In this document: positions 1 to 36,101 of the stretch, in pieces
Numbering within the stretch: the first letter of the stretch is position 1
How the letters are laid out: each line of letters begins with the position of its first letter
Virus record (IMG/VR): IMGVR_UViG_3300011434_000016
Span: 1-36,101 of that record
DNA length: 36,101 nt
Strand: one strand, 5' to 3'
DNA from: a virus
Taxonomy: Duplodnaviria > Caudoviricetes
Made by a program: the position numbers and the translations under genes
The notes under the pieces: model-generated
Seen by the model: the letters and a program-made list of their open reading frames with translations, nothing else
What the model was told of the DNA's origin: nothing
Database searches by the model: none

Positions 1-69
1 CTTTCCGGCATTTTACCTTTACCGTACTAAGGCGAACAATCGGACTAAGTCGATGGGAGTGAGCATTTC

Positions 70-960
70 GTGGCTCGACTGATGGGCGTCACCCTGACCG
101 AGGACGCCGTGCGGCAGCGGCGAAAGACCGTCACGCGGCGGATGGGATGGCGCAACCTCGCGGTGGGCGACCGGCTCACGTTGTGCCTCAAGGTGCAGGG
201 CCGCCGCCGCCAGGACGGCACCGTCGAGCCGCTGGTGCGTCTGGCCGAGGTGCAGGTGGTCTCCGTCCGGCGAGAGCAGCTGGCGTCTGGTCTGACCGTG
301 GCCGAGGTGGAACGCGAGGGATTCCCGGGCTGGGACCCGGACCGGTTCGTGAGGTTCTTCTGCCAGGCCATGAGTTGCGAGCCCGACGCCGAGGTCACGC
401 GCATCGAGTGGCGCTACCTCGATCAGGTGGAGTACCTGCGCCTGACCGAGCGGGATGTGCCGTGTCAGGTGCCGCACCCGCAGCGCAACGAGCTGGCGTG
501 CGCCCACCCGGACGGCCACGGCGTGCACTGGGATGGCGACCGCGAGGTCTGGCTGGGCCCGACGCCGGACGAGGAGAGGCGCGGCCCGGCAACGGTCCGC
601 ATGGTTGGCCGGGACCCCGCGATTGACGCGGCGGTGTACGGCGTGGCGTATGTGTGGCGCAGACCTGACGGGCCCGAGATCGTCATTCCTCCGGATGAGG
701 TGGTTGTGGTGCTGCGCGACCCGCCCGCCCCAAGGGGGGGCCCGCGGCTGGGTCTGGCCACGACGCGGCAGCTGCTGGAGGAGATCAAGGCCCGCGGCGT
801 GCTGGAGACCTTCTACCGCCAGATTGGCTCCGACATGGCCAACGGGGCGGCCAACCTGATGGAGTCGCTCCCCGGGTCCATGCTCGACTACAGCAAGGCG
901 AGCACGAGAGGAGGTGATCAAGATGGAGCACAAGCCAGCGAGCCCGGTCGTACCGGGTGA
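70..960 (+). CDS. ASCH/PUA-like domain protein with extra C-terminal modules
   Basis: N-terminal KTVTRRMGW...VGDRL...VSVRREQL...EVEREGF...F...RIEWRY matches the ASCH pattern. GGGAG SD at 55-59. Confidence 0.7.
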   Translation: MARLMGVTLTEDAVRQRRKTVTRRMGWRNLAVGDRLTLCLKVQGRRRQDGTVEPLVRLAEVQVVSVRREQLASGLTVAEVEREGFPGWDPDRFVRFFCQAMSCEPDAEVTRIEWRYLDQVEYLRLTERDVPCQVPHPQRNELACAHPDGHGVHWDGDREVWLGPTPDEERRGPATVRMVGRDPAIDAAVYGVAYVWRRPDGPEIVIPPDEVVVVLRDPPAPRGGPRLGLATTRQLLEEIKARGVLETFYRQIGSDMANGAANLMESLPGSMLDYSKASTRGGDQDGAQASEPGRTG

Positions 961-1189
961 CGTGGTGCGTGTCGTGGACGAGCTGTACGTGGAGCACCTG
1001 GGCCTGGTGACGGCCGTTCATGGCCAGTTCGGGGAGTACGTGCCGTGTGTAAACGCGGTGTACGTGTCCTCGGATGAGACCCGGCGTGACCCGTACGGCC
1101 AGCAGGTCGAGCGGCTTTCGTCGCTGCAGCACTACTCGCAGGGGCCGATCAACATGCCCAGGCCGGGCCGCTACTGGGAGAACATCTGA
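923..1189 (+). CDS. Hypothetical phage protein
   Basis: GGAGG at 910-914 before ATG 923; GC3-biased codons. Confidence 0.7.
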   Translation: MEHKPASPVVPGDVVRVVDELYVEHLGLVTAVHGQFGEYVPCVNAVYVSSDETRRDPYGQQVERLSSLQHYSQGPINMPRPGRYWENI

Positions 1190-1256
1190 GTGAGGCCGGC
1201 CGCCAAGTACCCGCCGACGAGGTGAGGAACGCGGACCGGTGAGGAGATGATCAGGA

Positions 1257-1475
1257 ATGGGCTACGTCAATCACCTGGCCGCAGAAGACGGCCGGGGCAC
1301 CGAGTGCGGGGAGCCATGGCAGGGCTGGCAGGCACCGGCGGGGACGGCAGACCTGCCTCCAGACAACCAGCCGCGGCCCCATATCGACCCGATCCGCCAG
1401 TGCCGTGCCTGCCTGCTCGTTGGTCGCCTGCGGGCCGAGCTGGACACGATGCGCCAGCTGGTGCACCGGGATTGA
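1257..1475 (+). CDS. Small hypothetical protein (His/Cys, possible Zn binding)
   Basis: GAGGAG upstream; H...C...CRAC; fills the gap before the terminase genes. Confidence 0.55.
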   Translation: MGYVNHLAAEDGRGTECGEPWQGWQAPAGTADLPPDNQPRPHIDPIRQCRACLLVGRLRAELDTMRQLVHRD

Positions 1476-1480
1476 GAGCC

Positions 1481-2032
1481 GTGACTGGTGAACGCCGCCG
1501 GCAGGGCGACGTCGAGCGGGCGGTGCGCCGCGACCTGCGGGGGCTGGGTAAGGACGCCATGAAGGGCCGAGCGACGCTGGAAATGATCGCGCTCAAGCTG
1601 GCCCGGGCGATCGACGGCCGCGGCGACGAGGGGCCGACCACGACGGCCAAGCTGCTGCAAGAGCTGCGGCTGGTGATGGGGCAGGTGATGCGCGTTGATG
1701 GTGACGACGACGAAGCGGCCGCCCTCGAACGTGCCGTGTCTGCCCCTGTTCGGGACACCGCGCAGCCCGGAGCGGGAGACGCTGGGCCCGGGCGTGATCG
1801 ACCTGGCGCGGCGGCTGGGCCGCCCGTACATGCCCCACCAGGAGTACATGGCCAACGTGGCGCTGGAGATCGACCCGCGCACGGGCCGGCTGGCCTACGA
1901 CCAGGTGCTGATCATCGGGCCGCGGCAGAACACGGGCAAGACGGAGTTCCTGCTGCCCTACCTGACGCACCGGTGCATCTCACCGTGGTTCGGGGGGATG
2001 CAGCGGGTCCTGCAGACGGCACAAACGGCTGA
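1481..2032 (+). CDS. terS: Putative terminase small subunit (3' end overlaps TerL)
   Basis: Helical protein (ALKLARAID...AKLLQELR) immediately upstream of TerL. GTG start at 1481 is inferred. Confidence 0.6.
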   Translation: MTGERRRQGDVERAVRRDLRGLGKDAMKGRATLEMIALKLARAIDGRGDEGPTTTAKLLQELRLVMGQVMRVDGDDDEAAALERAVSAPVRDTAQPGAGDAGPGRDRPGAAAGPPVHAPPGVHGQRGAGDRPAHGPAGLRPGADHRAAAEHGQDGVPAALPDAPVHLTVVRGDAAGPADGTNG

Positions 2033-3236
2033 CGATGCCCGCACGAAATGGCGCGACGTGTACCGGGAGCGTCTGCTCAAGGCCCGCACGATCAAGTCAA
2101 TGTTCCGTTCCCGGTTGAGCCTGAACCAGGAGGCTTTCATCTGGCGCAACGGGTCGATGTGGTCGCCCGGGTCGACCACCGGCAAGACGGCTGGCACGGG
2201 CGACACGTTGGACATCGGCGTGATCGATGAGGCGTGGTCGCGGCCGGACTTCCGCACCGAGCTGGGCATGGCCCCGGCCATGGACACCAGGCCCAACGCG
2301 CAGCTGCTGATCGCGTCGATGATCCCCGGGCTGACCCGGGCGGTGCCGGGGACGTGGCCGTACCTGAAAGAGAAACGGCGCTTGGCCCGGGCCCGGGTCG
2401 AGGCCGGGTCGCGGCACGGGATTGCCCTGTTCGACTGGTCGGCGGTCGAGGGTGCCGACCCGGGCGACCCGCGCACGTGGTATTCGTGCATGCCGGGGCT
2501 GGGGGCCACCGTCGAGGAGCACCGGATCCGGGGGCACTTCGAAAAGCTGCCGCTCGTGGACTTCTGCGCGGAGTTCCTGGGCTGGGAACCGAGGGAGACG
2601 GTGCCGATGTGGACCACGGTTCCGCAGCGGGTCTGGGATGGGCTGGTGGACCCGGCGTCGTCGCCGGTAGGCACGGTCGCGCTGGCGGTGGAGATCAGCC
2701 GCGATCGGCAGCGGGGCTACCTGGGCACCGTGGGGAAACGCGCCGACGGGCACTGGCACCTGGAGGTTGTGGAGCCCGGGCAGAAGATCGCCCCCGGGAC
2801 GGTGGGGATCGATTGGATGGAGCCGCGGGCGCTGGAGATCCTGGCCGGGCAGGACGTGTGCACCACGGTGATCGACAAGCGGCGCCCGGCGGCCAGCCTC
2901 ATTGTGCCGATCGAGACTGCCGGATACGACGTGACGACGCCCAACGGGCCCGACATTCAGGCGGCGTGCGGACGCTGGTATGACCGCACCGGCGCGGCCA
3001 CCGACCCCGATGCGGTCAAGCGCGATGACGGCACCCGGGTACGGCACCTGGGCCAGCAGTCCCTGGACCGGGCGGTGGCGCTGGTCAAGACGATCGACGT
3101 GGGGGCCGGAGCGTTCACGTTCGTTGACCGCGGGTCGGACGACAGCATCGGGCCCCTGTACCTGATGGTCCTGGGCATGCTGGGCGTGGAGCTCAAGTGG
3201 ACCCCGCCCATGCCCGACCTGGAGATCTTCTACTGA
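1695..3236 (+). CDS. terL: Terminase large subunit
   Basis: MPHQ adenine-binding motif, Walker A-like GPRQNTGKT, Walker B IGVIDEAW, C-terminal nuclease region. True start uncertain (1695-1731). Confidence 0.92.
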   Translation: MMVTTTKRPPSNVPCLPLFGTPRSPERETLGPGVIDLARRLGRPYMPHQEYMANVALEIDPRTGRLAYDQVLIIGPRQNTGKTEFLLPYLTHRCISPWFGGMQRVLQTAQTADDARTKWRDVYRERLLKARTIKSMFRSRLSLNQEAFIWRNGSMWSPGSTTGKTAGTGDTLDIGVIDEAWSRPDFRTELGMAPAMDTRPNAQLLIASMIPGLTRAVPGTWPYLKEKRRLARARVEAGSRHGIALFDWSAVEGADPGDPRTWYSCMPGLGATVEEHRIRGHFEKLPLVDFCAEFLGWEPRETVPMWTTVPQRVWDGLVDPASSPVGTVALAVEISRDRQRGYLGTVGKRADGHWHLEVVEPGQKIAPGTVGIDWMEPRALEILAGQDVCTTVIDKRRPAASLIVPIETAGYDVTTPNGPDIQAACGRWYDRTGAATDPDAVKRDDGTRVRHLGQQSLDRAVALVKTIDVGAGAFTFVDRGSDDSIGPLYLMVLGMLGVELKWTPPMPDLEIFY

Positions 3237-3322
3237 CAGGTTGGCGCGTTTACACGCGAGGCCGGGCAGGTTCGCGGGCAGGTCGGGGCCTTTGGTCGTA
3301 CGGTCCCCACCTGTGGTGGGGC

Positions 3323-3338
3323 TAACATCCTGCTCATG
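3323..3338 (+). promoter_or_regulatory. Putative -10 element for a leaderless transcript of the head module
   Basis: TAACAT at 3323-3328 lies 7 nt before ATG 3336, with no SD. A CCCCAC/GTGGGG hairpin lies just upstream. Confidence 0.5.
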
Positions 3339-3692
3339 GGACAGGTCCGCATGTGGCTGGCTGGGCTGTGCGCGACGCTCGGTGTCGGCGTGCTGGCCGG
3401 GCCTGGCTGGGCGCTGCTGGCCGCCGCCGCCGTGGTGTACCTGACCCCCACCCCGCAGACCCTCACCCGCCATGTCCAGGCTCTGGCCTCCCGAGGCGTG
3501 CGGGTGTGGCGGTGGGTCCTGACCGGCCGGCACCAGGTGGCCATGTCCGTGACGCCGGTCGCGATCGTGCTAGTGCCGTGGGGTGCCGGGGTGATCGCCG
3601 GGGCTGGCTGGGCCCTGCTCGTGTCCGGCGTGCTGGTGCTGGGCCTGGCGTTGCTGCTGGGCTGGGACTCCTCTGCGCGGCCTGCGCCGTGA
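3336..3692 (+). CDS. Small multi-pass membrane protein
   Basis: Two repeated hydrophobic hairpins (GxGVxAGxGWALL); position between terminase and portal. Confidence 0.75.
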   Translation: MGQVRMWLAGLCATLGVGVLAGPGWALLAAAAVVYLTPTPQTLTRHVQALASRGVRVWRWVLTGRHQVAMSVTPVAIVLVPWGAGVIAGAGWALLVSGVLVLGLALLLGWDSSARPAP

Positions 3693-4495
3693 TGCCTCTC
3701 CTGGCCCCGTTCGAGTCCGACGTGTGGACGGCGCTGGAGATCACGGACCCGGCCACCCGCGACGCGGTGCTGGCCGAGCTCGCCAAGGCCATCCACCGCG
3801 ACCGGCTGGGCCGGTTCTCCTCCGGCGGCGGCGGCGGCGGCGGGGCCGGGGCGGCCGATGGCGGGGCCGGTGCGGGCGGCGGTGCCGAGGCCGGCGCCGG
3901 TGGCGGGACGTTGTCCGCGGCGCAGGTGCATGAGGCGCTGCTGACCGACCTGGACGTCACCATGGCCCCCGACCAGCTCGACGGCCTCATGCACGCGATG
4001 GCCGGGGGGAAGGCGGTCAACCTGGAGCATCTGCAGGTGACCGGGGCCGGCAATGAGCACATGTTCCGGGAGCACTCCACCGAGACGCCGCGCTCGCGGA
4101 TGCCGCAGCTGCCCGAGACCGCCGAGGGGCTGCAGGCGTTCACCGACGACCTGTCCGCCCGGGGTGTGGGCATGCAGCTGCATCACGGGGTCGATCCGCG
4201 CAGCCTGCATGCGACGCAGAACGAGCTGGACGGGGCCAAGGTAGGCACCCTCTACGGGTACATCCGCGGGTCGGGCTGGCGCGAGGACTCGGTCATCATC
4301 GCCGCGCGGGACGGTTCCGTGGTCGACGGGCACCACCGGTGGGCCGCCGGGTCGGCGGCCCGGGTGGCCGGGCAGGACTTCGGGATCAACGTGCTGCAGA
4401 TCGACATGGGCATTGAGGATCTGCTGAGCATCGCCGAGACCCACTCCGGTGCGCACCGGTCAATGGACGCCGGCCTGGCCGGGGCGGCGGCATGA
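3692..4495 (+). CDS. ParB/Srx-like domain protein with N-terminal shared leader and Gly linker
   Basis: PRSRMPQL, LHATQNE, IIAARDGSVVDGHHRWAA motif. ATG overlaps the upstream TGA. Confidence 0.75.
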   Translation: MPLLAPFESDVWTALEITDPATRDAVLAELAKAIHRDRLGRFSSGGGGGGGAGAADGGAGAGGGAEAGAGGGTLSAAQVHEALLTDLDVTMAPDQLDGLMHAMAGGKAVNLEHLQVTGAGNEHMFREHSTETPRSRMPQLPETAEGLQAFTDDLSARGVGMQLHHGVDPRSLHATQNELDGAKVGTLYGYIRGSGWREDSVIIAARDGSVVDGHHRWAAGSAARVAGQDFGINVLQIDMGIEDLLSIAETHSGAHRSMDAGLAGAAA

Positions 4496-5547
4496 GCCAG
4501 CCAGACACCCGACCGCCGCCGCCGGACCCAGCCAAGCCCTATATCTGGATCGGCGGGCAGTGGTGGCTGGTCGCCACCGACACGTCCGACGGTGTCCCGG
4601 ACTCACTGGAGTTCAGCACCGACACGGCCGACGACGCGGCCGGCAAGACGGCGTGGGAGCGCGACGTGCACCACGCCCTGGGCCTGGTCGACACGGCCAC
4701 CCGCGACGCGGTACTGGAGGCCCTGGCCAAGGCGCAGGGCCGCGACCGGCTGGGCCGCTTCGCCGGCAGCGGGTCAAGCGGCGGCGGGTCGGGCGGCGGC
4801 GCAACGAACATGACGGGCGGGCCGCTGCGGTCCTCGATCCCCGGCCAGCCCGGCGGGCCGCCGCTGCCGCGGGCGTCACTGGCCCAGGCCAAGACGACCG
4901 CACAGGTGGCGGCGGTCACGTCCCGCGAGCTGCAGGGCATCATGGGCCGCCCCGTGCCGGTCGATTTCAGCGGTCTGTCCCCGGCCATCGCCCGCGAGTC
5001 TGGCGAGGGGCTGCTGATGGCGGCCAAGCGGTACCCCAAGAACGACCTACGCAACGTCCAGACGTACGGGCCGGGCGGTACCCGTTCGACCCATCCGGGT
5101 GACCCGATGTTTGAGGCTGCGGCGATCACCGATGTGCACTTCTCCGCCCAGCACGCCGACGAGATGCACTTCTCCACGATCGGCGGGGAGAAGTTCCTAC
5201 GGGCCCAGTACGCCTCTTCGGCGTCGATGGGTGGCCACGCGGCGCCCCACCCGACCGGGGTTGCCGTGCACGAGATGGGCCACGTGGTGTCGATGCACAG
5301 CAGCGCCGACATCACGTCGACCAACCTGATTACTGCCCGGGCGACCGCGGCCGGCATGGGGCAGGACGACCAGCACGTCTCGGCCTACGTCGGACACCAA
5401 ATCTCGATCTACGGTGGGGACAGTCCGCCCGAGGCGATGGCCGAGGCGTTCGCCGATGTGTTGGTCAACGGGAGCAGCGCACGCCCGTTGAGCAAAGACA
5501 TACACACCATCATCGATGCCTACTACCAGTCTGTGAACCTGCCATGA
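4492..5547 (+). CDS. Zincin-like metallopeptidase (HEXXH) with shared N-terminal leader
   Basis: VHEMGHV followed by ISIYG...EAMAEAFA, the pattern of MuF-associated metallopeptidase domains. Confidence 0.72.
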   Translation: MSQPDTRPPPPDPAKPYIWIGGQWWLVATDTSDGVPDSLEFSTDTADDAAGKTAWERDVHHALGLVDTATRDAVLEALAKAQGRDRLGRFAGSGSSGGGSGGGATNMTGGPLRSSIPGQPGGPPLPRASLAQAKTTAQVAAVTSRELQGIMGRPVPVDFSGLSPAIARESGEGLLMAAKRYPKNDLRNVQTYGPGGTRSTHPGDPMFEAAAITDVHFSAQHADEMHFSTIGGEKFLRAQYASSASMGGHAAPHPTGVAVHEMGHVVSMHSSADITSTNLITARATAAGMGQDDQHVSAYVGHQISIYGGDSPPEAMAEAFADVLVNGSSARPLSKDIHTIIDAYYQSVNLP

Positions 5548-5783
5548 CCGTGATCCTTCGCCCAGCACAGTGCCTGTTCTGCGCCCGGCGCGCGTTCCCC
5601 GCCGCCGGAGCGCAGGGCCAGACGTGCACCGCCTTCCCCGGCGGCATCCCCGACCCGATCTGGCACAACCAGGTCGACCACCGCCAGCCCTTCACCGGCG
5701 ACGGCGGCCTGCAGTTCGAGGCCACCGAGGGCATGACGTTCCCCGACTGGGTCCCCGTACAACCCCCCACGGGAGGCGACTGA
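5544..5783 (+). CDS. Small Cys-rich protein, possible partner or immunity protein of the upstream peptidase
   Basis: CxxC...CTAFPGGIP..I....DHRQPF.GDGGLQFE; translationally coupled to the peptidase gene. Confidence 0.7.
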   Translation: MTVILRPAQCLFCARRAFPAAGAQGQTCTAFPGGIPDPIWHNQVDHRQPFTGDGGLQFEATEGMTFPDWVPVQPPTGGD

Positions 5784-7246
5784 TGGGCTGGCTTACCAAC
5801 GCCTCTAAGGACCTGGTCGACCTGCGCGACGGTCGGCAGAACTTCATGCAACTCAGCGCCAACGGCGGCGGCGGGCCCAACATGGCGGGCGAGGTCTACC
5901 AGGACGGGTCGTTCGCCAACTACGCCAGCAACGGCTACGGCCGCAACGAGCTGGCCTACGCCTGCATCCGGTACCGGGCCGAGTCGCTGCCGCAGGCCAC
6001 CATCCGCGTGTACCAGTCAGACGACGCCACCGAGATTCCCGAGCATCCGCTGCGGCAGCTGTTCGCCAAACCCAACCCGGTCACCAACGAGTTCGAATTC
6101 TTCGAGCTGTCCAGCACCTACAAGGACCTGGCCGGCACCTGTTTCTGGCTGGTCGTCAAGGGCCGCAACGGATGGCCGGCCGAGCTGTGGCCGCTGCGCC
6201 CGGACCTGCTCTCAGCGCTGCCCAACCCGCGCAACCTGGCCGACTTCACCTGGATCTACCGGCCCGACCCGGAACGGCCAGACATCGCGGTGCCTATCCC
6301 GGCAGCTGGAACCGCGGCAGCGGCAGCCTCGCAGGCGTTCATCGTCCGGGTGCGCTACCCCAACCCCAACCCGCGGGATCTGGGCTGGCGCTACTTCGGC
6401 ATGCCCCCGATGCGGCCGGCGGCGCGGGCGTTAACCCTGGACAACGGGGCCACCGATTTCGTGGACAAGCTGCTGCGCAACCACGCCATGCCCTCGGTCG
6501 TCATCGAGACCGAGCAGGAAATCACGCCCAACGTGCACGAGCGGCTGGCCGCCATGTGGGGCAACGCATTCGGCGGAGCCCGGCGCACCACGCCGGCGTT
6601 CCTGCAGAAGGGCATGAAGCTCCACGAGCTCGGCCTGTCCCTGACCAACCTGGAGTTCCCGGACCTGCGGGCGGTGTCTGAGACCCGCATCTGCATGGCG
6701 TTCGCGGTCGAGCCCATCCTGGTCGGCGCCAAGATCGGCCTGGAGCACAACGCCTACAAGGACTACCGCGAGGCGCGGCTGTCCTTCTGGGAAGAGACCA
6801 TGTTCACCGAGGAACGTCGCTACATCGAGCCGGTCCGGATGTGGCTGGCGCCGCTGTTCTCCGGCGCCGGGCGCCGCTCGGTCAAGGTGCGGTGGGACAA
6901 CTCCGAAGTCCTCGCCCTCAAAGAGGCCACCGGCGCGATGTGGGAGCGCAGCGCCAACGCCTTCCGCGCGGGCGGCATCACCCAGAACGACTTCCGCCGG
7001 CTCGTGGGCCTGCCGCCCGTACCGAACGGCGACGTGTTCTACATCCCGGCCGGGGTCACCCCCACGCCGATCGACGCCGACCCGGCGGCGGCGGTTGCCG
7101 ACGCCGCAGCGGGAGCGCAGGCGGCGCAAGAGGCGGGATCCGTGGCCGCAAGCCTCGGCATGCTCGCCGCGGAGTACGGCATCGAGTTGACACGCGACGA
7201 GCTGGCGATGGTGGCCGCCCGCGCAGGCTGGGAGGCAAGATCATGA
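5783..7246 (+). CDS. Portal protein (HK97 family)
   Basis: YACIRYRAESL, HPLRQLF..PNP, ELWPLRPD, ICMAF.V.P.LVG, ITQNDFRRLVGLPP..GD motifs. GGGAGG SD. Confidence 0.93.
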   Translation: MGWLTNASKDLVDLRDGRQNFMQLSANGGGGPNMAGEVYQDGSFANYASNGYGRNELAYACIRYRAESLPQATIRVYQSDDATEIPEHPLRQLFAKPNPVTNEFEFFELSSTYKDLAGTCFWLVVKGRNGWPAELWPLRPDLLSALPNPRNLADFTWIYRPDPERPDIAVPIPAAGTAAAAASQAFIVRVRYPNPNPRDLGWRYFGMPPMRPAARALTLDNGATDFVDKLLRNHAMPSVVIETEQEITPNVHERLAAMWGNAFGGARRTTPAFLQKGMKLHELGLSLTNLEFPDLRAVSETRICMAFAVEPILVGAKIGLEHNAYKDYREARLSFWEETMFTEERRYIEPVRMWLAPLFSGAGRRSVKVRWDNSEVLALKEATGAMWERSANAFRAGGITQNDFRRLVGLPPVPNGDVFYIPAGVTPTPIDADPAAAVADAAAGAQAAQEAGSVAASLGMLAAEYGIELTRDELAMVAARAGWEARS

Positions 7247-8412
7247 ACGGTGAGTGGTTGCGGCTGGGTCTGGGCGGTGTGGTGCCGATCTCGTGGGACC
7301 TGGCCGCCAAGTCGAGCGGGACCGGCGAGCTGGAGGGCTGGGCGTCGGTCTACAACGTGGTCGACGAGCAGGACGACATCGTTGTGCCGGGCGCCTTCAA
7401 GAAGACGCTGGCCGACTGGCGCGCCTCGGGCCGCTCCATCCCGCTGTCCAAGGACCACGAGTTCGGCCTGGACTCGGTGATCGGGTCACTCAAGATGGCC
7501 GAGGAGACCCCGTACGGGCTGCGGATCGGAGCGTCGTTCGCGTCGACCGCCGACGCCCAGGATCAGCGCACCAAAGCCCGCGAGGGTCACGTGCGGGGCC
7601 TGTCCATCTTCGGGCCGATCTTCCAGAAGTCGAGCACGACCCGTTCCGGGCGTTCGATCCGGGTTCTCAACGAGGTTGGCCTGCTGCAGGTGGCGCTGAC
7701 CGCCTACCCGGCAAACGTCATGTCCCTGACGACCGCGGCCAAGTCCGTGATGGCCATGCACCACACCGCGGTGGTCGATGAAACGTGGGACGCCGGCGCG
7801 GCGGTGACGGCCTCCAACACCGAGGCCGAGCACCGGCACATGTTCGCCGTGCTGCGCGAGGGCGCCGACCCGGCGCTGAAAGCCAGCTACGCCCTGCCCC
7901 ACCACAAGCCGGGCGCCGACGGGCCCGCCATCGTCTCGGCGGTCCGCGACGCCCTGGCCCGGCTACCGCAGACGCAGGGCCTGACCGAGGCAGACCGGGC
8001 CGCGGCCAAGGCGCACCTGCAGGCCCACCTGGACGATTTCACCAAGGCCGCATCCCTTGACCCGCGGTGGGAGGACGACCTACGCGCGGCGCTGCGGATC
8101 TCGTCCGCGCCGGTGCGGGCGGTCGCGGTCGACTCGCTCATGAAAGCGCGCTACCCGAACGCCACGGCCACCCTGGACCGCCCGCCGGCGGGCACTCCCG
8201 CCGCGATGGGTGATGATGGAGCCAGCAGCACCACCGGTCACGAGGACGATGCAGCGATGTACGCCCTGACGTTGATCGGAGAATCCGGGCCGAGCACTTC
8301 ACCCGGCGACGAGCCGAACACCTCACTCGTCGACTTGGAGGCCATCGCCGCGGCGGAGGCCACACGCGCAGCTCTGACGATTTTGGAGCAGCAGCTGCGC
8401 CAGGCGGGCTAG
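7243..8412 (+). CDS. HK97-type prohead protease with long C-terminal extension
   Basis: EGWASVYNVVD..DDIVVPGAFKKTL, catalytic His (DHE), GLSI (Ser), V.L..YPAN. GGGAGG SD. Confidence 0.9.
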   Translation: MNGEWLRLGLGGVVPISWDLAAKSSGTGELEGWASVYNVVDEQDDIVVPGAFKKTLADWRASGRSIPLSKDHEFGLDSVIGSLKMAEETPYGLRIGASFASTADAQDQRTKAREGHVRGLSIFGPIFQKSSTTRSGRSIRVLNEVGLLQVALTAYPANVMSLTTAAKSVMAMHHTAVVDETWDAGAAVTASNTEAEHRHMFAVLREGADPALKASYALPHHKPGADGPAIVSAVRDALARLPQTQGLTEADRAAAKAHLQAHLDDFTKAASLDPRWEDDLRAALRISSAPVRAVAVDSLMKARYPNATATLDRPPAGTPAAMGDDGASSTTGHEDDAAMYALTLIGESGPSTSPGDEPNTSLVDLEAIAAAEATRAALTILEQQLRQAG

Positions 8413-8421
8413 GAGCCTCGC

Positions 8422-9699
8422 ATGTCCCAAGTCGCACAGAAAGCTCTCACGGACAAGGCGCTGCAGTGCATCGCGCTCGCGCGCACCATCCACGACCGCT
8501 ACCCAGACCCGACGAAGATCTCCGGCGACGACGCGGTCAAGATGCAGAACCTGCTCAAAGAGGCCCAGCGGCTGCGCGGGCTGGCCGACATCGAGGGCAC
8601 CCAGGACGCGATGGAGAGCTGGGGGCGCGAGCCTGACCAGATCCCCGCCGCCCTGCGGGCCGAGGCGCAGGTGGCGGCCGCCAATGGCGTGGTCGAGACC
8701 AACGGCTCGGTATACGCCGAGGCCCGAAAGGCCCGCGCGATCGAGCTGTTCGCCAAGGCGATGCGCCACGGATGGAAGGGCCAGCCGTGGGTCCAGTCGC
8801 TGGACGCGGCAGAGAAGGCCGATCTCGTCGAGGACGCCACCGGCGAGGTCATCGTGCCTCACGACATCGCCGGCCCGATCTTCAAGACGCTGCCGCACCT
8901 GGGCACGTTCCGGGCCGCCGGCCCGACTGTGCGGCCGACCACGTCCAACAAGGTCGACCTGCGCAGCCTCACCCAGGCCACCGGCGGCTGGGGCAAGCTC
9001 GAAACCGGCGGCACGCCGGCCACCGACCTGAGCGTGATTCCCAACACCCCGGCCGATGTGGTCGAGGTCCACGACCTGCTGGCCATGAGCCGCATCGGTG
9101 TCGACGAGCTCGCCGACACCGATGCCAACCTGGTCGCGATCATCCAAGGCGCGGCGGGCGAGGTGTTCGCGGCGCTGGAGGACGACGCGTTCGCGATCGG
9201 CACCGGCACCAGCCAGCCGTGGGGCCTGGGCGCCCGGGCGTCGGCCCTGATCACCCAGGCGGTGACCGCCGGCTCGGCGGCCACGCCGACCGGCGATGAC
9301 CTCAAGTCGCTCAAGTACCGGGTCGGTACCCGGTTCCGCCAGGGCGGCGCCTACTTCGCCTCGGACGATGCTTCCGAGGCCGTCGCGCTCCTCAAGGACG
9401 CCAACAGTAACTACCTGTGGCAGCCCAGCGTGCGGGCCGGAGAGCCGGACACCCTGTTCGGTAAGGCGTTCTACACCCTGGAGGGCCTGCCGGCCATGAC
9501 GGCATCGACCGGCATGCTCAACACTTCGGTGATCTTCGGGGACCTGGGGATGGGGTACATGGTCGCCGACCGGCAGCGCATCACGGTGCAGCGCCTGGAC
9601 GAGCGTTACGCCGAGCTCGGCCTGGTGGCGTTCATCTTCAAACTGCGGGTCGGCGGGGACGTCATGCGTCCTGCTGCGTTCGCTAAGTACCTGCTCTAG
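8422..9699 (+). CDS. Major capsid protein (HK97 fold, with delta domain)
   Basis: Helical N-terminus, EK/ADL..ATGEVIVP, EDDAF..GTG..QP.G, LKDANSNYLWQP, TLFGK, FGD, RVGGDV.RP.AF. AGGAG SD. Confidence 0.95.
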   Translation: MSQVAQKALTDKALQCIALARTIHDRYPDPTKISGDDAVKMQNLLKEAQRLRGLADIEGTQDAMESWGREPDQIPAALRAEAQVAAANGVVETNGSVYAEARKARAIELFAKAMRHGWKGQPWVQSLDAAEKADLVEDATGEVIVPHDIAGPIFKTLPHLGTFRAAGPTVRPTTSNKVDLRSLTQATGGWGKLETGGTPATDLSVIPNTPADVVEVHDLLAMSRIGVDELADTDANLVAIIQGAAGEVFAALEDDAFAIGTGTSQPWGLGARASALITQAVTAGSAATPTGDDLKSLKYRVGTRFRQGGAYFASDDASEAVALLKDANSNYLWQPSVRAGEPDTLFGKAFYTLEGLPAMTASTGMLNTSVIFGDLGMGYMVADRQRITVQRLDERYAELGLVAFIFKLRVGGDVMRPAAFAKYLL

Positions 9700-9721
9700 T
9701 CCGGGCCGGAGGGGGCACCGG

Positions 9722-10096
9722 GTGTCGCCGGTGCCCCCTCACCCGAATATGCAAACCCTGAGGGAGCGAGCGATGAGGGTCAAAGTAGGCGGGCCGCTGG
9801 CGCACAGATGGAGCAGCGGCAAGATCGAATCGTGGACCGGGGCGGTGCTCCAGGTCGACGACGACGACGCCGAGCAGGTGGGGTTCTTCCGCCAGCTGGC
9901 CTCGGTGGGCAACGCGACCATGCTCGATGACCCGGGGGCGGACAAGCCCGACCCGGCGCCCGAGTCGCCCGAGCCGCCCGAGGTGCCACCCGCGGTCGAG
10001 CGGGTCGACAAGGCCGACGAGCCGGCGCCTGAGATGGCAGACAAGATCGACAGGCCCGCGGTGAAGAAAGCTCAGGCGAGGGCGGCCCACGAGTGA
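9722..10096 (+). CDS. Small capsid-adjacent protein with Pro/Glu-rich tail
   Basis: GGAGG SD; position directly after the capsid gene. Alternative start at 9773. Confidence 0.6.
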   Translation: MSPVPPHPNMQTLRERAMRVKVGGPLAHRWSSGKIESWTGAVLQVDDDDAEQVGFFRQLASVGNATMLDDPGADKPDPAPESPEPPEVPPAVERVDKADEPAPEMADKIDRPAVKKAQARAAHE

Positions 10097-12582
10097 AAAT
10101 CTTGTGGCACTCCGTCGCGCCGTGGGTGGGCACCGGCTACGGCAACCAGACCGGACTGTTCGCCCCGCGCGTGGCCAGCCTCGGTCACGACGTGGCGATC
10201 TCGGCCTACTACGGCCTGGCCGGCACAAAGATGCGGTGGCGCGGCCTGACCGTCTACCCGCACTACGCCGAGAGCTACGGCACCGACGTGGTCGTACCCC
10301 ACGCCCTGGATCACTTCGGCGCCACCGCGGGCAAGCACCTGAACATGCGCGAGGCCGCCGGCCGGGGCGTCATCATCACCCTGGGGGACGTGTGGACGTT
10401 CCGGGCGCCGCTGCTGGCCGAGATGAACGTGGCCGCGTGGGTGCCCATCGACCACGAGACGGTGCCGCCGATCGTGTCTGACTGGCTCAGCCAGATCGGG
10501 GCCATACCGATCGCCATGAGCCGGTTCGGCCAGCGCAAGCTACAGGAGCTGGGCCTGCCCGCCCTGTACGTGCCGCACGGCGTGGATACCTCGATCTTCC
10601 ATCCCGGTGACAAGGCCGAGGCCCGCGAGCGGGCGGGGCTGCCGGCCGATGCGTTCATCGTCGCGATGGTGGCCGCCAACATCGGCAAGGACGGCTCGCG
10701 GAAGGCGTTCGCGGAGCAGATCATCGCGTTCAAACAGCTGTACCGCCGCCACCCGGACTCGGTGCTGGCCCTGCACACGGACGTGACCAGCAAGTACGGC
10801 GTGAACGTCCTGCAGCTGCTGTCCGACCTGCCCGAGACGGCGTACGCGATCAGCGGCCAGTACGACTACCGGCTGGGCATGAGCCCCGAGCGGCTGGCCG
10901 ACATCTACCGCTCGGCGGACCTGTTCACGAACACGTCCTGGGGCGAGGGGTTCGGCGTACCCATCATCGAGGCGCAGGCGTGCGGGACGCCGGTCGTGGT
11001 CACCGATACCACCGCGATGCCCGAGCTGTGCGGGGCCGGCTGGGTTGTGCAGGGCGAGCCGTTCTGGCACGACAGCCAGAAGGCGTGGGCCCGCCGCCCG
11101 CTGATCGGGTCCATTGTGGACGCGTACCTGGCCGGCTACGACAAGGCCCGCGAGATCGAGGTCCGGGCCCGGGCGTGGGAGTTCGCCCAGGACTACGACG
11201 CCGACCGGGTCCTCACCGAGTACTTCAAGCCGGCCCTGGCCCAGATCGAGCAGGCCGCCGCCCGCCGCGCCAGCGACACCGTCACCGCCCCGCCCAGCGT
11301 GGTCGAGGCCGACGGGTTGCTGTGGCTGGAGCAGAGCGGGGCCGAGTTCGGCGAGCACCTGGGGCCCTCCGAGCATGAGGCAGCGCTGGCGCCGCTGATG
11401 GAGGCGCTGCTGCCCGAGGGCGGCACGTTCCTCGACGTCGGGGCGCACGTCGGACACTGGGCGCTGCGGCTGGCCGGCCGTGCCGGTGACGTGGTCGCGG
11501 TGGAGGCCAACCCCCGTACCGCCTCGGTGCTGCGCCGCAACGTTGCCCTCAACGACCTGGGCCACAAGGTAGCGGTGGTCGAGTCCGCGGCCTGGGACGA
11601 GGACACGGTGCTGCAGCTGCACCACCCCGACGGGCAGGGCGAGATCGGCGGATCTACCCGGGTCCTCGCGCACGGCGGGTCCGGGCAGGATGTGTCCGCC
11701 CGGCCCCTGGACGAGCTGCTGCACCTCAACCGGCTCGACCTGGTCAAGCTCGACGTCGAGGGCGCCGACCTTCACGCCCTGCGCGGCATGGCGGGGCTGC
11801 TGCGTTTACACGAACCGACCCTGCTGATCGAGTGTCACGACTACTGCGGCTACTACAGCCGCGACGAGTTGCACGCCACCCTCGACGTGCTCGGCTACAC
11901 CTACGAGGTGGCCCACCGGTATTGGTCGGACTGGACCGGGCAGGGCCCGACCGATACCCCGGTGCCCGCCGACTACCTGGTGGCGGTCCCGGCCGGGGCC
12001 AAGCTGCCCGCGGCTGCGGTAGCGGCGATCGCCTGCAGCATGCACCGGGCGTCCCAGCGTGAGGACGAGCTCGCCCAGGCGCTGGAGCTGGTCGCGTCGC
12101 TCGACCCGAAGGTCATCGTGGAGATCGGCTGCGACCTGGGCGGCACCCTGTTCGCGTGGCGCTGGACCGGGGCCGACGTGTACGGCATCACCCTGCCCGA
12201 GCAGGACAACACCTACCAGCAAGGCGGGCAGGACGGGCCCCTGGCCACCCACGGCGCCACCGTGCACGAGGGCGACTCGCACGACAAGAAAGCCCGGGCC
12301 TGGCTGCGTTCGGAGCTTCGGGGCCGCCCGGTCGACGTGCTCGTCCTAGACGGGGATCACAGCACCGAGGGGCTGCAGACCGACCTGGCCATGTACCGGC
12401 CGCTGGTGCGTGACGGCGGTTTGATCCTCGTGCACGACATCGCCAGCTACGGCGACCCGCGGGCCGAGGTGTGGAAGGTGTGGCCCGGCGTCGCCGGGGA
12501 CATGCCCACCACCGAAATCCGGTCCCGCACCGGGCGCCCGTTCGGCTGGGGCGTCATCCACGTACAACGACCGGGCGAGTAA
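10093..12582 (+). CDS. GT4-like glycosyltransferase fused to FkbM-type and second class I SAM methyltransferase domains
   Basis: TGYG.Q, VPHGVD..IF.P, TSWGEGFGVPIIEAQACGTPVV; FLDVGAHVG...VEANP...KLDVEG; IVEIG...GGT...LVLDGDH...DGGLILVHD. Confidence 0.88.
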   Translation: MKILWHSVAPWVGTGYGNQTGLFAPRVASLGHDVAISAYYGLAGTKMRWRGLTVYPHYAESYGTDVVVPHALDHFGATAGKHLNMREAAGRGVIITLGDVWTFRAPLLAEMNVAAWVPIDHETVPPIVSDWLSQIGAIPIAMSRFGQRKLQELGLPALYVPHGVDTSIFHPGDKAEARERAGLPADAFIVAMVAANIGKDGSRKAFAEQIIAFKQLYRRHPDSVLALHTDVTSKYGVNVLQLLSDLPETAYAISGQYDYRLGMSPERLADIYRSADLFTNTSWGEGFGVPIIEAQACGTPVVVTDTTAMPELCGAGWVVQGEPFWHDSQKAWARRPLIGSIVDAYLAGYDKAREIEVRARAWEFAQDYDADRVLTEYFKPALAQIEQAAARRASDTVTAPPSVVEADGLLWLEQSGAEFGEHLGPSEHEAALAPLMEALLPEGGTFLDVGAHVGHWALRLAGRAGDVVAVEANPRTASVLRRNVALNDLGHKVAVVESAAWDEDTVLQLHHPDGQGEIGGSTRVLAHGGSGQDVSARPLDELLHLNRLDLVKLDVEGADLHALRGMAGLLRLHEPTLLIECHDYCGYYSRDELHATLDVLGYTYEVAHRYWSDWTGQGPTDTPVPADYLVAVPAGAKLPAAAVAAIACSMHRASQREDELAQALELVASLDPKVIVEIGCDLGGTLFAWRWTGADVYGITLPEQDNTYQQGGQDGPLATHGATVHEGDSHDKKARAWLRSELRGRPVDVLVLDGDHSTEGLQTDLAMYRPLVRDGGLILVHDIASYGDPRAEVWKVWPGVAGDMPTTEIRSRTGRPFGWGVIHVQRPGE

Positions 12583-12594
12583 GGCAGGTGGGCG

Positions 12595-13488
12595 GTGGCT
12601 CTGTTCCGGGTGCTGGTCACCACCGGGGTGACCGTGCAACACACGTTCGTCGTGGACGGCGTTGCCACCGACGCCACCGGGACCGTCACCGTAGTTGTCA
12701 AACGCCTCGACGGGTCCGCCGTCGGGTCGGCGCTGACCGCCACCAAGGTCGCCACCGGGCGCTACTCCGCCGTCGTGCCCGCCTCCACCGTGCTCGACGC
12801 GTGGTCGCTGGACTGGACCGCCACCGTGTCCGGCTCCGCGGTGGTGGTGCGTGACTGGGTCGAGCACGTCGGCGGGTTCATGTTCGACATCACCGCCGCC
12901 CGTGAGGCCCACCGCACGCAGGCCAACCCGTGGAACGCGGGCAAGTACTCCGATGCGCTGCTGGTGAGCAAACGGATAGCGGTCGAGCAAGAGGCCGAGG
13001 CGATCGCCCACACCGCATTCGTGCCGCGCTACGCCCGGGTTGCGCTGGACGGGTCGGGCACCGACTCCATCGTCACGCCCGACATGGACCTGCGCGCGGT
13101 GCGAACGGTCAAGGTCGCCTCCCGCTACGGGTCGTCCTATGTGGCCCTGACCACCGCCGAGCTCGCCGCGGTCGCCCCGCTCGGCTCGGGTGTGCTGGCC
13201 CGCGACGACGGGTCGATCTGGCCACGCGGGCGACGCAACGTCATCGCCGAATACGAGTACGGGCAGGACGTTTGCCCCATCGAGGTCGCCGACGCGGGCA
13301 TCATGCGGCTGCGCTACATGGTGTCCTCCACCCGCACCTCGGTGCCTGACCGGGCGATCAGTTACACGATCCTGGAGGGCGGCGTGTACCGCATGGCGCA
13401 GGCCGGCAAGCGTTCCACCGGCTCACCCGACATCGACGCGGCCTACCTGCGCCACGGCAACGAGACGTTCTGGCTGGCGGCGCGATGA
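12595..13488 (+). CDS. Putative head-tail adaptor with N-terminal Ig-like domain
   Basis: Position; beta-rich N-terminus (TG.Y...W); E.E..A..AFVPRY, W..G.RN...Y.YG, TG.PDIDA. Confidence 0.65.
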   Translation: MALFRVLVTTGVTVQHTFVVDGVATDATGTVTVVVKRLDGSAVGSALTATKVATGRYSAVVPASTVLDAWSLDWTATVSGSAVVVRDWVEHVGGFMFDITAAREAHRTQANPWNAGKYSDALLVSKRIAVEQEAEAIAHTAFVPRYARVALDGSGTDSIVTPDMDLRAVRTVKVASRYGSSYVALTTAELAAVAPLGSGVLARDDGSIWPRGRRNVIAEYEYGQDVCPIEVADAGIMRLRYMVSSTRTSVPDRAISYTILEGGVYRMAQAGKRSTGSPDIDAAYLRHGNETFWLAAR

Positions 13489-13970
13489 GAGCTCGGGTGT
13501 CGACCAACGCCTACGCCGCCAAGCGGGCCCTGCGCGACCGGTTCCTGGCCATGGTCCGCAACGACCCGGGCGGGCCGCTGTCAGATCTGCTCGTCAGCTA
13601 CAGCGACCCGGGCAAGTTCGCCGAGGGCCAGATGCTCTACGGCGGCGGCATCGTGTTCGACCAGTCCGGCCAGGAGCAGGACCTCGTCGATGGTGACGAC
13701 ACGCTGGCCCACGAGGTGGCGGTGCACGGCTGGCACATCCGCATCGAGATGGCCCCAACCCCTGACGGGGACCGCGATCCGGTCGAGGTCACCGACGAGA
13801 TCGCCGAAGGTGTGGGCGACGCGGTAGCCGGCCGGCTGGCGGCCGATCCGCACCTGGCCGGCGGGCACTCGGTGAGCCGCATCATCGGCGGCCAATGCGA
13901 CCACCACCTCACCGACACCGCAGCTGTGTCGGTGCTGACCCTACGCATCAGCGTCGAGTCAGACGTCTAG
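13485..13970 (+). CDS. Putative tail terminator or neck protein
   Basis: Size and position; L.ADP.L.G motif. Confidence 0.5.
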   Translation: MRARVSTNAYAAKRALRDRFLAMVRNDPGGPLSDLLVSYSDPGKFAEGQMLYGGGIVFDQSGQEQDLVDGDDTLAHEVAVHGWHIRIEMAPTPDGDRDPVEVTDEIAEGVGDAVAGRLAADPHLAGGHSVSRIIGGQCDHHLTDTAAVSVLTLRISVESDV

Positions 13971-13985
13971 GAAGGGAGTCACCCG

Positions 13986-14501
13986 GTGACTGCCACACTG
14001 TCAGACATATTCATGGGGCTCAGCGTCCGGGCCAGCGTGGCGGAGAGCCTGGACCTGACCGCCCGCCAGGCGTCGCTGGCGTTCAGCCGTTCCCTGTCCC
14101 CGGTCCACGGCACCGGCGCCGGGCAGGTCGACAAGATGTACCAGGACACCAACACCCTGGCCGCCTCGGACACCCTGGACATCGACCTGTCCGGTGCCCT
14201 CACCGACGTGTTCGGTGTGGCGTTCAACTTCGCCCGGGTCAAAGGGGTGTTCCTGTCGGCGTTGGCCGGCAACACCAACACCGTCGTCATCGGCGCCGCG
14301 GCCGCTACCCAGTGGGTCGGCCCGTTCGGCGCCGCCACCCACACCATCGCGGTCCGCCCCGGCGGCTGGTTCGGCATCGCCTGTGACGACGCCACCGGCT
14401 GGGCGGTCGCGGCAGGCACCGCGGACCTCCTGCGCATCACCAACGGCGGATCCGGCACGCCGGTCACGTACTCCATCGTGCTGCTGGGGGCGTCGGCGTA
14501 A
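13986..14501 (+). CDS. Virion structural protein (beta-rich, function unknown)
   Basis: GGGAG SD; Ala/Thr/Gly-rich; within the structural operon. Confidence 0.6.
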   Translation: MTATLSDIFMGLSVRASVAESLDLTARQASLAFSRSLSPVHGTGAGQVDKMYQDTNTLAASDTLDIDLSGALTDVFGVAFNFARVKGVFLSALAGNTNTVVIGAAAATQWVGPFGAATHTIAVRPGGWFGIACDDATGWAVAAGTADLLRITNGGSGTPVTYSIVLLGASA

Positions 14502-14824
14502 TGGCGGCGGCGGTCAGCGTTCGTACCGCCTGGGACCGGGCGGCTATCGCCGCACTCAAGACCGACCCCGAGGTGGTGGCCTACATCGACACCGCCGCCG
14601 AGGGGTTCGCGGCCCTAGAGCGGGCGCTGGCCCCCAAGGACACAGGGGCCGGTGCGGCCAGCATCGCGGCCCGCCCGTCGCGATCCAAGGGCGCCCGCGA
14701 CGTCGGCTGGGACAAGGCCCATTACTACCTGTCGATCCAGAACAGCTTCTCCACGCTGGGCACCCAGCCCAACCCCAACTACCGGTTCGCGCTCGATGCG
14801 CTGGAGCGGTATGTGCACGTCTGA
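14501..14824 (+). CDS. HK97 gp10-like tail-completion protein
   Basis: APKDTG...SI motif and C-terminal P.YRF...AL. Confidence 0.6.
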   Translation: MAAAVSVRTAWDRAAIAALKTDPEVVAYIDTAAEGFAALERALAPKDTGAGAASIAARPSRSKGARDVGWDKAHYYLSIQNSFSTLGTQPNPNYRFALDALERYVHV

Positions 14825-14848
14825 ATCCGGCTAAGGAGCGCGGACACA

Positions 14849-15388
14849 ATGGGCAACCCCAATCAGATCAGCCTCGGCCCGGGGATCCTCAAGGTCGCCC
14901 CGCTGCTGTCAGCCGAGCCGACCGACCTGGCCAGCGCGTGGGCCTCGGCCTTCGTGGACCTCGGCTACACGTTCGAGGGCAGCGAGTTCTCCAACCAGCT
15001 CAACACGGCATCCGTCGAGGTCGCCGAGGAGCTGTACCCGCTGGTGATCGTGCCCACCGGCATCGTGACCCAGGTCAAGTTCGTGCTGGCCCAGATCACC
15101 GCCCGCAACCTGCAGCTGGCCTGCAACGGCGGCACCATCACCACCGGATCGGGTTACGTCCTGTTCGACCCGCCGGCGGCAGGATCGCCGGTGCGCTACA
15201 TGTACGGCTGGCAGTCCAACGACGGCCAGGAACGGTGGATCTTCCGGCAGTGCCTCAACGGCGGCACCTCGACCATGGCCCGCAAGAAAGGCGCGGACAA
15301 GGCCGGCATCGGGTTCGAGCTCAACCTGGAGAAGCCGGCCAGCGTGCAGCCCTTCCGGGCCATCTTCGCCGACACCCGGGCGGCCTGA
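14849..15388 (+). CDS. Major tail protein
   Basis: LGPG.L.VAP....P, DLGYT.EG. AAGGAG SD. Directly precedes the chaperone and tape measure genes. Confidence 0.8.
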   Translation: MGNPNQISLGPGILKVAPLLSAEPTDLASAWASAFVDLGYTFEGSEFSNQLNTASVEVAEELYPLVIVPTGIVTQVKFVLAQITARNLQLACNGGTITTGSGYVLFDPPAAGSPVRYMYGWQSNDGQERWIFRQCLNGGTSTMARKKGADKAGIGFELNLEKPASVQPFRAIFADTRAA

Positions 15389-15861
15389 TGAGCCACAAGA
15401 GCTACCGCAGCAAGCGGGAGGCGTTCACGTTCGACTTCGACGGCCAGCCCACCCCGCCGTTCACCGCCCGCGGCGGCCTGGGCGCGATGGTCCTGGAGCT
15501 GGGCGAGCTGGCCAAGCTACGCGACCTGCAGGCCGACAGCCCCGAGGGCATGGCCGCGATTGCCACCGTGTTCCAGATGCTGCTGGGCGAGAGCGAGTAT
15601 GCCCGGTTCCGGGAGCACGTGGTCTCATCCGGGATCGATCAGGACGTGCTGCTGGAGCTGCTGCAGGACCTGTTTGCCGAGGTGGTGGGGCACCCTTTAG
15701 TACCGCCGCCGGACTCCTCGGCTGGGCTTTCGACTGCGCCCCTTACGTACAGGGTCATCTCGCCCTCCGATGGCACGGTCACCGAAATGGTGCTGACCCC
15801 GCAGCGGGAGGCGGAGCTGATCGCGGCGATGGAGAAGGGCATGGACCCTGGGAGCAGCTGA
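15388..15861 (+). CDS. Tail assembly chaperone (gpG-like)
   Basis: Between major tail and tape measure; F..LLG..EY.RF, GHP..PP.DSS. Confidence 0.8.
   Translation: MSHKSYRSKREAFTFDFDGQPTPPFTARGGLGAMVLELGELAKLRDLQADSPEGMAAIATVFQMLLGESEYARFREHVVSSGIDQDVLLELLQDLFAEVVGHPLVPPPDSSAGLSTAPLTYRVISPSDGTVTEMVLTPQREAELIAAMEKGMDPGSS
15693..15699 (+). other. Programmed -1 frameshift slippery site C CCT TTA
   Basis: X XXY YYZ in the chaperone reading frame. The -1 frame is open from here to the stop at 16082. Confidence 0.75.
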
Positions 15862-16082
15862 TGGGCATGCCGGCCGAGCAGGGCCTCTCGGTCCTGTACG
15901 TGCTGGCCGACCAGTGGCTGCGTGAGCGGCAGATGGTCAAGGGGCTGGGCGCCGAGGACCCGGCTCCGCTGGACGAGATCGTGGGCCGCCAACGGGTGGT
16001 GCACGAGCAGGACGACGGCGGCACCGACCGGACCCGCCGGGTCGACCTGGCCCGGGCGTTGGGTGGGGAGGTGATCGGCTGA
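15696..16082 (+). CDS. Frameshifted C-terminal part of the tail chaperone (gpGT-like)
   Basis: The -1 frame reads FSTAAGLLGWAFDCAPYVQGHLAL... and runs in frame into the 15861-16082 ORF, ending just before the tape measure gene. Confidence 0.72.
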   Translation, partial: FSTAAGLLGWAFDCAPYVQGHLALRWHGHRNGADPAAGGGADRGDGEGHGPWEQLMGMPAEQGLSVLYVLADQWLRERQMVKGLGAEDPAPLDEIVGRQRVVHEQDDGGTDRTRRVDLARALGGEVIG

Positions 16083-16083
16083 C

Positions 16084-17994
16084 ATGGCAGGACGCAAGAT
16101 CGGCGAGGCGTTCATCAGGGTCCGGCCCGACACCGCCGGATTCCTGAAAGACGCCGATGGCGACGTGGAGCGGGCCGGGCACGGCCTGGGCAACACCTTC
16201 GGCGGCGCGTTTACACGAGCCTTCGGGATGATCTCGGTGGCGCTCGGGTCGGTGTTCGCCGTCGGCAAGGCGGTCAGCGAGGTCCAGCAGTCCATCGGCC
16301 TGGCCCGGGACCTGGCAGAGACGCAGTCCGCCGTCAACGTGGTGTTCGGCGACGGCGCCGAGGCGATCAAGGCGTTTGCGGCCAACGCAGCTACCGCCCT
16401 GGGCCAGACCCGCAACCAGGCCGAGGGCGCGGCCAACACGTTCGCCACGTTCGGCAAGTCCGCCGGGCTGTCCGGGAGCGGGCTGGTCGACTTCTCCACC
16501 AAGCTCGTGACCCTGTCGGCCGACCTGGCCAGCTTCAAGAACACCACCCCCGACGAAGCCATTCAGGCCATCGGGGCGGCCCTGCGCGGGGAGTCCGAAC
16601 CGATCCGCCGATACGGCGTGCTGCTCGACGACGCGACCCTGCGGCAGCGGGCGCTGGCCATGGGCATCGTGGACACCACCAAGAACAGCCTGACCCCGCA
16701 GCAGCGGGTCCTGGCCGCGCAGGCCGAGATCTTCGCCCAGACCGCCGACGCGCAGGGCGATTTCCAGCGCACCTCGGGCGGGCTGGCCAACCAGCAGCGC
16801 ATCACCTCGGCGACCATCGCCGAGACCAAAACCAAGATCGGTGAGCTGCTGCTGCCGGCCATCACCGCGGTGACGGTGTTCATCAACTCCAAGTTCCTGC
16901 CGGTGCTGGAGCAGAAGCTCATTCCGACCCTGGGCAAGGTCCGGGACTGGTTCGCCGATGAGGTAGTCCCGGTGATCCGCGACAAGGTGCTTCCCGTCGT
17001 GGCGCAGCTGGGCGAGTTCTTCGCCGAAAGGGTCGTGCCGCAGCTGCAGGACTACGTCATTCCGGCGCTGATGTGGCTGGGCCGCGTGCTGCTGGACGAG
17101 GTGCTGCCCCCGTTGCTTTCCCTCGGCGGGACGCTCGTCAACTTCGTCCGCTGGCTCACCGACACCAGCAAGCCGGCCGAGGTGCTGCGCTACGCCCTGC
17201 TGGGCATCGTGGCCGCGCTGGTCATCTACCAGACGGTCCTCACCGCGGTGAAGATCGCAACCGCGATCTGGACGGCCGCCCAGGTCCTGCTCGACATCGC
17301 GCTGAACGCAAACCCCATCGGCATCATCATTCTGGCCATCGCCGCCCTGGTCGCCGCCATCATCTGGGTTGCCACGAAAACAACCTGGTTCCAGGCGGCG
17401 TGGGAGGCGGTGTGGAGCTTCCTCAAAATGGTCGGGGCCTGGTTCGCTGGCCCATTCGTCGATTTCTTCGTCCATGCCTGGCAGTGGATCGTCGACAAGT
17501 TCGTCACTGCCAAGAACAACATCATCGACGGCTTCAACGGGGTAATCGGATTCGTCGAAAGCCTCCCCGGGCGGATCACCTCGGCCGCGTGGGGCATGTG
17601 GAACGGGCTGGTCTACTCATTCAAGTCCGCGATCAACTGGCTGATCTCGCTGTGGAACAACTTCTCCCTGACCCTGGGCGGCGGCACCGTCCTGGGCATG
17701 TCCATTCCCAGCGTCACCCTCAACACCCCCGACATCTCCTACCTCCAGCGCGGTGGCCTGGTCGACCGGACCGGCCTGGCCGTCGTGCACGAGGGCGAGG
17801 TGTACGGCGCCGCAGACCAGATCGCCGCCGCCCTGCAGACCCGGCTGGGGGCTGCACCCGGAGCCGGCTACGCCGACATGCTCGGCGAGCTGCGCCGCAT
17901 CGGCGACCTGATCGCCGCGCTGCGTTTGCACGTGGACGCCGCCGGCCTGGCCCTTGCGGTGCGCAGCGGCGAGAAAGGGCTGGTCTACGGATGA
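16084..17994 (+). CDS. Tape measure protein
   Basis: IGEAFIRVRPD start, ADLASF.N, ALRGE.EP.RRYG, ANPIG..I.AI.AL, periodic Trp/Phe repeats, GLAVVHEGE. Confidence 0.93.
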   Translation: MAGRKIGEAFIRVRPDTAGFLKDADGDVERAGHGLGNTFGGAFTRAFGMISVALGSVFAVGKAVSEVQQSIGLARDLAETQSAVNVVFGDGAEAIKAFAANAATALGQTRNQAEGAANTFATFGKSAGLSGSGLVDFSTKLVTLSADLASFKNTTPDEAIQAIGAALRGESEPIRRYGVLLDDATLRQRALAMGIVDTTKNSLTPQQRVLAAQAEIFAQTADAQGDFQRTSGGLANQQRITSATIAETKTKIGELLLPAITAVTVFINSKFLPVLEQKLIPTLGKVRDWFADEVVPVIRDKVLPVVAQLGEFFAERVVPQLQDYVIPALMWLGRVLLDEVLPPLLSLGGTLVNFVRWLTDTSKPAEVLRYALLGIVAALVIYQTVLTAVKIATAIWTAAQVLLDIALNANPIGIIILAIAALVAAIIWVATKTTWFQAAWEAVWSFLKMVGAWFAGPFVDFFVHAWQWIVDKFVTAKNNIIDGFNGVIGFVESLPGRITSAAWGMWNGLVYSFKSAINWLISLWNNFSLTLGGGTVLGMSIPSVTLNTPDISYLQRGGLVDRTGLAVVHEGEVYGAADQIAAALQTRLGAAPGAGYADMLGELRRIGDLIAALRLHVDAAGLALAVRSGEKGLVYG

Positions 17995-19028
17995 CGTTCT
18001 ACCTGGGCCGGGCCGACGGGCTGGTGGCGCTGCCCCCACCTGACCGGGGTATCGAACCCACCGCGGCGCGACTGTCCACTGTGCACCAGGGCAGCAGCGG
18101 CGCCCGGGTGGTCGACCTGGCCCCCCGCTTGAGCCGCACCTATCGCATGTCCTGGTCGTGGCTGGGCCCCGACGACTTCGCCGTGCTGGAGCAGTTCCAC
18201 CAGGGCGCCCGCGGTCCCGGACCGTTCGTGCTGCTCGACCCCGGCCGGCGCAACCACCTGGCCAGCAACCAGGCCAGCGCGACCAGCCACCGCGGCGACG
18301 CGTCAGGGTTCAGCGTCGCGCCCGGATCGGATGAGGCGTTGAGCTCCACCACCGCGCTGGTCGACCGCGGCCCGCGGGCCCTGTGCTGGTCGCTGCCGGG
18401 CACGGTCACCGCCGGCGTGCTCGACTTGGACCCGCCGGCGGGGCTGCTCGGGTTCCCCCTGCCCGCCGCCCAGCCGTGGACGCTGTCAGGCACCGTCCGG
18501 CTGGGCGGTGTGCTGTCCACCGTGACCGTCACCCCGGCCCTGTCCTGGCGGCGGGCAGACGGCTCCGAGACCACGGTCACCACCGGCGCCCCCGTTGCGG
18601 CGGTGCCCGGGACGTGGACCGCGTGGAGCGTGTCACTGGCCACCCCGCCGGCGGGGGCGGTGTACGTGCGCCCCCAGCTGCGGGTCGCGGCCGGCGTGCT
18701 CACCGCGGCCGGCACCCAGCCCAGCAGCACCGGGCAGGCCGCGCCCGCCCGCCGGGTCCGGGCGGGCACCGCCGTTCGGAGCAGGTCCACGGCGGTGCTG
18801 GTGACGCCGCCGCGCTACCTCAAACCCGGCCGGGTCATCATCGTGGCCGCGCCGACCCCGTTGGTGCAGCTGTTCGTCGACAAGCTCCAGCTCGACATGT
18901 CCGCCACGGCGCGGACCTGGGCAATGGGCACCGGCATTCCGCAGGTGAGCATGACCGCCCTGGGCGAGGAATACCGGCTGCTGCCCAGCCGCAACGCCGC
19001 CGCGACATTCATCGAGGTCGGCATATGA
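17991..19028 (+). CDS. Minor tail protein (distal-tail-like, with carbohydrate-binding-like region)
   Basis: First gene after tape measure (ATGA overlap); R.Y..SW..L, GPF.LLDP..RN.L. Confidence 0.65.
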   Translation: MTFYLGRADGLVALPPPDRGIEPTAARLSTVHQGSSGARVVDLAPRLSRTYRMSWSWLGPDDFAVLEQFHQGARGPGPFVLLDPGRRNHLASNQASATSHRGDASGFSVAPGSDEALSSTTALVDRGPRALCWSLPGTVTAGVLDLDPPAGLLGFPLPAAQPWTLSGTVRLGGVLSTVTVTPALSWRRADGSETTVTTGAPVAAVPGTWTAWSVSLATPPAGAVYVRPQLRVAAGVLTAAGTQPSSTGQAAPARRVRAGTAVRSRSTAVLVTPPRYLKPGRVIIVAAPTPLVQLFVDKLQLDMSATARTWAMGTGIPQVSMTALGEEYRLLPSRNAAATFIEVGI

Positions 19029-19043
19029 ACCGAGGGAGAAACC

Positions 19044-19502
19044 ATGTCTAAGGCCGGGTATTCAGCAGCGGTCGGGGCGGCGGTCGCCCTGGTCGGCGCA
19101 ACCCCCAAGACCGTGCTCGCCGTCATCGCGCCTGCATCGTTCGGAATCGACCTGCTCGGCTACGAGATCGGATTCGACGGCGTGACCGCCACCGACAAAG
19201 CCGTCCTCGTCGAAATCGTCAAGTACACCGCCGACGGCACCGGCACCGCTGGAACCGTCGTGCAAAACTACGGCCGGACCATCACCGCCGGGTTCACCAC
19301 CAAGTACAACTACTCGGCCGAGCCCACCGGCGGCGTGGTCCTCAGCCGCAAGTCCTTGACCCCGATCGGCGGCCTGATCATCGAGCGCTTCCCCGAGGGG
19401 CAGACCTTCGACTGCGCAGTGTCCGAGCTAATCGGGCTGCGCCTGACCGCACCCACCAACGCCGTCAACGCGAACCCCACCATGTTCTTCGAGCGCTGCT
19501 GA
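19044..19502 (+). CDS. Minor tail/virion protein
   Basis: GAGGGAG SD; beta-rich; in the tail module. Confidence 0.65.
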   Translation: MSKAGYSAAVGAAVALVGATPKTVLAVIAPASFGIDLLGYEIGFDGVTATDKAVLVEIVKYTADGTGTAGTVVQNYGRTITAGFTTKYNYSAEPTGGVVLSRKSLTPIGGLIIERFPEGQTFDCAVSELIGLRLTAPTNAVNANPTMFFERC

Positions 19503-19505
19503 CCG

Positions 19506-22499
19506 GTGAGCATCATCGTCCCGGCCCACCTGGCTGCGGCCATCGAATCGGCCGAGCGGCATCCGATCGTGCGGGTGCAGGTCGACTGGGAGGACGACGG
19601 ATTCGGCCCGGAGGGCAGCATCGATGACCTGACCGGCAAACAGGGCGCCGTGAAGATCACCCGCCAGCTGACCACCGACCTCCCCGACGCGGTGCGCCTG
19701 ACCGAGGGGTCAGCCGCGGCGACCGCCACAGTCGAGCTCGTCGCGGGCGACCTGTTCGACACATCGATGCACGCCGCCCGCTACTTCACCCGCGGCACGG
19801 ACTCCCCGATAGGGCACCTGGAACGCATCAACCGGCCGGTACGCATCGACATCGGTTTCATGACCGAGCAGGGCCCGCTGTACGTGCGTCGCATGACCGG
19901 GCGGACCCGCAACCTTCCCAGCTCCAGCCGCAGCCGCACCGCCCAACTGTCCATCTTGGACAATCGGGCCCGGCTGCGGACGCCCGTCCAGCTCATCCCG
20001 ACCGACGGCAGCCGCTCCGGTGCGAACGGAACGTGGGTCGTCTTCCAGGTACTGACGGCCAACGGGGTGCGGTGCGGGCCGGTGCCCGGGCCGGGTCTGC
20101 TCATGTGGGTCCCGTGCTACGGCTCGGTCCAACCGTGGATGCCGGCCGGGGAGTCGCCCACCTTCATATCCGTGTTCGTCGGCAACTGGGACACGCTGGC
20201 CCTGGCACTGCCGACGTTCGTCCCAGGCCCGTTCGTGCTCGCGGCCGACGCGTTCTACCGCAGCGAGACGGACCTGATGGAACCGACCATCTTCAAAGAC
20301 GTCGTACTGCAGCCCGGCCAGACCTGGAGCGGCCGCGGTGAAACCCGATTCGAGGTGTGGACCTATGGCGCTGCCTCGCCCAGCCCAAGCCCGGTCTTGT
20401 TCCCCTCGGCCGGGCGGGTGTTCGTCCAGTACTCCGACATTGAGCTCAATAACGGCAAGGTCGTGCTGGGCGTACGCGATAGCGGGCTGCTCTTCTGCGA
20501 CCTGTTCGACTCCGATTTCACCACCGTGATCGACTCGGTGACCTCCACCCTGACGGTGCCCGGCGATGCGGGCTGGCACGCCGTGGGTGTGCACGCCGAC
20601 CTGGCCGCCGGACGGGTCACGTTCCGGGTTGACGACGATGAGCAGACGCGGACGGCCGGAACCCGATTGAAGCTGCCGGGGATCGCTGGCAACTGGGCCA
20701 GTACCCCCGACCTGGCCGACCTGGACATCACCGGGGACATCGACATCAGGGTGGACGTGGCCCCGACGACCTGGACGCCGGCCGCGACCCAGGTGTTTCT
20801 GAGCAAGTGGGGCGCTTCGGGTCACAGGTCGTTTCTGTTCCAGGTGACCAGCTTGGGACAGCTGGAGTTCGTCTGGTCTGCGTCCGGCTCCGCTGCGGCC
20901 GGGTTCGTCGACTCCAGCGTGGCCATCCCAGATGACCTGTTCCCTGTGCCGCACCGGTGCGTGGTCCGGGTCACGCTGGACGTCGACAATGGGGCCGCAG
21001 GCAACGACACGATCTTTTATACCGGGCCGACGCTTGACGGGCCCTGGCGCCAGCTGGGGACCACCGTGACCAACGCCGGCGTTACGTCGATCTTCTCCGG
21101 TGACCTACCGGTGGAGATCGGGAGCCACAGTCTCGGCACGCTCACCCCGCTGGCCGGCTACGTGTACGCGGCGCAGCTGCACCCCGGCATCAACGCCGTT
21201 CCGGTGGCCTCGCCGCACTTTGACAGCCAGACCCCGGGCACGGTGAGCTTCACCGACCCGGCCGGGCGGGTCTGGACAGTCAACGGGTCTATCGCCGCCA
21301 TCGTGTCCGAGTTCGACCTGGCCGCCGTCCCCGTCGTGCCCACCATGATCAGGGCGGGCTGGTGGGTGCCCTCGTCGGACCTGTTCGTGCACTCCTGCCC
21401 GGCCGACACCACCTGGCGCAGCCAGGACGTTCTCGTCGAGGCGGTGCTGGACCGGTCTCGGCTGGACCTGGTCGCGGTGGCTGAACCGCTGCCGCTGGAC
21501 CCGCAGCAGCTGATGACCGACCTGGCCATGTCCGAGCAGGCGACCGCCGTCTGGGACGAGAACGGCATCTTTCGCTACCGCACCCGCGACCGACTCGTCA
21601 CCGGCGATGGCCTTATCGCACAACGGGCCCTCACCACCGCCGACGCCTCACTGCTGGACGTGAACATCGACGACGGCATCGACCAGGTCCGCAACATCGT
21701 TCAGGTCACCTACACGCCGATGAACCCGGTCAGCCAGACGATCTCGGTACTGATCGATGACACGCTGCGCACCCTGCCCCCGGGCGGCACCGCCTACGTG
21801 GTGTCCTTCACCGACCTGGTGGTGTCCCTGGAAAGCAGGGCGTTCCCGCTCTCGGTCACCGAGTGGGGCTTCTTCGGCCCGGGCGGCACCAGTAGTCCGC
21901 CGGTGGACCTAGAGGCATATCTGGCCATCACGATCTACAGCGACGGCAGCTCGGATGCCAGCGACCCGGCTGGCGTCCTCGCCGCCGGCTATATAGACAA
22001 CGTCACGTGCACGGTCGCGCAGTGGAACGCCGGCGCCGCCCTCGTGGTCGTCACCAACACCGCGGCGGTCACGCTCTACATCGCCCACCTGTCCCTGCAC
22101 GGGCGGTCGGTGCAGCAAGGCAACCAGCTCATGGTCGAGGTCCGCGACCAGCTGTCCATCGACACCCACGGTCCGCAGGGCCTGCAGATCACCCTGCCCA
22201 ACTGGGTCCAAACCGCAGGCATCGCGCAGAGCCTGGCCCTGACCCTGCTGGGCGACCTGGCCCAGGCCCGGCCCAGCGTCACCGGGTTGCGGATCGTGGG
22301 CGACCCGCGCCGCCAACTGGGGGACCGGGTCGCCCTGGCCGACCCCGACGGCACGCAACTGCAGGGTGAATTCTGGTTGACCAGCATCGATGACGACGTG
22401 TCCGGATCCGGCGCGTATGTGCAAGCCGTCTCGGCCCGCGCCGCTAGCTCCGTGCTGCGCTGGGGTGAGGGACGTTGGGGATTGGAGACGTGGGGCTGA
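19506..22499 (+). CDS. Large minor tail (hub/baseplate) protein with LamG-like inserts
   Basis: VDW..DG N-terminus, WDENG.FRYR.R, GDPR.QLGDRV C-terminus; internal ASTPD...LDITGDIDIRV LamG-like module. Confidence 0.75.
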   Translation: MSIIVPAHLAAAIESAERHPIVRVQVDWEDDGFGPEGSIDDLTGKQGAVKITRQLTTDLPDAVRLTEGSAAATATVELVAGDLFDTSMHAARYFTRGTDSPIGHLERINRPVRIDIGFMTEQGPLYVRRMTGRTRNLPSSSRSRTAQLSILDNRARLRTPVQLIPTDGSRSGANGTWVVFQVLTANGVRCGPVPGPGLLMWVPCYGSVQPWMPAGESPTFISVFVGNWDTLALALPTFVPGPFVLAADAFYRSETDLMEPTIFKDVVLQPGQTWSGRGETRFEVWTYGAASPSPSPVLFPSAGRVFVQYSDIELNNGKVVLGVRDSGLLFCDLFDSDFTTVIDSVTSTLTVPGDAGWHAVGVHADLAAGRVTFRVDDDEQTRTAGTRLKLPGIAGNWASTPDLADLDITGDIDIRVDVAPTTWTPAATQVFLSKWGASGHRSFLFQVTSLGQLEFVWSASGSAAAGFVDSSVAIPDDLFPVPHRCVVRVTLDVDNGAAGNDTIFYTGPTLDGPWRQLGTTVTNAGVTSIFSGDLPVEIGSHSLGTLTPLAGYVYAAQLHPGINAVPVASPHFDSQTPGTVSFTDPAGRVWTVNGSIAAIVSEFDLAAVPVVPTMIRAGWWVPSSDLFVHSCPADTTWRSQDVLVEAVLDRSRLDLVAVAEPLPLDPQQLMTDLAMSEQATAVWDENGIFRYRTRDRLVTGDGLIAQRALTTADASLLDVNIDDGIDQVRNIVQVTYTPMNPVSQTISVLIDDTLRTLPPGGTAYVVSFTDLVVSLESRAFPLSVTEWGFFGPGGTSSPPVDLEAYLAITIYSDGSSDASDPAGVLAAGYIDNVTCTVAQWNAGAALVVVTNTAAVTLYIAHLSLHGRSVQQGNQLMVEVRDQLSIDTHGPQGLQITLPNWVQTAGIAQSLALTLLGDLAQARPSVTGLRIVGDPRRQLGDRVALADPDGTQLQGEFWLTSIDDDVSGSGAYVQAVSARAASSVLRWGEGRWGLETWG

Positions 22500-22987
22500 T
22501 GACATACCAATGGGCGGCGGTCAACAAAGCACAGGTGGCGGACACAGACGCGATCAACGCACTTGGCGCGGCGGTCACCACGCACGACCAGGGGATGGCC
22601 CGCATGGGCTGTTCGCTGCGGCGGGTTGCAGCCCAGACGTTGCCGGACGCCGCGCCCACGGCGTTCACATGGGATACCGAGGATGCGGACACCCATGGCC
22701 TGTTCGCGTCCGGTACGGACATAACGATTCCGGCAGGCGGCGGCGGCGTGTGGGTCATTTCCGTCGTAGCTGTCTTCATAGCCGCAGCGCTGACCGGGAT
22801 CGGCATGACGCAAATCAAAATCGACGGCGGCGAGCAGGCTAGGGCACCCTTTGCCGACAACGGATCGTCCGTTGGCTTAGTGATGCCACTCAGCGCTGGT
22901 CAGGTGATCACGGTGGCGGTGTATGCCGACACGGCGGCCGGTACCACCATGACGGGCGCAGTGTTCTGCTACCGGGTGGGGCTGTAA
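22499..22987 (+). CDS. Minor tail / tail-tip protein (C1q-like beta fold possible)
   Basis: FTWDTED.DT.G.F, ITIPAGG.GVW; last tail gene before lysis. Confidence 0.6.
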   Translation: MTYQWAAVNKAQVADTDAINALGAAVTTHDQGMARMGCSLRRVAAQTLPDAAPTAFTWDTEDADTHGLFASGTDITIPAGGGGVWVISVVAVFIAAALTGIGMTQIKIDGGEQARAPFADNGSSVGLVMPLSAGQVITVAVYADTAAGTTMTGAVFCYRVGL

Positions 22988-22990
22988 GCG

Positions 22991-24625
22991 ATGGGCAGCT
23001 TGCTCGCGTACGCATTCCAGATCCAGCAGAGGACTTACTGGTGCGGGCCCGCCGCGGTGCGGGTGGCGCTATCGGCTCGCGGCGTGATCGTCTCCCAGCA
23101 GGACCTGGCCGCCGAGTTGGGCACCACCACGCTTGGCACCGACTCGTCCAGCGACGTCGCTCGGGTCCTCAACGTCACCCTCGGGCCCGGCGTGTACGAC
23201 GCGACGTGGATCCCCGGGCAGGACGCCACCGTCGCGGAGCGCGAGGAGCTGCGCCAGCACGTGCACCGCTCGATCGACGCCGGATATGCGGTTGTGGCCA
23301 ACGTGGTCGGTACGATCGCGCCCAACGACGGAGGGTCATACACCTACGCGGGCGGGCACTATGTGACGATCGTGGGCTACGACGACTCGGACAACGTGTT
23401 CGTTGCCGACGTCGCCGCCCGGCCCTACTGGGTCACCCTGGCCGCGATGGCCACCTGGATCGCCGAACGCGGCTACTCGTCCACCACCGCGGCCGCCCCT
23501 GTCCCCCCGCCGCCGGGCACCCCGCCCCCGTGGCCGACGTACATGCCGGCCGGGCACTACTACGGCCTGATCACGGGACCGGCCGCCAGCCACGGCGGCA
23601 CTTACGAGATCGACCAGGCGCCGATTCTCGCGATCCAGCAGCGCCTGCAGGTGCTCGGCTATGCCCCGGGCGGGTCAGGCTGGGCGGATGGCTTGTTCGA
23701 GACCGCCACCGAGACCGCGGTCTCCGCATTCCAGCAGGCGCGGCTGGCCGAGACCACCACCCTGTTCGGGCAGGTGTGGGCCGACGACTGGGCCGCCCTG
23801 TTCGGCCCGGTCCCCGAACCCCCGCCGCCGCCCCCACCGCCCCCACCGCCGCCGCCGGTCCAGATCGCGGACACCTTCCTGGTCGTTGACCTGGCCTCCC
23901 CGTACCAGGACGGCGCCGACCTGGCGGCCTTGCGGGCCGCCGGCGTGCGGGCGGTCAACATCAAAACCAGCGAGGGCGTGGGCTACATCAACCCCCGGGC
24001 TGTCGCCTGGGGCGCGCAAGCTCGTGCAAACGCGCTGGACATCTGCACGTTCCACTGGATCGACAGTTCGGGCAGCGGCACCGAGCAGGCCCACAAGGCG
24101 TTCGAAGTGATGCAGGCGGTTGGGGCCGGCACCACCGAGGGCATGGCCCACTCGTGCGACTGCGAGGACGACGCCACCCTGGAGCAGGTCACCGCCTACA
24201 TCGCCACCATGGCCGCGCTGCTGGGCCGCCCGGTCGTGTTCTACACCGGCGACTGGTGGCTGGACGATCCGGCGCGACGGTGGAACGTGGCGGCCCTGAC
24301 GCCCTATCTGTGGGCGGCGCCCAACGAGGGCTACCTGAGCGAGTACCCCGGCGATGACTCGCCGGCGTGGCGGGCGGGCTACGGCGGCTACGTGTCCCTG
24401 GCCGCGATGCAGTTCGCGGTCGGGCCGCTGGCCGGCGCGCCGGGCAACGTTTCCAAGACCCGCATGCGCAACGCGGTGTGGGCGGTCCTGACCGCACCGA
24501 CGCCGCCCCCCCCGCCGCCGCCGGCGGGTCCGCCGCCGCCGTCGCTGGCCGAGATCGCCGCCGCGGTGGCCCTGGTCGTGCGCAGCGAGCTGGACCGCAC
24601 CGGCCTGCAAGGAAGGACGCCGTGA
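22991..24625 (+). CDS. Endolysin: C39-like peptidase + peptidoglycan-binding domain + GH25-like muramidase
   Basis: QQ.TYWCGPA and GHYVTIVGYD; LQ.LGY...ADG.F...T..AV.AFQ; VDLASPYQ, IKTSEG..Y.NP, CDCE, YTG.WW, LWAA. Poly-Pro linkers. Confidence 0.85.
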   Translation: MGSLLAYAFQIQQRTYWCGPAAVRVALSARGVIVSQQDLAAELGTTTLGTDSSSDVARVLNVTLGPGVYDATWIPGQDATVAEREELRQHVHRSIDAGYAVVANVVGTIAPNDGGSYTYAGGHYVTIVGYDDSDNVFVADVAARPYWVTLAAMATWIAERGYSSTTAAAPVPPPPGTPPPWPTYMPAGHYYGLITGPAASHGGTYEIDQAPILAIQQRLQVLGYAPGGSGWADGLFETATETAVSAFQQARLAETTTLFGQVWADDWAALFGPVPEPPPPPPPPPPPPPVQIADTFLVVDLASPYQDGADLAALRAAGVRAVNIKTSEGVGYINPRAVAWGAQARANALDICTFHWIDSSGSGTEQAHKAFEVMQAVGAGTTEGMAHSCDCEDDATLEQVTAYIATMAALLGRPVVFYTGDWWLDDPARRWNVAALTPYLWAAPNEGYLSEYPGDDSPAWRAGYGGYVSLAAMQFAVGPLAGAPGNVSKTRMRNAVWAVLTAPTPPPPPPPAGPPPPSLAEIAAAVALVVRSELDRTGLQGRTP

Positions 24626-24870
24626 GAACCGAACACTTCCTACTGCTCACCGGGCTGATCGGGCTGGCCACCGCGATGGTCCCGCTCTACCGCGAGATCC
24701 GGCGCACCCGCACCGAGCTGCGCGGCAGCATCGCCGACGTGCACGTGATCGTCAACCGCCAGCGCAGCGACATGCAGCGCTACCAGGCCGCGCTGGTGGA
24801 GGCGCTGCGCGAGGCCGGCGTGGCCGTCCCGGCCGATGAGTCCCTGCAACCAAAGGAGCCGCCGTCATGA
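24622..24870 (+). CDS. Lysis-cassette membrane protein (TM + coiled coil)
   Basis: GTG overlaps the endolysin stop; N-terminal TM helix, VH..VN.Q motif. Confidence 0.7.
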   Translation: MRTEHFLLLTGLIGLATAMVPLYREIRRTRTELRGSIADVHVIVNRQRSDMQRYQAALVEALREAGVAVPADESLQPKEPPS

Positions 24871-25166
24871 ACCTCGCCGAATGGAGCGCGCTGGTCGGTG
24901 CCCTCATGCCCGCCCTGATCGCCGTGGTCAACCAGCCCCACTGGCCGCCTTGGGCCCGGGCGGTCATGACCGTCCTGTCCTGCATCGTCGCCGGGGGCAT
25001 CACCGCCGCGGTCGAGGGCCGCTTCACCGGCGTGGGCCTGGTCGAGTCGGTGGGCGTGGTCCTCGTCGCCGCCCTGGCCGCTTACCGGTGGTGGTGGAAA
25101 CCGTCGGGCATCGCCGACACGATCGAGACCAGGACGACCCCGGGCATTCGAGGAGCCACACGGTGA
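24867..25166 (+). CDS. Putative holin
   Basis: AAGGAG SD; three hydrophobic segments; P.LIAVVNQP.W and Y..WWKPSGIA..IE. Confidence 0.75.
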   Translation: MNLAEWSALVGALMPALIAVVNQPHWPPWARAVMTVLSCIVAGGITAAVEGRFTGVGLVESVGVVLVAALAAYRWWWKPSGIADTIETRTTPGIRGATR

Positions 25167-25372
25167 CCGTCCGCGCCGCCCACTGGATCGTCGGAGACAG
25201 CCACCACATGCAGTACCCATGCGGAGCGCATCGTCGGGGCTTGAGCCAAGTCATCACCGGGACACGCTCACGCACCGGCGTGACCTGCGTGGGATGTCTG
25301 CGGTCCCGGATCTTCCAAGCCGCATGCGATGCAGCTGGCGGCCGGGGTGTGGATGGCGCTGCGGCTGCGTGA
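25163..25372 (+). CDS. Small His/Cys protein
   Basis: GAGGAG SD; H...CG...VTCVGC. Confidence 0.55.
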   Translation: MTVRAAHWIVGDSHHMQYPCGAHRRGLSQVITGTRSRTGVTCVGCLRSRIFQAACDAAGGRGVDGAAAA

Positions 25373-25652
25373 CCTGGGCCTCCGGTTCGTTCGCTTGACG
25401 GCTGGCGCCCACGGATGGTTATCTCTTGCGGCGCGGCTGGCGCATGGTGGCACGGGAGATCCGTGAACGGCTAACCGTAGACATGAGGATGTGGACGGGT
25501 AGGCACGAAACAAAGCCAGACGCGCACCCGCATGGCACCGGTGGGAATTATCCTTTTCCGTTAGCGCGGCAGGGACGACTCTGCGACACATCGGTGCCAT
25601 GCACCAACTCTGGGCCTTTCCGGAATCACAAACGTCGATGTCCAATGTGGAC

Positions 25653-25702
25653 AAAAAAAGGGGCGCCAACGCCGGCATCACTGCCGGGGCTGGCGCCCCT
25701 TT
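25653..25702 (-). terminator. Intrinsic terminator ending the minus-strand gene array (possibly bidirectional)
   Basis: AAAGGGGCGCCA...TGGCGCCCCTTT hairpin followed by a 7-U tract on the - strand, 4 nt after the 25707 stop. Confidence 0.85.
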
Positions 25703-25706
25703 CTCC

Positions 25707-26285
25707 CTACGACTTGACCCGTGGATTCATCGCATCCAACGCGCTCGTACGACGCAGCTCACGCTGCGCCTCACGGAACGCGAGGGCCTGCGGCGACTCG
25801 ATCGCGTCCACCGCCTTGACCAACTCAGCAGCGCTGGCGGCCACCTCGGCTACCCGCATCGGCTGGGACTTCATCGCCCGGATCCGGGCACCGAGCTCAA
25901 CCATCCCGACCGCGGCTACCGCCATGAGGCCATCCACGGTGGCTGGCCAGATGTGGGCGTTGGTGGCCGACTCGCCATGGTCCGCGACAGCGGCCACCAT
26001 GTGCCAGTACGACAACCAGCCCGCAGCGCCAGCCACCGCGAGGGTGGCCGCAACACGTGTAAACGCGCCGAGCTTCTGGCCGGTGGGGATCCGGGTGAGC
26101 AGTTCCAGCGTCAACAGGAGACCCAAGGGCGGCCAGCCTGCGATGCCTTTGTTGATCAGGGTGTGGGCGTCAAGCTGGTTGACCGCGATCGAGACGGCAA
26201 CCCCAACGAACACGATGGAGGCAACGAACCACCGGGTCTTGCGGTAGTCGCGCAGCTGCTTTTCAGCCTCTGTACGTTCTTGCAT
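25707..26285 (-). CDS. DUF2637-like membrane protein
   Basis: Several TM segments; SYWHM..AV..HGE....A.IWP..VDGL. The start follows a repeat SD hairpin. Confidence 0.75.
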   Translation of the reverse strand: MQERTEAEKQLRDYRKTRWFVASIVFVGVAVSIAVNQLDAHTLINKGIAGWPPLGLLLTLELLTRIPTGQKLGAFTRVAATLAVAGAAGWLSYWHMVAAVADHGESATNAHIWPATVDGLMAVAAVGMVELGARIRAMKSQPMRVAEVAASAAELVKAVDAIESPQALAFREAQRELRRTSALDAMNPRVKS

Positions 26286-26424
26286 GGGTGGTCTCCCTCC
26301 ACCAGGCACCCTCGGACGGGGTGCGGGGTGCGGACGCGCCATTGAAGGCGACGGGGGAGAATGCCTGCCCGCTTGCCACGGACCCGTAAGGCGAATCGCC
26401 TCACGCTCGACGCGGCGGGGTGTT

Positions 26425-26649
26425 TCAGGACGGTCTGCGGGGCGATGTGTGCAGGTCCAGGCCGAGGACCGCGCATACGACCAGGATGCCCCGCAGCTCT
26501 ACCCGTCCAGTGGTCAACATGTTGACCAGCGCGGTGTGGCTGATGCCCGCCGCTGCGGCCAACTCGGCACGACTCAGACCACACCAGCGGCGGGCGGTGT
26601 CGATCTCGGTCATGAGCCCCGGCATCGGGTCGATCGGGCTCCGGGGCAC
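26425..26649 (-). CDS. XRE-family HTH protein
   Basis: ARRWCGLSRAELAAAAGISHTAL.N...G.......VCAVLGLDL. Start uncertain; TAGTGT -10 (26663-26658) suggests a near-leaderless GTG at 26649. Confidence 0.75.
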   Translation of the reverse strand: MPRSPIDPMPGLMTEIDTARRWCGLSRAELAAAAGISHTALVNMLTTGRVELRGILVVCAVLGLDLHTSPRRPS

Positions 26650-26704
26650 GGCAGCGAACACTACACCACACGGGGCGGGGGTTCACAACCCCCGCCCCGT
26701 GTTG

Positions 26705-26938
26705 TTACTCGTCTGCCTTGTCAGTGACCACGAGCAGCCACCGACCGCCCAGCCACGCGTAGGGCTTGGCTGGGTCCGGCGGCGGCGTGCACGTGTAGAC
26801 CGGGCCGAGCCGGGCCACGTCCCGACCAGCCAACGCCTGCAGCCGACTGACCTCTGCGGCAGCTGCGCCCTCGTCCGGGTAGCTGCCCGAGACCACATAC
26901 GCGCCCTGGGCGGTGAGGACCTCTACTGTGTACCTCAT
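26705..26938 (-). CDS. Array gene, 77 aa, ends in PPPDPAKPYAWLGGRWLLVVTD
   Basis: ATG directly after the repeat hairpin; a hairpin (26671-26699) follows the stop. Confidence 0.75.
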   Translation of the reverse strand: MRYTVEVLTAQGAYVVSGSYPDEGAAAAEVSRLQALAGRDVARLGPVYTCTPPPDPAKPYAWLGGRWLLVVTDKADE

Positions 26939-27034
26939 GTCGGTCTCCCTCCGACTTGGTGGGCCAGGGTGGGCCCGGGCGGTGCTGGGTCCGGTTGGGG
27001 AACGGGACCCAGCACCACCCCCACCCACCAGGGC

Positions 27035-27220
27035 CTACGCGCGGCAGCCTCTGGAAAGGCACAGGATCGCGTCCAGCCGTTTCGGCATCAACTGCCGCGA
27101 CCAGCCGGCCACGTACCGGCCGCACGCCGTCCATTCGGTCTGCCCGTCCATGAGCTTGTGCTGCAGGCAGGGCCGCCCTGCAGCGGACCGGGCGATCACA
27201 TAGACGTTTTTCAAGGGCAT
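27035..27220 (-). CDS. Array gene, 61 aa, His/Cys (possible Zn binding)
   Basis: MPLKNVYVIARS...QH...TACG...LC..RGC; follows a repeat. Confidence 0.72.
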   Translation of the reverse strand: MPLKNVYVIARSAAGRPCLQHKLMDGQTEWTACGRYVAGWSRQLMPKRLDAILCLSRGCRA

Positions 27221-27354
27221 TGTCGGTTTCTCCCTCCGACGTACCCGGACCGGGCCGGCCCGGGTTGGGTGAATGGCGGGGCCACGACAGCCCGGCCACC
27301 CGTTACCTTCCTGTAAGCGCCGTTCCCTAGCAAGCACGAGGTGCAGTGGCTTGA

Positions 27355-27516
27355 CTACGCCGACTGGACCGTGCCCGTGAGGGGATAGGGGCTGTGCACG
27401 CCGCCGATCAGCCGGTCCGCGTACTCCGCGTGGTCCCAGGCCATCCGGCCGTTGCGCTCGCGCCCGCGGATCTCGCGGTCGCACTGCTCGCACCTCGCGG
27501 TCAGGGTGTGCGCCAT
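27355..27516 (-). CDS. Array gene, 53 aa, CxxC...WxH...HxP
   Basis: MAHTLTARCEQCDREI...; follows a repeat variant. Confidence 0.72.
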   Translation of the reverse strand: MAHTLTARCEQCDREIRGRERNGRMAWDHAEYADRLIGGVHSPYPLTGTVQSA

Positions 27517-27602
27517 GACGGGTCTCCCTCCGTCCAGCCCGGCCCCTGGTAGGGCCGGGTCCAGTGAGCGGCGGGGCCACGACAGCCCCGCCCCTCCCGC
27601 TG

Positions 27603-27785
27603 TCATTCGGCCGGCTGGTACTCGACGCCGCCGGAGACGTACACCCGCATGGGGCCCAGGCAGAACAGGCCATAGGCGCCGAGGTTGACGAGCTTCGCGG
27701 AGATCCGCCACTCTTCCTCGGTCGCCAGCCGGACGAGCTCGCCGGTCTCGGCGTTGACGATCCAACCGTGCTTGATTCGCAGCAT
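27603..27785 (-). CDS. Array gene, 60 aa
   Basis: MLRIKHGWIVNAETGELVRLAT.EE...; follows an exact repeat. Confidence 0.75.
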   Translation of the reverse strand: MLRIKHGWIVNAETGELVRLATEEEWRISAKLVNLGAYGLFCLGPMRVYVSGGVEYQPAE

Positions 27786-27868
27786 TGTCGGTCTCCCTCC
27801 GACGTGCCCGCGCCTGCTGCGCGAGCTGAGCGGTCAGCGGGCCCACGACAGGCCCGCCGGCCCCGGTC

Positions 27869-28108
27869 TCAGTAGTCCTCCGGCCCCCACGCCTCACCGG
27901 CGTCCATCGGCGACCAGTCGGCCGGTGCGTGCACCGGGTAGCGCTCGTTGAGCTGGTCCTCCAGCTCCAGGCGCCGATCCCAGTGGAACTCACACCGCGG
28001 GAACGCCTGGCCGGTACCGCTCAACGGCATCCGGTACTCGATCATTCCCGCGCAACCCTCCGACCCATCGCCCGCATTGATGCACTCGTCGGGCTCTACC
28101 TCGTCCAT
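27869..28108 (-). CDS. Array gene, 79 aa acidic Cys/His protein
   Basis: C...C.G.IEYR.PLSGTG..FPRC..HW...APADW.P.DAGE.W; follows an exact repeat. Confidence 0.78.
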   Translation of the reverse strand: MDEVEPDECINAGDGSEGCAGMIEYRMPLSGTGQAFPRCEFHWDRRLELEDQLNERYPVHAPADWSPMDAGEAWGPEDY

Positions 28109-28195
28109 GTCGGTCTCCCTCCGACGTGCCCTGGCCCTGCTGGCCGGGGCCCAGCGACCGGCCGGGCCACGACAGCCCGGCCGGTCCTTTGTAGA

Positions 28196-28384
28196 TCACA
28201 CTGCGTCGCAATCGCACAGTGTCGTGAAACGGGTTGGTCGGCGCAGCATCTTCCACGAAGGATGGCGCTTAACGACGCGCCACCCTTTGGGAACGGGCAG
28301 CCCGAGCGGCACGGTCTGCTCCAGGTGTTCGCGCTCTCGCGCAGCCCCGCAGTCGGGGCAGCGCTCATCGACCCACACGCTCAT
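28196..28384 (-). CDS. Array gene, 62 aa, CPDCG...CDC
   Basis: ATG 28384 follows an exact repeat. Confidence 0.72.
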   Translation of the reverse strand: MSVWVDERCPDCGAAREREHLEQTVPLGLPVPKGWRVVKRHPSWKMLRRPTRFTTLCDCDAV

Positions 28385-28542
28385 GTCGGTCTCCCTCCGA
28401 CGTTGCTCGGCCCCGCTGGCCGAGCTGAGTGCCCCGCCGCCGTGTCGAACGGCGCGCTTCCCCTTCGGGGCCCTACGGTGTTGGTCGGGGGATGGGAGTG
28501 TCGTCAGCATTCCCATCCCCCCTATCCGTCTGTCAGGCAGCG

Positions 28543-29220
28543 CTAGCTACGTCGTGTAAACGCGGCGCCGCACGTGTCACAGTGAGCCTTGAAATCATCA
28601 GAGGCGGTGCGGACCTTGACCGGGCGCTCGCACTCGCACTCCCACAGCCGCAGGCGCGACCCCGACCCCTTCCCCCGGCTCGTACCACCCTTGGTGCCGA
28701 CCCCGGCCGAGCACGGCTTGGGAAGCACGATGTGCAGCCCCGAGCCGCCCCGCATGAACGCGGGCGAGCCGTCCCCGATCTCCGCCGCGAGGGCGTGGAC
28801 CCGGAAACGCAGTGCTGGGGCGAACATCGCCAGGCGGTACACCTGGCCCGCGGCCTCGGGCTTCACTGTGAACCCGAGCGAAACCGCGGCTTCCTTCCAT
28901 GCGCTGCCGTGGCCGGACCCCCATCCGGCGAGCACGTGCGCGAGTTCGTGGAGCGTGGTGCCAGCGAGCTGGACAAACGACTCCTGTGCCGACGCGGCGA
29001 CCTCGATCACATCGACCCGACCGACGCCGTTCTCCCACGCGTCGTAGTGGCAGACGCCTCGGTAGGAGCCGTCGCCGATCCCGTAGAGCAGTTTCGCGTG
29101 ACGCAGTCGCGCGGCTTGCTCTGCCGTGATGGTTCCCTCTGCCTCGGCGTGCGCGATGACGGCGTCGCGAGCCGACTGGAGGAACCTCTCGTGCGTCGTG
29201 GTGTGAGCTGGTGCAGACAT
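28543..29220 (-). CDS. SprT-like zinc metalloprotease
   Basis: TTLHELAHV...GHG..WK and C-terminal CEC...CDTCG zinc ribbon. Confidence 0.8.
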   Translation of the reverse strand: MSAPAHTTTHERFLQSARDAVIAHAEAEGTITAEQAARLRHAKLLYGIGDGSYRGVCHYDAWENGVGRVDVIEVAASAQESFVQLAGTTLHELAHVLAGWGSGHGSAWKEAAVSLGFTVKPEAAGQVYRLAMFAPALRFRVHALAAEIGDGSPAFMRGGSGLHIVLPKPCSAGVGTKGGTSRGKGSGSRLRLWECECERPVKVRTASDDFKAHCDTCGAAFTRRS

Positions 29221-29305
29221 GGCCTGCTCCCTTCCCTTTGTAGGGTGGGCGGCCCCTGATGGCCGCCCTAGCGGCAGGCGGGGCCACGACAGCCCCGCCG
29301 GCCTT

Positions 29306-29476
29306 TCAGTCCTCGCTGCTGTGCCGCCCGCAGACCGGCGTGAGGATCCACTCGATCGCCGTTCCGTCGCAGCGCGTACCGCGGGCCCGTGTGCAGCCGC
29401 ACCCGAGCTTGGTGCTCGTCACTGGTGCGATGTCTGTCACGTGGTTACGGCCGTTGCATGTGTGGAGGAGCTGCAT
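29306..29476 (-). CDS. Array gene, 56 aa Cys-rich (not in the ORF track)
   Basis: Translated by hand: MQLLHTCNGRNHVTDIAPVTSTKLGCGCTRARGTRCDGTAIEWILTPVCGRHSSED; follows an exact repeat. Confidence 0.7.
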   Translation of the reverse strand: MQLLHTCNGRNHVTDIAPVTSTKLGCGCTRARGTRCDGTAIEWILTPVCGRHSSED

Positions 29477-29560
29477 TGTCGGTCTCCCTCCGACGTGTCC
29501 GTCCCTAGTGGACGGACTGAGCAGCCGGCGGGCCCATGACAGGCCGGCCGGCCTGACCGG

Positions 29561-29782
29561 TCAGCCGTTGGGCCGCATCCTCCAGATGGGCGCCTGGGCT
29601 GGCCAGTCGAAGGTGATCTCGTCGGGCACGACCGCGGCCATGCTGGCGTAGGCCAGGCCGTGGATGCGGACGACGTCGTTGTGCGCGCCGGTCCGTTCCA
29701 CGTCCAGAACCTCGATGCACTTGGTGGCGTCGTAGCTCATGACGGTGTCGCCCTCGGCGACCTCCGCTGACTTGATCCACAT
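29561..29782 (-). CDS. Array gene, 73 aa
   Basis: Follows an exact repeat; bracketed by 45-bp identical direct repeats. Confidence 0.75.
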   Translation of the reverse strand: MWIKSAEVAEGDTVMSYDATKCIEVLDVERTGAHNDVVRIHGLAYASMAAVVPDEITFDWPAQAPIWRMRPNG

Positions 29783-29866
29783 GTCGGTCTCCCTCCGACG
29801 TGTCCGTCCCTAGTGGACGGACTGAGTGAACGGCGGGGGCTCACGCCGCCCGCCGCCCCTTTCGGA

Positions 29867-30082
29867 TCAGATCTCCACTGACGACGTGGTCTGGCGGATC
29901 AGCCGGTACCGAGTGGTCGGGCTGGTCGCCCGCAGCGCCTGGAGGCGTTCGCGGCCCGCGTCCTCGGTGTCGTAGCCGACCCGCGGCAGCGAGAACATGC
30001 CCTCCGGCAGTTCCGCGGTGTTCGCCCAGTACTCGTAGCCAGTGACCCACGCCTGCACGACGTAGATGGTGGTCAGGTCCAT
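29867..30082 (-). CDS. Array gene, 71 aa
   Basis: Follows an exact repeat. Confidence 0.75.
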   Translation of the reverse strand: MDLTTIYVVQAWVTGYEYWANTAELPEGMFSLPRVGYDTEDAGRERLQALRATSPTTRYRLIRQTTSSVEI

Positions 30083-30163
30083 GTCGGTCTCCCTCCGACG
30101 GACGGTCCCTTGTAGACCGTCAAAGCGAGCGGCGGGGGGTTCGACCCCCCCGCCGCCCTGAGT

Positions 30164-30340
30164 TCACGCAGCGATTACCTCGCCTGCCACCACGGTCTCA
30201 ATCGCGTCGAGGAGAAGCTCTTTCGCCGAGCAGTAGGACTCGAACGCGGTCTGCGTCCGGGTCCGGTCCAGCTCGATGACGGTCGCCTCAACCTTGGCGA
30301 GCAGGATCGTGAGTGCCTCGCGGGTGCTGAGTTTGCCCAT
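30164..30340 (-). CDS. First array gene, 58 aa helical protein
   Basis: MGKLSTREALTILLAKVEA...; follows the repeat variant GTGGG-AGGGAGA-CCCAC. Confidence 0.72.
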   Translation of the reverse strand: MGKLSTREALTILLAKVEATVIELDRTRTQTAFESYCSAKELLLDAIETVVAGEVIAA

Positions 30341-30359
30341 GTGGGTCTCCCTCCCACAG

Positions 30360-30933
30360 GACCGTCCGGAGTGGACGGTCGGAGTGGACTCTGCGGGTGC
30401 TGCCCCCGCCGCTGGTCTCACGCCCTGGTGCTCGATCGGGCTGCCTACACGTCCGGCTGGGAAAGTCCATGGGCCCCCGGGGCGCAGCTGGGATGGCTGC
30501 GGCCGCGCCGGGGGCGGGTTGTGTTCCTGAGGCTTCAAGAGGGGCCGAGGCGCCCGACTCTCACGGGCCCTGGCCTGTCTTGCGGTCTCATGAGCGCGTC
30601 TCTTAGGTCGGCAGGCTTTCACTGCAGCGCGGCCCTCGCGGGCACTCCTCCGTGGATTTGCTGTGGACCGTCGTCGGGCTTGCACCGACCGCGGCGATTC
30701 TCGCTCGGCCCCTCATGGAGCCTCAGGCGTTTTGGATCTTTGTGTTCCGCGGGCGGTCCCATCTAGGTTTCTCAGTTCCGGCGGTCCGGGGGCTTTGACT
30801 TCGGGTTCCGTTTCCTCGCGGTGGGCGACTGCTGTGCCCGCTTCCCTGGTCTTCCCCGTCCGGTTTCCCGTCTCGGAGTGGCTGGGCGCCTTTGGAGTTG
30901 TCCGGCCCTCGCGGGCCCTTCTCGTTCCCTTGC
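30360..30933 (-). ncRNA. Candidate large structured non-coding RNA or leader (~570 nt)
   Basis: No credible ORF. 24-nt helix 30704-30727/30526-30549, three T-loop-type hairpins, several GNRA-capped stems and A-rich linkers on the - strand. Begins just after a promoter. Confidence 0.65.
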
Positions 30934-30939
30934 ACCCCA

Positions 30940-30981
30940 AGTGTAACACACGCGCGTGTAAACGCAAACACACGCGCGTGT
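30940..30981 (-). promoter_or_regulatory. Leftward promoter overlapped by two palindromic operators
   Basis: TTGCGT (30967-30962), 16 nt, TGn-TACACT (30945-30940). Perfect palindrome ACACGCGCGTGT at 30948-30959 and 30970-30981. Confidence 0.7.
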
Positions 30982-31131
30982 TACTCCAGGGCCGCAGTCC
31001 TGACCAGGGCATACGTCCAAGTGACGCCCGCGCGTTTCCGCAGGTCAGGGGCTGTCAAGGGAACGAACCGGACGACTTTTCAGGTTGTCCGGTTATGCGG
31101 CGTGATGTTCGCCACATCCGCCGGACATGGC

Positions 31132-31170
31132 GAGGGCCGGCACCCCACGGAATGGGTGCCGGCCCTCTTT
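31132..31170. terminator. 14-bp hairpin, probable terminator
   Basis: GAGGGCCGGCACCC / GGGTGCCGGCCCTC, followed by TTT on +; lies just downstream of the minus-strand operon ending at 31184. Confidence 0.65.
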
Positions 31171-31183
31171 GGACGCCACGGGG

Positions 31184-31498
31184 CTACGGTCCCGCGCGTC
31201 GGTCTTCCGTGGAGCGGATCAGTTCAACCAGGCGACGGGCGACGTCTTCGGGCAGCGGCGGGGCCGCCTTCACAGCGGCGGCGATCCTGGCCTCGACGCG
31301 GGCGACGGCCAGGTCGTTGCGGGGATGGCAAGCCGCTGGCGGGCCAGCGCGGCTCTCATGATGCGGGCGGCCCGGGCCAGCTTCTCCGGGTTGTCGATAG
31401 CACGCTCGGCGTGCCACACCGGCGGCGGCTTCGGTCGCGGCCGCGCGCGGGCCGCTCTGGGTGGGAGGCCCGGCCGCCCCTTTGCCTGCCCGGGTCAC
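31184..31498 (-). CDS. Small APPL-motif protein (5' half may be frameshifted)
   Basis: C-terminal ARIAAAVKAAPPLPEDVARRLVELIR; GTG overlaps the upstream stop. Confidence 0.45.
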   Translation of the reverse strand: MTRAGKGAAGPPTQSGPRAAATEAAAGVARRACYRQPGEAGPGRPHHESRAGPPAACHPRNDLAVARVEARIAAAVKAAPPLPEDVARRLVELIRSTEDRRAGP

Positions 31499-31695
31499 GA
31501 CCCGCCACCGTCCACAGAGGACGCGGCGTGGCGGGCGCTGGCGCGGGCGCGGCGGGCCCCCAGCGCAGGGCGCAGGATCCCCGCGAGGCGGTCAAGCTGC
31601 TCGGCGGTGAGCGTCGCCTTGCTCTCGTCGAGCATGCGCAGGTGGTAGTCAGCGGTCCCGCGGACGGCGGCGGGCCTCTCGTCGGTCCGGGTCAT
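31495..31695 (-). CDS. Small APPL-like protein
   Basis: ADYHLRMLDESKATLTAEQLDRLAGILRP; ATGA coupling. Confidence 0.6.
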   Translation of the reverse strand: MTRTDERPAAVRGTADYHLRMLDESKATLTAEQLDRLAGILRPALGARRARASARHAASSVDGGGS

Positions 31696-31814
31696 GACCG
31701 GCCACCGTCGGGTGGAAGCAAAAGCACCGCCAGCCGGGCCCGCTGGGCCTCGGTCAGTGGCGGTGCGGCGGCGACAAGATCCCGGATGTACGCGTTGCGC
31801 AGCTCGCGCCTCAT
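31692..31814 (-). CDS. 40-aa APPL-motif protein (not in the ORF track)
   Basis: Translated by hand: MRRELRNAYIRDLVAAAPPLTEAQRARLAVLLLPPDGGRS; ATGA overlaps at both ends. Confidence 0.65.
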   Translation of the reverse strand: MRRELRNAYIRDLVAAAPPLTEAQRARLAVLLLPPDGGRS

Positions 31815-32146
31815 GCGCTGGCCTTCCGGTCATCGACGAATGTCCAGGTCTGGCCGCCGTCGGTGCTCACGGCGGCCGAGTCCCGACGGTTCTGCCAGAG
31901 CGGCGAGGCGGAGATCGCTGAGCGGTCTTCCCACTCCTCGGGGTCGGATGTGAGCGGCGAGAGGGTTCGGAATTGCAGCAGGGCATGCAGCTGCTCGACC
32001 GCGATCATGGCTGTGCCGCCGGAGTGGCCGCCATATGAGGCGAACGCGGCGACGGCGGCGACGATGCTGGCGGCGTAAGCGGGTGATTCTTCGGTTTGGC
32101 CGGATAGTTCTAGCTCGCGCCGGGCGTGGTCTACGAGGTTGCTCAT
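31811..32146 (-). CDS. Conserved-looking phage hypothetical protein
   Basis: AAAGGGAG SD; HARRELEL...GHSGG.A...L.PLT.DP.EW...WQN.R...S.DGG.TW. Confidence 0.75.
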   Translation of the reverse strand: MSNLVDHARRELELSGQTEESPAYAASIVAAVAAFASYGGHSGGTAMIAVEQLHALLQFRTLSPLTSDPEEWEDRSAISASPLWQNRRDSAAVSTDGGQTWTFVDDRKASA

Positions 32147-32494
32147 GCGCTCCCTTTCGTTGGGATCGGTGTGGGGCCTTGCGGTCGTCCGATGTGGACG
32201 GCACTGAGCTGAGCGGATGACTATTTCAGCCGCCAGCCGCCACCACGCGTCGCCGGCGGCCCCTTCATCCACAATGGTCCGTGCCGGCCGCAGGATCGCG
32301 GCGAGGCGGATCAGCTGGTCATCCGTCAAGGGCGGCGCGGCATCGACCACCCGCTTGAGGGCTGCCTCGGTGCGCGCGGCGGCCTCGGCCTGGCGGGCCT
32401 GGGTCACATGGTTGATGTCTGCACCGACAAGCCGCCACCCGACGCCCGTACCGGAGCCGGAGGGCCCGGTGCCCCCGGTGCCGGGGTGCGTCAT
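32147..32494 (-). CDS. APPL-motif protein, in frame with the downstream gene without a stop
   Basis: ALKRVVDAAPPLTDDQLIRLAAILRPAR; ATG 32494 overlaps the upstream stop. Confidence 0.5.
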
Positions 32495-32814
32495 AGCGGC
32501 CCGCCCGGCAGGTCAGGTTCTTCGTCGAGGCCGTAGAGCCACGACCGCGTCGGGACGTCCCCCGGCACCGGGAAGCGCCGCATGACCGCCCGCCACTCTC
32601 GCTCCGACAACTCGACCCGGTGACACCACATCGTGATCAGCACGGTGGCCTGGGCCCGGTCCAGGTCGGCCCCGAACGCGATCAGCGCGCGCCACGCCTC
32701 GACCACGATCGGGTGTGCGTCCCACCCGTCGCCGAGGACCGGCATCGACGCGGCCTGGGCTTCGGCGACGCTGGCCCGCCGGATGGCCCACCCTGGATCG
32801 TCCTGGCGGCTCAT
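32491..32814 (-). CDS. Hypothetical protein, paralogue of the 33700 gene
   Basis: LGDGWD.H...RRFPVP...SWL..LDEEPD shared with 33700-34539. Confidence 0.72.
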   Translation of the reverse strand: MSRQDDPGWAIRRASVAEAQAASMPVLGDGWDAHPIVVEAWRALIAFGADLDRAQATVLITMWCHRVELSEREWRAVMRRFPVPGDVPTRSWLYGLDEEPDLPGGPL

Positions 32815-33002
32815 GAGTGCTTCTCCCGCAGGTGGCCCTTGAGTAGCACATCCCGCACGGTGTCAACGTCTGCCTGGCTGCATCCCAGGCGGGTCGCCAT
32901 GACCCGCACCATCAGCATCTGCTCGTCGGTGCTGGAGGCCGCCATGATCACGGACCGGTGGAGCTTCCGCTGCCGTTCGGTCAGGTCGCCGGGTTCCTTC
33001 AC
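32811..33002 (-). CDS. Small hypothetical protein
   Basis: GTG/TGA coupling with both neighbours. Confidence 0.55.
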   Translation of the reverse strand: MKEPGDLTERQRKLHRSVIMAASSTDEQMLMVRVMATRLGCSQADVDTVRDVLLKGHLREKHS

Positions 33003-33112
33003 CGGGGCCCCCAATAGGCCATGATGAGGGCGATCACGAGGGCGAGAATCACGGCCATGGCCACCGCCCCGAATCCGAGCGTGAGGATCAGGGCGGCTCG
33101 CGTGCGGGTCAC
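32999..33112 (-). CDS. Single-TM peptide (37 aa)
   Basis: ALILTLGFGAVAMAVILALVIALIMAYW; coupled start and stop. Confidence 0.55.
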   Translation of the reverse strand: MTRTRAALILTLGFGAVAMAVILALVIALIMAYWGPR

Positions 33113-33324
33113 GACCGGCGACCGAAATGGTCGATCACGGCGTTGCGCTCGGCTCGGTTGAGCTCGGCCGTGCGGGACCACAGGTTCAGTAGCGCAATGG
33201 CCTGCCAGTGGTCTTTCAGAGGGACCGCGAACGCCTCCATCGCGGTGATGGCGGTCTGGACGAGATCCTCTGGGCATGGGTCGGTCGACTCGTGTTCTAG
33301 CTGCTGGGACGGTTGAATGGCCAT
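33109..33324 (-). CDS. Hypothetical protein, distant paralogue of 32491/33700
   Basis: AGGAAG upstream; V..A..AM.AFA...D...A..L..LW....L...E..A....F. Confidence 0.65.
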   Translation of the reverse strand: MAIQPSQQLEHESTDPCPEDLVQTAITAMEAFAVPLKDHWQAIALLNLWSRTAELNRAERNAVIDHFGRRS

Positions 33325-33452
33325 GGGTCAGGACTCGCTTCCTGATCAAGGGCCCGGTCGTTCGCCGCCAGCGTCCGACCGGGCCCGTCCTTGTGGAATG
33401 CACCCCACCGTACGCGGGGCGTGGCCCACTGTCACCCCACGCGTGACTTCTA

Positions 33453-33491
33453 TCGACACGGCGCGGGTGCACCCCTAGGATCCTGCGCATG
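33453..33491 (+). promoter_or_regulatory. Rightward promoter, leaderless
   Basis: TCGACA (33453), 17 nt, TAGGAT (33476), 7 nt, ATG 33489. Confidence 0.65.
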
Positions 33492-33698
33492 ACACACATC
33501 CCACAGCCCCCCCCGTTAGTCGACCTGTCGGGCTTCACCGTCGCCGAGCTCCTCCAGATGTCCGAGGAACAGGCCGCCCTTGACGAAGCGATCCGCCGCC
33601 ACATTGCGGCCGCCGAGGAATCGGGCAACTCCGGGGAGACCGAAAGCGACGAGGACGCGGCCAAACAGGGCGTCTCCCGATTCAACTCGGCGCTCTGA
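33489..33698 (+). CDS. Small acidic protein
   Basis: LVDLSG.TV.ELL......LD.AIRR, then an acidic tail ending SRFNSAL; leaderless promoter. Confidence 0.65.
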   Translation: MTHIPQPPPLVDLSGFTVAELLQMSEEQAALDEAIRRHIAAAEESGNSGETESDEDAAKQGVSRFNSAL

Positions 33699-33699
33699 G

Positions 33700-34539
33700 A
33701 TGGCCCGGGGAAGGCGAGGCCGGGAGCGCGCCCAGCTCGGCGAGCAGATCTTGCGTGCGGTCAGCACGGTGCCCAACCACGCCATCGCCGATGAGGTCGA
33801 GCTCGACCGAATCCGCGCGACGCTGCCAGAGGGCGAGCTGCCAGAGCGACTGGGCGACGGCTGGGACGATCACCGCCGTGTCCAGGCCGGCTACCGGGCC
33901 ATGGTCGCGTTCGCTGGGTCGATAGACCGGCGCTTTGCTTCCACCCTGGTCGAGCTGTGGTACTACCGCGACCGGCTCTCCGAGGAGGAGTACCGGGCGC
34001 TGCTGCGCCGGTTCCCGGTGCCCGAGGACACCGCGCCCGACTCGTGGCTGTTCCGTCTCGACGAGGAACCCGACGCGACCGCCGCCCGGTACCGCGAGCT
34101 GCCGGGCGTCTCGGTGCCCGATCCGTACGCCGGCGCACCCGGCCTGCCGTGGCAGGCCAAATGTTCCCGCGACCAGGACGTTCTCATGGCCGTCGAGGCC
34201 GAGGACGGCCTGTTCGTGGTGGCCATCCGGGGCCGAGGCTCCGTCTACCTCAACCCGATCGAGGCCCGGGCGTTGGGCCGCGCACTGGTGAAGGCGACCG
34301 GGGGCACCGGGACCTCTCTGCGCGGCGACGAAGAGGACCGCATGCGCCCAGTGGTCGAGGCCGCTGAGGCGAGCGTCGACCGGGTCCGACGCTTGTACGG
34401 GGTGCTGGAGCCTTCAATCGTGGTTGACGAAACGCTAGCGCTGGCCGCCGCGGTCGACGTCTACCGTTCGTCCGCCCCACGAGACGGTCAGGCCGCCGGC
34501 AACTCGTCAGTGGCCTCGGACGCCACCCAGGACCGGTAG
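33700..34539 (+). CDS. Multi-module hypothetical protein
   Basis: ATG 1 nt after the upstream stop; contains the domain shared with 32491; L.P.EARALGRAL and LAAAVD.Y modules. Confidence 0.7.
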   Translation: MARGRRGRERAQLGEQILRAVSTVPNHAIADEVELDRIRATLPEGELPERLGDGWDDHRRVQAGYRAMVAFAGSIDRRFASTLVELWYYRDRLSEEEYRALLRRFPVPEDTAPDSWLFRLDEEPDATAARYRELPGVSVPDPYAGAPGLPWQAKCSRDQDVLMAVEAEDGLFVVAIRGRGSVYLNPIEARALGRALVKATGGTGTSLRGDEEDRMRPVVEAAEASVDRVRRLYGVLEPSIVVDETLALAAAVDVYRSSAPRDGQAAGNSSVASDATQDR

Positions 34540-34799
34540 TCCGTGATCGCGTTGGACACCCGGAACCGGGTCACGCCCAACGCCTGGGCAACCTCCAGGT
34601 GCGTGCGCTTGCGGGTCCCGACCATCTCGCTGGCGGCCAGGAACACGGCCTCATTGCCGGCGTGCCCGAGCACGGAGCGGGCACGCCGGTCAAGGGCGCG
34701 GATCTCGCGCGCCTGCGCCAATGGGTCCACCGTGTTGCGGATCTTCTCCAACTCGGTGATGAGTTCGTCGAGGCGGTCCAGCGCCGGTCGGCTAGTCAT
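34488..34799 (-). CDS. HTH DNA-binding protein
   Basis: THLEVAQALGVTRFRVSNAI helix-turn-helix. Confidence 0.65.
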   Translation of the reverse strand: MTSRPALDRLDELITELEKIRNTVDPLAQAREIRALDRRARSVLGHAGNEAVFLAASEMVGTRKRTHLEVAQALGVTRFRVSNAITDYRSWVASEATDELPAA

Positions 34800-35209
34800 G
34801 GACGGGACTCACCGGCGCGTAGCACTCGCTGGACCTCGATGAGCAGCTTGGACACGGCGAAGCTGGGCCAGTCCGCGATGAGCAGCCCGACCAGGGCGAA
34901 CATGGCGCCCAGGCCCAACACCCCCCCGGCCACCAGCGCGACGGCGGGCACCAGATCGAACCTCGTGTCCTTGCCTGGCCGGAGCCGGAACAGGCCGGGA
35001 TTGTTCGTCAGGGCCTGGCCCATCGCGTCATCGATCTCGATCGTGAGCTGGACCGTTCGGCCGCCCTCGGCGACCGCTGCGGCCACCAGAATGCACGGCA
35101 TGGCACGTTCGCCGATGTGCACCGGCACCGTCCTCCCGATCTGGCTGTCCCACGAGGACGCTGCGAAGATCGTCCCGGCTGCCGCACGTTGGGTGAAGGT
35201 GACGTTCAT
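34796..35209 (-). CDS. Hypothetical protein with C-terminal TM segment
   Basis: TACCGT -10 (35222-35217) 7 nt before ATG 35209 (leaderless). Confidence 0.6.
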   Translation of the reverse strand: MNVTFTQRAAAGTIFAASSWDSQIGRTVPVHIGERAMPCILVAAAVAEGGRTVQLTIEIDDAMGQALTNNPGLFRLRPGKDTRFDLVPAVALVAGGVLGLGAMFALVGLLIADWPSFAVSKLLIEVQRVLRAGESRP

Positions 35210-35291
35210 CCCGCCCACGGTACGGGCCGCCCCACCCGAGGGCAACACACGGCCCTGGTGTTCATGGCCGGCGTGTGTCACCCTGGGCGCC

Positions 35292-35459
35292 ATGAACGTA
35301 CCCGTAGTCACCGGCGATGGTCGGTGCGTAGCGCTGGACACCGAGGACTACCCGCGGCTGGTCCTGCTGCCCGAAGCGTGCGGCGACATCGACCCGCGGT
35401 TGTGGGAGCTGATGACTGACCAGCCATGCCGGGTTCCCGCCGCGGAGATCCGCCCGTGA
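35292..35459 (+). CDS. Small hypothetical protein
   Basis: MNVPVVTGDGRCVALDTEDYPRL...; CACCCT 7 nt before ATG; first of a coupled gene series. Confidence 0.55.
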   Translation: MNVPVVTGDGRCVALDTEDYPRLVLLPEACGDIDPRLWELMTDQPCRVPAAEIRP

Positions 35460-35599
35460 CCCTGAGCACTGGAAACCTGGCCCTCGACTCGGTCCTGCTG
35501 CTGGCCGGCCTCGCCCTGGCCGCCGCCGCCAGCATCTGGAGCATCGGGCCCCTGGCCAAGTGGGCGAGTAACGCCCGGGCGTCAAGGCGGCCCGAGTGA
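35456..35599 (+). CDS. Small membrane peptide
   Basis: GTGA coupling; hydrophobic LALDSVLLLAGLALAAAASIW. Confidence 0.5.
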   Translation: MTLSTGNLALDSVLLLAGLALAAAASIWSIGPLAKWASNARASRRPE

Positions 35600-35739
35600 A
35601 GAGGCCCATGAGCGAGGAGGAACGCCAGGCCCGCAGATGGCGCACCGCGTGGCTGATCGCGGCCGCCATGGTCGGCGTGTCCCTTGCGACTCGGGCGCTC
35701 GGGTCCCTCATGCGGTTCGAATCCAGGTACCGGCGATGA
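35596..35739 (+). CDS. Small membrane peptide
   Basis: GTGA/ATGA coupling; WRTAWLIAAAMVGVSLA. Confidence 0.5.
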   Translation: MKRPMSEEERQARRWRTAWLIAAAMVGVSLATRALGSLMRFESRYRR

Positions 35740-36101
35740 CCGACGACGGTGTCCTGATCGCCTACGGGGCCTGCATCCGGTGCCAGACCCTGTTCGCGTT
35801 CGACCCCGACACCGTCCCGTCCGTCTCGGTCCACGAGTACACCAGCACCTGCCTGCGCCCCGATGGCACGCTGATCGACCGGGACGAGGTCAACACCCAC
35901 CGCGAGCCGCTGTGCCCGCCCTGCGAGCAGGTATTCCAACGGCCATACCGCCAGCACATCAGCGTCCTGTTCCCGTACGGGCTTATGCCCGAGCTGGTGC
36001 AGGGCCGCCCGTCCGGGCCCGCGGCCTGGCTGGCGCCCACAGACCCCACGGAAGGCCCCCCGACCGGGGCGGATGAGACCCCCCGGTCGGGGCGGCGGGG
36101 A
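35736..36101 (+). CDS. Zn-finger-like protein, truncated by the window end
   Basis: YGACIRC..LFAFDPD.VPSV ... REPLCPPC; frame open to the end of the window. Confidence 0.65.
   Translation, partial: MTDDGVLIAYGACIRCQTLFAFDPDTVPSVSVHEYTSTCLRPDGTLIDRDEVNTHREPLCPPCEQVFQRPYRQHISVLFPYGLMPELVQGRPSGPAAWLAPTDPTEGPPTGADETPRSGRRG

Follow-up and report, generated by a model that had tools for sequence, protein, structure and literature searches.

A probably modular, non-coding and structured leader with a tRNA-like element ahead of a small-gene array in an uncultured phage genome

Introduction

The early mRNA of phage T7 is punctuated by RNase III and mitochondrial transcripts are punctuated by tRNAs, and in both a polycistronic RNA is cut at folded spacers, as we propose below for a phage gene array. 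Closest to the element described here, which we predict to be cut from a longer transcript, are the P4 CI, P1/P7 C4 and phi80 M3 RNAs, small phage RNAs that carry a tRNA-like end and are processed by RNase P (PMC5499578, PMC11143913). According to the same two papers bacterial RNase P measures 12 bp and pairs with the R-C-C end, and it cuts hairpin model substrates, the phage M3, C4 and CI RNAs and some mRNAs. Mycobacteriophages of Cluster K and Microbacterium phages of Cluster EF have Start Associated Sequences, repeated and unusually conserved ribosome binding sites with complementary outer bases that sit just before the AUG of non-structural genes, and the extended repeats of Cluster K were judged not to form RNA hairpins (PMC3203893, PMC7302621). 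GOLLD and ROOL are large, phage-borne RNAs with tertiary-contact motifs that lie beside tRNAs or tRNA-like elements (PMC5737381; bioRxiv 10.1101/2024.12.08.627333). HK022 put (PMC9378689) and rrn boxA (PMC13753749) are parallels for the promoter-proximal RNA of an early operon, and a boxA-like word is found in some relatives of our locus. Finally, in cluster A mycobacteriophages and Rhodococcus phage WC1 a highly transcribed non-coding region at the right end heads the early arm (PMC10986025).

Here we describe a leader that shares features with all of these systems. It is real, non-coding, structured and uncatalogued, and probably modular rather than a single ornate RNA.

Results and Discussion

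The stretch of DNA that was analysed (the window) is a complete virus record of 36,101 bp with 70% GC, and its plus strand carries terminase, portal, capsid, tail and endolysin genes. The phage records matched by the endolysin are all (546/546) named Mycobacterium, Gordonia, Corynebacterium, Propionibacterium or Rhodococcus, and because all matches carry names of these five genera an actinobacterium is the probable host. No match above 37% exists for the capsid protein among 50,697 phage records. Amid the virion genes lie a cytidyltransferase-like gene (3353-4495, +) and a fused glycosyltransferase/methyltransferase gene (10093-12582, +). The leader comprises about 590 gene-free bases of the minus strand, which follow a promoter and precede some 12 short genes that form an array. 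Its features are given below in the direction of reading.

30940 to 30982, minus strand: promoter with a -35-like hexamer (30967-30962), a 16-nt spacer and an extended -10 (30945-30940), assigned from the sequence and from the layout in relatives
30890 to 30917, minus strand: GNRA-capped hairpin (30917-30904) together with a degenerate word resembling rrn boxA (30905-30890), whose 5' half is missing
30757 to 30886, minus strand: module B, a multi-stem domain of about 130 nt with A-rich junctions and many invariant bases in the promoter-proximal slot
30526 to 30727, minus strand: module C, a closing helix of 24 bp with a U.U mismatch at its centre, three T-loop hairpins and a GNRA stem
30474 to 30514, minus strand: module D, a GC-rich hairpin (folding z = -2.17), a shortened form of one that is common among the relatives
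30385 to 30468, minus strand: module E, a tRNA-like element of 84 nt at the 3' end of the leader
30338 to 30380, minus strand: cassette head made of an 8-bp hairpin with a 5-nt loop (30380-30360), a Shine-Dalgarno (SD) hairpin of 5-6 bp (30358-30340) and the AUG of the first gene
25707 to 30340, minus strand: gene array, about 12 short genes, mostly without a family

An assembly artefact is ruled out as the origin of the leader, because contigs of two other DNA runs carry the same sequence at a level of at least 99% over long pieces. There was no RNA run among the sequencing runs listed with matching sequence, which carries no weight for expression. A blastn search with the leader against the 50,697 phage records returned only short pieces at chance level, and no related loci were found via the SprT-like protein of the array. 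Model R1 was absent from those genomes that were searched among 151 of the phylum of G001, a set that contains no positive control. Motif scans (start-site and module motifs) and later fetches gave a collection of 164 loci, from which 30 leaders were delimited by hand among those with nhmmer or motif similarity; this set includes near-duplicates and is not random. Duplicate loci, for example L112/L058 and L088/L001, entered the counts a single time, and L084-L086, the window's own contig, were excluded from all counts. The pattern matches L136, L138, L139, L142 and L160 as well as most of L014-L039 were judged to be chance and dropped, and so were the ten loci L125-L134, which had no E match.

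The preliminary description of this DNA, made from the sequence alone, had named a clear promoter. The extended -10, the -35-like hexamer and the layout in relatives, which show a TAnnnT-type hexamer at the corresponding place (three automatic picks lie a few bases off), speak for a promoter, which a strict sigma-70 scan did not call (0 found). Transcription is predicted to start near 30933. Two near-palindromic 16-bp copies (30982-30967 and 30960-30945) overlap the promoter and are likely an operator. Phage-specific palindromes overlap each leader promoter (30982-30945 in the window; also L046, L007, L137 and L141), often with a small divergent repressor-like gene beside them. Upstream of the leader promoter, at 31811-32146 (-), lies an anti-defence gene with a match to Pfam Tad3, a Thoeris inhibitor (92.9 bits against a cut-off of 27).

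The leader is rich in A and poor in U (23% and 8%, vs 17% and 14% in the array). As a whole it folds with a z of -2.87, with 0/20 shuffles equally stable. Three T-loop hairpins arose in 0/5000 dinucleotide shuffles of 30360-30933 and a 24-nt helix with at most two mismatches in 1/300 shuffles, and the T-loop hairpin form (2-nt bulge, stem of at least 4) is found at just four other sites on both strands of the 36-kb window. The word next to the GNRA hairpin was compared with a reference that lies about 225 nt before what we take to be the 16S start at 2/2 places in genome G001 and that is presumably the actinobacterial boxA; its position before 16S was checked, and Rfam gave no hit on the G001 contig ends with this word. 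The window's copy matches at 11/16 positions, relatives at up to 14/16 and reversed controls at up to 11/16.

Module C contains the structure for which the region had been singled out. A 24-nt helix with 22/24 Watson-Crick pairs around some 155 nt had been proposed and is indeed present (30727-30704 with 30549-30526 on the minus strand, enclosing 154 nt), together with three T-loop-form hairpins (30689-30673, 30625-30611 and 30568-30552) and three GNRA stems, at 30643-30632 inside module C and at 30870-30861 and 30917-30904 outside it. Six distinct examples of C occur in 5 of 20 scanned leaders, with helices of 13-29 bp and two to three T-loop hairpins each, and four of the six have the central U.U. 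Compared with the copy L137b, 11/22 pairs are altered on both sides and none is broken; the count against L058 (5 changed) was left unused, being inflated by a one-base register shift. Module C folds with a z of -3.09. A duplex of two helical turns, such as its stalk, suits RNase III. In the L137 leader (about 1840-2440) two module-C domains are each followed by the same repeat of about 50 nt, suggesting duplication or exchange by recombination. A twister-sister match of C in the window (16 bits, E 4.2, vs a threshold of 34 bits) was rejected, and it was absent from a rescan of the window's module C and three relatives.

Module B was aligned with six full homologues, in which five pairs of the closing helix show compensatory changes, and its inner structure is tentative. 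It begins about 50 nt past the -10 box, a slot kept in 6/6, and it is present in 6 of the 30 leaders, never alongside the modules G, H or I described below; near-identical copies occur in soil DNA runs. By itself B folds no better than shuffles (z +0.54), and the same is true for E (z -0.27), so the support for these two modules is comparative. For module D a profile of the D-type hairpin built from L058 collected five leaders and missed the window's copy, and for that reason its putative homology rests on inspection plus one partial contig match.

The covariation that had been asked for as a check on the RNA is thus found, structures being kept in homologues through compensatory changes, and the search of Rfam gave nothing at gathering score in the window, which places the RNA in no Rfam family. 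The GOLLD and ROOL models gave no match at gathering score in the window, at E ≤10 in 29800-31300 or at E ≤1 in 13 related loci, and module B had no Rfam match of any kind in the window region at E ≤10 or in the 13 loci at E ≤1. Cobalamin, FMN and c-di-AMP riboswitches, T-box, RNase P RNA, group I/II introns and Y RNA gave no Rfam match at E ≤10. A weak Rfam hit to Acido-1 (26.8 bits on a spacer hairpin) was rejected. Likenesses of module C to cobalamin/FMN riboswitches and of the 3' part of module B to a 23S rRNA helix were considered and found no support in Rfam.

Module E, which is tRNA-like and forms the 3' end of the interval, was missing from the preliminary description. It has an acceptor-like stem of 7 bp (30468-30462 with 30392-30386), a long inner arm, a T stem of 5 bp (30409-30393) with a non-canonical 7-nt loop, and a discriminator A (30385) followed by C-U-C. 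When 16 copies were aligned by MAFFT alone, 90% of the cells were paired and 10/14 pairs showed compensatory changes, a pairing which 0/500 shuffles and no slid control came near. The model built from these 16 copies recovered further copies outside the building set. With 24 copies 12/14 pairs covary, in an alignment fitted to the model and among related sequences, and the five strongest pairs by corrected mutual information in this model-fitted alignment are all pairs of the model. An apparent covariation linking position 9 to the T loop was set aside because it probably reflects one subfamily.

In 20/24 copies a 5-bp stem with a 7-nt loop is followed by exactly 7 nt, a purine and a C, and the other four are off by one base; G1-C72 is present in 23/23. 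The loops are mostly of the tRNA T-loop type, and the subfamily of the window deviates from the tRNA consensus. Contiguous acceptor pairing amounts to 5 bp in 13/24 copies, 6-7 bp in six and fewer in five, and the window's own copy has 7 + 5 bp. An RCCA end was found in 0/24, the copies ending mostly in R-C-U or R-C-G. The inner arm holds a conserved and covarying 4-bp stem with a 12-nt loop, and the copies are 84-103 nt long. Module E thus shows the geometry of an RNase P substrate, with a stack of about 12 bp, a 7-nt loop, G1-C72, a purine at 73 and C74, and a cut is predicted between 30469 and 30468. Module E occurs also between genes in L065 and L150. As an ordinary tRNA or tmRNA it was rejected, since ARAGORN called none in the window and 19 loci and Rfam gave no tRNA or tmRNA hit.

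Among cultured phages, Bridgette, Ryan, Maja and other Arthrobacter phages possess an unannotated tRNA-like element (27 records matched, 15 of them over 80% of the query), which lies in Bridgette between genes 53 and 54 (L153 2463-2549; also L162 and L163) and has no Rfam match. It shows a 7-bp acceptor stem and a canonical T arm, and in Bridgette the CCA end is encoded. The E model scores 15-27 bits on these elements, a weak and putative kinship. A further unannotated tRNA-like sequence lies at the right end of Mycobacterium phage Gaia (L161 2918-3028), with D-arm-like and T arms, an encoded CCA and an enlarged middle; ARAGORN made no call on it.

Behind the leader, the array includes a SprT/HEXXH-like gene (29220-28543) and a DUF2637 gene (26342-25707). 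The spacers before the genes at 30082, 29782, 29476, 28108 and 27785 consist of a 12-14-bp hairpin, R-C-U and a cassette head, and thereby repeat the 12-bp-plus-R-C-U shape of E. The window has eight regex-matched cassette copies, and 81 distinct ones occur across all loci. The first hairpin of the cassette head (6-11 bp, just before the SD hairpin) is present in 75/81, with a 5-nt loop in 56/75, and R-C-U stands immediately before the head in 50/75, with counts of 6 and 14 when the position is shifted as a control. In 15/75 cassettes a simple hairpin has its end at the purine (13/15 with stems of 11-14 bp), and the remaining ones carry E or other folded modules. One recurrent folded module, M (about 26372-26330, -), lies before the DUF2637 gene, and similar ones precede cassette heads in more than 10 related loci. 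The spacer hairpins had been taken for terminators to be read through; no U tract follows them and no U-tract terminator exists within the array, and they show the geometry of RNase P substrates instead.

In the related loci the common layout is a palindromic promoter, 200-650 non-coding bases, a cassette head and the first gene. A census of the 30 leaders, with the C and E columns entered from separate scans, counted 20 with E, 6 with B and 5 with C, none of the modules being universal. Modules absent from the window were G in 5, H in 6, I in 2, J in 2 and L in 9 leaders. Conserved modules of 70-160 nt among these, each a candidate RNA family, are located as follows.

Module G: L012 4688-4840, L096 3920-4080, L063, L007, L149
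Module H: L097, L070, L104, L044, L141, L009
Module I: L005, L100
Module J: L097, L044

Each contig from the other runs agrees with one module of the window and departs from its sequence where that module ends, and in soil contigs B is joined to a C of the L058 type. We are highly confident that the leader is a non-coding, structured mosaic of separately conserved modules.

From the tRNA top-half geometry of E we consider it likely that this module would serve as a cutting site for host RNase P, and processing by this enzyme appears to be the best-supported mechanism. In our model the leader and the array would be copied by the host RNA polymerase into a single early transcript that begins at about 30933. 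Host RNase P would cleave it immediately before E, at 30469/30468, and before every spacer hairpin, and a 3' tRNA-processing nuclease would cut after the discriminator. The products would be a B-C-D RNA of about 460 nt, a tRNA-like RNA of about 85 nt and single-gene mRNAs, each starting a few bases before a protective hairpin that is followed by the hairpin-held Shine-Dalgarno site. RNase III may cut the stalk of about 24 bp in C and free the T-loop domain. The freed B, C and E RNAs would be optional cargo, swapped like the small genes behind them, and would probably act in trans on host or defence factors. We lean slightly towards this complete model of an RNase P-punctuated early transcript with trans-acting cargo. 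Several findings stand against the processing part. The window's T loop is off-consensus and its end is R-C-U and not R-C-C-A, where the U at position 75 could still form a wobble pair; the contiguous acceptor stem is 5 and not 7 bp in 13/24 E copies; and simple hairpins that end at the purine are limited to 15/75 cassettes.

A bolder version, which we put forward tentatively, sees the modules as RNA-only effectors that are stocked and swapped like genes and cut out by RNase P at tRNA mimics, with C as a binder of the tRNA elbow or of a nucleotide and B as an RNA-polymerase-binding or catalytic RNA. It covers at least the modules B, C, E, G, H, I, J and M, all of them missing from Rfam where scanned, and if true the phage would, seconds after entering the cell, possess tools against host transcription or defence that need no translation.

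The main rival to trans-acting cargo, which we hold to be rather doubtful, is that the leader acts mainly in cis: under the influence of B (or G, H, I) and the boxA-like word, a modified RNA polymerase would pass the Rho-dependent sites of the array, a reading that leaves room for processing at E. Each of B, G, H and I lies directly after the promoter, they never co-occur in the 30 leaders, and because they are mutually exclusive in this first slot a function in cis fits them better than cargo. The intact rrn-leader word is present in 6/30 leaders, in 4/10 without B, G, H or I vs 2/20 with one of them, a split that is small and confounded by kinship. HK022 put, a nascent early-leader RNA, acts alone on RNA polymerase (PMC9378689), and a boxA-like RNA binds NusB in B. 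subtilis (PMC13753749). However, the array has no U-tract terminator, no module is universal, B is without an Rfam match, and the word is broken in the window, its 11/16 equalling the best control. The put-like antitermination suggested at the outset thus keeps a possible cis role for module B and loses its premise of terminators in the spacers.

That the region is a single integrated RNA of about 460-590 nt like the abundant and stable, nanocage-forming GOLLD or ROOL RNAs, with docking domains and perhaps multimeric, is improbable. Its length is near the 581 nt that ROOL RNAs average (PMC5737381), partners are required by T-loop hairpins and GNRA loops, and the window's succession of C, D-type hairpin and E recurs in L058. 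Against this, every module is found without the others, the B-C-D-E combination is present in 1/30 leaders with B, C and E together in the window alone, and there is neither a match to GOLLD or ROOL nor a conserved helix joining two modules. The large ornate RNA of the preliminary description consequently gives way to parts that assort independently among relatives.

We regard it as quite improbable that E is mainly a tRNA decoy or mimic, aimed at anticodon nucleases, synthetases, EF-Tu or T-box-like sensors, with cutting as its maturation. The conserved inner arm goes beyond the needs of a bare cutting site and the phage has the Tad3 gene upstream, but ARAGORN finds no cloverleaf in the window or the 19 loci, and simple hairpins of the same geometry occupy that slot in other cassettes.

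Very improbable is an opening of the cassette SD hairpins by base pairing with the leader, the activation of SD-occluded cassettes that had also been considered. The window's leader pairs with its own SD hairpin better than 197/200 shuffles because T-loop hairpin 1 shares the stem sequence; this stem sequence differs in L058 and L001, and the other leaders were negative (5/5, with 75-183/200 shuffles as good), leaving one of six that beats shuffles. Membership among the C4/CI antisense RNAs was likewise rejected, with no Rfam hit and with SD-hairpin pairing, the sole target tested, positive in 1/6 leaders. Finally, the chance that the region encodes a protein on one strand is negligible: open frames of 60-232 codons exist on both strands, as expected at 70% GC, and the nine overlapping frames hold 0 Pfam families while homologues show no coding signal, with compensatory changes and indels of all lengths (84-103 nt in E copies), which agrees with the region having been described as non-coding.

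Conclusion

In summary, at least three covarying RNA families (B, C and E) outside Rfam 15 are present in a widespread group of uncultured actinophages. No published description of these modules was found in what was mainly open literature, setting aside the supplements of two motif surveys (PMC5737381, PMC2864571), which list additional motifs, a part of them outside Rfam. The results bear on two questions about actinophages, the role of start-associated repeats and the nature of the strongly transcribed non-coding heads of early arms, and the cultured Arthrobacter phages Bridgette, Ryan, Maja and others offer a bench system, with a kinship to E that is weak (15-27 bits).

Compared with the cluster A and WC1 regions the leader occupies a similar place, with no sequence likeness detected. 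From GOLLD and ROOL it differs in having no model match and in parts that assort freely instead of forming one conserved fold of 500-800 nt with pseudoknots, and from HK022 put and rrn boxA in showing no match in sequence or structure and a broken boxA-like word in the window. The SD cassettes of the window fall under the definition of Start Associated Sequences given in PMC3203893 and differ in sequence from the Cluster K consensus; here, 5-bp arms with compensatory variants are found, in every case preceded by a folded element and an 8-bp hairpin. If our model is true, a phage punctuates an mRNA array by tRNA mimicry, and for RNase P in such a role we found no description in the literature searched. 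In contrast to the punctuation of T7 and mitochondrial transcripts, the spacers in this phage mRNA have an RNase P-type geometry, and the units that they would separate include non-coding domains.
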